A stretch of 53,879 nucleotides of DNA from a virus (Duplodnaviria; Caudoviricetes): positions 1 to 53,879 of the IMG/VR virus record IMGVR_UViG_3300044260_000021, one strand, 5' to 3'. The notes under the pieces are model-generated. The model ran no database searches. It had not been told where the DNA came from and worked only from the letters and a program-made list of their open reading frames with translations. The stretch's first letter is position 1. Each line of letters starts with the position of its first letter. The position numbers and the translations under genes are program-made. Shown here one piece after another: positions 1 through 53,879 of the stretch.

Positions 1-127
1 TCATCAGGGACGCCAGGTAGCCGTAGCTCACCCGCACAGTGGACGGCGCCAGCGTCCGGGACCAGATCATGACGGCGGCCTGCACGTCGGCGCGGGTGAT
101 GTCTTCCAGCGCCCGGCCGGTGAATGA
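1..127. repeat. 127-bp exact terminal overlap with 53753-53879 (circular contig)
   Basis: TCATCAGGGACGCC...GGCCGGTGAATGA occurs at both ends, and joining the ends restores one integrase reading frame. Confidence 0.97.
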
Positions 128-481
128 TGGCAGCACGTCGTTCCGCATGCGCCGGTCGATCGTGTCGCGGGACGAATCCCGCTGGTGAATCTGCTGTTCT
201 TCCCAGCTGGCCGCGTAGTCTTCGAACATGGTTCGGCGGGCGTCCACCGGCCGGTAAACGCCTTTGTGCAGGTCCCCGCGTATTTCGTCCAGCTTCGCCT
301 GGGCGGCAGCCTTGTTAGCGAAGCTGGCCGACCGGCGCCGCCCGCCAGGTTCGGTCCAGCCGACGCGCCAGCGCAGGCCCTGGCCCCAGCGGTCCGTCTT
401 CGCCCGGTCTTTCCCGACGCGGGCGCCCTGCGGGTCGCTCTCTTTGGCCCTGCGGGTCCAGCGGTCTTCTATGGCGGCCAT
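1..481 (-). CDS. int: Tyrosine integrase, N-terminal part (continues across the junction to 53061; ~390 aa in total)
   Basis: Manual translation from ATG 481: MAAIEDRWTRR...GLRWRVGWTEPGGRRRSASF...LEDITRADVQAAV, in frame with ORF 53061-53837; start overlaps the repressor stop (TGATG). Confidence 0.93.
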   Translation of the reverse strand, partial: MAAIEDRWTRRAKESDPQGARVGKDRAKTDRWGQGLRWRVGWTEPGGRRRSASFANKAAAQAKLDEIRGDLHKGVYRPVDARRTMFEDYAASWEEQQIHQRDSSRDTIDRRMRNDVLPSFTGRALEDITRADVQAAVMIWSRTLAPSTVRVSYGYLASLM

Positions 482-1230
482 CAGACCGCGGGCAGTTCGC
501 CGGTCAGCGTGTCGTGGGAGTGCTGGACTTCGGCCTGGGCAGCCATCAGTTCCCCGGCCATGGTCTGCAGCAGTTGACGCGCCGACGGCGGCAGGTTCCC
601 GGCCCCGGCCAGCACCAGCGCGTCGCTGTCCCCGCTGTCCACGTCCAGCCCCAGCGCCACGGCGCAGGCCAGCACCACGTCGGTGACGGACACGCCCAGC
701 CCTTGGGCAAGTCCGCGGATCGTGTTTGCTTTAGGGAAGGCGTCTATCCCGTCGGCTATGATCTGCTGCAGCCGCCGGGGCGTGGGGTCGCCGCCGCAGG
801 CGTCGGATAGGGACGCGATCGTGCGCCCGGCGCGTTTGGATTCGATCAGGGCGCGCAGGCCGCGTTCCCGCGGGCCGGTCTGTCCGGGGCGGGGCGTCAT
901 GACCGCCATGGCCCCGGTGTCGGCGGACCAGGACCACCCGGCCTGTTCGCCGGGCCAGAGTTCGGTCAGTACGTCTTTCACGTCGGCGCGTCCGGCGGCG
1001 GCCAGCTGGTCGCCGGTCACGCCCACGACGCGGGCCATGCGCGCCAGGGTTTCGGCGGGGGCGATAATGGGTATGGACTGGCCCTGCCCGATCGCCTGGT
1101 ATCCGTTGACAATATTTCTCCACCGGGTGTCTGAGATTCCCGCGAGTTCGGCGGCCTTGCGGGCGGACATGCCCCGGCGTTTCTGTGCGTCCTGTAGAAG
1201 TTTACCTTCGGGAGTCTGAATAGTGTTCAT
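481..1230 (-). CDS. Immunity repressor with two XRE-like HTH domains
   Basis: N-terminal MSARKAAELAGISDTRWRNIVNG and second HTH-like TIASLSDACGG...TIRGLAQGLGVS; directly upstream of int and divergent from the early genes. Confidence 0.8.
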   Translation of the reverse strand: MNTIQTPEGKLLQDAQKRRGMSARKAAELAGISDTRWRNIVNGYQAIGQGQSIPIIAPAETLARMARVVGVTGDQLAAAGRADVKDVLTELWPGEQAGWSWSADTGAMAVMTPRPGQTGPRERGLRALIESKRAGRTIASLSDACGGDPTPRRLQQIIADGIDAFPKANTIRGLAQGLGVSVTDVVLACAVALGLDVDSGDSDALVLAGAGNLPPSARQLLQTMAGELMAAQAEVQHSHDTLTGELPAV

Positions 1231-1259
1231 GTAGCTATCCTTTCTGAGAATTTCCTGTA

Positions 1260-1465
1260 TGTCTATGTTCGCACAATGTCGCGTGAGATTGAGCGCGGCC
1301 CGTTGCGGTTAGTCCAATCGTTGGGGTAGAAGTTCGCGCCGTCAAGAGTAGTTCGCGAACTACAAGCGTGTAGTTCAAAAGTCGCATTTTTTCCGCAACA
1401 TTACGCAAGGTTCCTAAATAGTCATGCGAACGTTCTTGAAGTTCGCACACGTGCGGGCCTATAGT
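1260..1465. promoter_or_regulatory. Immunity control region with operators and rightward early promoter
   Basis: Perfect palindrome GTAGTTCGCGAACTAC at 1348-1363; TGCGAAC-N9-GTTCGCA at ~1425-1447; TTGAAG (1436)-18 bp-TATAGT (1460). Confidence 0.75.
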
Positions 1466-1552
1466 GAGAGCGCCGTTACAGACAGGCAACCGGTGACAGC
1501 CCGGGGGGCGACGAATCGGCACTGCCACGAATAGGGAAATGAGAATACTGGA

Positions 1553-1783
1553 ATGACTACTGGGGACAACGCCGACGGTCTCGGGCGTGAATCTGCTACA
1601 ACCATTGCCACGGACGTGCTGCTGATGCACGCCTATCACAACTGCGAAGACGGCCAGAATACGGCCGCCTGCGGCCACCGCTTCGGCAGTGACGCCATCC
1701 CGGACCCCGCAAAAGCCACGATCGAAACGTGCGGGGTCTGCCTGGAATTCGTGAACCTGCCTTGCGCCCGGTGCACGGCATGA
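1553..1783 (+). CDS. Small Cys/His zinc-finger-like protein
   Basis: H...ACGH...CGVC...CARC motifs; first gene after the early promoter. Confidence 0.6.
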   Translation: MTTGDNADGLGRESATTIATDVLLMHAYHNCEDGQNTAACGHRFGSDAIPDPAKATIETCGVCLEFVNLPCARCTA

Positions 1784-1977
1784 GCCGCGAACCTGACCTG
1801 ACGGTCCAGCAGGCGGCCGACGAACTGCAGGTCTGCCCCAAGACGGTCCGCACACTGTGCGCCCGCGGCACGATCCGGTCCTACCGGGCCGGGACGGGGG
1901 GCCGCACGTCGCCCATTCGTATCCGCCGCCGCGACCTGGACAGGTACAAAGACGCGCAGCCCACCCCTAATCAGTAA
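1780..1977 (+). CDS. Excisionase-like (HTH_17) DNA-binding protein
   Basis: LTVQQAADELQVCPKTVRTLCARGTI...IRIRRRDLDRY; ATGA overlap. Confidence 0.85.
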   Translation: MSREPDLTVQQAADELQVCPKTVRTLCARGTIRSYRAGTGGRTSPIRIRRRDLDRYKDAQPTPNQ

Positions 1978-2037
1978 TCCGGCGGCCCGGCCAGGGACAG
2001 CTGGCAAGGGCCGCGCCCCAACAAAGGAGAAACCGCC

Positions 2038-2277
2038 ATGTTCCGTTCTATTTTTTTCCGCACGAAGGTAGCGAAACTGCCCACCGTCGCGAAGTCCACC
2101 GACACTGACCGCGAACTGCGCCGCCTGCACGTCAGCGGGGCGCTGCGGGACATGCACCGGCAACTGGTCATGACATCGGCGCAGCTGGCCCTGTACGGGT
2201 CCGGCCCGGCGCGGTCGGACGCCGAACGCATGGACCGGGCACGGGCCGCCGTTGCGATCCTGCAGCGGGCCGTCTGA
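2038..2277 (+). CDS. Hypothetical protein
   Basis: AAGGAG RBS, ORF track, coupled to the next gene. Confidence 0.7.
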   Translation: MFRSIFFRTKVAKLPTVAKSTDTDRELRRLHVSGALRDMHRQLVMTSAQLALYGSGPARSDAERMDRARAAVAILQRAV

Positions 2278-2510
2278 TGGCCGCCGACCAGCGCCAGCTG
2301 CGCGCCGACAAGACCCGGCGAATGCTGGACGACCTCGCGGTGGCCCGCGTGACCGTCGAACGCGCCGTGGCGGCCCGTGACGCCCTTATCCGGCAGGCCG
2401 TGGCCGCCAGGATTCCGCGCATGGACATCATGGCGGCCACCGGGCTGTCGCGGACCCGTATTTACCAGATCGCCACTGCGGCCGACACGCTGCAAAGTTC
2501 GCATAACTAG
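2277..2510 (+). CDS. HTH DNA-binding protein
   Basis: RDALIRQAVAARIPRMDIMAATGLSRTRIYQI. Confidence 0.75.
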   Translation: MAADQRQLRADKTRRMLDDLAVARVTVERAVAARDALIRQAVAARIPRMDIMAATGLSRTRIYQIATAADTLQSSHN

Positions 2511-2513
2511 ACC

Positions 2514-2543
2514 TTGCGCGAACTTCGCGTTGTGCACTACGCT
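2514..2543 (+). promoter_or_regulatory. Promoter overlapped by a GCGAACTTCGC operator-like site
   Basis: TTGCGC-18 bp-TACGCT. Confidence 0.6.
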
Positions 2544-2600
2544 GAACATGTAACGCAAACAAGGGGCGGGCAGCCCCGGACATGACTAGGAGAATCAGAA

Positions 2601-2972
2601 ATGCGTTTTTACCGGCTCACACAATCCGAAGCAGAAACCGCCGTCCGCGCGCTGGCGTCGAACTTCTACGACGAAACCCCGCTGGGCCTCTACAGCGCCG
2701 CGGACTTCCAAGACCTGGCCGAACAGCTGTCCTGGATTGTGCACGGCACCGTCAGCGTCCACGACATCGACGTTCTTTACTCCGCATTTGACGAACTCGC
2801 CAAGATCGACCGGGGAACCCACCACCGCCTGCGCCGCAACGGCGCGTTCACGCTGGACAACACCCCGGACCTGCTGGACATCGTGGACCGCCAGCTGCGC
2901 GAAGGAATTTACTTTCTGCTGCAGGGCGCCGGTTTCACCCCCCGCCATAACGCGCAGGCGGTGGCAGCGTGA
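2601..2972 (+). CDS. Hypothetical protein
   Basis: AGGAG RBS, high-GC3 codons. Confidence 0.75.
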   Translation: MRFYRLTQSEAETAVRALASNFYDETPLGLYSAADFQDLAEQLSWIVHGTVSVHDIDVLYSAFDELAKIDRGTHHRLRRNGAFTLDNTPDLLDIVDRQLREGIYFLLQGAGFTPRHNAQAVAA

Positions 2973-3109
2973 ACGCCTTTCTTCTCATGGTCGCCACGAT
3001 CGGCGCCGCCGTGTGGCTGGCCTGGGCTGTCCGGGCCGACCGGGCCGACGCCGACATGGAACGGGCCGCCGTGGCGGACGCCGCCGACGACGAATGGCTG
3101 GGGCTGTGA
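2969..3109 (+). CDS. Small membrane protein
   Basis: Manual translation MNAFLLMVATIGAAVWLAWAVR...; GTGA overlaps at both ends. Confidence 0.6.
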   Translation: MNAFLLMVATIGAAVWLAWAVRADRADADMERAAVADAADDEWLGL

Positions 3110-3384
3110 TCGGGCTGGACCGGGCGCAGGCCGCCTATGACGCCATGGAACCCCCGACGGAACCGGACTGCTACTGCGATCGGTGGCAGTGCGAAGCCTG
3201 CGAAACGCAGTACAGCGAACCGGGAACCTGCACGGACCCGGACTGCCTGGCCGAACGCGACAGCCCGGCCACCTTGGCGGAACTGACCGACGATTACCTG
3301 CTGGAAGGCTTCGCCCTCGCGAAGTCCGACTGCCCCGCCCACACCCACAAGTGCCGCACGCGCGACTGCTGCGGCGACTACTAA
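3106..3384 (+). CDS. Cys-rich hypothetical protein
   Basis: C-terminal part of ORF 2737-3384 from GTG 3106 (LDRAQAAYDAMEPP...CYC..CEAC..CCGDY). Confidence 0.65.
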   Translation: MIGLDRAQAAYDAMEPPTEPDCYCDRWQCEACETQYSEPGTCTDPDCLAERDSPATLAELTDDYLLEGFALAKSDCPAHTHKCRTRDCCGDY

Positions 3385-3399
3385 CCGGAGAAAAGAGCC

Positions 3400-4395
3400 A
3401 TGACCACAACCGAAGCGGAACGCGTAATTTCCACGCCCGCCACTACTGAACCCGCCGTCGTCGGCGGCCTGATCCTGCCCGACGCCCGCCACGTCCTGCC
3501 CCCCGGGGCGGCCCGGCCCGAATGGCTGGAACACCGCACCCGCGGCCTGGGCGGGTCCGACATTTCCGCCGTGCTGGGCATGAACAGTTTCAAGGGCGCC
3601 TACGAAGTCTGGTTGGAAAAGACCGGAAAGGCCGTGGAGAAAAAGCCCACCCGCCGGATGCAAATGGGCAACCTGCTGGAACCCGTGGTGCGGCAGTTCT
3701 ACCAGGAGGATTCCGGCCACGCCGTGCACGCCTGCGGGCTGCTGGCAAGCCGCGAACACGACTGGATGCGCTACACCCCGGACGGCATCATTCCCGCCCT
3801 GCCGGGCCTGTTCGAAGCGAAGACCACGAACTGGCGCATGAAAGCCGACTGGGAAGACGACCAGGTGGCCGACCACGCCGAACTGCAGGTCCAGTGGGGC
3901 ATGGCCGTTACCGGGCTGGGCCTGGCCGACGTGTCCGTGCTGATCGACGGCGACCCGGACCAGTTCAAATTCCAGACCGTCAAGCGCGACCAGGAACTGA
4001 TCGACTACATGGTGGACGCCGGGGCCAGGTTCTGGCACGACCACGTGCTGGCCGACGTGGCGCCGCCCATGTCCGCCACGGCCCTGCCGATCCTGAAAGC
4101 CCGTTACCCGCGGGTGGAACTCGCGACCGTGGCCGCCGACGACAAGGCCGACACCGTGGAAGCCCTGATTGCCGAATGGAAGGCGCAGGGCGCCGCAGAG
4201 TCCGCCGCGAAGAAAGCCAAAGAGGCCGCGCAGGCGCAGCTGATCGAACACGTGGGCGCGGCCGAAGCCCTCACGATCGGCGGCACGCCACGCCTGACCC
4301 TCAAAGAAACCGAACGCCAGGGCTACACCGTGGCGTCCACCACCTACCGCACCCTGCGGCTGGTGGCAGCACCGAAGACGAAAGCAGGCAAGTAA
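3400..4395 (+). CDS. YqaJ/lambda-exonuclease-like recombination nuclease
   Basis: WLEHRTRGLGGSD...TPDG...FEAKT...QVQWGM motifs; upstream of RecT. Confidence 0.93.
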   Translation: MTTTEAERVISTPATTEPAVVGGLILPDARHVLPPGAARPEWLEHRTRGLGGSDISAVLGMNSFKGAYEVWLEKTGKAVEKKPTRRMQMGNLLEPVVRQFYQEDSGHAVHACGLLASREHDWMRYTPDGIIPALPGLFEAKTTNWRMKADWEDDQVADHAELQVQWGMAVTGLGLADVSVLIDGDPDQFKFQTVKRDQELIDYMVDAGARFWHDHVLADVAPPMSATALPILKARYPRVELATVAADDKADTVEALIAEWKAQGAAESAAKKAKEAAQAQLIEHVGAAEALTIGGTPRLTLKETERQGYTVASTTYRTLRLVAAPKTKAGK

Positions 4396-5294
4396 TGGGA
4401 ACCGACCTTCGAAACCGCGTCCAGCAGCAGGGCGCAGCCGTGGCCCCCGCCGGGCAGGGCAAGTCCATGGAACAGGCGCTGCGCGACATGGAACCGCAGT
4501 TCCAAATGGCTATGCCCCGGGGCGCCGAAGCCGCGCAGCTGGTCCGCGACGCGCTGACCGTCGTGCGGCAGAACCCGAAGCTGGCAGAGTGCGAACCGGC
4601 GTCCTTTATCGGGTCGCTTATGACCTGCGCCCAGCTGGGGCTGCGCCCGGGTGTCGGCGCGCTCGGGCACGCCTACATTCTGCCGTTCTGGTCGAACCGG
4701 AACCGGCGCATGGAAGCCCAGTTCATCCTGGGCTACCAGGGCATGATCGAACTCGCGAACCGTTCCGGCAAGCTGCAGAGCATTAGCGCCCGCCCGGTCC
4801 ACGCGAACGACATTTTCGAAGTGGAATACGGGCTGCAGGACAAGCTGGTGCACCGGCCGGTCCTGGACGGGGACCGCGGCGCGATCCGCGGCTACTACGC
4901 CGTTTTCAAGCTGACGAACGGCGGCCATAACTTCATCTACGCCACGAAGGCCGAAATCGAACAGCACCGGGACAAGTTCGCCACCGCGAAGAAAAAGGAC
5001 GGTACGATCTTCGGCCCGTGGGTGGACCACTTCGACGGCATGGCCCTGAAAACGGTTATCCGCGAACTGTTCAAGTACATGCCGCGGTCCACGCAGATCG
5101 ACAGCGCCATGATCGCGGACGAAACCCTGCGGATCGACGCGAACCCGACGGCCGACCTCGCGCAAGTGTCCGAACCCGTGGACACGCTGGACGGCGAAAC
5201 CGTGGACGAAGCCCCGCCGGGCGTGGACGGCGACGGCGTGCTGCCCGAACCGGGCCTGGATGATGGCGGGTGGCCCGCCGACCCGGGCCAGTGA
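4395..5294 (+). CDS. recT: RecT family ssDNA annealing protein
   Basis: SLMTCAQLGLRP...GHAYILPF...QFILGYQGMIELANRSG...PWVDHFDGMALKTVIR. Confidence 0.95.
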   Translation: MGTDLRNRVQQQGAAVAPAGQGKSMEQALRDMEPQFQMAMPRGAEAAQLVRDALTVVRQNPKLAECEPASFIGSLMTCAQLGLRPGVGALGHAYILPFWSNRNRRMEAQFILGYQGMIELANRSGKLQSISARPVHANDIFEVEYGLQDKLVHRPVLDGDRGAIRGYYAVFKLTNGGHNFIYATKAEIEQHRDKFATAKKKDGTIFGPWVDHFDGMALKTVIRELFKYMPRSTQIDSAMIADETLRIDANPTADLAQVSEPVDTLDGETVDEAPPGVDGDGVLPEPGLDDGGWPADPGQ

Positions 5295-5509
5295 AACGCG
5301 GCCCCTCGCGGAACCTGCGGTGCGGCGGCGGGAAGGCGGTTTATGACGACTTCCCGACCGCCCGCCGTGTGGCGGACTACGCGAACGCAAAGGACCGGCG
5401 CACGGGCCGCACCACCCGCAAGGTGACGGCCTACCACTGCCAAGAGCATAAGGGCTGGCACATCACCAGCCATTCCCCCAAGAAACAACAGAACCAGGAC
5501 GCAGCATAA
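5291..5509 (+). CDS. Hypothetical protein (C...AYxCxxHxGWHITS Zn-binding type)
   Basis: GTGA overlap with recT; motif seen in translation. Confidence 0.65.
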
Positions 5510-6024
5510 TGACGAACAGCATCACCATCACCGGCAACCTGACCGCCGACCCCGAACTGCGCCACACCCCGTCCGGGCAGGCCGTCGCGAATTTCACGAT
5601 CGCGGACACGCCCCGGACGTTCAACCGGCAGACGAACGAATGGGTGGACGGCGAAACCGTGTTCCTGCCCTGCGCCGTGTGGCGTGAGTACGCCGAAAAC
5701 GTCGTGGCGTCGCTGACGAAGGGCGCCCGCGTGACCGCCGCGGGCAAGCTGAAATCCCGTTCGTTCGAAACCAAAGAGGGCGAAAAGCGTACCGTCCTGG
5801 AACTGGACGTGGAAGAAATCGGCCCGGCCCTGAAACACGCCACGGCGGTCGTGAAGCGGACGCCGCGCGAAGGCCAGGGCGGCAGCGGCCCGTCCCAGAA
5901 TGCAGGCGGCCAGGGCGGCAGCTGGGGCGGCAGCGGATCGTCCGCGCAGTCCGGCGGCGGCTGGGGCGACCAGGGCGGCGCCAGCAGCGCGGGCGGCGGC
6001 TGGGGCAACGGCAGCGGCTACTAA
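5509..6024 (+). CDS. ssb: Single-stranded DNA-binding protein
   Basis: [28 protein letters not shown]; Gly-rich tail. Confidence 0.97.
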
Positions 6025-6059
6025 CTCACCATCACCCACCCACCCGAAAGGAAAGCACC

Positions 6060-6206
6060 ATGTCTGTCCCGATCCCCCCGAACACCCACCGCAACGCCGA
6101 CACCTGGCCCAAGCACCGGGCGAAGGCGAAGCGCCGCCACCTGGCCCGTAAGGACGTGGCGCGGGCCGCGCAGGAAAAGCGCGACGCCGAACAGCGTGGC
6201 CTGTAA
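6060..6206 (+). CDS. Small basic hypothetical protein (48 aa)
   Basis: GAAAGGA RBS; manual translation MSVPIPPNTHRNADTWPKHRAKAKRR...; TAATG coupling. Confidence 0.55.
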   Translation: MSVPIPPNTHRNADTWPKHRAKAKRRHLARKDVARAAQEKRDAEQRGL

Positions 6207-6475
6207 TGTACGTCGCCCGCCCGCTGTCGGCCTGTTTCGTGGCCGTCGCTGCCGCGCAGGTCGCGGACCCGCGGACGAAGACGTGCCGGTGCGTCCGCTG
6301 CGGCATCGACTTTGAACGCAGCGTCCGCGCCGACCGGCCCCTGAAAGTCATGTGCAACGACTGCAAGGCAGTAGCCCCCCGATTCCTGAAAGGACACGAC
6401 CATGGCCCAAGTGCCGCAAATCGCATTGACCCCGCCCACGACGAAGCCGCCTGTTCGACGGCGGACGACCGTTGA
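6206..6475 (+). CDS. Hypothetical CxxC zinc-ribbon protein
   Basis: CVRC...CNDC; coupled start. Confidence 0.5.
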   Translation: MYVARPLSACFVAVAAAQVADPRTKTCRCVRCGIDFERSVRADRPLKVMCNDCKAVAPRFLKGHDHGPSAANRIDPAHDEAACSTADDR

Positions 6476-6536
6476 CCTGTGCCCCGGCTGCGGGCAGCCG
6501 CAGGTCGATAACGTGGACTGCAGGTGCGCGGCATGA
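6402..6536 (+). CDS. Small CxxC protein (44 aa)
   Basis: GAAAGGA RBS; MAQVPQ...LCPGCGQPQVDNVDCRCAA. Confidence 0.5.
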   Translation: MAQVPQIALTPPTTKPPVRRRTTVDLCPGCGQPQVDNVDCRCAA

Positions 6537-6700
6537 GCGCCGACGCACGCGTGGACCGGCACGTGGAACCGCACGTGTTCGAGTCCAAGACGCGGCCCGG
6601 GTCCTGGTTCTGGCTGTCCGCCAGCGGGGCGTCCGGCTGGGCGCCTGACCAGGCCGCCGCCGAACTCGCCGCGGGCGTCGGAAGCACAACTGAATCATGA
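6533..6700 (+). CDS. Hypothetical protein (55 aa)
   Basis: ATGA overlap; MSADARVDRHVEPHVFESKTRPGSWFW... Confidence 0.55.
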   Translation: MSADARVDRHVEPHVFESKTRPGSWFWLSASGASGWAPDQAAAELAAGVGSTTES

Positions 6701-6908
6701 CCACAACACCAGCGCCACGCGTGCAGTTCGCACCGTGGCGCTGGTGTTTTCTCGCGACACGGCCGCGCGGAAACGAAGTTGCAAGCGTGTAGTTCGCGTC
6801 ATTTAGGTGGTAATCTAAGAACTGCCGTAGATCATTACGCAAACAAAAGTGGCCCGGCGCGCGAACGCCGGACCACCGAAAAACCCCAGACGAAGGGATG
6901 CCCCCATT

Positions 6909-7226
6909 ATGTCACACGAGACAACGCCGACTTTGAAGCACATGCGCCCCAGCCCGGACTACGTGGACCCCCACCCCACCCTGCCGGAAACGGACGACGA
7001 CACCGTGCACCAGGAACCCGGCAGCGTCTGGTTCGCCATGCTGGCATGCAACCGTGTGGCGCTTGCCGAAGACCTGCTGGAACAGGCCCGCGCCCACCGC
7101 GCCGGGGCTGCCCGCGAACTGCACGTCCGGCGCCAGTGGCCGCTGCGCAAGGTGGCCGACCTGCTGAACGTCACCGAAGGCGCCGTGCGGTTCATGATCG
7201 CCAAGTACGAAGACGGGGGCCGCTAA
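6909..7226 (+). CDS. HTH DNA-binding protein
   Basis: WPLRKVADLLNVTEGAVRFMI; ATG 6909 after AAGGGA. Confidence 0.75.
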   Translation: MSHETTPTLKHMRPSPDYVDPHPTLPETDDDTVHQEPGSVWFAMLACNRVALAEDLLEQARAHRAGAARELHVRRQWPLRKVADLLNVTEGAVRFMIAKYEDGGR

Positions 7227-8182
7227 TGGCACGTGACCGCGCCAATATCCGGGTGGACATGTGGGCGGACGAAGACTGGCGCAAGCTGTCCATGGGCGCC
7301 CAGCACCTTTACCAGCTGATCCTGACCCACGCCAGCCTGTCCTATGCGGGCGTGGGAGACTGGCGGCCCGCGCGCCTGGCCGCACTCACCAGGGACCGCA
7401 CAGCCGCCGACGTGCGCCGCGACGGGGCCGAACTGCAGGCCGCCGCGTTCGTGTACGTGGACGAAGAAACCGAAGAAATCGTGGTGCGGTCTTTCATCCG
7501 GCACGACGGCCTTTTGAAGCACCCCCGGTTGCCCGTGTCCATGGCGAACGACTACGCGGCCATTGCGTCCGAAACAATCCGCGCAGGCGTCGCGTATGAG
7601 GTCCAAAAGCTCGCCGTCGAACAGCCCGAACTGGGCGCCTGGTCGAAGCGCCAAGTGCAGACGATCCTGAAAGCGAAGGCCCGCAGCCTGAAAGAACTTT
7701 GCGGAAGCTATACGAACGCTATGGCAAAGGCTATGCCAAAGGATTCCAATGTGATTCCTATGCACACAGAGCCAAAGGGTATGCCAAACGCTATGCCAAG
7801 CGATCCGCAAAGCACGGACATGCACACAGCTACTGCTACTACTACAACTACTAAAAGCACTCCCCGCCGCGCCTACCCCGAACCGATCCCGGACGGCTGG
7901 GAACCGCACATGGCTGACGTTCAGTGGGCCATCCGGGAGGGTGGAAGCACATTTCCCGTCAAGCGCCACAGTGACGACTTTTGCGACTGGTACCGCGGCA
8001 AGGGCGACAAGAAAGCCGACTGGAACGCCGTGTGGCGTGTCTGGATGCGCGACAAGATCGACCGGCACCGCGCCGACCAGGCCAAACTGCCCGGCGGCGT
8101 CGGCATGACGAAAGCCGAACTGGAAGCCGCACTGTCCGCCCCGCTGACGTTCAAGGGCAAGAAAGTAGACGAACCCGCATGA
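7226..8182 (+). CDS. Phage replication initiator (RepA/lambda O-like)
   Basis: MARDRANIRVDMWADEDWRKLS...VVRSFIRHDGLLKHP; C-terminal F.DWY..K...KADW...W domain; internal repeats; directly upstream of DnaB. Confidence 0.82.
   Translation: MARDRANIRVDMWADEDWRKLSMGAQHLYQLILTHASLSYAGVGDWRPARLAALTRDRTAADVRRDGAELQAAAFVYVDEETEEIVVRSFIRHDGLLKHPRLPVSMANDYAAIASETIRAGVAYEVQKLAVEQPELGAWSKRQVQTILKAKARSLKELCGSYTNAMAKAMPKDSNVIPMHTEPKGMPNAMPSDPQSTDMHTATATTTTTKSTPRRAYPEPIPDGWEPHMADVQWAIREGGSTFPVKRHSDDFCDWYRGKGDKKADWNAVWRVWMRDKIDRHRADQAKLPGGVGMTKAELEAALSAPLTFKGKKVDEPA
7707..7856. repeat. Iteron-like repeats and A-rich tract (probable replication origin)
   Basis: GCTATGGCAAA 7718, GCTATGCCAAA 7730, GGTATGCCAAA 7778, GCTATGCCAAG 7790; CTACTGCTACTACTACAACTACTAAAA ~7830-7856. 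Confidence 0.7.
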
Positions 8183-9471
8183 GCGACGAAACACCCGACC
8201 AGCCGGACAGCGTGCCCCCGCAGGACGTGTCCGCCGAACGCGCCACGCTCGGGGCCATGCTGCTGTCCCGCGACGCGATCGGGGACATTGCAGACATTCT
8301 GACCGGCCAGGACTTTTACCAGCCCCGGCACGAACTGATCTTCAACACCATCCTGAAACTGCACGCCACCGGCCACGCCGTGGACGCCCTGACCGTGGGT
8401 GACGCGATCACCCGGGCCGGGGACCTGCAGCTGCTGGGAGGGAACCCCGCCTACCTGCACGAACTGCCCATGGAATGCCCGTCACCGTCCGCCGGGGACT
8501 ATTACGCGGGCATCGTGGTGCGGGCCGCAGTCCGGCGCCGCCTGATCCTCGCGGGCGGGTCGATTCAGGACATGGCCCGCAAGGGCGGCGACGAAGACGA
8601 AATGGTGGAAGCCGCCCGGAAAGCCGTGGACGACACCAGCCGCGCCGTGGCCGACAAAGTGGCGTCGTTCGGTGAAACGATCGACGCCATGCTGGACACC
8701 CTGGACGAAGCACCGAACCACGTACCCACCCCCTGGCGGGACCTGAACGCCATCATCGGCGGCCTGCGGCCCGGCGGACTCTACATTGTGGCTGCCCGCC
8801 CGTCCGTGGGTAAGTCCGTGGCCGCGCTGCAGCTTGCCAAAGGGCTGACCGCGCACGGGTCCGTCGCGTTCGTCTCCCTCGAAATGTCGAACGCCGACGT
8901 GCAAATGCGCGCCGTGTCCGCCGATCTGCGGATTGACCTGAAACGCATCACCGAACGCCAGCTGCTGGACGACGACTGGAAGAAAATTCGCGACCGCCGC
9001 GCCGCCTGGCAACACGTCCCCCTGTTCGTGGACGACAACACCGGGGCGTCCATCACCGACGTAAAACGGTTCGCCCGGTCCGTGAACCGCCGCCAGCCCC
9101 TCGCGGGCATCGTCGTGGACTACCTGCAACTCATGTCCGCCAGCGCCGGGGACAAACGCAGCCGCCAGGAATTCGTGGCCGACATGTCCCGGCAGTTGAA
9201 GCAGCTTGCCATGGAAATGAACGTGCCCGTGATCGCACTGTCCCAGCTGAACCGCGGCGCCGCGCAGGCCGACCGCATGCCCACCATTTCCGACCTCCGC
9301 GAATCCGGCGCGATCGAACAGGACGCAGACGTGGTGATCCTGCTGCACCGCGACATCATGGGAGACAACCGCGGCGACTTGACCATGATTGTCGGCAAGA
9401 ACCGCAACGGCACGACCGGCATGGCCGACATGCAGTTCTGGGGCCACTACTGCAGCATTTTTGACCAGTAA
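8179..9471 (+). CDS. dnaB: DnaB-like replicative helicase
   Basis: PPQDVSAERATLGAMLL; Walker A AARPSVGKS; VVDYLQLM; LSQLNR; SDLRESGAIEQDAD; KNRNG. Confidence 0.97.
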   Translation: MSDETPDQPDSVPPQDVSAERATLGAMLLSRDAIGDIADILTGQDFYQPRHELIFNTILKLHATGHAVDALTVGDAITRAGDLQLLGGNPAYLHELPMECPSPSAGDYYAGIVVRAAVRRRLILAGGSIQDMARKGGDEDEMVEAARKAVDDTSRAVADKVASFGETIDAMLDTLDEAPNHVPTPWRDLNAIIGGLRPGGLYIVAARPSVGKSVAALQLAKGLTAHGSVAFVSLEMSNADVQMRAVSADLRIDLKRITERQLLDDDWKKIRDRRAAWQHVPLFVDDNTGASITDVKRFARSVNRRQPLAGIVVDYLQLMSASAGDKRSRQEFVADMSRQLKQLAMEMNVPVIALSQLNRGAAQADRMPTISDLRESGAIEQDADVVILLHRDIMGDNRGDLTMIVGKNRNGTTGMADMQFWGHYCSIFDQ

Positions 9472-9568
9472 CGAAACACCACTACCGCACTTCGCGAACG
9501 TGCACTACCCTGAACATACCCACAAAAAATTCGCTTCGCCGCCTACGGCGGAACAACAGGAGAACACC

Positions 9569-9928
9569 ACGGCCCACCTGCCGCACTACGTCACCGTGAC
9601 CGCGCAGTTCGACGCCGACGGCAACGAACTGGAACCCGAAGTCAAATTCGAATGCCCCTGGAAATACGGCGCCTGCCACTTCTACCCCGCCTGCAGCCAC
9701 GAAGAATTCGACGCCAACCACTACGAAGACCACGGCACCGGCCACGAACGCGAACACCACGACGAATGCTGGATGCAGGGCTGGTTCGACAACGGCGGAC
9801 ACAGCTACGACGGCGAAGACTCCGACACCTACGGCGGCGATTACGGCATCCCCGCAGGCATGAACCGAAAAGGTTGGATCACCACCACATTCGAAGGCGA
9901 TTACGTGTCCTGGGAATTCGCAGCATGA
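9569..9928 (+). CDS. Hypothetical acidic Cys/His protein; start appears to be ACG
   Basis: AGGAGAACACC followed by in-frame ACG; strongly coding-like codons downstream; coupled to the next gene. Confidence 0.6.
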   Translation, partial: TAHLPHYVTVTAQFDADGNELEPEVKFECPWKYGACHFYPACSHEEFDANHYEDHGTGHEREHHDECWMQGWFDNGGHSYDGEDSDTYGGDYGIPAGMNRKGWITTTFEGDYVSWEFAA

Positions 9929-10071
9929 CCGCCGCCGTCACCCCCACGACCACCTACACCTGGTGGTGCCCGGACTGCCACGACTTCGCCGGACCATTCC
10001 CGAACCGCGACACCGCCCAGCAATGGGCAGACCTCCACAACCACACCCACCACACGGAGAACACGAAATGA
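9925..10071 (+). CDS. Small zinc-finger protein (CPDC...H..H)
   Basis: ATGA overlaps. Confidence 0.6.
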   Translation: MTAAVTPTTTYTWWCPDCHDFAGPFPNRDTAQQWADLHNHTHHTENTK

Positions 10072-10715
10072 TCACCCCAGACCATGACCCATGCTGCAGC
10101 GCCCACGGCGTCCCCATGGACTGCGAAGTCTACCGCCGGACCCACTTTGTTGAAGTCCGCCCCTGCTGCGCCACAGACGCCCAGCGGCTTCGCGACGAAG
10201 CACCCGCACCGGCTAAGGCGTGGTGCGGAATCCATAGGTGCTGCAGGGAAGCGAACCACCCCGGCCCTTGCGAATCGGACATTCTCGAAATCACCGCACC
10301 CCATGAAGACACCCCCGCAGTGACGGCACCCGAACAGCGCCTGGAAGCACTGGTGAAAACCGCGCTGGGAGGCGTAGCGACACTGCCCACGGACGCGAAC
10401 AGGACCGGGGACGCCCAGACACCCACGGGAGGGGGGCAAGGCCCGCAGAACGGCACACAGAGCCGCGAAGCCGCGGTGGCCGCTGCGGTCCGTCGGGAGA
10501 TGGAAAGCCGCACCTATGACCGGCACGCCTACAACGACGAAGTGTTCGCGGAAGGCGTGGCCGACATCGCACGGGCTGCGCTGGCCGCCGCTGACAATTG
10601 GGGCGGGACGCGCCCGCTGCGGGCATTCCTGGAAGTGCGGGCGATCCGGCCGGGCGTCGTGACCCACACGGAACTGCGGGAAATCCTCGCGCAGTACCCG
10701 GACGGTGCGCTGTGA
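10068..10715 (+). CDS. Hypothetical protein
   Basis: GGAG RBS; coupled at both ends. Confidence 0.65.
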   Translation: MITPDHDPCCSAHGVPMDCEVYRRTHFVEVRPCCATDAQRLRDEAPAPAKAWCGIHRCCREANHPGPCESDILEITAPHEDTPAVTAPEQRLEALVKTALGGVATLPTDANRTGDAQTPTGGGQGPQNGTQSREAAVAAAVRREMESRTYDRHAYNDEVFAEGVADIARAALAAADNWGGTRPLRAFLEVRAIRPGVVTHTELREILAQYPDGAL

Positions 10716-11059
10716 ACGCCGGGGACAAGCGCGAACCGTTCATGGTGCACCGCAAGTTTCAGGACAGGATGGGCTACGACTGGTACGTGTGGGGCGACAC
10801 GTGCGTAAAGCCGTGGATCGCTGACGACATGGCAGACCGCAAGCGCCTTACGGATGCTGAACTGTCCGCGGAAGCCTACCGGCAGTCCCTGCGGGCATGC
10901 GCCCAGTCCGGCATCGCATGGGACGAAGACGGCGCGAACCTGCTTATCCTGCCCGGGGACGCCGTGACGTTCGGGCCGGTACGGGTGGAAACGTCGCGCC
11001 TTGCGGTCATGAACCGGTTCGCGTCGCTGCCGCACGCAAGCGCAGGTGATTACCAGTGA
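10712..11059 (+). CDS. Hypothetical protein
   Basis: GTGA overlaps. Confidence 0.65.
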   Translation: MNAGDKREPFMVHRKFQDRMGYDWYVWGDTCVKPWIADDMADRKRLTDAELSAEAYRQSLRACAQSGIAWDEDGANLLILPGDAVTFGPVRVETSRLAVMNRFASLPHASAGDYQ

Positions 11060-11463
11060 CGGTTTATGCGCGTGGCGTCTCGCCTGACCTCGTGGTGCAG
11101 CGGACCCGTGCGGCGGCTGCCCGGGAACTGGAAGCCCTGCAGCGGGCGCGGGCCGACCTGGACAAAGCCAAGCAGGCCGCCGCGAAGGCGACCCGGGACG
11201 CGGAACGTGCGAAGGCAGCCGCGGACCGCATGGTGGCGAAGGCCGCCGCCGAAGTGGAAAAGGTTCGGACGATCCGGCGCAGGTCTTACCAGCGGCAGAA
11301 AGCCCGCAAGACCCCGCCGACCTACCAGCCCACGGCCGCGGCGATCGCCTACCGGGAACAACACCAGTACGCCATCAAGTCACTGCCCGCCCCAATCCAC
11401 GGCGGCCGGGCCGGGCTGCTGGCCGCCACCCGCGAAGCCGCGGCATGGGACGCCGCGCAGTGA
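11056..11463 (+). CDS. Coiled-coil hypothetical protein
   Basis: Ala/Lys/Arg helical composition; coupled. Confidence 0.65.
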   Translation: MTVYARGVSPDLVVQRTRAAAARELEALQRARADLDKAKQAAAKATRDAERAKAAADRMVAKAAAEVEKVRTIRRRSYQRQKARKTPPTYQPTAAAIAYREQHQYAIKSLPAPIHGGRAGLLAATREAAAWDAAQ

Positions 11464-11648
11464 TCGGGCTGGAAGTCGTGGACGGCCGCCTGCGCCTGGT
11501 AATCACCCGCCCGGCCCCGCAGCCCGCGCCCGCCGTCCCGGGCCGGGAAACCCTGCACTGCCCCGCCTGCGGCCGGTACTCCCGCGAAGCCCCGGACGGG
11601 CTGCCCGACTGCACCCGCCACGGCGTGCAAACCGTGATGTTCGCATGA
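11460..11648 (+). CDS. Small zinc-ribbon protein
   Basis: CPACG...CTRHG. Confidence 0.6.
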   Translation: MIGLEVVDGRLRLVITRPAPQPAPAVPGRETLHCPACGRYSREAPDGLPDCTRHGVQTVMFA

Positions 11649-11848
11649 ACGCGCCGGACACCCGCCGGGCGGCACTCACCGCCCGGCTGGCCCTGTTCGC
11701 CGCAGCCCTCGCCTGCCCCGCCCGGCAGAACTACCCAACGTTCGCGGCCTACGGCCAGGCATTCGACGCCTACCAGGCCACCACCATGGCCCCGCTGCGC
11801 GCCACACTGGCCGCAGCCGCCCAACGAGTGAAAGAGACACGCCCATGA
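11645..11848 (+). CDS. Hypothetical protein
   Basis: ATGA overlaps. Confidence 0.6.
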   Translation: MNAPDTRRAALTARLALFAAALACPARQNYPTFAAYGQAFDAYQATTMAPLRATLAAAAQRVKETRP

Positions 11849-12288
11849 CGGTCGAAATCATCGTGCCCGCCCCCGCGTTCGCCCCGGTCCGCAAGCGGGC
11901 CACCGGCAAGCTGCAGGCCGTCAACCCGTGGCTGAATTCGAACGACCGGCTGCACCGCCAGCAAGAGGCCAAACTGACCGCCGCGTGGCGTGACGCCGGG
12001 GCGCAGGCCGCCGCCGGGCTGGAACCCGTCACCGGGCTGGTGCTGATCTGGGCGCACGTGGTCAAGCCACGGGCGAACCGCTACGACCCGGCCAACTTCT
12101 ACCCCACCGCCAAAGCCGTCGTGGACGGATTCAGGGACGCCGGGCTGCTCGTAGACGACGACTGGCGCCACGTCGTCGGCCCGTTCATGCTTGCCGGGAC
12201 GAAAGGCCCGGACGCCCTGACGCTTACCGTCGGACACGTTCTAGAAAACGTAGTGCCGCTACTTCCGTTCGCGAAGTGGCAAGCGTAG
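11845..12288 (+). CDS. RusA-like Holliday junction resolvase
   Basis: WLNSNDRLH...RYDPANFYPTAKAVVDGFRDAGLLVDDD. Confidence 0.82.
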   Translation: MTVEIIVPAPAFAPVRKRATGKLQAVNPWLNSNDRLHRQQEAKLTAAWRDAGAQAAAGLEPVTGLVLIWAHVVKPRANRYDPANFYPTAKAVVDGFRDAGLLVDDDWRHVVGPFMLAGTKGPDALTLTVGHVLENVVPLLPFAKWQA

Positions 12289-12331
12289 TATGTTCATTGA
12301 AGTGCACAACCGACCACGGAAGGAACCCGCC

Positions 12332-12424
12332 ATGTGCACCACCACCAGCACCCACCACGACCACGACTACATCGAATGGACCGGAAACATACAGGTCCAC
12401 CACCACTGCCACGGCAGCCACTAA
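12332..12424 (+). CDS. 30-aa His/Cys-rich peptide
   Basis: GGAAGGA RBS; MCTTTSTHHDHDYIEWTGNIQVHHHCHGSH. Confidence 0.5.
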   Translation: MCTTTSTHHDHDYIEWTGNIQVHHHCHGSH

Positions 12425-12437
12425 CCAGGAGAACACG

Positions 12438-13643
12438 TTGCATATCACGAACCTTTACATGGAGAATTTCAAGCGCATCACCGCCGCCGACATCACCCCC
12501 GACGGGCACATGGTGATCCTGTCCGGCCCGAACGCCGCAGGCAAAACGTCCGTCCTGGACGGCATCTGGGCGGCCCTGGGCGGCGGCACCGCAACCCGGG
12601 CGATCGAACGGCCCATCCGCGACGGCGCCACCGAAGCCGTCGTGCAGCTGAACCTGGGCGACCTGGTAGTGACCCGCAAATGGAAGGGCGAGAAATCCAC
12701 CCTGACCGTGACCGGCGCCGACGGCCGCAAGCACACCAGCCCGCAGGCCCTGCTGGACTCACTCGTGGGCCAGCTGGCATTCGACCCGCTGGCATTCGCG
12801 ACCTACCCGCCCGCCAAACAGCGCGCCATCCTGCTGGACCTCGTGGGCCTGGCCGGGACACTGGCCGAACTGGACGACGAACGCCGCACCGCCTACGACG
12901 ACCGCACCGACGTGAACCGGGCCGTCAAGCAGTACGACGCGGAACTGGCCGCCTACCCGGACCTGACCGACGCGCCCGACCAGGAACTGTCCGTGGCCGA
13001 CCTGCTGGAACAGTACGAAGCCGCCAAAGCGTTGAATGCCCGGATCACCGCGGCCCGGCAGACGGTCGAATCCGCCGAACTGAACGTGGCGCAGCTGCGG
13101 GAACTGCTGGCCGAAGCCGAACAGACCCTGGCCGACGCCCGCCGCCACGCCGAAGGCGCCCCCGCCCTGCGGGACCTGTCCGCCTACACCGCGAAGATTC
13201 AGAACGCCGACGCCCTGAACGCCGCCGCCCGGCAGAAAGCCCGGCACGCCGAAACCCTGAACGCCCGGACCGCCATGGCCGCCCGCGCCGACGAACTGAC
13301 CGCCACCATTGAAGACGTGGACGCCCGCAAGGCCGCCGCCCTGAAAACGGCCGTCTTCCCCGTGGACGATCTGGGATTCGACGCCGACGGCGTGACCTAC
13401 CACGACGTGCCATTCAGTCAAGCATCCAGCGCGGAACGCCTGCGGGTGTCCACCGCCATGGGCATGGCCCTGAACCCCCAGCTGCGCGTCATGCACCTGC
13501 GCGACGCGTCCCTGCTGGACTCTGGGAACCTGGCCGCCCTCGCGGACATGGCCGCCGCGCAGGACTTCCAGTTGTGGGTCGAACGCGTGGACGAATCCGG
13601 CGCCGTCGGCATCGTCATTGAAGACGGCACGGTGCGGGCATGA
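12438..13643 (+). CDS. SMC/SbcC-like ABC-type ATPase with coiled coil
   Basis: TTG start after AGGAG; ENFKRI; Walker A GPNAAGKTS; central coiled coil; QASSAE signature-like motif and VMHLRDASLLD Walker B-like motif. Confidence 0.85.
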   Translation: MHITNLYMENFKRITAADITPDGHMVILSGPNAAGKTSVLDGIWAALGGGTATRAIERPIRDGATEAVVQLNLGDLVVTRKWKGEKSTLTVTGADGRKHTSPQALLDSLVGQLAFDPLAFATYPPAKQRAILLDLVGLAGTLAELDDERRTAYDDRTDVNRAVKQYDAELAAYPDLTDAPDQELSVADLLEQYEAAKALNARITAARQTVESAELNVAQLRELLAEAEQTLADARRHAEGAPALRDLSAYTAKIQNADALNAAARQKARHAETLNARTAMAARADELTATIEDVDARKAAALKTAVFPVDDLGFDADGVTYHDVPFSQASSAERLRVSTAMGMALNPQLRVMHLRDASLLDSGNLAALADMAAAQDFQLWVERVDESGAVGIVIEDGTVRA

Positions 13644-14002
13644 GCGCCCGCGACGATCTGGCCCGGCTGCTGTTCATCACGGACAACTACACCGCCGAAG
13701 ACCCCGCCCACGAATGGGAAGTGCTTACCCGGCACGCCACCGTCCATGTCCAGTACGTCTACGACATGGCCGACGCGCTGCTGGCCGCAGGCTACGGGGA
13801 CGTGCGGCAAGCCCAAGCGCAGGCCCTTGAAGACGCGGCGCAGGACTTCGAAGACAATATGGGCGTCACTGAATTTGACGAGTGGGCACGGCGCGACGGC
13901 GCACGGTGGACCCACATCGAAGACGCGTGGGAGTACCAAGGCCCGTACATGGACTGGCTGCGCGCCCGCGCCGCGACTGTCCGGGGCGTGGCCGACGCGT
14001 GA
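13640..14002 (+). CDS. Hypothetical protein
   Basis: Coupled ORF; mosaic phage motifs (ADALLAAGY, AQALEDAA, WLRARA). Confidence 0.7.
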   Translation: MSARDDLARLLFITDNYTAEDPAHEWEVLTRHATVHVQYVYDMADALLAAGYGDVRQAQAQALEDAAQDFEDNMGVTEFDEWARRDGARWTHIEDAWEYQGPYMDWLRARAATVRGVADA

Positions 14003-14094
14003 CCGTCTTCGAAGACCGCTACCGGCGGCACGTCCGGTTCCTGATCATCATTACCGTGCTGCTGGCCGTCCTGGCGCTGCTGCACATCGGCTAA
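13999..14094 (+). CDS. Small membrane peptide
   Basis: RRHVRFLIIITVLLAVLALLHIG. Confidence 0.55.
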   Translation: MTVFEDRYRRHVRFLIIITVLLAVLALLHIG

Positions 14095-14096
14095 CC

Positions 14097-14615
14097 ATGA
14101 GTCGAACAGCAGCAGCCGTCACAGAACGTTTCTGGTCCAAGGTCAACAAGACTGCCGGGTGCTGGAACTGGGGCGCCAGTAAGAGCAAAAAGGGATACGG
14201 CCAGTTCCGTATAGGTAAGCGCGTAGTAAAGGCCCACCGGGTCGCCTATGAACTGGAAAATGGCCTGATCCCGGCGGGCATGGACGTGGACCACCGCTGC
14301 CACAACAAGGCATGCGTCAACCCCGCCCACCTGCGCCTGGCTACAAATAAGCAGAACCATGAGAACTTGCCGGGCGCGCAGGCAAACAGTAAGTCCGGCG
14401 TGCGGGGCGTGTCGTGGAATAAGGCCAGCGGGAAATGGACCGCCAAACTGCAACACAACGGGCGCGGCATCCACGTGGGATTGTTCCCCACCGTCGAAGC
14501 CGCCGCCGAAGCTGTGGCCGCCAAGCGTCGGGAGTTGTTCACGCACAGCGACATGGATAAACCCGAATCAAAAAAAGAAGCATTGCTACTGTCGTTCGCG
14601 AACAGTAACGCGTAG
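14097..14615 (+). CDS. HNH endonuclease with AP2-like C-terminus
   Basis: RFWSKV..CWNW..GYG..AHRVAY..VDHRCHNKACVNPAHL..SGVRGVSW. Confidence 0.92.
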   Translation: MSRTAAAVTERFWSKVNKTAGCWNWGASKSKKGYGQFRIGKRVVKAHRVAYELENGLIPAGMDVDHRCHNKACVNPAHLRLATNKQNHENLPGAQANSKSGVRGVSWNKASGKWTAKLQHNGRGIHVGLFPTVEAAAEAVAAKRRELFTHSDMDKPESKKEALLLSFANSNA

Positions 14616-14656
14616 AATCGAACCCGTACCCACCACCCCAGACCGGAGAACCAGCC

Positions 14657-14809
14657 ATGGCAACGATCCCGACCACCACCCGGCCAATCCAACTACCCGA
14701 AGACGATTACGGGCTGGACCCGGCCACCCACGAACACCTGATCCGCAAGCTACGCGCCATGCCCCCGGCCCTGCGCGAAAGCATCCTGACCACCACCCCC
14801 ACCAACTAG
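14657..14809 (+). CDS. Hypothetical protein (50 aa)
   Basis: GGAG RBS; MATIPTTTRPIQLPEDDYGLDP... Confidence 0.55.
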   Translation: MATIPTTTRPIQLPEDDYGLDPATHEHLIRKLRAMPPALRESILTTTPTN

Positions 14810-14820
14810 GAGAAACCCCC

Positions 14821-15051
14821 ATGACCCACCCCGCCAGCAACTTGCCCAGTGACACGTATTCCACCACACGGCCGCCAGCCGTCACCGAGTTCACGGATTC
14901 GGACGGCGTTGTTTTCTCCAGCGAGTTCGAATCGGTGTTTGACCGGCGCACGATCATCATCAAGTCAAAAGGCCGCGCCGAGGATGCCATAGAGTTCTAC
15001 GCGTCCGACGCCGAACGCATCATTGACCTGATCCGCGGGGCCGCAGCATGA
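14821..15051 (+). CDS. Hypothetical protein
   Basis: AGGAG RBS. Confidence 0.65.
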   Translation: MTHPASNLPSDTYSTTRPPAVTEFTDSDGVVFSSEFESVFDRRTIIIKSKGRAEDAIEFYASDAERIIDLIRGAAA

Positions 15052-15260
15052 GCGCCACCCTGCCCGGCAACCCGCACGCCGATAACGCGGACAGCAGCGC
15101 CGTGAACCGCGACGCCTACGTGCAGGCGCAGGCCACGCTGGCCCTCGCCCACGAAACCCGCACCCTGACGCTGGCCCTGCTGGAATGCCACGTGGCCGCC
15201 CACGGCAGCGCGCCCGCCGGTCCGAACCTGGACGACATCATTCGGCGGCTGGGCGCATGA
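15048..15260 (+). CDS. Hypothetical protein
   Basis: Coupled; AQATLALAHETRT motif. Confidence 0.65.
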   Translation: MSATLPGNPHADNADSSAVNRDAYVQAQATLALAHETRTLTLALLECHVAAHGSAPAGPNLDDIIRRLGA

Positions 15261-15481
15261 GTAAGCAGCAGCTGCCCGTCGGCACGCCCGTCAGGTACTG
15301 GCCCGGCGCCCGCCACGGGAAAGGCATCGAAACCGTCACCCGCACGCCCGTGTTCATGATCAGTAACCGGCCGTGCGTCAGCGTCGAAGGCTACCCCGGC
15401 GGCATCTCACTAACCCATATCGAACGCATCACCACCGAACGGCCCCCGAACACCGACTACCCGCAGGAGGCCCTACTGTGA
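15257..15481 (+). CDS. Hypothetical SH3-like small protein
   Basis: PVGTPVRYWPGAR...TRT...V.VEGY.GGISLTHI. Confidence 0.65.
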   Translation: MSKQQLPVGTPVRYWPGARHGKGIETVTRTPVFMISNRPCVSVEGYPGGISLTHIERITTERPPNTDYPQEALL

Positions 15482-15780
15482 CCGCGCTTGACGCGATCCG
15501 GGCACGCGCCGCCAAAGTCCCCGAATGCCCCATGGACGACTGCCAGGACACCGGCTGCCAGGCCGAACGGGACCGGGCCGCCCTGCTCGCCGCGATCGAC
15601 GCCCTACTGTCCGTCGCGGACCGGCACGAACGGATCGCCGGGCTACTCACCGACCTGACCGACGCCACGAACACCACCGCCCGGAACCAGGCCGTCAACG
15701 CCGCCACCCGGCACCGCCGCACCGCCGCCACCATCCGCCACAAGATCGACCACGCCGTATCGAAGGAGAACCATGTCTGA
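15478..15780 (+). CDS. Hypothetical protein
   Basis: AGGAGG RBS; LDAIRARA. Confidence 0.65.
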   Translation: MTALDAIRARAAKVPECPMDDCQDTGCQAERDRAALLAAIDALLSVADRHERIAGLLTDLTDATNTTARNQAVNAATRHRRTAATIRHKIDHAVSKENHV

Positions 15781-16372
15781 CCTCGCGAAGCTGCTGCAGG
15801 CCCATTCCGCCACGCGCCTGCTGCACAACCCCACCCGGCACGTCTGCGCAGGCTGCGGGCAGGCCATTATCGGGACCATGGCCGACCACCAGGCCGACGT
15901 GCTGGACCTCGCCGGGTACGCCCCGGCACCGGCCAGCACAGACCGGCCCGTACCGACCACCACGGCGGAAATGGACGCCGACCGCAAGGTGGCCGCCGAA
16001 CAGCTGGTGGACCTCGTGCATGGCTGGATCACTACCCCCGCGAACGCCACCGACGCGGAAGACGCCGCCGAACTGGCGGACCTGCTGCTGGCCGCCCAGT
16101 GGGTGCCCGGCTGGGCCTACCGCCGCGACATCGCCCTGGTGGCCGACGCCGCGCACATGTCCGGCCACCAGCACGAACTGGACGAACTCGCCGGACCCAT
16201 CCACCGCCTGCAGTCAGTGCACGAAAAGACCGCCGACCGGCTCACCACCGCCCGCGCCACCATCAAAGACCAGCGCGCCACGATCGCCGCCCAAGACGCC
16301 CTGATCGACGGCATGCGCGCCACCCTGGGACAGCGCCGGGCCATGGCGGACACGGCCGCCGCACTGTCATGA
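15773..16372 (+). CDS. Hypothetical protein
   Basis: AAGGAG RBS; C-terminal coiled coil. Confidence 0.7.
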   Translation: MSDLAKLLQAHSATRLLHNPTRHVCAGCGQAIIGTMADHQADVLDLAGYAPAPASTDRPVPTTTAEMDADRKVAAEQLVDLVHGWITTPANATDAEDAAELADLLLAAQWVPGWAYRRDIALVADAAHMSGHQHELDELAGPIHRLQSVHEKTADRLTTARATIKDQRATIAAQDALIDGMRATLGQRRAMADTAAALS

Positions 16373-16695
16373 CCGTGGCCCTGCCGGACGTGGACGGCCT
16401 GACAGCGACCGACATTCTGGACGCGCTGGACTTCCACGACCCGGTGGGCTGCGGCCACTCCCAACACGGGAAAGACCCGGAGTGGCACGACGGCGGCCCC
16501 GCCACCCACTACGTCCGCGCGAACCACGCCTGCCCCGCCCAGCCCGGCAGGCGGACGCCCAGCGTCTACCCGGCCTGCGCGGCGTGGGTGGTCTTCGTGG
16601 AAGCCGTGCGGGGCGGCCGGTGGCTGTGCCGACACTGCAGGCAGATCAGTGACGGCCGGGACGTGTTTTCTGTGGTATGTCAAATCGGCGGGTAA
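16369..16695 (+). CDS. Cys/His hypothetical protein
   Basis: ATGA overlap; CAAW...CRHC. Confidence 0.65.
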   Translation: MTVALPDVDGLTATDILDALDFHDPVGCGHSQHGKDPEWHDGGPATHYVRANHACPAQPGRRTPSVYPACAAWVVFVEAVRGGRWLCRHCRQISDGRDVFSVVCQIGG

Positions 16696-16704
16696 AATGG
16701 TGGC

Positions 16705-16965
16705 ATGGCGAAGTGTAAGGGCTGCGGGGCCGACGCGAAGCGCGGGACGGACTACTGCGGGCCGCTCTGCGCGATCGGCACCCCGCCCGACACCACCCAC
16801 GCCGCCACGAACCCCGCCCTGATCGAACCGGACCCCGCCCTGCAGGACTGGGCGAACCGGCAATGGACCGAAAAGCTGGCCCTGGAACGGGCCGGATTCA
16901 CCACCGACGAAGCCATACAATACCTGGCCGCCGTCAAACACTTGGGAGGCGCAGGCTTTCGGTAG
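16705..16965 (+). CDS. Hypothetical protein, probably leaderless
   Basis: CKGC...YCGPLC; TAAAAT 6 nt before ATG. Confidence 0.65.
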   Translation: MAKCKGCGADAKRGTDYCGPLCAIGTPPDTTHAATNPALIEPDPALQDWANRQWTEKLALERAGFTTDEAIQYLAAVKHLGGAGFR

Positions 16966-17000
16966 TGGCACGCGTGCAGTTCGCGTACTAGACTGGGGAT

Positions 17001-17660
17001 ATGTCCCGCCAGTTATCACACGCAACCCATGGCAAAGTAGGTCTAGCCCCCACCGTCGCCCCGCCCTCAGGCGTCACACCCGAACTGCTGGCCTTGCACG
17101 CCGCATGGCCCGCCATATTCGCTTCCAAGGTCGAAGTGTCGGACCAGTGCTGGACCTGGACGGCATGCAAAGACAAGCATGGCTACGGGCGATTCAGCAT
17201 GAAGCGGCACCGCAGGGACGGGGAACCGCAGGTATGGCACGCGCACCGCGCAGCCCTACGACTCGCTGGCATCGAAGTGCCCGCAGACCGCCACATTGAC
17301 CACCTTTGCCGAAACCACAGCTGCGTCCGCCCCGACCACCTAGAAGCCGTAAACCCCGGCACGAACGTGCGCCGCGGACGGCAGGCAAATATCACTGGCT
17401 GGTGTCGCTCCGGCAAGCACCCGTGGACCGACGAAAATATCATGCAGGACGGGGGCGCCCGACGCTGCCGCCCATGCAGGGACGAACGTGAACGGGCCTA
17501 CCGGCCGCCAGCGGGCACCGCGAACAAAGACCGCACGCACTGCCCACAAGGGCATGCCTACACCCCGGAGAACACCAAAGTCCGCCGCGGGTCCCGGGAA
17601 TGCCGAACCTGTATCCGAGAGCGCCAGAGAAAAGCCAACCGAAGGACTCGCAATGCCTAA
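17001..17660 (+). CDS. HNH endonuclease with two C-terminal CxxGH...CxxC repeats
   Basis: CWTW..GYG..AHR..IDHLCRNHSCVRPDHL; CRSGKH..CRPC; HCPQGH..CRTC. Confidence 0.92.
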   Translation: MSRQLSHATHGKVGLAPTVAPPSGVTPELLALHAAWPAIFASKVEVSDQCWTWTACKDKHGYGRFSMKRHRRDGEPQVWHAHRAALRLAGIEVPADRHIDHLCRNHSCVRPDHLEAVNPGTNVRRGRQANITGWCRSGKHPWTDENIMQDGGARRCRPCRDERERAYRPPAGTANKDRTHCPQGHAYTPENTKVRRGSRECRTCIRERQRKANRRTRNA

Positions 17661-18309
17661 AGACCCCGCGTTTGCAGCCGGGCAGACCGTCAGCGGAAAA
17701 CTGATCTGCGGCGCCAAGAACAGACAAGGCAGCCCCTGCCGGAAGCCCCCAGAGCCGGACGCCACTAGGTGTTCTTTGCACGGCGGCAAATCGCCTATGG
17801 CTCAGAAGGCCGCGGAAGTCCGCCGCCAGGACCGCGAAGCCCGCGGCATTCTCGCCACCCTGGGCGAACCCGTGGACGGGGAAATCATCAACCCCGTGGA
17901 CGTGCTGCTGCGCCTCATTTCCTACAAGTGGGCGGAAGTGCTCTGGCTGCGCGCCAAAGTGCAGGAACTGGACGACAAAGACCTGGTATGGGGCGTGGAC
18001 TCCCACGACATCGGCGTAGGCCCTGACGGCCCGATTGACCGGGAGACGTTCAAGGCCGCCCCGAACGTGTGGTGGCGGCTGCTGCGGGAAGCGGAAAAGG
18101 ACGCCCGCGACCTTGCCGTGGCCGCCGCCCGCGCCGGGATTGAGGAACGCCAGGTGCGTTTGTCGGAACAGACCGCGGGCCAGTTCCTGCACGCGCTGCG
18201 GCTGATCCTGGACCGGCTGCAGCTGACCGACGCGCAGGCGCAGCTGGTGCCCGTCGTGGTCCCCGAAGTGCTGCGCGCGATCAGCGACACGCCCGGCGTA
18301 AAAAAGTGA
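17653..18309 (+). CDS. Probable terminase small subunit (HGGxSTG-like motif)
   Basis: CGAKNRQGSPC...RCSLHGGKSP; C-terminal AARAGIEERQVRL helix. Confidence 0.7.
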   Translation: MPKDPAFAAGQTVSGKLICGAKNRQGSPCRKPPEPDATRCSLHGGKSPMAQKAAEVRRQDREARGILATLGEPVDGEIINPVDVLLRLISYKWAEVLWLRAKVQELDDKDLVWGVDSHDIGVGPDGPIDRETFKAAPNVWWRLLREAEKDARDLAVAAARAGIEERQVRLSEQTAGQFLHALRLILDRLQLTDAQAQLVPVVVPEVLRAISDTPGVKK

Positions 18310-18390
18310 CCAAAAACGAAGTCTTACGCGTGCAGTACGCGTAGACTTGTTACCAACACCACAAGCAGTCCCACCGACTAGGAGAATTCC

Positions 18391-18957
18391 GTGAGTAGCG
18401 TTTTTTACACGGCGGATACCCATTTCAACCACCCGTTCGTCGCGTCCACCCGCGGCCACGACACGGCCGAATCCCACGACGAAGCCCTGATAGCCCGGTT
18501 CAACGCCCGGCTGCACAAAAAAGACCACCTTTGGATTCTGGGCGACGCGTTCATGGGGTCCATCACCGCCGGGCTGGCGCAGGTCGCCCGCCTGAACGGC
18601 ACGAAGCATTTGATCCTGGGCAACCACGACGCCGCGCACCCGCTGCACCGCGCCGGGCACCGCAAACTGCGCCGGTTCCTGGAAGTCTTCGAAACCGTCC
18701 AGCTGGCCGACCAGCACCGCATGGCCGACGGCACCCGCGTAATGCTGTCCCATTTCCCCTACAAGGGCGACCACTACGAAGACGACCGCTACAGCGAATG
18801 GCGGCTGCGCGACGAAGGCCAGTACCTGCTGCACGGCCACGTGCACGACGAATGGGGCATGCGCGGGCGCATGCTGAACGTCGGCGTGGACCGCAACCCC
18901 TACCCCGTCGGCATCGACACCGTGGCCGCCATCGTCCGCACCGGGGCATCACTGTGA
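18391..18957 (+). CDS. Calcineurin-like metallophosphoesterase
   Basis: ADTHF, LGD, GNHD, SHFP, HGHVH, NVGVD motifs. Confidence 0.92.
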   Translation: MSSVFYTADTHFNHPFVASTRGHDTAESHDEALIARFNARLHKKDHLWILGDAFMGSITAGLAQVARLNGTKHLILGNHDAAHPLHRAGHRKLRRFLEVFETVQLADQHRMADGTRVMLSHFPYKGDHYEDDRYSEWRLRDEGQYLLHGHVHDEWGMRGRMLNVGVDRNPYPVGIDTVAAIVRTGASL

Positions 18958-19868
18958 CAGCGGCCACCGAATGCGGTTCGTGCGGCGCCCCCAATCTTGA
19001 CGGGGCCACACTGTGCAACCGTTGCACCGATTCTTACCTGTATGACCTGGCCGCCGTGGACGACGCGCTGGACACCCTGCGCCCGACCGTCGAACGCCAG
19101 GACGTGAACGGCGACAGCATGGGGTCGTCCGGCCACAAGGTCGCCCCGGCCCCGCTGAACCTGGACGCCATGGCCGCCGAAGCGAACCTGCAGCTGCACG
19201 TCCGCACCACCGGCCGCCGCCTGCTCAGGGCCTGGACGGCCGCATGGGAAGCCAAGTGCGCGAAGATCGACGCGGCCCCGGAAACTGAGACGCCCCAGCC
19301 CAAGCCCGCCCGGCCCGTCCTGCCGCCGGACGACCGGCTGGCGCTATGGATCATCGCCCAGCACAACCTGATCCGTAAAGCCGTCTGGGCGCCCGGGGCG
19401 AAACGCGAACTGGCCCACCTGCTGAAAGCCGCGCAAGGCGCCGCCGAACGCCAGCAGCCCAAAGTCTTCGCCGGCACCTGCGGCCACGAGTCCGCCCACC
19501 CGGACACCCCAGACGAACCGATCGTGTGCGGCGCCGAACTGTACGCCCTGCCCGGCGACGACGAAGCCCGGTGCAAGGTCTGCGGGTCCACCTACGCCGT
19601 CCAGCAGTGGCGGGCACACGGGCGCACCGCCGCGGAATACGCGATCCTGTCCGCCCCCGAACTGTCCCGCGCGCTGGGCGGGTACGGGCTGAACATTCGG
19701 CCCGCCACGATCCGGCAGTGGGCGACCCGGAAACACATTTCCCGGGCGAACCCGGATCACGACGAAGACGGCCGGCCCATCCCCGCCATGTACCGGCTCG
19801 GGGACGCCCTGGACACCTACCAGCGCCTGCAGATCAAAAAGCACGAACCGAAGGAGAACACCCCGTGA
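18954..19868 (+). CDS. Zn-ribbon plus C-terminal HTH protein (possible late regulator)
   Basis: CGSC..LCNRC; C..L...CKVCG; IRPATIRQWATRKHI...YRLGD. Confidence 0.7.
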   Translation: MTAATECGSCGAPNLDGATLCNRCTDSYLYDLAAVDDALDTLRPTVERQDVNGDSMGSSGHKVAPAPLNLDAMAAEANLQLHVRTTGRRLLRAWTAAWEAKCAKIDAAPETETPQPKPARPVLPPDDRLALWIIAQHNLIRKAVWAPGAKRELAHLLKAAQGAAERQQPKVFAGTCGHESAHPDTPDEPIVCGAELYALPGDDEARCKVCGSTYAVQQWRAHGRTAAEYAILSAPELSRALGGYGLNIRPATIRQWATRKHISRANPDHDEDGRPIPAMYRLGDALDTYQRLQIKKHEPKENTP

Positions 19869-20212
19869 GTGACGTGAAGAAACTGGCGCTGGCCTACCTG
19901 TTCCTCGCCGTCGCCGTCTGGTGGCTGTGTTTCGGGACCGGGCTGCAGCTGTCATGGTGGCAGGCCGCGGCGCTGTTCGTCGTGGTCCGGCTGTCCCGTT
20001 ACATTTCGGTGCGGGCCGACCGTCTGCGCCGCCCCGCCGCCGAACCGCTGCCCGGCGTCGGCCCTGACGCGATCCTGGTAGCCATGGACCCCCGCGGGCA
20101 CGCGAACATTCGCGCCGTCGCCGGACCCTGCGAAGTCACCGCATGGGACGCCACCACCTACCAGAACCGGGAAACCCACCTGCGCGTTACCCTGCGGCCC
20201 AAGGTGGACTAA
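19865..20212 (+). CDS. Membrane protein
   Basis: AAGGAG RBS; two hydrophobic segments. Confidence 0.65.
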   Translation: MSDVKKLALAYLFLAVAVWWLCFGTGLQLSWWQAAALFVVVRLSRYISVRADRLRRPAAEPLPGVGPDAILVAMDPRGHANIRAVAGPCEVTAWDATTYQNRETHLRVTLRPKVD

Positions 20213-20472
20213 TGCCTGTCACCCGACGAAGTGTGACTTCCGCAGTTCGCGAACCCTGCCCGCGGTGCCGGTTCCCGATCGGCCCGGACCAGCCCCGGCT
20301 GGCCGTCCACATGGGCACGACCCGCGCCCCCGAAGGCTGGATGGAAGACCAGTTCCAGACGTTCCACCGGCCCTGTGCCGCCGCCCACCTGATCGAAAAA
20401 GCCCACGCCAAAAAGGCCAGGCAGCACGCCCCCCGCACCATCACCCGCACCACTGAGAGGAAAGCGTCATGA
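20212..20472 (+). CDS. Small zinc-finger protein
   Basis: CPRC...FHRPC. Confidence 0.6.
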   Translation: MPVTRRSVTSAVREPCPRCRFPIGPDQPRLAVHMGTTRAPEGWMEDQFQTFHRPCAAAHLIEKAHAKKARQHAPRTITRTTERKAS

Positions 20473-20837
20473 CTTCCACCGAAGCGCGCCAGGCCCTGCC
20501 GGACCGGCGCACCATGTACCTGCAGGAACACCCCGGCGCGGCCCCGCTGGGCTTCACCGCGACCGTGGACCTGTTCACGCTGCAGGCCGCCGCCATGGTC
20601 GGTTACACCGGCACCCGCGTAACCGCGATCGCCGCCGCCGGGGCCGCAGACGCCGCCGGCATCACCGACCCCGCCCCCTACGTCGTGGACGTGACGACCG
20701 ACGTGGACGGCGCCCTGACCGTCACCGGTCACGCCGACGCCGACAGCCTGCCCCACGACGGCGTGACCCGGCACCGGCTGCCCGACCTGCTCGCCCTGCT
20801 GTCCGCAGCCCCCGCCACGCTGGGCGGTGCACTGTGA
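20469..20837 (+). CDS. Hypothetical protein
   Basis: GAGG RBS; coupled. Confidence 0.65.
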   Translation: MTSTEARQALPDRRTMYLQEHPGAAPLGFTATVDLFTLQAAAMVGYTGTRVTAIAAAGAADAAGITDPAPYVVDVTTDVDGALTVTGHADADSLPHDGVTRHRLPDLLALLSAAPATLGGAL

Positions 20838-21721
20838 AGGTTTACGCTGCCGGTCCCATGCGCGGCATTCGCGCGTTCAACTTCCCCGCATTCGACCGGG
20901 CACGCGACAGCCTGCAGGGCCGCGGCCACGAAGTGTTCAGCCCGGCCGACGCCGACCGCTGCAATGGTTTCGACCCCACCGGCATGACCGGCCACGAAGA
21001 CCTGGCCGCCCACGGCTTCGACCTGCGCCGTGCCCTCGCCGCCGACATGGAATTCATCGCCCGGCACGCCGACGCCGTGGCCGTGCTGGACGGCTGGGAA
21101 AAGTCCAGCGGCGCCCGCGCCGAAGTCGCCCTGGCCCACGCGCTCGGGCTGCCCGTCGCCCACTGGGAAGACATCGCGGACCGGACCGGGGCTGGCTCAC
21201 CCGCGTCCGCCATCCCAAGTTTCCTCTGCATTCCCGCGGACACGCCCCCGTCCGGCACCGTCAAGCCCGCGCCGATCAACGGCTATGACATAGCCGCAGC
21301 CTTTGACGTTCCCCCGGAAGCCATCGGCCTGCCCGCGCAGTCCGGCGAAGTCCGTAAGGTGTCCGCGACCGGCGGCGAAAAGGGCAGCAAGCTGGCCCAA
21401 ATGTCCAGCCTTGACCCGCACTCACTGCACATCGTCGCGGAAATCGCCGGATTCGGCGCCCAGAAGTATTCGAAATTGAACTTCATGCGCGGTTACGACT
21501 GGTCCCTGTCCTATGACGCGCTGCAGCGCCACCTGCACGCGTTCTGGTCCGGGCAGGACCGTGACGACGAATCCGGCATGCTCCACCTTGGACACGCGGC
21601 CTGGCACTGCCTGGCCCTCATTTCCTTCCACGAAAGGGGGCTGGGCACGGATGACCGATACACCAGCACGGACATGTCGGACCTGCAAACCAAAACACCC
21701 CGGAAGGACAACGCAGCATGA
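20834..21721 (+). CDS. DUF4406 (nucleoside deoxyribosyltransferase-like) fused to dATP/dGTP diphosphohydrolase (DUF5664-like)
   Basis: KVYAAGPMRG..FNFPAF..SPA..GWEKSSGARAE; then FGAQKY..N..G..WS..YDALQRHL..D.ESG..HLGHAAW. Confidence 0.85.
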   Translation: MKVYAAGPMRGIRAFNFPAFDRARDSLQGRGHEVFSPADADRCNGFDPTGMTGHEDLAAHGFDLRRALAADMEFIARHADAVAVLDGWEKSSGARAEVALAHALGLPVAHWEDIADRTGAGSPASAIPSFLCIPADTPPSGTVKPAPINGYDIAAAFDVPPEAIGLPAQSGEVRKVSATGGEKGSKLAQMSSLDPHSLHIVAEIAGFGAQKYSKLNFMRGYDWSLSYDALQRHLHAFWSGQDRDDESGMLHLGHAAWHCLALISFHERGLGTDDRYTSTDMSDLQTKTPRKDNAA

Positions 21722-21954
21722 TCATCAGCACGAAGCACGCCGCAGCGATCCGCCACGGCATCCTGCTGGCCCGCCACGTCATTGACGAAGCCCGGGAATT
21801 CCCCGGCGACGTGGTGGCCGTGGACCCGTCCGGCGTGGCCGGTTACGCGTTCCGCCGGTCCCTGGGGCGGCAGGCATTCGGCGTCGGCCGGTTCCTGCGG
21901 TTCGAAGGCCGGTTCGTCCGGCTGGTCCGCGCCCACCGCTGGCCCGGCAGGTAG
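21718..21954 (+). CDS. Hypothetical protein
   Basis: AAGGA RBS; ends before the terminator. Confidence 0.55.
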   Translation: MIISTKHAAAIRHGILLARHVIDEAREFPGDVVAVDPSGVAGYAFRRSLGRQAFGVGRFLRFEGRFVRLVRAHRWPGR

Positions 21955-21966
21955 GGCAGGAGACGC

Positions 21967-22007
21967 GAAAAGGCCCGGCAGGGGACAATCCCCCACCGGG
22001 CCTTTTC
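21967..22007. terminator. Bidirectional intrinsic terminator
   Basis: GAAAAGGCCCGG...CCGGGCCTTTTC between convergent genes. Confidence 0.85.
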
Positions 22008-22014
22008 TGCGCCC

Positions 22015-22215
22015 TCAGTCAGCGGCTGGCGTGTCCGGCTGAATGTCCGCGACCGACGCGGGCAGCCAGACAGGTTCGCGGCCCACCCGGAAGTCCGGTT
22101 CGGGCAGCTTGCCCCGGTGGGTCCACTGCCGCAGCGTGTTCACCGGCACGCCCAAACGGGCGGACAGGTCCGCGTAGGTGACAAGCGCGGGAACGGCTTT
22201 CTTACGTGGTGCCAT
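22015..22215 (-). CDS. AlpA/MerR-like HTH regulator
   Basis: LVTYADLSARLGVPVNTLRQWTHRGKLPEPD...PVW. Confidence 0.82.
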   Translation of the reverse strand: MAPRKKAVPALVTYADLSARLGVPVNTLRQWTHRGKLPEPDFRVGREPVWLPASVADIQPDTPAAD

Positions 22216-22219
22216 GGCT

Positions 22220-22444
22220 CTAGGCCCTTTCGGCTTTCGTGAGTGATGAGGCGGCCACGTCGCGGCTGCCCGGGTAGTGGTCGGTCGTCTGGTTGCCGTC
22301 CGTGTCCACGGCGGCCCACGTGGTCCCGGTGTCCCGGTAGACGGTGCCCAATTCGCGGCCGGTGGCCTTTTCCGTGACCGTGTAGTGCATGACCCGCAGC
22401 CCGGTCGGCCGATAGCTGTAGCGGGTGTCTTTGGTTCCTGGCAT
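22220..22444 (-). CDS. Hypothetical protein
   Basis: Own promoter and AGGGG RBS. Confidence 0.7.
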   Translation of the reverse strand: MPGTKDTRYSYRPTGLRVMHYTVTEKATGRELGTVYRDTGTTWAAVDTDGNQTTDHYPGSRDVAASSLTKAERA

Positions 22445-22477
22445 TTTCGTTTCCCCTGTCTAGTGGTTACTGGTTAC

Positions 22478-22507
22478 AGCGTAACGTTACGTTATGCGCA
22501 GGTGCAA
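22478..22507 (-). promoter_or_regulatory. Promoter with CGTAACG-N3-CGTTATG operator (copy 1)
   Basis: TTGCAC-18 bp-TACGCT; palindrome 22480-22496. Confidence 0.8.
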
Positions 22508-22557
22508 GACCTTACGCGAACTTTCTGGGCGGGACCGGCTGGCCCCGCCCGGGTCGG

Positions 22558-22791
22558 TTACTTGAGTTTGGTTTCTTCGATCATGCCGCCGACGTTCAGG
22601 ACGTAGACAGGGTTTCCGCGCTTGCGCAGCGGCGTGCCGCCGGGGAAGCTGTGCGGCTGGGAGACGCCCGGTTCGATCATGTAGGCGGTTCTCTTTTTGC
22701 TGATCAGCACGTCCGTGCCGGACCAGTTTTCTACGGTGTAGTCGGCGCCTGCAATGGTGACGATTGTGAGTTCCTGGGGCCGTGCGTTCAT
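22558..22791 (-). CDS. Hypothetical protein
   Basis: AGGAG RBS; own promoter. Confidence 0.7.
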   Translation of the reverse strand: MNARPQELTIVTIAGADYTVENWSGTDVLISKKRTAYMIEPGVSQPHSFPGGTPLRKRGNPVYVLNVGGMIEETKLK

Positions 22792-22821
22792 TGTGTTCTC
22801 CTAGGTTGTTCCGTTGGATCA

Positions 22822-22850
22822 AGCGTAACGCACCGTTACGCCATGCGCAA
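22822..22850 (-). promoter_or_regulatory. Promoter with CGTAACG-N3-CGTTACG operator (copy 2)
   Basis: TTGCGC-17 bp-TACGCT; palindrome 22824-22840. Confidence 0.82.
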
Positions 22851-22894
22851 CACGGACCGCGAAAAAGTCCGGCCAACTTTTCCGGCCGCAGGAC

Positions 22895-22923
22895 TTGCCA
22901 TATCCGTAACGCACCGTTACGCT
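22895..22923 (+). promoter_or_regulatory. Promoter with CGTAACG-N3-CGTTACG operator (copy 3)
   Basis: TTGCCA-17 bp-TACGCT; palindrome 22905-22921. Confidence 0.82.
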
Positions 22924-23002
22924 ATTACCAGAGCGAACCACCCGCCAGGGGCCGGAAAGTCCGGCCCCACCGACGCCCCGCCGGGGCAGAAAGGAGGCCA
23001 CC

Positions 23003-23200
23003 ATGGCCCCCAGTACCCTTTCCGTAAGCTGCCCCGCAGTCGTCTGCACCTGCGGCGGAACCCAGAAGGTCACGGCCACGCCCGGCAAGGACCGCCGCAC
23101 CGGGCGCCTGACCGTCACATACTCACCCTGCGGGTCGCTGAAAGCGCAGGGCTGGCAGGGCGACGTGGCTTACGTCGCGTGGGCTGGTGACGCCGCGTGA
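23003..23200 (+). CDS. Small Cys-containing hypothetical protein
   Basis: AAGGAGG RBS. Confidence 0.7.
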   Translation: MAPSTLSVSCPAVVCTCGGTQKVTATPGKDRRTGRLTVTYSPCGSLKAQGWQGDVAYVAWAGDAA

Positions 23201-23400
23201 ACCGCCAGAACGACGCTACGCTGGCTGGCGCCAGCGTCCGCCGCCACCTAGACGCGGGAATCCGCGACTGGACGGTGGGGCAGTTGGTCCGCTGGGCGCT
23301 CCGGTCATGCACCAGAGCCGAACTAGCGGCGGCGTCCGGCTGTTCCCTCTATCAGATCGACCGGCTACGCAAGGTCTACCACCCAGACCAGGCGCACTAG
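23197..23400 (+). CDS. Small HTH-like protein
   Basis: TRAELAAASGCSLYQIDRL; GTGA overlap. Confidence 0.6.
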   Translation: MNRQNDATLAGASVRRHLDAGIRDWTVGQLVRWALRSCTRAELAAASGCSLYQIDRLRKVYHPDQAH

Positions 23401-23403
23401 AAC

Positions 23404-23431
23404 GGCCGGGGCCACGCGCCCCGGCCTTTTT
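23404..23431 (+). terminator. Intrinsic terminator
   Basis: GGCCGGGGC-loop-GCCCCGGCC-TTTTT. Confidence 0.85.
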
Positions 23432-23442
23432 CGTGTCTGGGC

Positions 23443-23472
23443 TTGCGCATGCCCGTCACGCTGCGTTACGCT
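23443..23472 (+). promoter_or_regulatory. Promoter with CGTCACG-N3-CGTTACG operator (copy 4)
   Basis: TTGCGC-18 bp-TACGCT; palindrome 23454-23470. Confidence 0.8.
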
Positions 23473-23507
23473 TATTCCAGACGCAGGAACCGACGAAAGG
23501 CAAGACC

Positions 23508-23672
23508 ATGAACCCGATCCACATCACCGCCGAAGCCGCCGCCACGAAGGCCTACGCATTCGTAGCAGCCAAGCCCGCGAACGCAGGCAAGACGCCCGCC
23601 GAACTGCGGCCCGAAGCCCGCGAACTGCTGACGGGCATGATCCGCAAGGGCCTTTTCATCATCACGAACTAA
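23508..23672 (+). CDS. Hypothetical protein (54 aa)
   Basis: GAAAGG RBS; MNPIHITAEAAATKAY... Confidence 0.7.
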   Translation: MNPIHITAEAAATKAYAFVAAKPANAGKTPAELRPEARELLTGMIRKGLFIITN

Positions 23673-23727
23673 CCCACCCCACCCCGGGGGCCGGGAAACC
23701 GGCCCCCACCACCGAAAGGAACCCACC

Positions 23728-23955
23728 ATGGCCCGCAAGACAGCCCCCGCCGTAGACGCCGAATTCTTCGAACTGGGACGCATGAACGCGAACAGCGGTA
23801 TCCGCCGCGGCACGATCCATTCCCACCGCGTGCAGGACGCGCTGCAGGGCCTGCCCGTCGGGTCCGAACGGGGCCGCCAGGTCATGGAGTCCTACAGCGC
23901 GGGCTGGGATAAGGGCCACTCGGAATTCATGGCCGAATTCGGCCCCAAGGGCTGA
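23728..23955 (+). CDS. Hypothetical protein
   Basis: GAAAGGA RBS after a GAAA-tetraloop hairpin at 23686-23707. Confidence 0.72.
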   Translation: MARKTAPAVDAEFFELGRMNANSGIRRGTIHSHRVQDALQGLPVGSERGRQVMESYSAGWDKGHSEFMAEFGPKG

Positions 23956-23960
23956 CGGGC

Positions 23961-23989
23961 TTGCGTCAGGCGTAACGGTGCGTTACGCT
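23961..23989 (+). promoter_or_regulatory. Promoter with CGTAACG-N3-CGTTACG operator (copy 5)
   Basis: TTGCGT-17 bp-TACGCT; palindrome 23971-23987. Confidence 0.82.
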
Positions 23990-24024
23990 GGTATCACACC
24001 GCAGGAACCACGAAGGAGAACGAA

Positions 24025-24252
24025 ATGAACATCAGGTCCGCCAAAGTCTGGTCCCCCACCATGGCGCAGGTCAAAGGAACCCTGACCGACCCCACCCTGT
24101 CCGACGACCAGCTGCACGGCCTGGCAGTCCGGGCCATCATCGACCAGAACGGCCCCGGCCAGTGGGGGCTGCTGAACGTCTTCCGCTACACGGTCGTGGA
24201 CGACGAAGCAGGCACCAGCGAAGACCGCGTGGAAATCAACCTGCGCGGCTGA
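24025..24252 (+). CDS. Hypothetical protein
   Basis: AAGGAG RBS. Confidence 0.72.
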   Translation: MNIRSAKVWSPTMAQVKGTLTDPTLSDDQLHGLAVRAIIDQNGPGQWGLLNVFRYTVVDDEAGTSEDRVEINLRG

Positions 24253-24285
24253 ACGAAGCGGCGCTACGCGAACTGCACGCCCAAG

Positions 24286-24314
24286 TTGACAGAAAGGTGC
24301 GTCACACGTAATTT
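24286..24314 (+). promoter_or_regulatory. Near-consensus sigmaA-type promoter (candidate late promoter)
   Basis: TTGACA-17 bp-TAATTT; operator motif at 24267-24280 just upstream; hairpin 24333-24370 downstream. Confidence 0.75.
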
Positions 24315-24649
24315 TGACCATGAAGAAGTTTTAGAAGCCCGGAGCGCGGAACGAACCGCCCCGGGCTTCTCCCATGCTTGGCAGGTCACGCGTCAACACG
24401 CGGGCCGCTATTCCCCGGTGAAGGACCGTTCGGGCGCGTATTCTCCCGCCTGCTATGAACGACCCTGCGCGGGCCTGCCACTTCTACCTGCCGCCCGACA
24501 CTGGCACCCCCCAAGGGCGGGGCGCCTCGCGTGTCCCAGCGCGGCCAGGAACACCCGCCCACGGCGGGACCAAAGAAAACGCCGCTTCGGCACCGTTCCC
24601 CGGCACGACATAAAGAACGGGCACCCTACTTTCTTACGGAAGGTGCACC

Positions 24650-24901
24650 ATGTCCACGATCACCGCCCCCGCCGCCGTGCGTCCCCGCCGTCGGCCCCGG
24701 TTCTACCTTGGCTGCCACTTCTACGACATTTACACCGACCCGCGGCACGACGACGCCGACCGGGCCGCCATTACCGATCTGCTGCTGTCCCCTGCCGGGC
24801 ATCACGAAGTCTTCGAAAGGCTGGCACCCATGGGCCTAGGCGTGTCGGAAAAGATGATCGAACGGCACCGCCGGTCCCTGTGCACCTGCGGGCGTATCTG
24901 A
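24650..24901 (+). CDS. Small protein ending HRRxxCxC, coupled to the metallophosphoesterase
   Basis: AAGG RBS; VSEKMIERHRRSLCTC; TGATG coupling. Confidence 0.65.
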   Translation: MSTITAPAAVRPRRRPRFYLGCHFYDIYTDPRHDDADRAAITDLLLSPAGHHEVFERLAPMGLGVSEKMIERHRRSLCTCGRI

Positions 24902-26112
24902 TGGGTGAACTTGCCGACAAACTGGCCCGCACGACGGCCGTAAGCCCGGACGCCCGCCGGGTCCGCGGACAGCACCCGCAGGGCTTCGAACCCGGCGTCC
25001 GGTTCAGCACCGATTCCCGCCTGCCCGTCGCCGCGACGATCAGCAGCGACGAAGAAATTTTCACCGCCGCGGACCACCGCGCCAAGATCATTGAACAGAC
25101 CGGCCTCACCATCCCGGCGAACCTGGACGTGGTGCTGGAACGCTTGACGCTGCAGAACAGCGCCGGGGGCGTCCCGGACCGCTGGTGGTACAAATACAAG
25201 TTCGTGGAGCGCCCAGACGGTTTCCTGTCCGGCTATGACGCCGTGGCCGCCCTGAAATCCCTGCGCCCCAACCGGCGCCGCGTGTCCCCCGTGTACGACG
25301 GCGGGACCACGCTCGGGCTGGAATGGAACGACTGGCAGCTGGGCAAGCAGGTAGGCGGCGGCACCGCCGCCACGGTCGAACGCTTCGACGCCGCCATAGA
25401 GGCCACCGCGGCCCGCGCGAAGGAACTGCGCAAGATCGGCCGCGACCCCGGGGAACTGTTGATCGTCGGGAACGGCGACATGGTGGAAGGCTGTTTCATC
25501 TACCCGCACCAGTCGTTCGAAATCGACATGGACCGCCGGGACCAGCTGAACACCGGCACGACCATGATCCTGGACGGCCTGGACCGCCTCGCGCCGCTTT
25601 TCAAACGGGTCCGGGTGCTGGCCGTCGGCGGGAACCACGGCGAACACCGGGTGGACGGCAAGCGGGTAAACCGCCATGACAACGATGATGTCAAAATCTT
25701 CGAAGACGCCGCCCGCACCGCGTCCCGGGACAAGCGCCTGGCCCACGTGGCGTTCACGCTGGCGCAGTCCGAACCGGCCAAAACCATTGACGTGCACGGC
25801 TGGGTCTACGCCGCCACGCACGGGTCGGTCTACGGCAAGGGCACGGGCGGATCACCCGCGATCAAGGCTTACAACTGGTTCCGCAACCAGGCGGCCGGAC
25901 GCCAGCCCGCAGGCGACGCCGACGTGCTGCTGGGCGCCCACTTCCACCACCTGCTGCTGCAGGACTGGGGGAACACGTTGTTCGTGCAGGCCCCCGCGCT
26001 GGACGGCGGCAGCCCGCAGTTCACCGACTGGTCCGGCACCGAATCGGCCCCCGGCATGATGTCGTGGCTGATCACCCCGGACAGCCGTTTTCAAGACCTG
26101 GCGATTCTGTAG
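24901..26112 (+). CDS. Metallophosphoesterase-family nuclease (Mre11/PolD small-subunit-like)
   Basis: NDWQLGK, GDMVEG, GNHG, THG, AHFHH motifs. Confidence 0.85.
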   Translation: MGELADKLARTTAVSPDARRVRGQHPQGFEPGVRFSTDSRLPVAATISSDEEIFTAADHRAKIIEQTGLTIPANLDVVLERLTLQNSAGGVPDRWWYKYKFVERPDGFLSGYDAVAALKSLRPNRRRVSPVYDGGTTLGLEWNDWQLGKQVGGGTAATVERFDAAIEATAARAKELRKIGRDPGELLIVGNGDMVEGCFIYPHQSFEIDMDRRDQLNTGTTMILDGLDRLAPLFKRVRVLAVGGNHGEHRVDGKRVNRHDNDDVKIFEDAARTASRDKRLAHVAFTLAQSEPAKTIDVHGWVYAATHGSVYGKGTGGSPAIKAYNWFRNQAAGRQPAGDADVLLGAHFHHLLLQDWGNTLFVQAPALDGGSPQFTDWSGTESAPGMMSWLITPDSRFQDLAIL

Positions 26113-26120
26113 GGGGCATC

Positions 26121-26321
26121 GTGAAAAAGCTGCTGGCGGCCCTGCGCGGCCGTAGAAATGACCACGTGGCCCTGCAGGTCAGCACGCCCAAGAGCGGCGG
26201 CCTGCAGGTCAGCGGACGGGCCGCGGACGTGCTGGAACTGGCGCGCTGGTGGGAAGCATCCCGCCCGGACGCCACACCCGACGCCCCCACGCCCCGGACC
26301 GGCTTTCAAAAGGCCGACTGA
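26121..26321 (+). CDS. Hypothetical protein
   Basis: GTG after AGGGGG; coupled. Confidence 0.55.
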   Translation: MKKLLAALRGRRNDHVALQVSTPKSGGLQVSGRAADVLELARWWEASRPDATPDAPTPRTGFQKAD

Positions 26322-26491
26322 TGGCGAAGGAACGCGACGCCCGCATTTTCTGCCGTTGCGGCCTGATGTGGGACAACCGCGGCGCCTGCCCGCACTGTGA
26401 CCAGGAATGCCCCCGCGGCGTCCTGTCCTGCGCGCGCTGCGCCCTGCACAGCAAACAGACCGACACCGACGCCCACCGGGCGCGGCCGTAG
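26321..26491 (+). CDS. Small Cys-rich protein
   Basis: CRC..CPHC..C..CARC. Confidence 0.6.
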   Translation: MAKERDARIFCRCGLMWDNRGACPHCDQECPRGVLSCARCALHSKQTDTDAHRARP

Positions 26492-26535
26492 AGGTTGGCC
26501 CCGCCGGGGGCATCAGGAAAAAATACCCGGCACCC

Positions 26536-26608
26536 GGCAGTAGAAAAGGCAAGGCGCCAGGGCTGACTGTAAATCGGTCCACGGCAGGTTCGATTCCTGC
26601 TGCTGCCA
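26536..26608 (+). tRNA. Atypical tRNA with GTA anticodon (Tyr) or tRNA-like element
   Basis: Acceptor GGCAGTA/TGCTGCC+A; anticodon loop CTGTAAA; T arm GCAGG-TTCGATT-CCTGC; D arm non-canonical. Confidence 0.7.
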
Positions 26609-26636
26609 CTACCACACAACTAAATAGGGGGCCGCC

Positions 26637-27185
26637 GTGGGTGATCCGCAAGCCGTCGGGCAGGTCGCCGTCATTCCCGGGGCCGATTCTTTCGTGGGCT
26701 GGGCTGTCTGCCGGATCACCGGCAGCCATTCCCGCCACATGATCGTCCGCATCAGCGCGACGCATTGTGTGTCCGCCGACGCCGAACTGAACGTCCGCCG
26801 CGTCACGGTCCGGCCCCTTACGGACTTCCCCACCGCGATCTGGTCCCGGTTCGACCTGACCCCCGGCCAGCAAGCCGCCATCACCGCCTACGCGCTCGCG
26901 CAGGTCGGCAAGCCCTACGCCTACCTGGACGACGCCCTGATAGCCGCCGAACGGATCGGCCGGTTTCGGTTCCCCGATACGATCCGGCAGCGGTTCCAAG
27001 ATGATGGGCAATGGCAGTGCGCGCAGCTGGCCGACGCCTGCCTGGCCGCCGGGGGCGTCGAAGTGTTCCGCGACGGGCGCATGATAGGTGACGTTTTCCC
27101 CGGGTCCTATGAACAGGAATTCGTGGAACGCCGCTGGTACACCGCCTGGCTGTTTCGGTCCTACCCGCTGAACTGGCACCGCTGA
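26637..27185 (+). CDS. Permuted papain-like (NlpC/P60, YiiX/YebB-type) amidase/peptidase
   Basis: N-terminal His (SHSRH), GKPY, then catalytic-type QCAQLA Cys, and a late P.G/S motif. Confidence 0.78.
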   Translation: MGDPQAVGQVAVIPGADSFVGWAVCRITGSHSRHMIVRISATHCVSADAELNVRRVTVRPLTDFPTAIWSRFDLTPGQQAAITAYALAQVGKPYAYLDDALIAAERIGRFRFPDTIRQRFQDDGQWQCAQLADACLAAGGVEVFRDGRMIGDVFPGSYEQEFVERRWYTAWLFRSYPLNWHR

Positions 27186-27384
27186 CATGGCCGCCCCCAA
27201 GCCGTTGACGGCTGACTGCCCCGTGTGCGGGGGCCTGATCGGCTGGAACCGCGCTATCGTCCCTGCACCCCAGCGGGAACCCGGCGCGGCCCCGTTCGTC
27301 GTCCTGGTCAGCCTTGACGACCTTTCACCCCGCCGACACCGCGGCTGCGGCATCATGCCGACTGCATCATAAGGAGCGCGCCTA

Positions 27385-28923
27385 ATGGGCATCGACTGGG
27401 CAGAAATCGCGGCCCGGACATTCGAAGCCCCGGCCGAACCTGAACGGACCGTCTGGGAAACCCCCGGGCAGCTGGCGCAGGCCCTGAACCCGAACACGAA
27501 ACAGACCGAAGCGTTGGACCTGATCGACGCCGAACTGGTCCGGGCATTCAACACGCCGAACTCCCGGCTGATCGTGTCCATGCCCCCGCAAGAGGGCAAG
27601 TCCACCCGCTGCGGCATCATGTTTCCGCTCTGGGCGCTGACGCAGGACCCCGACAAGCGCATAGCCATGACCTCGTTTTCGGACCGGCTGGCACGGCGTA
27701 ACAGCCGCGACATCATGAACCTGATCAAGTCCGACGGCGACATGCTGGGCCTTGCCATTTCCCGGGACGTGGGCAGTCAGACCGAATGGAAGGTAGACGG
27801 CCACATTGGGGGCGTCTACGCCGCGTCGGTCGGCGGCCCGCTGACCGGCCAGCCCGCTGACATGGTGATTATTGACGACCCCCACAAGGGCGCCAAAGAG
27901 GCCGACAGCGAACTGCAGCGGCAGGACGTGTGGGACTGGTGGACTTCCACTGTCCGCACCCGACTGTCCCCCGGCGCGTCGGTAATCCTGATCCTGACCC
28001 GGTGGCACGAAGACGACCTGGCGGGCCGGTTCATCAACGCCGAAGACGGGCACCAGTGGCGTGTCGTGAATATCCCGGCCGTGGCCGACCACGACCCGGA
28101 AAAAGGCGAAACGGACCCGCTCGGGCGCGAACCCGGGCAGGGCCTGAACTCGGCCCGTGGCGAACGTGACTGGAACGCCACCCGCGTGGCCGTCGGTTCC
28201 CGCACCTGGAACGCGCTCTACCAGGGCCGCCCCGCACCGTCTGAGGGCGGTCTGTTCAAACGGTCGGACTGGAAGTTCTACGAACACCCGCTATGGGTCG
28301 AAGTGGACGGCGTGCGCACGACCACGGGCGATTCCGACGTGCTGGTCATGTCGTGGGACATGACGTTCAAAAGCACGCAAAAGTCCGACTACGTGGTGGG
28401 CCAGGTATGGCTGCACCGCGGCGCGAACGTGTACCTGCTGGACCAGATACGCAAGCGCATGACGTTCACCGAATCCCTGGCCGCCGTCAAATTGCTGGTG
28501 GCCCGGTGGCCGCAGTGCGCCATCAAGCTGGTGGAAGACAAGGCCAACGGCACCGCAGTTATGGACATGTTGAAACCGGAAATGCCCGGCCTGATCCCCG
28601 TCACCCCGCACGAGTCCAAAGAGGCCCGCGCCGCTGCCGTGTCCCCGTTTGTGGAGGCCGGGAACGTGTGGCTGCCTGACGTGAAACTGGCCCCGTGGGT
28701 CGCTGCCCTGGTGGACGAAGCCGCGGCGTTCCCCAACGGCGCCCACGACGACCAGGTGGACGGCATGACACAGGCCCTGCAGCGAATGCTGGTCCGCGCC
28801 GGTCAGGGCGCGGCGTTCATGTCCGCCATGAAAGCCGCCGCCGAAAAGAACGGCATCACCATTTCGAACCACACCCGCAACTGGCGCGAACGCGCCGCAG
28901 CCCTCAAACAGAACGGAAGGTGA
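27385..28923 (+). CDS. terL: Terminase large subunit
   Basis: SMPPQEGKS; IIDDPHK; LTRWHEDDL; LYQGRP; SWDMTFK; VEDKANG; HDDQVD. Confidence 0.96.
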   Translation: MGIDWAEIAARTFEAPAEPERTVWETPGQLAQALNPNTKQTEALDLIDAELVRAFNTPNSRLIVSMPPQEGKSTRCGIMFPLWALTQDPDKRIAMTSFSDRLARRNSRDIMNLIKSDGDMLGLAISRDVGSQTEWKVDGHIGGVYAASVGGPLTGQPADMVIIDDPHKGAKEADSELQRQDVWDWWTSTVRTRLSPGASVILILTRWHEDDLAGRFINAEDGHQWRVVNIPAVADHDPEKGETDPLGREPGQGLNSARGERDWNATRVAVGSRTWNALYQGRPAPSEGGLFKRSDWKFYEHPLWVEVDGVRTTTGDSDVLVMSWDMTFKSTQKSDYVVGQVWLHRGANVYLLDQIRKRMTFTESLAAVKLLVARWPQCAIKLVEDKANGTAVMDMLKPEMPGLIPVTPHESKEARAAAVSPFVEAGNVWLPDVKLAPWVAALVDEAAAFPNGAHDDQVDGMTQALQRMLVRAGQGAAFMSAMKAAAEKNGITISNHTRNWRERAAALKQNGR

Positions 28924-28927
28924 AACC

Positions 28928-31513
28928 TTGGGCCTGCTTGACATCTTCCGTAGCGCCAGCCTCACCCGCACGGCCGCACGGACCCCCGCCCCGATCGAAG
29001 GCGCCCTTGCCGATTCCGGCATGGGTAACGGGGCGTTCCTGGGACCGGGCCGCCCGCTGTCCCCCACGCAGGGCTACAGCGGCGTGGCCCGCCGGAACGA
29101 CTACCCGGTGGGCGGCAACATTGCCGTCAACGCACGGGCAGCCTACGGCCGCACCAGCTGGGACGTGCTGCGCGAACTGATCCGCGCCTACGGCGTGGCG
29201 CAGGACTGCAAGAACAAGAAAATTGACGAAATCCGTTCCATGGAACTGCTGTTCACCCCCATGGACGGCGCCACGGGCGACACGAAAATGGCTGTGGAAG
29301 CCGCGCGGGCCGCGCTGGCGTTCCCGGACCGCGAACACCCGTATCAGGAATGGGTGGCGCTCTGGCTGGAAAACATGCTGACGTTCGACGCCGGGCCGCT
29401 GAAATACCGGCGGAACATGAACGGCGACGTGATCGGCCTGGAAGTGATCGACGGCCCGACGATCGCCCCGTATGTGGACGAACACGGCCGCCGTCCGAAG
29501 GCCCCGGCCCCGGCGTTCGCGCAGGTGATCAAAGGCCAGGTCTTCCAGTGGTTCACTGACGAAGACCTGCTTTACACCCGGTTCCGTCCGCAGACGGACA
29601 GCCCGTTCGGCATGGCCCCGCTGGAATCCATTCTGGTGTCCATCAACACGGACATGCGTTACCAGTGGCACCTGCTGCAAATGTTCACCGAAGGGTCCAT
29701 TCCCGGCGGTTTCATGGAAGTGCCGCCGGACATGTCCAGCCCGGACCAGGTGGCCGAATGGCAGGACTACTGGGACGCTCTCTACACGGGCGACCAGGCC
29801 ATTACGCACAAGATGATCGCCGTCCCGAACCAGTCGAAGTTCACCGGCACCACCCCGGCCGCGTTCGATAAGGCGTTCCCCGAATACCTCGCCGTGCAGG
29901 TCTGCCGCGCGTTCGGCGTCGTCCCGTCCGACATCGGCATTTTGTCCGACGTGAACCGGGCCACGGGCGAGACGCAGACAGACACACAGTTCCGCGTGAA
30001 CACGCTGCCGTGGGTCCAGTTCGTGCAGACCATCCTGACGCACTACGTGCAGAAGGGCCTGGGCCTGCCGGTCGAAGTCCGGCTGAACACCGGCCGCGAA
30101 AAAGAAGACCGCCTGGCGGACGCCCAAGTGTGGAAGATCGCAGTGGAAACCGGCCTGGTGTCCATGGACGAAGCCCGGGAAGAACTGTTCGGCCTGCCGA
30201 CAGACAACCAGCGGCCGGTCCCGCGCGGCATTCTCCACCCCCGCGTCGGATTCATCCCGCTGGAATCGCTGCTGAACGTCGCCGGACCGATCGACCCGGA
30301 AACGAAAGCCCCGGACGACACCGTGCCGCTGGACGAACAACCGTTCAGCGGAACACCCGGTGTCCTGCCGGACAAGCTGCCGGGCCAGCCCGCGCTGCAC
30401 CGTGCACCGATCGACCCGGACGAACCCCAGTTCCCCGAACTGGAAGGCGCGCAGCCGGGAACGGGCACGGTCCTGCCACCGGCCCCGGCCGACGGCGAAA
30501 AGGACGCCCCCACCGTCGCCAAAGAACTGGCGAAGTGGCGGGCATCGTCCCGGCAGCGGATCAAGCGCGGCGCCCCGGTTCGGAAATTCGAATCTGACGT
30601 GATCCCGGACGCCGTTATTCAGTCCGTGTGGGCTGATCTTCGAAAGTCAGCCACCGCCGCGGACGTGGACGCGGCGTTTGCGAAGGCGGACACGGCGGCG
30701 GGGGCTGATGCTGGCCCAAAAGCCCCGGCCGCTGGTACGCCTAAGCCCTCGTGGCGGGACTTGCCAGCGGTGACAGCGCCGCAGCACAGCGTGGACCTGC
30801 AGCTGACGGACCACTGGACCCCCAAGGTTCAGGACGCCATTACCCGGCTGTGGTCTGAGTCCGACCTGACGGCGGCCACGTCGGCCGCTGACGGGCTGGG
30901 CGACGTGGCGCTGGGCGTTTACCGCCGGGTGGCCCGCGAAACCCTGCTGGACCGCATGGACGCGTCCGCGCTTGACGGCGTGATCCGGTCCGCGTGGGCC
31001 GACGCCTACAACGTCGGCACCATGGCCGCGCAGGTCCAGATGGGCGCCGTCCCGACCGGCTGGGACACGTGGAAGCCTGGCTTCGCGAACCCGGACATGA
31101 TCACGGGCGGCGGCGGCTGGCAGGCCGCACTGGATAACGCCGGAATCCGCCTGGCGGGCATCACGGACACGACCATGGACCGGCTGACGGCCGCCATTGA
31201 AAAGGGCGTCGTGGCCGGTGATTCCGTGGACGGACTCGCCAAGTCGCTGAACACGATCCTGGACGACCCGAACCGGGCCGAACTGATCGCGCACACCGAA
31301 ACCGCCCGGCTGGTCACGAACGCGGCCATGGACCAATACGCGGCCATGGGCATAAAGCAGTGGGACCTGGTGGTATCCGCCGGGGTCTGCCCGATCTGCA
31401 GCGACATCGCCATGAACAACCCGCACACCGTGGGCGACAGCGACAGCAAGCCGCCCATTCACCCGCGCTGCCGCTGCGCAGCCGCCCCGCACATCGAAGG
31501 AAACACCCCATGA
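28928..31513 (+). CDS. Portal protein fused to a MuF-like minor head domain
   Basis: Portal motifs (IDGPTI, PFGMAPLE, CRAFGVVPSDIG...VNRATGE); C-terminal RAELIAHTETAR...VCPIC...PPIHPRCRC. Confidence 0.88.
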   Translation: MGLLDIFRSASLTRTAARTPAPIEGALADSGMGNGAFLGPGRPLSPTQGYSGVARRNDYPVGGNIAVNARAAYGRTSWDVLRELIRAYGVAQDCKNKKIDEIRSMELLFTPMDGATGDTKMAVEAARAALAFPDREHPYQEWVALWLENMLTFDAGPLKYRRNMNGDVIGLEVIDGPTIAPYVDEHGRRPKAPAPAFAQVIKGQVFQWFTDEDLLYTRFRPQTDSPFGMAPLESILVSINTDMRYQWHLLQMFTEGSIPGGFMEVPPDMSSPDQVAEWQDYWDALYTGDQAITHKMIAVPNQSKFTGTTPAAFDKAFPEYLAVQVCRAFGVVPSDIGILSDVNRATGETQTDTQFRVNTLPWVQFVQTILTHYVQKGLGLPVEVRLNTGREKEDRLADAQVWKIAVETGLVSMDEAREELFGLPTDNQRPVPRGILHPRVGFIPLESLLNVAGPIDPETKAPDDTVPLDEQPFSGTPGVLPDKLPGQPALHRAPIDPDEPQFPELEGAQPGTGTVLPPAPADGEKDAPTVAKELAKWRASSRQRIKRGAPVRKFESDVIPDAVIQSVWADLRKSATAADVDAAFAKADTAAGADAGPKAPAAGTPKPSWRDLPAVTAPQHSVDLQLTDHWTPKVQDAITRLWSESDLTAATSAADGLGDVALGVYRRVARETLLDRMDASALDGVIRSAWADAYNVGTMAAQVQMGAVPTGWDTWKPGFANPDMITGGGGWQAALDNAGIRLAGITDTTMDRLTAAIEKGVVAGDSVDGLAKSLNTILDDPNRAELIAHTETARLVTNAAMDQYAAMGIKQWDLVVSAGVCPICSDIAMNNPHTVGDSDSKPPIHPRCRCAAAPHIEGNTP

Positions 31514-31890
31514 CTGACCAGCCGCAGCGGTTCGTCCTAGGCATCGCCTACCAGGCGGGCCGTGATCCGCGCATTGCCAAGGGCGCCGACGGTGCCCGGG
31601 ACTTTTTCACGGCCGCCGAACTTGAAAAGGCCGCCCATTCGTTCCTGCGGTCCGGCCCCGCCGTCGGGCTGTTCCACATGGACGGCACCGAAGGCCACGC
31701 CACCGTCGTGGAGTCCTACATTCACCGCGGCCCGGACTGGGAAGTTAGCCCCGGGGTCGTGGTCAAGGCGGGCGACTGGCTGGTGGGGGCCGTCCTGGAC
31801 GAACCCGCCTGGGAAATGTACGAAAACGGCAAGATCACCGGCTGGTCCCCGCAGGGGTCCGCGACCCGACTTAGGAGCATCACATCATGA
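31510..31890 (+). CDS. XkdF-like capsid maturation protease
   Basis: LGIAY...D......ELEKAAH.F...H....VVESY...GDWLVG...WE....GKITGWSPQG. Confidence 0.82.
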   Translation: MTDQPQRFVLGIAYQAGRDPRIAKGADGARDFFTAAELEKAAHSFLRSGPAVGLFHMDGTEGHATVVESYIHRGPDWEVSPGVVVKAGDWLVGAVLDEPAWEMYENGKITGWSPQGSATRLRSITS

Positions 31891-33200
31891 CAAACCCCAT
31901 CCCCGCTGACGTGGCGGACATGTCCGAACTGGTGGACGCGACCATTCCGCGCGTCGATCTGGTCGGCCAGGCAGCGAACGGCCACCGCTTCCTGCTGGCG
32001 AAGTCCGCCGACGAACCGCAGAACCTGGTCCCGGCCGACACTGTGCGCGGCCTGATCGCGAAGGCCGACGACGAAGCCGCGGAACCGGCCGACATTGACC
32101 TGACCGAACCGCTGGCCGACGGCGACGGCACCGGCAAGGATTCCAGCGAAACCGACCCCGGCAGTGCCGCGTGGGAAGCCGTGGACGCCGCGACCGCCCG
32201 GAAGTGGACCGCCGTTCTGCAGCGCGCCCAGCACGCCCTGGAAACCCTCGCTGCCCGTGAGAGTACCGAAGCGGCCGTGTCCGGCGACTGGGACGACCAG
32301 AGCAATGCCTACGACCTGGAAGACGCGGCGTCCGCCGTGGACTACGCCATTTCCGTGCTGGCGCCGTTCGCCGTGTCCGAACAGTTCGAAGCCGAAATGG
32401 CCGCCGAACTGGTCGGCAAGGCCGTGGCCGGGCTGGACCTCGCCGCCCTGGACACCGTGGAAGCCCTGGCCCCGATCGCGAAGGCCGGGCGCAGCCTGTC
32501 CAGCGCGAACGAAGCCGCCCTGCGGTCCGCCGCAGAAGCCATTCAGAAGGTGCTGGCATCCCTGCCCGCGGCCCCTGACGAACTCACGAAGGAGGCCCCC
32601 GTGGCTGACATCAAACCCGCCGCTGTGGAAAAGGCCGACGCCCTGGTGGCGGTCTACACCCAAGACGGCGAACTGCTGGGCGCTGTAAACCCGGCAGACC
32701 TGACCGAACTTTCCACCGGAAAGCCCGCCCCCGAGGCCGCTGATGATGCAGCGGCAGCGGACGCGGGCGACGGTGGGGACGCCGGGACCGACGCGGCGGC
32801 AGCTGACGCCCAGACGATCCCCGGCACAAACACCGTCCAGTCGCCCCCGGCGGCTGACGACGGAACGGACGTTACGAAGGCAACCGTCGACGCCGTAGCC
32901 ATCGCGCTCAAAGAGGTCTTTGCCCCCATCGTCAAGCAGCTGGCCGACCATGCGCAGCTGGGCGAAGTGGTCAAGGGCCTGCAGGACCGCGTGGAGGCGT
33001 TTGGGCGTCAGCCTGACGACCGCACCAGCCCGCTGCTGAACGGCGGCACCGGAGTATCCGGGCTTGCCAGCCGCGACGGGCACGTGGCCGACCCGCTGGC
33101 CGATCTGAAAAAGGCCGTGGAAGCCGCGACGACCCCGGACGCCATCACAAAGGCGAAATCCGAACTGGCTTACGCCGAAATCCGTTCGCGCTTCCTGTAA
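31887..33200 (+). CDS. Scaffolding protein (possible nested start at 32601)
   Basis: RVDLVGQAANG N-terminus; acidic and Ala-rich; lies between protease and capsid. Confidence 0.75.
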   Translation: MTNPIPADVADMSELVDATIPRVDLVGQAANGHRFLLAKSADEPQNLVPADTVRGLIAKADDEAAEPADIDLTEPLADGDGTGKDSSETDPGSAAWEAVDAATARKWTAVLQRAQHALETLAARESTEAAVSGDWDDQSNAYDLEDAASAVDYAISVLAPFAVSEQFEAEMAAELVGKAVAGLDLAALDTVEALAPIAKAGRSLSSANEAALRSAAEAIQKVLASLPAAPDELTKEAPVADIKPAAVEKADALVAVYTQDGELLGAVNPADLTELSTGKPAPEAADDAAAADAGDGGDAGTDAAAADAQTIPGTNTVQSPPAADDGTDVTKATVDAVAIALKEVFAPIVKQLADHAQLGEVVKGLQDRVEAFGRQPDDRTSPLLNGGTGVSGLASRDGHVADPLADLKKAVEAATTPDAITKAKSELAYAEIRSRFL

Positions 33201-33285
33201 TACCGGCCCCCAACTAAACCCCCAAACACCGCCACGCCCGCATGAATGAACGCGGGCACTTCGGCATGTCAAGAAAGGTTCCCCC

Positions 33286-34752
33286 GTGGACAACTCCCAG
33301 ATCAGCGCCCAGACGCTGGACATGATCAAAAAGGCCACCGCGACCGCTGGCGTGAACAGCGCGTCGGGCCTGACCGGCATCGACCTTGCGGGCCTTATCA
33401 GCCTTATCCCGGTCGTCACCCCGTTCTACGACTCCCTGGCCCGGTCCACCCCGACCATGGGCGGCAAGTTCGCGGAATGGAAGGCGCTGCTGAACGTCAA
33501 CAACACGCAGCCCGACCCGTCCACCGCGTTTGACCAGGCCGCGGCGATCGTGAACCTGCAGGAACAGGACGTGGCCGCGTACTACGGCAAGGTCGGCGCC
33601 GGTTACACCGTGACCATGGACTCGATCGACTTTGGCAAGGGCTACGCCGACGCCAAGAGCGTCGCGATCTTCAACGCGCTGAACCAGTACAAGATCGGCA
33701 TGGACAAGAAGGCCCTTGGAGGCCAGAACTTCGCCCTGCCGACCCCCGGCACCCCCGCTGTTACCCCGTCCGCTACCGGCGGCACCATCGCGGGCGGCAC
33801 CGCCGTACCCGTCAAGGTCGCTGCCCGCACCGGGTCGAACTACAACTACGGCGGGTCCACCGTCGCGTCGGCGCAGGGGTCCGCTACCACGTCCACCACG
33901 GGCGCGACGAACTCCGCTGTCGCCACCGTCGCGTTCGTCCCGGGCGCCGTCGCTTACGACTGGTACGTGAACGGTTTCTACTACACCACCACGACCGTGA
34001 ACAAGGTCACTATCACGGCCATTCCGACCGCGAACCAGGCCGTGCCGTCCAACCTGCCGGGCCTGTACTCCGTGGCCCCCACGTCGGTTCCTGCCGTGGA
34101 TTCGTCCGCGAAGCCGAACGACTTCAACGGCCTGCTTGCCACCCTCGCGGGTGACTACGCAACCGGCGGCGCCCTGGGCCTGGTCCAGCGCGGGTCCGGC
34201 CTGAACTCGGGCGCGTCGTTCACGTCCCTGGACGGCAACCCGTTCACCGTGTCCGGCCAGTCCGTCAAGGAACTTGACGCGCTGAACCTGAATATCTGGA
34301 ACGCCGTCAACCTGTCCCCGACCGCCTACATGGTGTCCGCGCAGGAGGCGTCCAGCATTTCGTCCGCGATCCTGAACAGCGCAGGCGGCGGCACCACGTT
34401 CTACGCCCCGAACAACCCGGCAGAGCGCGAAGGCGCAATTGCCGGTGGCTTCATCGGCTGGTACGTCAACAAGGCTGCCGGTGGCGTCCCGGTCAAGATC
34501 GAAGTTCAGCCGAACCTCACCCCCGGCACCGTCATTGCCCGCACCGACCGCGTGCCGTTCCCGAACAGCAACATCACCAACACGCTGGAACTTCGCAACC
34601 TGCACGACGTGCAGGACCACGAATACCCGGCAGCCCGCGTAGCGGGTGCTGGTGGCGGTCCGCGCTTCGACGGCGAAACCTACTCCCTGTCCACGCTGGC
34701 GAACCGCGCCCCCGTGACCATGGGTGTTATCCAGAACATCGCCGCCAGCTAA
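33286..34752 (+). CDS. Major capsid protein with Thr/Ser-rich Ig/FN3-like insertion
   Basis: Position, strong codon bias, GAAAGG RBS, downstream hairpin; beta-rich insertion LPTPGTP...GAVAYDWYV. Confidence 0.85.
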   Translation: MDNSQISAQTLDMIKKATATAGVNSASGLTGIDLAGLISLIPVVTPFYDSLARSTPTMGGKFAEWKALLNVNNTQPDPSTAFDQAAAIVNLQEQDVAAYYGKVGAGYTVTMDSIDFGKGYADAKSVAIFNALNQYKIGMDKKALGGQNFALPTPGTPAVTPSATGGTIAGGTAVPVKVAARTGSNYNYGGSTVASAQGSATTSTTGATNSAVATVAFVPGAVAYDWYVNGFYYTTTTVNKVTITAIPTANQAVPSNLPGLYSVAPTSVPAVDSSAKPNDFNGLLATLAGDYATGGALGLVQRGSGLNSGASFTSLDGNPFTVSGQSVKELDALNLNIWNAVNLSPTAYMVSAQEASSISSAILNSAGGGTTFYAPNNPAEREGAIAGGFIGWYVNKAAGGVPVKIEVQPNLTPGTVIARTDRVPFPNSNITNTLELRNLHDVQDHEYPAARVAGAGGGPRFDGETYSLSTLANRAPVTMGVIQNIAAS

Positions 34753-34770
34753 CTGGCCGCGTGACTGACC

Positions 34771-34810
34771 GCATGCCCCCCGCTGACCCCTGCAGCGGCG
34801 GGGGGCATGC
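34771..34810 (+). terminator. Strong hairpin after the capsid gene
   Basis: GCATGCCCCCCGC...GCGGGGGGCATGC. Confidence 0.55.
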
Positions 34811-34833
34811 CCCACCCCGTAGGAGAAAAGCTA

Positions 34834-35319
34834 ATGCGCGTCGTCGTGCCCTACACGCACCTGCACCCCCAAACGTCCCGGCTGCTGGCCGACCACCTGC
34901 CGGACCACCACCTGGCCCCCCTGAACCCGAACGACCCCACCGCCTACGCCCGCCTGCTGACGGACGAATGGGCGCGGCCCGGCGACCTGCTGGTGGTCGA
35001 ACACGACATCGGCGTGCACGACGGCGTGCTGCCCGGTTTCACCGCCTGCCCTCACCTGTGGTGCGGGTACGCCTACAACATCGCCGGGCGCCTGCTGGCC
35101 TGCCTGGGCTGCACCCGGTTCCGCGCCGAACTGAAAACGGCCGAACCGGACCTGTTCGCCGCGGCTAACCGGATCGAAAACGACGGCCTGCCCGCCATGG
35201 ACTGGCACCGGCTGGACGTGCGCCTGGACGGTGAACTGCGCGTCCGCGGCTACACCATGCACGTGCACGAACCGCCCGTGGCCCATTACCACCACTACCC
35301 GGAACAGGTGAGCGCATGA
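34834..35319 (+). CDS. Minimal GT-A-fold glycosyltransferase-like protein
   Basis: AGGAG RBS; MRVVVPY first strand, LLVVEHD (DxD-like), LGCTRF, WHRLD, C-terminal H.H..VAH. Confidence 0.55.
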   Translation: MRVVVPYTHLHPQTSRLLADHLPDHHLAPLNPNDPTAYARLLTDEWARPGDLLVVEHDIGVHDGVLPGFTACPHLWCGYAYNIAGRLLACLGCTRFRAELKTAEPDLFAAANRIENDGLPAMDWHRLDVRLDGELRVRGYTMHVHEPPVAHYHHYPEQVSA

Positions 35320-36206
35320 CACTTTCCACGAACCCGGCCGTCGCGACGTACAGCACCCGCACCATGTACGTGACGCCGAACGAATTCCTGAACGCGCCTA
35401 CGGGCGTCGATACGAACTCCCTGGTGCCCGGCGACGTGGCGAAGTCCCGGCAGGCGCTGGTGATGCAGCTGCAGCGGGCGTCCGCGGCCGTGGACAACCT
35501 GTGTCAGAAGGTGATCGCCGCGACGGTAGACACCGAATCCGGCTACTACCGGGTGCAGAACCATAGGGCGCTGGGGCCGGTGCTGCGCATCCCGCTGAAA
35601 TACACCCCGATTATTAACGTGGCCGCCGTCAAGGTCGGCCCGACCCCGGCGGGCCTGTCCGCGCTTACCGACCTGTCGAACCTGGCCTACGGCCCCAAGG
35701 TCGTTACCGTGCCGCTGGCCGGGGCGTCCCCGTGCCTGACCGGCTGGTCCGGCTATCAGCACGCCGTGGTGTCCTACGTCAACGGCTGGGCGAACACGGC
35801 CCTGACCGCCACGGCCGCGACCGGCGCCACGACCCTGAACGTGGCGTCCGCGCTCGGCATCGCCCCGGGCATGCAGCTGAACGTCCAGTCCGCGACGGCC
35901 GCGGAAACCGTGACCGTGGACGCCGCGTTCGTCCCCACCGTGTCCGGCATCAACGTGGCCGTGCCGATCACCACCCCCCTGGTGGGCGCCTACGCCGCCG
36001 GGGACACCGTGACAGCGTTCCCGCAGGACATCAAAGAGGCCACCATCCTGCTGGCTAAAGCGTTCATCAAGACGCGCGGTTCGGCCGCCGTCGTGCTGTC
36101 GTCCCTGTCCGGCCAGCCCGGCCACGTGGACCAGCTGGAATCCGGCGTGGCGTCCGACCTGGACCTGGCCCGGATGCTGCTGGAACCGTTCAAGCGGGTG
36201 GCCTGA
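35316..36206 (+). CDS. Head-to-tail adaptor with inserted beta domain
   Basis: YVTPNEF..., ASAAVDNLC, YVNGW, PQDIKEATILL; position. Confidence 0.75.
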   Translation: MTLSTNPAVATYSTRTMYVTPNEFLNAPTGVDTNSLVPGDVAKSRQALVMQLQRASAAVDNLCQKVIAATVDTESGYYRVQNHRALGPVLRIPLKYTPIINVAAVKVGPTPAGLSALTDLSNLAYGPKVVTVPLAGASPCLTGWSGYQHAVVSYVNGWANTALTATAATGATTLNVASALGIAPGMQLNVQSATAAETVTVDAAFVPTVSGINVAVPITTPLVGAYAAGDTVTAFPQDIKEATILLAKAFIKTRGSAAVVLSSLSGQPGHVDQLESGVASDLDLARMLLEPFKRVA

Positions 36207-36706
36207 TGGGCCGCGCTACAGTCCGGGCCGCGCTCGTGTCGTTCCTGTCCGGCATCACCGGGATAACGACCCTTTACAAAGACGCGCCGTGGGAAATGCT
36301 GGGCGATAACTGGTCCAACCCGGCCACCGGCCTGGCGGGCACCCCGGCGTTCCTGCACCTGAACACGAACAGCGAATCCCGGGTGACGCTGGGCGGGCCT
36401 GGCGCCGGACAAAAGCAGGTCATTTATGACGCGTCCCTGATGCTGCTTTACCAGTACGTGATCCCTGCGGACGCGGCCAGTAAAGACGTGTGGGTGGACG
36501 GGCTGGACGCCCTGCTGGACGCCGTGGTGGGCCGTATCCGTTCGGACCCGTCGTTCGGGACCGGCCACGGCGGCGTGATCTGGCAGGCGGGCGAAGACAA
36601 CAACGACATTGTGGTGTCGTCGGACCTGCCGCACACGTCCGACGGCGGGCTGATCCTGGCGTGGAACCGTGTTGACTTCAAGGTTCGCGAAATCGTGGTG
36701 GCCTAA
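36206..36706 (+). CDS. Tail terminator / neck protein
   Basis: RAALVSFL...LDALLDAVVGRIRSDPSFG; position. Confidence 0.65.
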   Translation: MGRATVRAALVSFLSGITGITTLYKDAPWEMLGDNWSNPATGLAGTPAFLHLNTNSESRVTLGGPGAGQKQVIYDASLMLLYQYVIPADAASKDVWVDGLDALLDAVVGRIRSDPSFGTGHGGVIWQAGEDNNDIVVSSDLPHTSDGGLILAWNRVDFKVREIVVA

Positions 36707-37129
36707 GTGGTCAGGGTCCGTTCCCGGTACGCCCGGCGCGGGCAGACCGGCCGGAAGGCCACCGGGCGGCGCCGGGTCCACCGCCGCGTCACGGTCCACC
36801 ACCGCCACCACCGCCGCTATGCAGGCATCCGCAGCGGGCCACGGCGCAAGCCGACCCGCCGCCACACCAGCCTGCACCACCGGGCCGCCCGGCGCCCCGG
36901 GCTGCGGCACAAGCGCACGGCCCGCCACGGCCCCGCCCTGCGGCGCAAAACGACCCACCGGCACATCACCCGCCGCCACGGCCTGAAACACCCGCACAAG
37001 GGCGTCCACGGCCACCACGCGTTCCACGGCCGCCGGAAAACGACGCACCGCAAGGCGCTGAAATCCGCGAACCGCGGCTACACGCCCCCGCCCGCAATCA
37101 CGGGGGCGTCCTACCTGTCCATGTTCTGA
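36707..37129 (+). CDS. Arg/His/Lys-rich protamine-like protein
   Basis: Fills the gap between two structural genes; C/G-ending codons (CAC, CGC, ACC, AAG); by hand 34 R, 20 H, 9 K, 0 D/E in 140 aa. Confidence 0.7.
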   Translation: MVRVRSRYARRGQTGRKATGRRRVHRRVTVHHRHHRRYAGIRSGPRRKPTRRHTSLHHRAARRPGLRHKRTARHGPALRRKTTHRHITRRHGLKHPHKGVHGHHAFHGRRKTTHRKALKSANRGYTPPPAITGASYLSMF

Positions 37130-37140
37130 AAGGCCCCACC

Positions 37141-37440
37141 ATGACCACCAGCTACGTCTTTACCGGCGCCTACCCGCGCGCCCTGTTCGGCCTGTCCGTC
37201 GGCGTGAATGCGCAGATCGTCAAGGCCGACGGGTCCGTGCCGCCGGTCGGTTCCACGGTCGAAGCCGCGCAGGGCGACCGGATCACCACCACGGCGCCCT
37301 ACCCCCACCCGGAACTGGCCGAAGCGGACCCCGCGCCCGCCGACGGCCCCGCCGACGCCCCCGCCCCGGAAACCCCGGCAGACACCGCGCCCGCGGCCGA
37401 CGCCATGACCAGCGAGGGCGCACCCGCGCCGACCGCATAA
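37141..37440 (+). CDS. Hypothetical virion-region protein with acidic Pro/Ala tail
   Basis: GAAAGG RBS. Confidence 0.72.
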   Translation: MTTSYVFTGAYPRALFGLSVGVNAQIVKADGSVPPVGSTVEAAQGDRITTTAPYPHPELAEADPAPADGPADAPAPETPADTAPAADAMTSEGAPAPTA

Positions 37441-37453
37441 GGAGTAACCAGCT

Positions 37454-38452
37454 ATGACAACCACCCCCACCCCGCTGCCGGGGAACCTGCAGTGGCTTGG
37501 CCTTGCCAAAGAAACGACCTACGGCACCGCCATTGCCACCCCGACCGTCTGGATTCCGGTCGATTCGCCCAAGTTCGCCCGCAAGGTCACGGCCCTGAAA
37601 GACCAGGCACTGCGCGGCGTCATGTCCACCACGTTCGGCCAGGTGCAGGGCATGGCCTATTCCGAACTGGGCTACAAAACCTACGTCTACGGGGACAGTG
37701 TGTTTCAGCACTTCCTGGCGGCGCTGGGCGGCACTGACACCGTGTCCGGCACCGTGGCCCCGTACACGCACAAGGTCAGCGTCTACAACACCACGGACGC
37801 GACCCACACGGCGCAGCCGACCAGCTGGACGGGCTTTCTGTACCAGGCCGACGGCAAGGTGCAGCAGATCCCCGGCATGATCCTGGCCGACCTGAAACTG
37901 ACCATCAAGGCCAACGAAGCGCCCACCCTGGACGTGCAGTGGCAGGGCCTGACCGGCACGTTCATTACCGCCCCGACGAACACCCCGTCCACCACGCAGA
38001 TGATGCCCCCGTGGACGGCAAGCGTCAGCATCGGCGGCGCGCAGGCCAACCAGTACACCGGCCTGACTGTGGACATCAAGCGCAACACGAAGCCCGTCCC
38101 GGTCCTGAACGGTTCCCAGTCGCCGCTGGCGATCTACGGCGGCCCCGTCACCGTCACCGGCACGTTCGACGCGCTCTACCAGGGCAGCACCGACTACGAC
38201 CTGTCCGCGCTGATCGCGAACACGCAGCCCGTGCTGTCCGCGTCGATCTACGCGCAGGGCGACGTTACGCACCCGCTGACCCTGCAAATGTCCAAGATCG
38301 CTTACGACTCCGCGGACCCGCAGCCGTCGAACACGGACTGGATCACGATTCAGTCCGCGTGGGAAGCCCTCGCGAACAGCACCGACGCGCTGGATTCGAA
38401 GCTGTCGCCTATTCAGGTGCAGCTGCTGAACACCGTAGTTACCCCGTTCTAA
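37454..38452 (+). CDS. Major tail tube protein
   Basis: WLGLAKETTYGTA N-terminus; AAGGAG RBS; position. Confidence 0.88.
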   Translation: MTTTPTPLPGNLQWLGLAKETTYGTAIATPTVWIPVDSPKFARKVTALKDQALRGVMSTTFGQVQGMAYSELGYKTYVYGDSVFQHFLAALGGTDTVSGTVAPYTHKVSVYNTTDATHTAQPTSWTGFLYQADGKVQQIPGMILADLKLTIKANEAPTLDVQWQGLTGTFITAPTNTPSTTQMMPPWTASVSIGGAQANQYTGLTVDIKRNTKPVPVLNGSQSPLAIYGGPVTVTGTFDALYQGSTDYDLSALIANTQPVLSASIYAQGDVTHPLTLQMSKIAYDSADPQPSNTDWITIQSAWEALANSTDALDSKLSPIQVQLLNTVVTPF

Positions 38453-38530
38453 CCGGCCGGTGCCCGGCAGCCCACCCGCTGCCGGGCACCACGCCACCCA
38501 CCATTCACCGATTCCCTGCAGGAGCAAATT

Positions 38531-39040
38531 ATGTCTATCACCGTCCAGATTCCCGGCGGCACCGCCGAACTTCTCACCACCGACGAAATGACGCCCCGCC
38601 GTCAGCGCGCAACGCAGGTTATCGCCCTGCAGGCGTCCCCCCTCATGAAAAAGCTGAACCGGGCGGGCACCCTGACCCTGCCCGACGGGTCCGTGAAAGA
38701 GAACCCCGCCGCTGGCGTGGACGCCCTGCCGGACATCGAACTGTCCGAAACTGAGGCTGCGCTGTTCTTCAAGATCACGGACGCGTCGATCTACGCCCAC
38801 CTGAAATCGTGGACCCTGACGAACCCGGACGGCACCCCGCTGGCCCGCCCGGAAACCATCGACGCCGTGCAGGACATGCCCAGCCCCGTCTATGACGCCC
38901 TTTCCGCGGCGATCAACGCCATGCAGCCCGTCGCCGCCCAGTTCGAACCGTCCGATTCGACGGTGGCGGACCCGGCAAGCCCTTTTGGGGAATCCGCAAG
39001 CTCACCGACGGACTCGCCAGTGGCGGCACCGTCCAGCTAG
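38531..39040 (+). CDS. Tail assembly chaperone (gpG-like)
   Basis: After the major tail gene; slippery C-CCT-TTT near the end. Confidence 0.8.
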   Translation: MSITVQIPGGTAELLTTDEMTPRRQRATQVIALQASPLMKKLNRAGTLTLPDGSVKENPAAGVDALPDIELSETEAALFFKITDASIYAHLKSWTLTNPDGTPLARPETIDAVQDMPSPVYDALSAAINAMQPVAAQFEPSDSTVADPASPFGESASSPTDSPVAAPSS

Positions 39041-39243
39041 GCCCACGGATGGCGCGCTGGGTCCGGGAGTACCGCTACCGGCGCGCCATGGGCGGCACCC
39101 ATGACGACTACATGGACACCCCCGAAGAAATCATTGAGGCCATGATCCGGGTGCATGACGCCTACCAGGAGGCCGAAGCCCGCGCGAATAAACGCGCGTC
39201 CGCCCCGGCCCCGCCCGGCCCGTCCGTTCCGCAAATTCTCTAG
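38980..39243 (+). CDS. -1 frameshift extension of the tail chaperone (gpGT-like)
   Basis: CCCTTTT at 38980-38986; the -1 frame is open (W G I R K L T D...) into ORF 39049-39243. Confidence 0.78.
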   Translation, partial: PFWGIRKLTDGLASGGTVQLGPRMARWVREYRYRRAMGGTHDDYMDTPEEIIEAMIRVHDAYQEAEARANKRASAPAPPGPSVPQIL

Positions 39244-39252
39244 GAGGCGCCC

Positions 39253-39684
39253 GTGTCGCTGGGATTCAAGGGCGCCGAATGGATCGGCCTGGACCAGATG
39301 CACGCCGCGTTCGCGCGGATCGGGGCGGGCGTGGACATCGCGGCGCAGCGGAACGTCGTGGACGCGTCCGCGTTCCTGATCAAAGAGGCCATGAACAACT
39401 TCGAAGGCGCCCACGCCAAGGGCGAACCCCACGTGGGCGGCCCGAAGCCGAACATCGTCACGGGCACGCTGCGCCGGTCCATCATCGGCACGGGCGTGAA
39501 ACACGAAGGCATGGCCTCATATTCCAACGAAGTCGGCCCGACCGCCCGTTATGGGCGGCGGGTCGAACTGGGCATGCCCGGCATGGGCGGCGCCTACCCG
39601 TTCTTTGGCCCCGCGGTCGCCGTTACCCGCCGCGTTATGCCCGCCATCGCCACATCAAACTGGGGCCGCTACGTGCTGCCCTGA
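39253..39684 (+). CDS. HK97 gp10-like tail completion protein
   Basis: P..VTGTLRRSI...VGPTARYGRRVELG...AYPFFGPA. Confidence 0.8.
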   Translation: MSLGFKGAEWIGLDQMHAAFARIGAGVDIAAQRNVVDASAFLIKEAMNNFEGAHAKGEPHVGGPKPNIVTGTLRRSIIGTGVKHEGMASYSNEVGPTARYGRRVELGMPGMGGAYPFFGPAVAVTRRVMPAIATSNWGRYVLP

Positions 39685-39696
39685 TTGGAGTAAACC

Positions 39697-42600
39697 GTGT
39701 CCGGTTTCCTGCCGCCCGTCGTCATGAAAATCATGGCCGACGGCAACCAGTTCATCACCGAACAGGGCCGCATCACCGCCGCCATGGACCACGCCGCGGC
39801 AAACGCGATCAAGACGGCAGAAACCGAAGCGCAGGCCGCCCGCACGGCCGCGGCCGCCGCGAAGATCGCCGCCGACGAACAGGTGCTGGCCGCCGACACC
39901 GCCGCGAAGGCCGCCGCGGTCGCCGCCGACAAAACAGTGGCCGCGCAGGAAAAAGCCGCGGCCCTGACCGGCGCCGCGCAGGAGCGGGCCGCCCGCCAGG
40001 CAGAACTGGCAGGCGCCCGCCAGATGGAAGCAGCGAACAAAGCCGCGGTGGCAGCCGCGGCAGCTGCCGACAAGCAGGTGGCCGCGCAGGACGCCATCAG
40101 GGTGGCGGACGAAAAGACCGCCGCCGCAGCTGAGGCGTCCGCGGCCCGCGGCGCCGGGTCCGGGTCCGGGAAGGCCGCCACGTCCATGGCTATGGGCGGC
40201 ACGGTCATGGCCGCCGGGCTGGCTGTGGCCGCCGGGGAAGCCGTGAACCAGGCCGCGAAGTACGAAAAGGCGACCACGCTGCTGCAGACGGCAGGTGGCG
40301 AACTGGCGTCCAACATGGCGACGGTCCGCGACGGGCTGCTGCAGGTAGCGCAGGCCACCGGCACGTCCACGGAACAGCTGACCGAAGGCATGTACACGGT
40401 CGAAAAGGCGGGCTACCGGGGCGCTGACGGCCTGAACGTTCTTAAGATGGCCGCGGAAGGCGCGAAGGCCGAAAACGTGGACCTGGGCACCATGACGCAG
40501 GCCCTTACGTCGATCATGACCTCATACCACCTTGGGGCCGACCAGGCAACCAGCGCGACGAACATGCTGGTGGCCGGTGCGGGTGCTGCCAAGGAAACCA
40601 TGCAGAACTACGCGGGCGCCCTGTCCACGGTCCTGCCGGTGGCGTCCGCCGCCGGGATTGGTTTCGACCAGGTGGGCGGCGCGATCGCGACCCTGACGCA
40701 GCACGGCACGTCCGCCGCGGAATCGACGCAGGAACTCGCGAACACCATTCGCGGCCTGCAGGCGCCTAACAACGTGGCCGTGAACGCCATGCAGCAGCTG
40801 GGCATCAACGTGACCGACCTGACCACGAACCTGGGCAGCCGGGGCCTGACCGGAACCCTGGACATTGTGACGCAGGCCATCGCGAACCACCTGGGGCCGG
40901 GCGGCACCGTGCTGGTGGACACCATGAAAAAGTCCGCGACCGCGACCGCCGACCTGCAGACCATGATGTCGAAAATGCCCCCGGCGCTGGCCGAATCCGC
41001 GAAGGCATTTCTGAACGGCGAAATCGGCCAGAAAGCGTTCCAGAAGTCGTTCAAAGACATGGGCGCCGAAGGGTCCGCGCAGGGCAAACAGTTCATGACT
41101 CTGGCGCAAACCGTGTCCGGCTACAACGACAAAATCAAGGCTGGCGGCCCGGCCGCGGAAACCGCGACGGCGGCCCTGAAATCCATCATGGGCGGCGCCA
41201 CGGGCATGAACACGGCCCTGATGCTGACCGGCGAAAACATGGACGGCTTCAAGGCCCGCGTCGAAGAAGTGTCGAAGGCCGGGAAAGAAAACGGGTCGGA
41301 CCTGACCACGTGGGCGCAGACACAGCAAACCCTGTCCGTCCAGTCCGACAAAACGGCGCAGTCGTTCGAATCCCTCGCCATCAAGATGGGCAACATGCTG
41401 GCCCCGGCGGCTAAAACCGTCATGGGCGCCATGCAGGGCGTGTTCGACTTTTTCGCCCAGCACCAAGCCGGAGCCGTAGCACTCGGCGTATCCCTGGCCG
41501 TGGTGGCTACCAGCCTCATTGGCATGTTCGTGGTGTCCAAACTCGTAGGCGTGTTCACCGAATTCAGTCAAGCGCTCGGCGTAGTCCGCACGGCGCTGTT
41601 TGGTGCCGCGGAAGCACAAACGGCGCTGGACGCTGCTGAGACTGCCAACCCCATCGGCTTGGTCATTATTGCCATAGCGGCGCTGATCGCCGTCATTGTC
41701 CTGCTGGCCGCGAACTGGGACGCGATCGTGAATACGGTCTCAGTGATCTGGGGCGGATTCATCAACTGGGTAATGGAAGTCCTGGGCGGCTTCGTGAACT
41801 GGTGGAACGAAGTCTGGGGCGGATTCGGGAACTGGATTCAAGAAGTCTGGGGCGGATTCGTCAACTGGATCATGGACACCTGGAACGGTTTCACCGGCTG
41901 GCTGATGGGTATCGTCAACGGCCTGATGGGCTGGTGGTCCGGGGTCTGGTCCGGGCTGTCGGCCGGGGTCGAAGCCGGGGTGAACGCCGTCCTGGGCGTC
42001 GTGAACGGATTCCTGGGATTCCTGGGGGCGATCTGGGACGCGTATTGGAACGGCCCGTTCGGGCAGCTGATCATCGCCGTTTTCAACCTGATCATGACCA
42101 TTATTCAGGTGGCGCTGGCGTGGATCGGCGTCGCGATCCGCACGGCCGTAGACGCGATCAGTTCGGCCTGGAACACGGCATGGTCGGCCATTTCGGGATT
42201 CTTCGCCGGAATCTGGAACGGAATCGTCGGCTTCATCACCGCCTATATTGGCCTGGTCCGGGCGATCATCACCGCCGAACTGAACTTCATTTCGGGTGTG
42301 TGGAACGCGATCTGGGGCGCCGTGTCGTCGTTCTTTTCCGCGATCTGGGCCGGAATTGTCGGCTTCGTGACCGGCGCCGCGCAGGCTGTGTTCAACGCCA
42401 TTTCAGGGCCGCTGAACGCCGCCTGGGGCTTCGTCGCTGGCGTGCTGGGCGCGATCTGGTCCACGTTCGTTTCGATCTGGGGCCAGGTCGTGTCCACCGT
42501 GTCCGGGGCCTGGGACAACATCGTGTCCGGTATCCGCGGCGGCGTGAACAACGCCGTGTCCGTGGTGTCCGGGCTGGGCGGCCAAATCCTGGACACCCTG

Positions 42601-43065
42601 GGCGGGATCGTGAACGACGCGCTGGGCGCTGGCGGCCGGATCGTGCACGCGATCGCGGACGGCATTACCGGCGCGATCGACACCGTAACCGGGGCGATCA
42701 AAAACGTAACCGACACGATCGCGTCATTCCTGCCGCACTCGCCCGCCAAGCGGGGCGCCCTGTCCGGTTTCGGCTACACGATCTACTCGGGCCGGGCACT
42801 GGTCAAGGACTTCGCGCGCGGCATGCACGATAACGCGCACCTGATCAAACAGGCGTCCGACACCATTACCGGGAGCGTCCGGCTGGGCGGCATCGCCGGG
42901 GACGCTCCCACGTCCGGCGGGCAGGCTGCCGGGGCGCAGGCCGTGAACGGTTCCGCGCCCGGGGGCCGGACGACGGTAAACAACATCACCCTGAACGCGC
43001 AGACGAACGCCAGCGCCGCCCAGATCGTGGGCGAACTTGGCTTTCACCTGGCGCTGCAGGGCTAA
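39697..43065 (+). CDS. Tape measure protein
   Basis: 1122 aa; Ala-rich; TP901-like core; ANPIGLVI; periodic W/F repeats; LPHSPAKRG. Confidence 0.95.
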   Translation: MSGFLPPVVMKIMADGNQFITEQGRITAAMDHAAANAIKTAETEAQAARTAAAAAKIAADEQVLAADTAAKAAAVAADKTVAAQEKAAALTGAAQERAARQAELAGARQMEAANKAAVAAAAAADKQVAAQDAIRVADEKTAAAAEASAARGAGSGSGKAATSMAMGGTVMAAGLAVAAGEAVNQAAKYEKATTLLQTAGGELASNMATVRDGLLQVAQATGTSTEQLTEGMYTVEKAGYRGADGLNVLKMAAEGAKAENVDLGTMTQALTSIMTSYHLGADQATSATNMLVAGAGAAKETMQNYAGALSTVLPVASAAGIGFDQVGGAIATLTQHGTSAAESTQELANTIRGLQAPNNVAVNAMQQLGINVTDLTTNLGSRGLTGTLDIVTQAIANHLGPGGTVLVDTMKKSATATADLQTMMSKMPPALAESAKAFLNGEIGQKAFQKSFKDMGAEGSAQGKQFMTLAQTVSGYNDKIKAGGPAAETATAALKSIMGGATGMNTALMLTGENMDGFKARVEEVSKAGKENGSDLTTWAQTQQTLSVQSDKTAQSFESLAIKMGNMLAPAAKTVMGAMQGVFDFFAQHQAGAVALGVSLAVVATSLIGMFVVSKLVGVFTEFSQALGVVRTALFGAAEAQTALDAAETANPIGLVIIAIAALIAVIVLLAANWDAIVNTVSVIWGGFINWVMEVLGGFVNWWNEVWGGFGNWIQEVWGGFVNWIMDTWNGFTGWLMGIVNGLMGWWSGVWSGLSAGVEAGVNAVLGVVNGFLGFLGAIWDAYWNGPFGQLIIAVFNLIMTIIQVALAWIGVAIRTAVDAISSAWNTAWSAISGFFAGIWNGIVGFITAYIGLVRAIITAELNFISGVWNAIWGAVSSFFSAIWAGIVGFVTGAAQAVFNAISGPLNAAWGFVAGVLGAIWSTFVSIWGQVVSTVSGAWDNIVSGIRGGVNNAVSVVSGLGGQILDTLGGIVNDALGAGGRIVHAIADGITGAIDTVTGAIKNVTDTIASFLPHSPAKRGALSGFGYTIYSGRALVKDFARGMHDNAHLIKQASDTITGSVRLGGIAGDAPTSGGQAAGAQAVNGSAPGGRTTVNNITLNAQTNASAAQIVGELGFHLALQG

Positions 43066-43138
43066 CCCATCCACACCGCTGGCGCGCACCCGTCCATTGT
43101 GACGCGGTGCGCGCCAGCATGCCCCGAAAGGCTGCCAC

Positions 43139-45856
43139 GTGTCCACCACCGTGACCCGGACAAACCTTGCCACTAACCCGTCGTTCGAAGCGTCGGGCAG
43201 CACGGCCGAACTGCGCCGTAACTATGTGGAGAACCCCCGCGCGGTCAGCGCGACGACCGGTTGGGGCTATCAGACCGGCACCGGAGAATCAACGACGGTC
43301 ACGAACAGCAACGCGACCGGGCCGGGCCAACTCCCGGGCATGATTACGGCAACGGTCACGACGGCCAAGACAGCGGGTAACTCCGGTTTCTACCGCAATG
43401 AAACAATCAGTGGCGTCACGAACGACTCGTGGACGGCATCGGTATGGGTCCGGTCGTCCGTGGCGATCACGCTGGGCCTGAACGTCACCGTGAAGTCCGC
43501 GGGCGCTACGGTCACGGTGGCGTCCGGCCCGCAGGTCACTCTGGTCGCCAACACATGGTCACGGCTGTCCGCAACCGTGACCAGTACCGGGGCCTATGAC
43601 ACGGTGCAGGCGTGGGCCATCATGAACAGCGGCCAGATTCTCCCCGCCGCGGCCACGTTCGACGCCGCGCAGATGCTCATCGAGGCTGGCACCGTCGTGG
43701 GGTCCTACTTCGACGGGGACTACCCGGCGCCGCTGCGCACGAACTGGGCCAAAAATCCGGAAGCGGTGACCTCCGCTACCGGTTTCGGCGTATACCAGGC
43801 GGGAACCGGAGAAACCGGGACCACGACGTTCGTCTCCGGCGCGTCTGACGGGCCTATCCCGGCCATTACCACCTACGGACGGCAGGCCGTCACGGCCGCC
43901 AAGACAGCCGGTTCCACCGGCTGGCTGTGCAACGCCGGGACCTATCGCGGACCGGCGCAGGGAAACGCCGGGGACACTCTCTACGTCTCGGTATGGGTCC
44001 GGTCGTCCGTGGCTACCTCCATCATCATGAAGGCCTACGCCTACACCAAAACGGGAACCTCCATCAACTCTGCGGACTCCGGGACGTTCACACTCCCGGC
44101 GAACACATGGGTCCGGGTATCGTCCAGCGTGGTCGCCGCCGCCGATTACGACTCCATCGCGTGGTTTGCCTACATGCCAGCCGCCACCATTCTCCCGGTG
44201 GGCGCCACGCTGGACGCCACCGGGTCGCTGTTGGAAAACGCGCCCAGTGACGGTTCCTACTTTTCCGGGACCACGGCGAGTACGTCGGGCATCACTTACG
44301 CGTGGTTCGGTACGGCGAATAACTCCGCGTCGCTGCTGCTGGATAATGACCTGACGTTCGCGTGGACCGGGACCGCGGACGCATCCGCCTCCACCCTGAC
44401 CGTACGCAAGGTTACCGGAGTCGGCGGCTCCGGACTCACGTACCGCTCCTCATGGTGGGCAAACAACGGGACCTATTCGCTCCGACAGCCAGCAACCGGG
44501 CTCTACAGTGAATTTGGGATCACCGGGCTAACGCCCGGGCAGACGTACACGGTCATGGCGACCAGCTACAGCACAGCACCAATCGTCGGGACCGGGAACC
44601 GCCGCATGGTCCAGATCCGCGCCTACAGCTCCGCGAACGCCACCCCGCTCACGGTCGTGGCACCGGCCGGGACCGTGGGTGCCTACACCCACACGGGGAC
44701 GTTTGTTTGCCCGTCCGACGCGACCAGCTACGCTGTCCGGTTTACCCCGGACCAGTCAGGCGGCACGGACGTGTGGTGGGATTCCGCCATGGTCGTGCCA
44801 GGGACCTACACCGGCCCCTACTTCGACGGCAACACGCCGCCCTTCACGAACACCGCCTACACCCCGGCCGCGCAGACCTCGTTCACGTGGACGGGCGCAG
44901 TCAACGGGTCCACGTCCGTGCAGACGGACATCGTGCCGCTGCAGAACTACCAGGTGCAGCTGCCCGGGGCCGTGATCGTGGGCGCCGGTACGGGCGTGAA
45001 CCTGCTGTCCGTCACCGGCCTGCGGGACCTCGCGGCGATCCGGTCCGGCGACGAATCCCGGCCGCTGGCCGACGGCGCCTACCCGGGCCTGGCCTACCTG
45101 GGCGAACGCGTCCTGACGATCAAATGGGACCTGACCATGGCGGCCGGGCTGGAAACCGGACTGCAGGTACTGTCCGCCGGTTTCCAGAACGTGCCCGACC
45201 CGTCCGCGGTCTGCATGACTGCCGGGGACTACCTGCGGCAGCAGGCAGGCATCGGGGCGACCAAACCCGTGTCGGCGCTGCAGCTGCAACTGCCTGGCAG
45301 GGCCGTGGCGCTGATGGTGTTCGGGCGGCCGACGAAACACGCGGTCCCGATCGACCTGGACTACCAGTGGGGACAGGCCCACCCGGTGTCCGAATGGACC
45401 AGCCCGGACGGCGTGATCTACGACGCCACAGTGGTGCCCGGCACTACCACCCTGCCGTCGCCCACGTCGGGCCTGACCTGGGCCGCCGCGTTCCCGTGGA
45501 CGTTCGGTTCGTCCGCTGGCGGGTCGCTGTCCCTGAGCAACTCGGGGAACTACCCGGCGAACCCGCTATTCGTGATCCAAGGGCCGGTTTCCTACCCGAA
45601 GATCACGAACACGGTAACGGGCCAGTTCGTGTACCTGAACATCGTGCTGGGCGCCGCGGACACGCTCGTGGTGGACCACCAGGCCGGGACCGTGACGCTG
45701 AACGCGACGGCGAACCGTAACAACGCCGTGGCCGCGGGGTCGTCGTTTTTCACCCTCGCGCCGGGCACAACCAGCGTCGGTTTCTCGTCCGCTGATTCGT
45801 CCGCCGTCGCGGGCACCCTGACCGGCTACCTGCTGCCGACCTACTCAACCGTCTAA
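43139..45856 (+). CDS. Distal tail protein with N-terminal carbohydrate-binding-like modules
   Basis: TNLATNPSFE/YFDG repeats; C-terminal Dit motifs (PWTF, NSGNYPANP.F.I.GP, FFTLAPG). Confidence 0.8.
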   Translation: MSTTVTRTNLATNPSFEASGSTAELRRNYVENPRAVSATTGWGYQTGTGESTTVTNSNATGPGQLPGMITATVTTAKTAGNSGFYRNETISGVTNDSWTASVWVRSSVAITLGLNVTVKSAGATVTVASGPQVTLVANTWSRLSATVTSTGAYDTVQAWAIMNSGQILPAAATFDAAQMLIEAGTVVGSYFDGDYPAPLRTNWAKNPEAVTSATGFGVYQAGTGETGTTTFVSGASDGPIPAITTYGRQAVTAAKTAGSTGWLCNAGTYRGPAQGNAGDTLYVSVWVRSSVATSIIMKAYAYTKTGTSINSADSGTFTLPANTWVRVSSSVVAAADYDSIAWFAYMPAATILPVGATLDATGSLLENAPSDGSYFSGTTASTSGITYAWFGTANNSASLLLDNDLTFAWTGTADASASTLTVRKVTGVGGSGLTYRSSWWANNGTYSLRQPATGLYSEFGITGLTPGQTYTVMATSYSTAPIVGTGNRRMVQIRAYSSANATPLTVVAPAGTVGAYTHTGTFVCPSDATSYAVRFTPDQSGGTDVWWDSAMVVPGTYTGPYFDGNTPPFTNTAYTPAAQTSFTWTGAVNGSTSVQTDIVPLQNYQVQLPGAVIVGAGTGVNLLSVTGLRDLAAIRSGDESRPLADGAYPGLAYLGERVLTIKWDLTMAAGLETGLQVLSAGFQNVPDPSAVCMTAGDYLRQQAGIGATKPVSALQLQLPGRAVALMVFGRPTKHAVPIDLDYQWGQAHPVSEWTSPDGVIYDATVVPGTTTLPSPTSGLTWAAAFPWTFGSSAGGSLSLSNSGNYPANPLFVIQGPVSYPKITNTVTGQFVYLNIVLGAADTLVVDHQAGTVTLNATANRNNAVAAGSSFFTLAPGTTSVGFSSADSSAVAGTLTGYLLPTYSTV

Positions 45857-45868
45857 GGAGTCCTCGCC

Positions 45869-46984
45869 GTGGGCGATTACCGCGTGTCCGCTTGGGACAT
45901 CAACACGAACACCCTTTTGACGGACGTGCAGGCGTCGGGCCTGTCCTACAACGTCCGCATGAACGACGCCGGGGAATTCGGTTTCGGCGTGAACCTGGCC
46001 GACGCCGTGGCGCAGCAGTGCGCCCGGGTCCTGATGGACCTGCAGGGCAACCCGTTCAAAACGATTATCACCGCGAACGCGGGAACGTCGATTCTGTATT
46101 CCGGGATCGCGTGGACGACGAAGAAAAGCCCGAAGTCGTCCATGCTGCAGGTCGCCGGTAAGGCCATGCCGTCCTATTTCACTCAAAAGGTGATCGCGGC
46201 CAGCTACACCACGTCCATAGCCCCGGGGGCGCTGATCGCGCTTGCCCTGACAGATGCACAGTCGGACGGGTCCGGGTCGGACCGGCACGTGGCCCCGATC
46301 GTGCAGGGCCTGAACAGCCCGCCCAACGTCGTCCCGTCCTACAGCAAAAACCAGTACACGACCGTGGCGCAGGTGCTGGCGGACCAGACGGCGGCCATCA
46401 CGCCCGGGTCCGGCGGCGTGGACTACTTCATGACCGATTCGTTCGTGAACGGCGCCCCGTCGCACCAGCTGATCATCACCAGCCCGCGCTGCGGCCGGGA
46501 CCAGAACACGTCCGGCCTGTCCGTGAACTTGCGGCAGGCCCTGGACTGGGAGTGGCCGACGGACGCCATGCAGTCCGGCAACCACCTGATCGTGGTGGGG
46601 TCCGGCACGGGCGGTTCCCAGCCCGTCGCGACCGCGGACGACCCCGCGGGCCGCGGCGGGCAGGGCCAGCCGCCCCGCCTGGACATGGTGCTGCAGTATT
46701 CGCAGATCAGCAACCAGGCGCAGCTGCAGTCCATCGCGAACGGCGCCGCCCAGCAGTTCGGCAAGCCGGTGGCGGCCCCTACCGTGACAATCCCGGCGGA
46801 CTACCCGACCTGCGCGCTGGGCGTCTTCCAGATCGGGGACGACGTGCGCGTGCGTTCCGGGCCGTCGATCTACTTCCCCAACGGCCTGGACCAGTGGTGG
46901 CGGATCGTCGCCTACAAGGTCGAAATCCCGGACCAGGGCGTGGCGAAAGTGACCCTGACCCTGAACCCGCCCCCCGTCTTCTAA
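45869..46984 (+). CDS. Minor tail (hub/Tal-like) protein
   Basis: Follows Dit; FQIGDDVRV...WWRIVAY. Confidence 0.75.
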   Translation: MGDYRVSAWDINTNTLLTDVQASGLSYNVRMNDAGEFGFGVNLADAVAQQCARVLMDLQGNPFKTIITANAGTSILYSGIAWTTKKSPKSSMLQVAGKAMPSYFTQKVIAASYTTSIAPGALIALALTDAQSDGSGSDRHVAPIVQGLNSPPNVVPSYSKNQYTTVAQVLADQTAAITPGSGGVDYFMTDSFVNGAPSHQLIITSPRCGRDQNTSGLSVNLRQALDWEWPTDAMQSGNHLIVVGSGTGGSQPVATADDPAGRGGQGQPPRLDMVLQYSQISNQAQLQSIANGAAQQFGKPVAAPTVTIPADYPTCALGVFQIGDDVRVRSGPSIYFPNGLDQWWRIVAYKVEIPDQGVAKVTLTLNPPPVF

Positions 46985-46994
46985 GGAACCCCCC

Positions 46995-48011
46995 ATGGTA
47001 AACGCGAATCTTGGCACCGACTACCAGCTGGGGCAGCGGCTGGCGAACATTGAGCGGCAGCTGCGGAACCTTGCCACGTCCCCGGTGCTGCTGAACGCGT
47101 CCACCGGGCAGACCGGCGGCAAGGGCCTTTCGACGGACATTGACGGGCTGCACCTGTTCACCCCGTCCGGGCTTGAAGTGATCCGCCTTGCCACGTCGAA
47201 CGGCACATTCTACGCGTTCGGGCAGAACGGGCAGGTCACGGTCAGCGGCGGCGCTGACATCGGCTCTACGGTCCCCCTGATCGAATTTCAAACGACCGAC
47301 GGCGGCGGGGTCCAGTCCTACCCGGGCATGCTCTACCAGTCCTACAACGAACTGATCATCCAAGGTCCGAAGACCACCACGAACAGTTCGTCCAACGCGA
47401 TCCTGTCCGCGAAGGACACGGGCGCGTGGGCGAAGGCTTACGGCACGTCCGGGTCCGGCGTGGCCTACCTGAACGTCACAAACGCGGGCCTGTTCTACCT
47501 GGGCAACTGGGCGGGCACGTGCGGCGTGTATACGTCGGCGCAGAACGGCCCCGTCCTGGTGATCGGCGGCCTGACGGTTTCCGGTACTAAGAACTTCGTC
47601 ATGGACCACCCGACGCAGCCGGGCTACATGCTCAAACACGCGTCCACCGAATCGCCGCACAACGGTGTCGAATACTGGGGCACCGTCACCCTGGACGCGA
47701 ACGGCGAAGCGGTCGTGACCCTGCCGGACTACTTCGAAGCCCTCACGTACCCGGAGAACCGGAACATTCAATTGACGGCGATCGGCCGCACGTCGTGGCC
47801 GGTGTCGGCGGACCGGATCAGCGGCGGCAGTTTCACCGTCTACGGGGCCGCGGGCCAGGACGTGGACTGGCTGGTAAAGGCTGTCCGCCGGTCCACGAAC
47901 CCGGATGAACCGATCGACTTTGACGTGGTGTCCGTGAAAGACACCGCTGCGCCCCCGCCGCCGCCGGACATGGAAATGGCGGCGCCATCGGCGCCGCCAT
48001 CAGCGGTTTAG
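46995..48011 (+). CDS. Minor tail protein
   Basis: LGQRLANIERQLRNL; GTKNFVMDHP...LKHASTESP...G.V.LP.YFEAL module. Confidence 0.75.
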   Translation: MVNANLGTDYQLGQRLANIERQLRNLATSPVLLNASTGQTGGKGLSTDIDGLHLFTPSGLEVIRLATSNGTFYAFGQNGQVTVSGGADIGSTVPLIEFQTTDGGGVQSYPGMLYQSYNELIIQGPKTTTNSSSNAILSAKDTGAWAKAYGTSGSGVAYLNVTNAGLFYLGNWAGTCGVYTSAQNGPVLVIGGLTVSGTKNFVMDHPTQPGYMLKHASTESPHNGVEYWGTVTLDANGEAVVTLPDYFEALTYPENRNIQLTAIGRTSWPVSADRISGGSFTVYGAAGQDVDWLVKAVRRSTNPDEPIDFDVVSVKDTAAPPPPPDMEMAAPSAPPSAV

Positions 48012-48502
48012 CGTCCCGGGGGCGGGGGCGGGTCCGCCGGGATGAACTTTGCGCTGGTCGTCCCTGCCACCAGTTCAGGGGACGGCGCCGGAACGTCGCT
48101 GGGCCGGTCCATCACGTAGGGCCGTCCGGCCGGGGCGGGGGCTTCCGCTGGCGGGGCGACCGGCGCGGGCGCTGCCGGTGCGGCAACGACGGGCGCAGGG
48201 GCCGGGGCTACCGGGGCGGCCACCACCGGGGCCGGTGCTGGGGCCGCCGGGGCGTCCACGACGGGCGCCGGGGCCGCCGGGGCGACCGTCGGAATGTCCG
48301 CGGGTGACGGCGTGGCCGTTGCCGTCGCGGTGTCCGTCGGCGCGGCCGTGGCCGTATCGGTCGGCGTGGCCGTCGCGGTCGTGGTGTCGGGCGCGGGCGT
48401 GCTGTCGGCGTTTGCCGTGGCGATCAGCCCGAAGGTCAGGCCACCGGCCAGCAGGACCGCGGCGCCGCCGCTCAGGGCGGCCAAAGTCGTTTTCTTTTCC
48501 AT
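48008..48502 (-). CDS. Secreted or membrane Pro/Ala/Thr-rich protein, antisense to the tail operon
   Basis: Signal peptide MEKKTTLAALSGGAAVLLAGGLTFGLIATANA|D; APAPAPVV repeats; TAATCT 7 nt before ATG; no sense-strand ORF fills the gap. Confidence 0.72.
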   Translation of the reverse strand: MEKKTTLAALSGGAAVLLAGGLTFGLIATANADSTPAPDTTTATATPTDTATAAPTDTATATATPSPADIPTVAPAAPAPVVDAPAAPAPAPVVAAPVAPAPAPVVAAPAAPAPVAPPAEAPAPAGRPYVMDRPSDVPAPSPELVAGTTSAKFIPADPPPPPGR

Positions 48503-48587
48503 GTTCACCAGATTAACCAACCCGGCCCCGAATTAAAAGCATTTCGGCCAATAACTTTACGAACCCTCACCTGTTAGGAGCCACCCC

Positions 48588-49505
48588 ATGGCTATTTCCG
48601 CCGTGCCTTTCGCGCTGCAAAACGTCCCGATCAACGCCGACGTGGTGCGCGAAGCCGTTTCCTCGCTGGTTATCAACGGCGGTGGCGTCGTGCAGTTCGG
48701 GGACTTCCCGGTGGCGCAGACCGGCACCCCGTCCATGGCCGTAACCGTCGGCGTGGGCCGCGCCTGGATTCCGGGCACGAACGTGTCGAACCTGTCCGGC
48801 ACGTCCTACAGCAAGCAGGGCATGTATTTCGTCCTGAACGACGCGGCCGTGACCCTGACCATTGCCACGGCGAACGCCACAAACCCCCGGATCGACGTGG
48901 TTTATGCGGTGATCCGCGACCAGGCTTACAGCGGGTCGAACAACGACGCGCAGCTGGCCGTCGCGACCGGCACCCCGGCCGCGTCCCCCACGGTTCCGTC
49001 GATCCCGTCTAACGCCATTTCGCTGGCACAGGTCGCCGTGGCCGCAAACGCCACGTCCATTGTCAACGCGAACATCAGCGTCCCGGCCGACGCGCTCACG
49101 AAGCATGCCGAATGGACCACCAGCGGCAACGGCCTTGCCACCAGCATCGTTTACAACCCGGGCGTCGCCACCTCCGTGGCCGGGTCCACCACTGACCACG
49201 ACTTTTACACCTTCGCGGCGAACTTTGGTATCCAGCCCGCGCAGTCCGGCGTCTACACGGTCACGGTCACGCAGAAATGGTCCGCCGCGATCGCGTCCGG
49301 CACCCGCGCGTTCCTGCAGCTGACTTCCGGCGCGCTGGGCGCGGGCACGCAGTACACCCGCAACTCTTGGGGCGCCGCGGAAGACACCTGCACCACCAGC
49401 GCGACCGTCTACATTCCCGCCGGGTCCGCGATCTACCCCAGCATCTACCAGGCCGCGGGCACCCTGAACGTGTCCGGCCTTGTCACCATCACAAAGGTGG
49501 GCTGA
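48588..49505 (+). CDS. Minor tail / receptor-binding protein
   Basis: PSMAVTVGVGRA...NPRIDVVYA...GTPAASP..P.IP...ISLAQV. Confidence 0.78.
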   Translation: MAISAVPFALQNVPINADVVREAVSSLVINGGGVVQFGDFPVAQTGTPSMAVTVGVGRAWIPGTNVSNLSGTSYSKQGMYFVLNDAAVTLTIATANATNPRIDVVYAVIRDQAYSGSNNDAQLAVATGTPAASPTVPSIPSNAISLAQVAVAANATSIVNANISVPADALTKHAEWTTSGNGLATSIVYNPGVATSVAGSTTDHDFYTFAANFGIQPAQSGVYTVTVTQKWSAAIASGTRAFLQLTSGALGAGTQYTRNSWGAAEDTCTTSATVYIPAGSAIYPSIYQAAGTLNVSGLVTITKVG

Positions 49506-49508
49506 CCC

Positions 49509-49961
49509 GTGGACATTCTGGCCGCCATTTTTTCCGACCCCGTAACCCAAGTAGTAGGCGCCTTGACTGCCATCGGCACATTTCTGACGCTCGTGTTCAA
49601 AGCCGTAAAAGGCTGGCGCGCTTTCAAGCGCAAGTGGCGCACGAACCTGGACAACTTTTTCAGCGACTGGAACGGCGTCCCGGACCGGCCCGGCGTGACC
49701 GGACGGCCGGGCGTGCTGGTCCGCATGCAGGCCATAGAACAGGGCCAGACGGGCACCGCCCGGGAACTGGCCGAACAGTCCACCACGCTCCGGGAAATCG
49801 TCACCGTGCTGGCGATCCACGGCGACAAAATCGACGCGATCGACCACGAACTGCACCCGAACAGCGGAAAGTCCCTGCGCGACGACCTGAACCGGCTTAT
49901 CGCCCACACGGGCGTGACGGTCAACGTCACCGCCGCCCCGGCGCCGCCGGACACCCCCTAG
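49509..49961 (+). CDS. Membrane protein of the lysis region
   Basis: N-terminal TM segment; DWNG...RPG...PGV..R; HPNSGKSLRD. Confidence 0.7.
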   Translation: MDILAAIFSDPVTQVVGALTAIGTFLTLVFKAVKGWRAFKRKWRTNLDNFFSDWNGVPDRPGVTGRPGVLVRMQAIEQGQTGTARELAEQSTTLREIVTVLAIHGDKIDAIDHELHPNSGKSLRDDLNRLIAHTGVTVNVTAAPAPPDTP

Positions 49962-49971
49962 GAGGCCTAGC

Positions 49972-51060
49972 ATGTCATTTCTTACCGGCATTGATACATC
50001 GTCCTGGCAGGCCGGAATCGGCACGGTTCCCGCTGACTTCCGCATTGTCAAGACCACGGGCGGAACCGCCTACGTGAACCCGGCCGCGGACGCCCAGTTC
50101 AGGGGCGCCCGCGCCGCCGGGCAGCGCACCGGCATTTACCACTTCGCCCACGAAACCGGGTGCGCCGGGTCCGCGGCTGCTGAGGCCGCGCACTTCGTGG
50201 CCGCGTCCGCCCCGTACCTGGACGGCCGGACGCTGCTGGCGCTGGACTTCGAATCAGACAACCAGTTGGACGTGGGCTGGGCGCTGGCGTGGCTGAACGC
50301 CGTCCACGACGCCACGGGCGTCCGGCCGCTGCTGTACCTGAATAGTACGGCACTGCGCGGCGCGGACTGGTCCCCGGTCTGGAACGCCGGTTACGGGCTG
50401 TGGCTGGCCTGGTATGCGGTCACGACCGCCACCCATGGTTACAACGACTTTCTAGGCCGCCCGGCCGCCACCACCACCCCGCCGCTGCGCTGGGGGCCTT
50501 ACGCCCCGGCCATGTGGCAGTTCACGTCCACGGCGCAGCTGCCCGGCTGGTCCGGCAGCCTGGACGCCAACGTTTTCTATGGCGACGGCGCGGCGTGGGA
50601 CGCCTATTGCGGCGCCGGAACCATCACCCCGCAAGGCACCATCACAACCCCGCAGGAGGAATCCATGTCTCAGGCCGACGTAGACGCGATCTACAAATTC
50701 ACCACGACCCTGTTTGAGCAGTACCACGCGGCTACCCGGGCCGCGATCATCAACGAACTGAAAGTTTGGGTGCAGGGCCAGGACAACGCGACCGGGGACC
50801 GGGAAATTCTGGAAACCCGGGCGCAGGTCGCCACCGTCCCCAGTGCCGTTCTGAACCAGACGTTCACGCTGTCCGACGGCACGAAAACGAACCTGGCCGG
50901 GCTGCTGGACCAGCTGCACACCCGTGCCCTGGCCCCTGCGCCTGCCACCGTCGTGAACAACGCGGCGCCGTTCGACGTGGACGCGCTCGTGGCCCGCCTG
51001 AAAGCCGAACTGCCCCCGGCCATCCGTGCCGACATCGCCGCCAAACTGACCAAACCCTGA
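49972..51060 (+). CDS. Endolysin, GH25 muramidase
   Basis: GIDTSSWQ, KTTGG..YVNP, GIYHFA, LALDFE, LWLAWY, WQFTS, LDAN. Confidence 0.93.
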   Translation: MSFLTGIDTSSWQAGIGTVPADFRIVKTTGGTAYVNPAADAQFRGARAAGQRTGIYHFAHETGCAGSAAAEAAHFVAASAPYLDGRTLLALDFESDNQLDVGWALAWLNAVHDATGVRPLLYLNSTALRGADWSPVWNAGYGLWLAWYAVTTATHGYNDFLGRPAATTTPPLRWGPYAPAMWQFTSTAQLPGWSGSLDANVFYGDGAAWDAYCGAGTITPQGTITTPQEESMSQADVDAIYKFTTTLFEQYHAATRAAIINELKVWVQGQDNATGDREILETRAQVATVPSAVLNQTFTLSDGTKTNLAGLLDQLHTRALAPAPATVVNNAAPFDVDALVARLKAELPPAIRADIAAKLTKP

Positions 51061-51073
51061 AAGTAGGAACCCC

Positions 51074-51520
51074 ATGTTTTCCACCGTTTTCTGGAAGGCC
51101 GCGGCAGACCGCGCCATTCGCACCTTCGCGCAGACCATCCTGGCCCTGATGGGCACGGGCGCGGTCGGCATCACGAACCTGGACTGGCACAGTGACCTGT
51201 CCGTGGCTGCCACGGCCACGCTGGCGTCGCTGCTGACCAGCATTGTGAGCCTGTCGCCCATCGTGCCGCAGACCCTTTCGCCGCTGCCGCCGCTCCCGCC
51301 CGTGCCTGCGCCTGATGCTGTCGCCGTGAACGCGCCCGCTACCGTTGCTGAACCTGTCGCCCCTGCCGCCGTCCCGACCGCCCCCGCCGACGCTGCACCG
51401 TCCGGCGGTGGCCTGGCGTCCAAGCTGGCAGCCCTCACCGCTGCGGCCCCGGTCGTGGCAGTCTACGAAGCACCGGCCCCGGCCGACGCCCCCGCCCCGG
51501 ACCCTGCGCCCGCGCAGTAG
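51074..51520 (+). CDS. Holin (r1t-like) with Pro/Ala tail
   Basis: FWKAAADRAIRTFAQT...DW...LS.A..A.L.SLLTSI. Confidence 0.88.
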   Translation: MFSTVFWKAAADRAIRTFAQTILALMGTGAVGITNLDWHSDLSVAATATLASLLTSIVSLSPIVPQTLSPLPPLPPVPAPDAVAVNAPATVAEPVAPAAVPTAPADAAPSGGGLASKLAALTAAAPVVAVYEAPAPADAPAPDPAPAQ

Positions 51521-51534
51521 CAACCCCTGAAAAT

Positions 51535-51575
51535 GCCCCCGGCATCACGTTACTGTGATGGCCGGGGGCTTTTTT
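51535..51575 (+). terminator. Late operon terminator
   Basis: GCCCCCGGC...GCCGGGGGC-TTTTTT. Confidence 0.8.
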
Positions 51576-51717
51576 CGTTTCCCTCAACGTAGTGTTTGAG
51601 CGCTTCGCGGATCACGTCACTCAGGCTTTCCCCGCGCTCTGCGGCAGCCGCCTTCGCGGCATCCCACAGCCCGTCATCGACGCGGACTGTGCGGTGAGTG
51701 GTGCCTCTAGTCGGCAT
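51550..51717 (-). CDS. Ribbon-helix-helix (Arc/CopG-like) repressor
   Basis: Manual translation MPTRGTTHRTVRVDDGLWDAAKAAAAERGESLSDVIREALKHYV. Confidence 0.85.
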   Translation of the reverse strand: MPTRGTTHRTVRVDDGLWDAAKAAAAERGESLSDVIREALKHYVEGNEKSPRPSQ

Positions 51718-51910
51718 GAGCGGACTTCCATTCTTCTATGAGCCACGCGTCAGCTTCGCTATAGTCAGTGGCGCGGTAGGCGCCTTGCATGATGGGGCGG
51801 CGCCTAATCATGTGACCGTTGTAGAGCCTCGCCCGCTCCGGCCCGTTCTCCATGTTGACGACCCACGCCGCGGCCTGCCGTGCGGGTGACTCGACGGACT
51901 GCCCGGCCAC
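51707..51910 (-). CDS. Hypothetical protein
   Basis: Middle gene of the leftward three-gene cassette. Confidence 0.6.
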   Translation of the reverse strand: MAGQSVESPARQAAAWVVNMENGPERARLYNGHMIRRRPIMQGAYRATDYSEADAWLIEEWKSAHAD

Positions 51911-51911
51911 C

Positions 51912-52088
51912 TTAGGCGACCTTTGAGCCGTAGCTGAGGCCGGTAGCCGCTACCACGCGGTACATGGTGCCCAGCTTGTTGATAGCTTCCAGCGCCGTGG
52001 CGCGGTCCATATCCTTCCAGAACACCTTGTTGAAGGCGTCTACGATGTCGAAGCTTTCAACTTCGGTGCTGAGGGAAAGGATCTGCAT
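51912..52088 (-). CDS. Hypothetical protein (58 aa)
   Basis: AGGAGG RBS before ATG 52088 (MQILSLSTEV...). Confidence 0.7.
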   Translation of the reverse strand: MQILSLSTEVESFDIVDAFNKVFWKDMDRATALEAINKLGTMYRVVAATGLSYGSKVA

Positions 52089-52132
52089 GGCTGCCTCCTG
52101 GCGGCTCGGTATCGGCTTGTTCCGATATGAAG

Positions 52133-52162
52133 AATCTATCAGGGTGTATATACACCTGTCAA
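52133..52162 (-). promoter_or_regulatory. Promoter with palindromic operator
   Basis: TTGACA-18 bp-TAGATT; GGTGTATATACACC at 52143-52156 in the spacer. Confidence 0.8.
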
Positions 52163-52176
52163 CACCCTGACGCCCT

Positions 52177-52397
52177 CGGGTGTAACTCGGGTGTTCCAAG
52201 TGTTCCCAAGGGTGCAACGTTCGTGCGTAGTTTGCCTAAGTTCGCACCCCGGCGAAAGCAGCGAAAAACCCCCAAAAACCCCTAGAAATCAAGGGGAAAG
52301 CGGGGGTTTGGGTGGATGGGTTGACCGATACGCCGGGATATGTGGGGAACCGGCCCTGACCTGCGGAAATGTACCTGCCGGGTGTTACTCGGGTGTT
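52177..52397. other. attP: arm-type repeats flanking a core resembling the 3' end of rnpB
   Basis: CGGGTGT(A/T)ACTCGGGTGTT at 52177-52195 and 52379-52397; minus strand 52343-52314 reads ACATATCCCGGCGTATCGGTCAACCCATCC; non-coding, downstream of int. Confidence 0.72.
52264..52309 (-). terminator. Terminator following the rnpB-like core
   Basis: Minus strand AAACCCCC..CCCC-TTGATTTCTA-GGGG..GGGGGTTTTT. Confidence 0.6.
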
Positions 52398-52404
52398 GGG
52401 AGAA

Positions 52405-52980
52405 TCAGGCGCGGGCGTGGGTGTAGAGCTTCGCACGTCCAGCGCGGGCTGCATCGGCTGCCGCTTCGGGCGTCGCATGGTATCCAAACGAGTGGGCACG
52501 GCCGCGCAGCTTCACCCGGGCGTGCCAGCGTCCGCTGGCCTTGTGGTAAGAAACGCCGCGCAGGCCGATTCCGTTCTGGCGGTCCGGCTTTAGGTTTTGC
52601 CCGTTCTGCGCATGGGTGCACAGACGCAAGTGCTCGGGATTGACGCAGTAGCAGTGATTGAAGTGGTCAATGTCCATGCCGGGCGGGATTGGGCCGTGGG
52701 TGTATTCCCAAATCCAGCGGTGCGCATAGTCGCGTTTGCCGCTGTCTGCAAAGCGTCCGTATTCTTGGGGGCCGGTGTTTTCCCAGCGCCAGCAGCCGGT
52801 GGCGGCCTCAACTGTGACTTTTTGCATGAACCGTGCGAGCGGGTCCGCGCCGCGCTGGTAGTCCCGGATTGGGGTAAGTTCCTGGCCGCGCCGTGCCTGC
52901 CGGTTGTGGGTTTGGCAGCGGCCCTTCGCCTCAATGGGACGACCGCAGGCGGGGAATGAGCAGGTGCTAACATCGGACAT
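52405..52980 (-). CDS. HNH endonuclease with AP2-like C-terminus
   Basis: CSFPAC..C..H; CWRW; AHRW; IDH..HCYCVNPEHL; GLRGVSY...WHARV. Confidence 0.9.
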   Translation of the reverse strand: MSDVSTCSFPACGRPIEAKGRCQTHNRQARRGQELTPIRDYQRGADPLARFMQKVTVEAATGCWRWENTGPQEYGRFADSGKRDYAHRWIWEYTHGPIPPGMDIDHFNHCYCVNPEHLRLCTHAQNGQNLKPDRQNGIGLRGVSYHKASGRWHARVKLRGRAHSFGYHATPEAAADAARAGRAKLYTHARA

Positions 52981-53060
52981 ATCGACTCCTAAACGGTCGG
53001 TCATGACCCCGGGCGGTGCCAGCCGCCGCGGGGTTTCCTTATGCCAACATCATACGCCTG

Positions 53061-53879
53061 TCAAGCGTCGTCGTGCGGAAGTTGCACGAGTCCGTCCGAA
53101 AGTGCGGCTGATCGTTCATCATCGTCAGGCCATAGGTGACTATAGGTGCGCAGGGTTTCGTGGGCGTCTTTGTGTCCCAGTCGGTGCGCGACGGCGACCG
53201 GGGACATGCCCCCGGCGATCAGCAGCGACGCGTGGTAGTGGCGCAGCTGGTGCCAGCCGTCGCCCACGTCACCGTGGCCGGACTTGACCAGCGCGGCCCG
53301 CACGTCGCGCCACGCTTCGCCCGCAGCGCCCCGCAGGATCGCCGCCCGCTGTACGTTCCCGAACACCAGCCCGCCGACGTTCCTGGGGCCGTCCTGCAGG
53401 CCGCGCAGCATGTCCACGGTGGCCGGGCCTATGGCTATGCGCCGGATGCTGGCGCGGGACTTCGGCGGCCCCCACTGCGGGGCGTGGGAATTCGTGCCGA
53501 TCAGCTGCCGGTCCACCCGGACCATGCCGCCGGGCAGGTCCACCCGGTCCCATGTCAGGCCCCGTAGTTCGGCGGACCGCAGCCCGGTCGCTGCGCAGAA
53601 AATGACCATGGGCCGGTAGCCGGTCCAGATCGTGTCCGCGATCCGCTGCACCTGTGCCGTGGGCAGCGGCACGACGGGCACGTGTTCAAGCTTGGGCAGG
53701 CGGACGCCCACGCACGGGGACGCCTGCAGGTGGCCGTCCAGTACGGCCGCTTTCATCAGGGACGCCAGGTAGCCGTAGCTCACCCGCACAGTGGACGGCG
53801 CCAGCGTCCGGGACCAGATCATGACGGCGGCCTGCACGTCGGCGCGGGTGATGTCTTCCAGCGCCCGGCCGGTGAATGA
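53061..53879 (-). CDS. int: Tyrosine integrase, catalytic C-terminal part
   Basis: TGLRSAE (R), PKS (K), HQLRH, LGH, TLRTY catalytic motifs. Confidence 0.96.
   Translation of the reverse strand, partial: SFTGRALEDITRADVQAAVMIWSRTLAPSTVRVSYGYLASLMKAAVLDGHLQASPCVGVRLPKLEHVPVVPLPTAQVQRIADTIWTGYRPMVIFCAATGLRSAELRGLTWDRVDLPGGMVRVDRQLIGTNSHAPQWGPPKSRASIRRIAIGPATVDMLRGLQDGPRNVGGLVFGNVQRAAILRGAAGEAWRDVRAALVKSGHGDVGDGWHQLRHYHASLLIAGGMSPVAVAHRLGHKDAHETLRTYSHLWPDDDERSAALSDGLVQLPHDDA

Follow-up and report, generated by a model that had tools for sequence, protein, structure and literature searches.

A temperate Arthrobacter-group phage with a predicted attP matching the 3' end of host rnpB

Direct terminal repeats of 127 bp make the window (the whole 53,879-nucleotide stretch that was analysed) a complete virus record, i.e., a circle. 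We consider it very likely that this temperate Arthrobacter-group phage uses a tyrosine integrase to recombine its attP with the 3' end of host rnpB, the gene for the RNase P RNA. Integration into rnpB, as proposed in the first-pass annotation, is seen in a collinear relative and across the integrase clade, and sequence comparison predicts the same for the phage itself.

Lysogeny genes and the attP region

In its packaging region the phage is closest to Mufasa8 and Sonali, both Arthrobacter phages (about 71%, with 27-29% of the query covered), and the integrase region shows its greatest likeness to the phages TripleJ and Kukla. The integrase (390 aa in all) is encoded in an open frame on the minus strand that spans the 127-bp terminal repeat (481 to 53061), and the catalytic motifs (R/K/H-x-x-R/H/Y), with the roles that we take them to have in integrases, were located in its sequence. 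The phage also encodes a tRNA-Tyr(GTA) at 26533-26609 (+), ahead of the packaging genes; this is the sole tRNA of the window (ARAGORN). The features of the lysogeny region are given in Table 1.

Table 1. Lysogeny genes and elements of the predicted attP in the window.
Feature	Position	Strand	Remarks
Tyrosine integrase, C-terminal 272 aa	53061..53879	-	PF00589, E 4.7e-14
Integrase, N-terminal part	1..481	-	Same gene, continued over the terminal repeat
Repressor-like gene	481..1230	-	Upstream of integrase; phrog_12831, E 3.1e-16
Excisionase-like gene	1780..1977	+	Divergent from repressor; phrog_66, E 2.3e-7
HNH-AP2 endonuclease gene	52405..53004	-	Within the last integrase codons; integrase-to-attP gap about 650 bp
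P-arm pair, predicted arm-type integrase sites	52379..52397	-	In remnant of the original last integrase codons
Left core-type flank ACATAT	52338..52343	-	Two mismatches (52340, 52338) to host ACAGAA; common to phage contig L126
Predicted 7-bp overlap CCCGGCG	52331..52337	-	7 of 8 nt of the P4 3' strand
attP core	52314..52337	-	Identical to the final 24 nt of rnpB in the Arthrobacter group
Long hairpin and T5, predicted intrinsic terminator	52264..52309	-	Directly past the core
P'-arm pair, predicted arm-type integrase sites	52177..52195	-	Direct repeat of the P-arm pair
Predicted Sigma70-like promoter match	52133..52162	-	Just past the P' arm; 10/12 match; 0.4 expected in shuffles

The minus-strand letters that the first-pass annotation gave for 52343-52314 were confirmed on the sequence, and its identification of them as the 3' end of rnpB is borne out. 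The 24-mer at 52337-52314, which comprises the P4 3' strand, a linker, and the P1 3' strand, occurs exactly in at least 121 bacterial loci in GTDB (about 200 estimated), with a chance expectation of 0.004-0.016. An rnpB-type upstream sequence (upstream motif) was found in 117 of the 121 loci listed, the other four being orphan copies. When 20 loci were submitted to Rfam, 14 gave a full match to RF00010 that ends one base past the 24-mer; the six that did not were three orphan copies and three viral loci. The searched core region thus leads to the 3' end of RF00010 loci, as had been anticipated.

The listed hosts of the 24-mer are mostly Arthrobacter, Pseudarthrobacter, and Paenarthrobacter, with a few Rhodoluna and other Actinomycetota. 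The proposal that the core could identify the host therefore holds for the genus group and not for the species, the 24-mer being common to all four of the named genera. Short rnpB genes that end in the Arthrobacter 24-mer were also noted at six loci (L015, L045, L046, L061, L079, and L087; Rhodoluna-like, Micrococcales/Actinomycetota), and the site is thus present beyond the Micrococcaceae.

The length first assigned to the core, 30 bp, did not stand. The full 30-mer (52343-52314) has no exact match in GTDB genomes, owing to two differences between window and host, at 52340 and 52338: the host flank reads ACAGAA in 115 of 117 listed rnpB loci, and that of the window ACATAT. The core common to phage and host is thus 24-25 bp, with the 25th base pair (52313) shared by 95 of the 117 hosts (rnpB loci among the matches listed). 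The window carries only the last 24-30 nt of RNase P RNA, as opposed to a full-length class A molecule, and Rfam returned no RNase P match on the window region (three weak sRNA matches, none at the core) because the fragment is too short. ARAGORN found no tRNA at the attP site, in agreement with the earlier remark that no tRNA 3' half is visible there; the target is RF00010 in place of a tRNA or tmRNA gene. As in a lambda-type attP, the short core is identical to a host chromosomal site.

The two 19-bp arm-type repeats reported to surround the core were located at the positions claimed for them. They are direct repeats with 95% identity, each made up of two ACACCCG units 11 bp apart, and such repeat pairs on both sides of the core are consistent with the arms of a lambda-type attP. 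A CAGGTCAG-containing motif at 52353-52370 (-), just 5' of the core, recurs in the P arms of L051, L126, L145, and L146, with weak matches in Mycobacterium and Gordonia phages; it is possibly a host-factor site.

The hairpin and T tract described after the core are present, with hairpin arms at 52266-52286 and 52289-52309 and five T at 52268-52264, three of these inside the predicted stem. The hairpin with T5 has a folding energy of -23.7 kcal/mol (z = -3.59, 96-nt stretch; equalled by none of 200 shuffles), and similar hairpins occur in L126 and at the gene-side junction of the integrated relative G001; a simple terminator scan found one terminator versus 1.3 expected, which is not above shuffles. 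By the heuristic that scored these hairpins, as distinct from the simple scan, terminator-like ends were identified in only 3 of 116 rnpB loci, one of the three being the G001 junction, which points to a phage-supplied element in the subgroup of the window. The claim that the phage supplies a new terminator stands as a prediction (hairpin with T5) and does not extend to the whole group: several rnpB-targeting relatives lack one, including Kukla and several prophage junctions for which the heuristic found no terminator. In the free circle, the predicted terminator would equally end transcription of the integrase and HNH genes.

The predicted promoter at 52133..52162 (-) faces three small leftward genes. 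These occupy the holin-attP interval (51550-52162, minus strand) and encode proteins of 58 aa, 67 aa, and 55 aa, the last an Arc-like ribbon-helix-helix protein; in a lysogen they would sit just past rnpB. A related low-depth contig (run X1) has 692 different bases at this place.

The HNH-AP2 gene has altered the end of the integrase. The L126 integrase (95% identical over 73 aa) finishes with ...SDGLILPTPE, and the P-arm sites fall within its last codons. In the window, the HNH-AP2 gene separates SDGL from a leftover LILPTPE, so that the integrase has acquired a new tail. An HNH gene is absent at the integrase end in both L126 and G001. Nucleotide differences between the window and L126 number three in the first 48 codons compared and about one per codon beside the insertion; this gradient (53061-53120, next to the HNH gene) is as expected of a homing event, which suggests that the gene arrived in this way at an integrase/attP junction. 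The attP itself is intact despite the insertion.

An integrated relative and the integrase clade

Splitting and restoration of rnpB were observed in Arthrobacter sp. efr-133-TYG-118 (G001, contig C5), the nearest neighbour of the window in the integrase tree (100/98). A 56.5-kb prophage, delimited by cores at 72983 and 129505 (loci L038 and L051), lies there between an intact rnpB and a displaced 3' fragment, and this interval is collinear end to end with the window opened at the core, except for one HNH protein match elsewhere. Alignment by blastn extends over 26,213 of 53,752 nt, and the integrases are 75% identical over 383 aa. One end consists of a complete rnpB (RF00010, 299 bits) followed by DNA like the hairpin and P' arm of the window (gene-side junction, L038); the other consists of the integrase, DNA like the P arm (fragment-side junction, L051), and then the orphan core. 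The 300 nt past the orphan core match post-rnpB DNA in 37 of 78 other loci (up to 98.7%), and the 300 nt past the restored rnpB match none of the 78. The G001 relative therefore combines an intact gene, a displaced fragment, and continuity with the empty site, and the restoration of the rnpB 3' end that had been postulated is seen in its gene-side copy. A 14-nt motif, allowing at most one substitution, is absent from the window and occurs only twice in the 60 kb spanning the G001 prophage. In all four genomes with orphan cores, an integrase of 60-74% identity adjoins the copy; the elements concerned include one of 7.5 kb (L132) and a very short, decayed-looking one (L136).

Integrase searches gave 22 matches in 20 of 401 Micrococcaceae genomes, 14 of which are rnpB-linked; among 401 Micrococcales genomes, 15 yielded 17 matches, three of them shared with the Micrococcaceae search. 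For 15 hosts (17 integrase loci), each flank was compared with the rnpB end of every host. Nine have a 27-46-nt rnpB fragment just past the integrase that matches its own host best (G119 and G394 tie); of the rest, two abut a whole rnpB, one has a decayed fragment (16 nt), and five have no fragment, and for G147, where rnpB is cut by the contig end, the flank comparison is void. In many cases rnpB is found on the same strand, 5-54 kb upstream of the integrase locus.

The expectation that integrase homologues would be found near rnpB was likewise confirmed in the integrase tree, where 32 of 47 rows are rnpB-linked: 20 by a same-strand fragment, two by a decayed one, and 10 by an integrase converging on an rnpB-type end (five confirmed by RF00010, five by motif only). 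The supported 10-row clade that holds the window is rnpB-linked throughout (10/10), with the qualification that rows G001-G004, L125, and TripleJ/Kukla were first found via the core or DNA similarity and are not independent. Of the 15 rows without an rnpB link, four offer less than 200 nt of flank; displacement, or use of another site, may account for the other 11. Several loci are redundant: L159-L163 share one fragment and do not differ in match statistics, and the tree includes L161 alone of these; it omits L164 (L126, partial); L134 and L138 are one site; and L158 is identical to L185. An opposite-strand motif at L147 was rejected as a chance match, being unlike the rnpB end of its own host, in which rnpB is about 550 kb away.

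An rnpB-like stretch could also arise by chance, or as host DNA captured through imprecise excision, with the true attB in a tRNA gene or elsewhere; the tRNA-Tyr gene elsewhere in the window and the position of one distant homologue (L196) near tRNA genes might be read in this way. We regard this as highly improbable. Chance origin is opposed by the low expectation for the 24-mer given above, and both chance and capture by the recurrence of the fragment between arm repeats in many independent elements, where it tracks the rnpB of each host. As for another attB, comparison of the attP region with five host genomes (E < 0.1) yielded solely the rnpB end or the two G001 junctions, and 25 of 26 loci scanned have no tRNA or tmRNA gene. 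The attL/attR pair of G001 contradicts chance and another attB alike.

Recombination with rnpB, the reading that we prefer, is accompanied in the clade by some variation in layout. A second architecture, in which the integrase points to the rnpB 3' end and does not adjoin the displaced fragment, was noted at L141, L149, L187-L191, L193, L197, and L198, and is common in a deep 13-row branch. In the rnpB-targeting element of G003 (L134/L138), about 800 bp separate the integrase from the displaced fragment. G216:C7 encodes two identical integrases 44.5 kb apart (43754-44611 and 88239-89096), each followed by an rnpB fragment, and these are probable tandem prophages at rnpB; G759 and G561 likewise have integrase pairs. 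A phage-like hairpin and T tract past rnpB was seen at L181 (G214) and L180 (G082), where the homologous integrase is distant or on another contig, possibly reflecting another element at the rnpB site.

Crossover position and proposed recombination

P4 is the helix that forms the catalytic centre of RNase P. The 7-mer CCCGGCG pairs with the 5' strand of a helix that we take to be P4, and the two strands covary over hosts (ACG/CGT, AAG/CTT or CTC, GGA/TCC; 18 genes checked). The 5' P4 motif was found in 76 loci, in every case in a form compatible with the window, and in 61 of the 76 the 5' P1 strand is exactly complementary to the final 13 nt of the core, so that the phage copy would restore P1. 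In the window, in L126, and in the G119 and G394 integrated elements, phage and host are identical from the first C of CCCGG onwards (52337 in the window); in G038 the match reaches one base further back. Since this C is exactly the first base of the P4 3' strand, these comparisons support a crossover within the P4 segment, as the first-pass annotation had it, and the P4 3' strand itself is the most likely overlap.

The same annotation framed the overlap as ATA-TCCCGGCG-TAT. An 8-bp overlap of this kind would have rnpB as target all the same and tolerate one mismatch at its first base, and the flanks of the window and L126 do form a better inverted repeat in the 8-bp register (4/6, versus 1/6 in the 7-bp register). 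Lambda-type integrases normally need homology in the overlap, and the first base of the 8-bp frame is T in the phage as against A in the host, A being present in 117 of 117 listed rnpB loci. Moreover, L157 has a perfect inverted repeat (6/6) flanking the 7-mer, and L137, L139, L145, and L146 score 4/6 in the 7-bp register; all five score 0-1/6 in the 8-bp register. In the 7-bp register, scores other than that of L157 are 1-4/6. The 7-bp overlap, whose predicted limits are provisional, suits the clade better, and we consider the 8-bp frame unlikely.

In the proposed reaction, the integrase would occupy the paired arm sites together with weak core-type sites and cut around CCCGGCG, the 7-bp overlap that encodes the P4 3' strand; the phage copy would then supply the P4 3' and P1 3' strands. 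The ribozyme gene would be rebuilt unchanged, with the host's own 24-30-nt end moved to the far junction, and the restored gene would never receive the two phage/host mismatches, which lie 5' of the overlap. Placed right after rnpB, the hairpin with T5 would probably block rnpB transcription from running into the prophage, and the excisionase-like gene would direct the reverse reaction.

The core could be a genuine rnpB-type attP that has become a non-functional relic, through the HNH insertion or the flank mismatches, in a phage that is now lytic or extrachromosomal; we judge this to be improbable, though less so than a chance origin or another attB. Consistent with a relic, the C-terminus of the integrase has been replaced through the HNH insertion, and an integrated copy of the exact phage variant was found neither in GTDB nor in metagenomes: the 29-mer of the core with its mismatched flank has no match in metagenomes, and the flanked core none in GTDB. 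The one run that contains the DNA of this phage (contigs only, and possibly its source) had no attL/attR junction among the pieces listed, which decides nothing either way. Several features argue against a relic: the integrase frame is open and retains its catalytic motifs, and both arm pairs and the repressor-like and excisionase-like genes are present. Both mismatches recur in L126, where no HNH gene is present at that position, and in G119 and G394, too, the integrated elements diverge from the host sequence right up to the first C of CCCGG. On the reading of a functional attP, the two natural flank mismatches mark the crossover position.

Relation to other RNA-gene attachment sites

The mechanism is already known for tRNA and tmRNA targets, and other RNA-gene targets (ffs, csRNA) are in print. 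Work on Islander describes tyrosine-integrase elements in the 3' parts of tRNA and tmRNA genes that split and restore the target and leave a displaced 3' fragment at the far end (PMC4383910). The elements described here resemble them in the tyrosine integrase, the target that is split and restored, and the displaced fragment, and differ in that the target is rnpB, a single-copy ribozyme gene; the predicted crossover is in the P4 3' strand, whereas that of Islander elements is in the anticodon loop, the T loop, or the T/acceptor junction. Islander covers tRNA and tmRNA only, and "RNase P" and "rnpB" do not occur in its text (PMC4383910). Enterococcus phage phiEf11 is reported to have its attB in ffs, the gene for the SRP 4.5S RNA, with sites tested by PCR (PMC12540744). 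That phage shares with the present one a short core (27 nt in phiEf11) near the integrase end and a target in a housekeeping non-coding RNA gene beyond tRNA and tmRNA; the RNA, the host phylum, and the phage are different, and the evidence is PCR-based there and computational here. The phiEf11 report cites pneumococcal prophages in csRNA genes, in which, by the cited title, insertion alters the RNA (cited in PMC12540744); these likewise use a non-coding RNA gene as attB, and in the case of rnpB the gene would be rebuilt unchanged.

The literature search found no published rnpB attB, although TIGER, ProBord, subscription papers, and phage-database notes may list such sites. In the accessible portions of PMC8776855, PMC2885270, PMC2864759, and PMC3541175, rnpB appears only as a promoter, an annotation, or in a reference title, and PMC12884075 had no match for the terms searched. 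In ProBord, non-coding RNA accounts for 13.5% of RNA targets, with rnpB unnamed in the available text or one supplement (PMC13626063), and PMC12424338 recognises only tRNA/tmRNA, CDS, and intergenic site classes.

The essential RNase P ribozyme gene would thus join the RNA-gene attB classes known so far, with a predicted crossover in the helix of the catalytic centre. On balance, we favour a broader reading, in which the P4 helix of rnpB joins tRNA and tmRNA genes as a third major class of docking site in RNA genes. It would be used by one Micrococcales clade (phages and small islands) in two architectures, always at the P4 3' strand, with cores that follow the P4 and P1 of the host, so that a catalytic helix sets the site of lysogeny. 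Finders limited to tRNA and tmRNA would miss or misclassify such prophages and islands and, on this broader reading, have so far overlooked the class.

The claim is directly testable, since at least two cultured phages on A. globiformis, TripleJ (NC_049470) and Kukla (PQ362669), carry the same rnpB core, about 60 nt past the integrase match. Their integrases are about 64% identical to that of the window, and 39-40 bp are identical to the rnpB end of A. globiformis NBRC 12137. They differ from the window in the sequence of the arm sites and in having neither an HNH insertion nor a flank mismatch, and their records have no annotated feature at the core. Because the 24-mer is conserved in Arthrobacter, Pseudarthrobacter, and Paenarthrobacter, the integrase gene together with attP could give a broad-range, gene-preserving vector for such soil bacteria.
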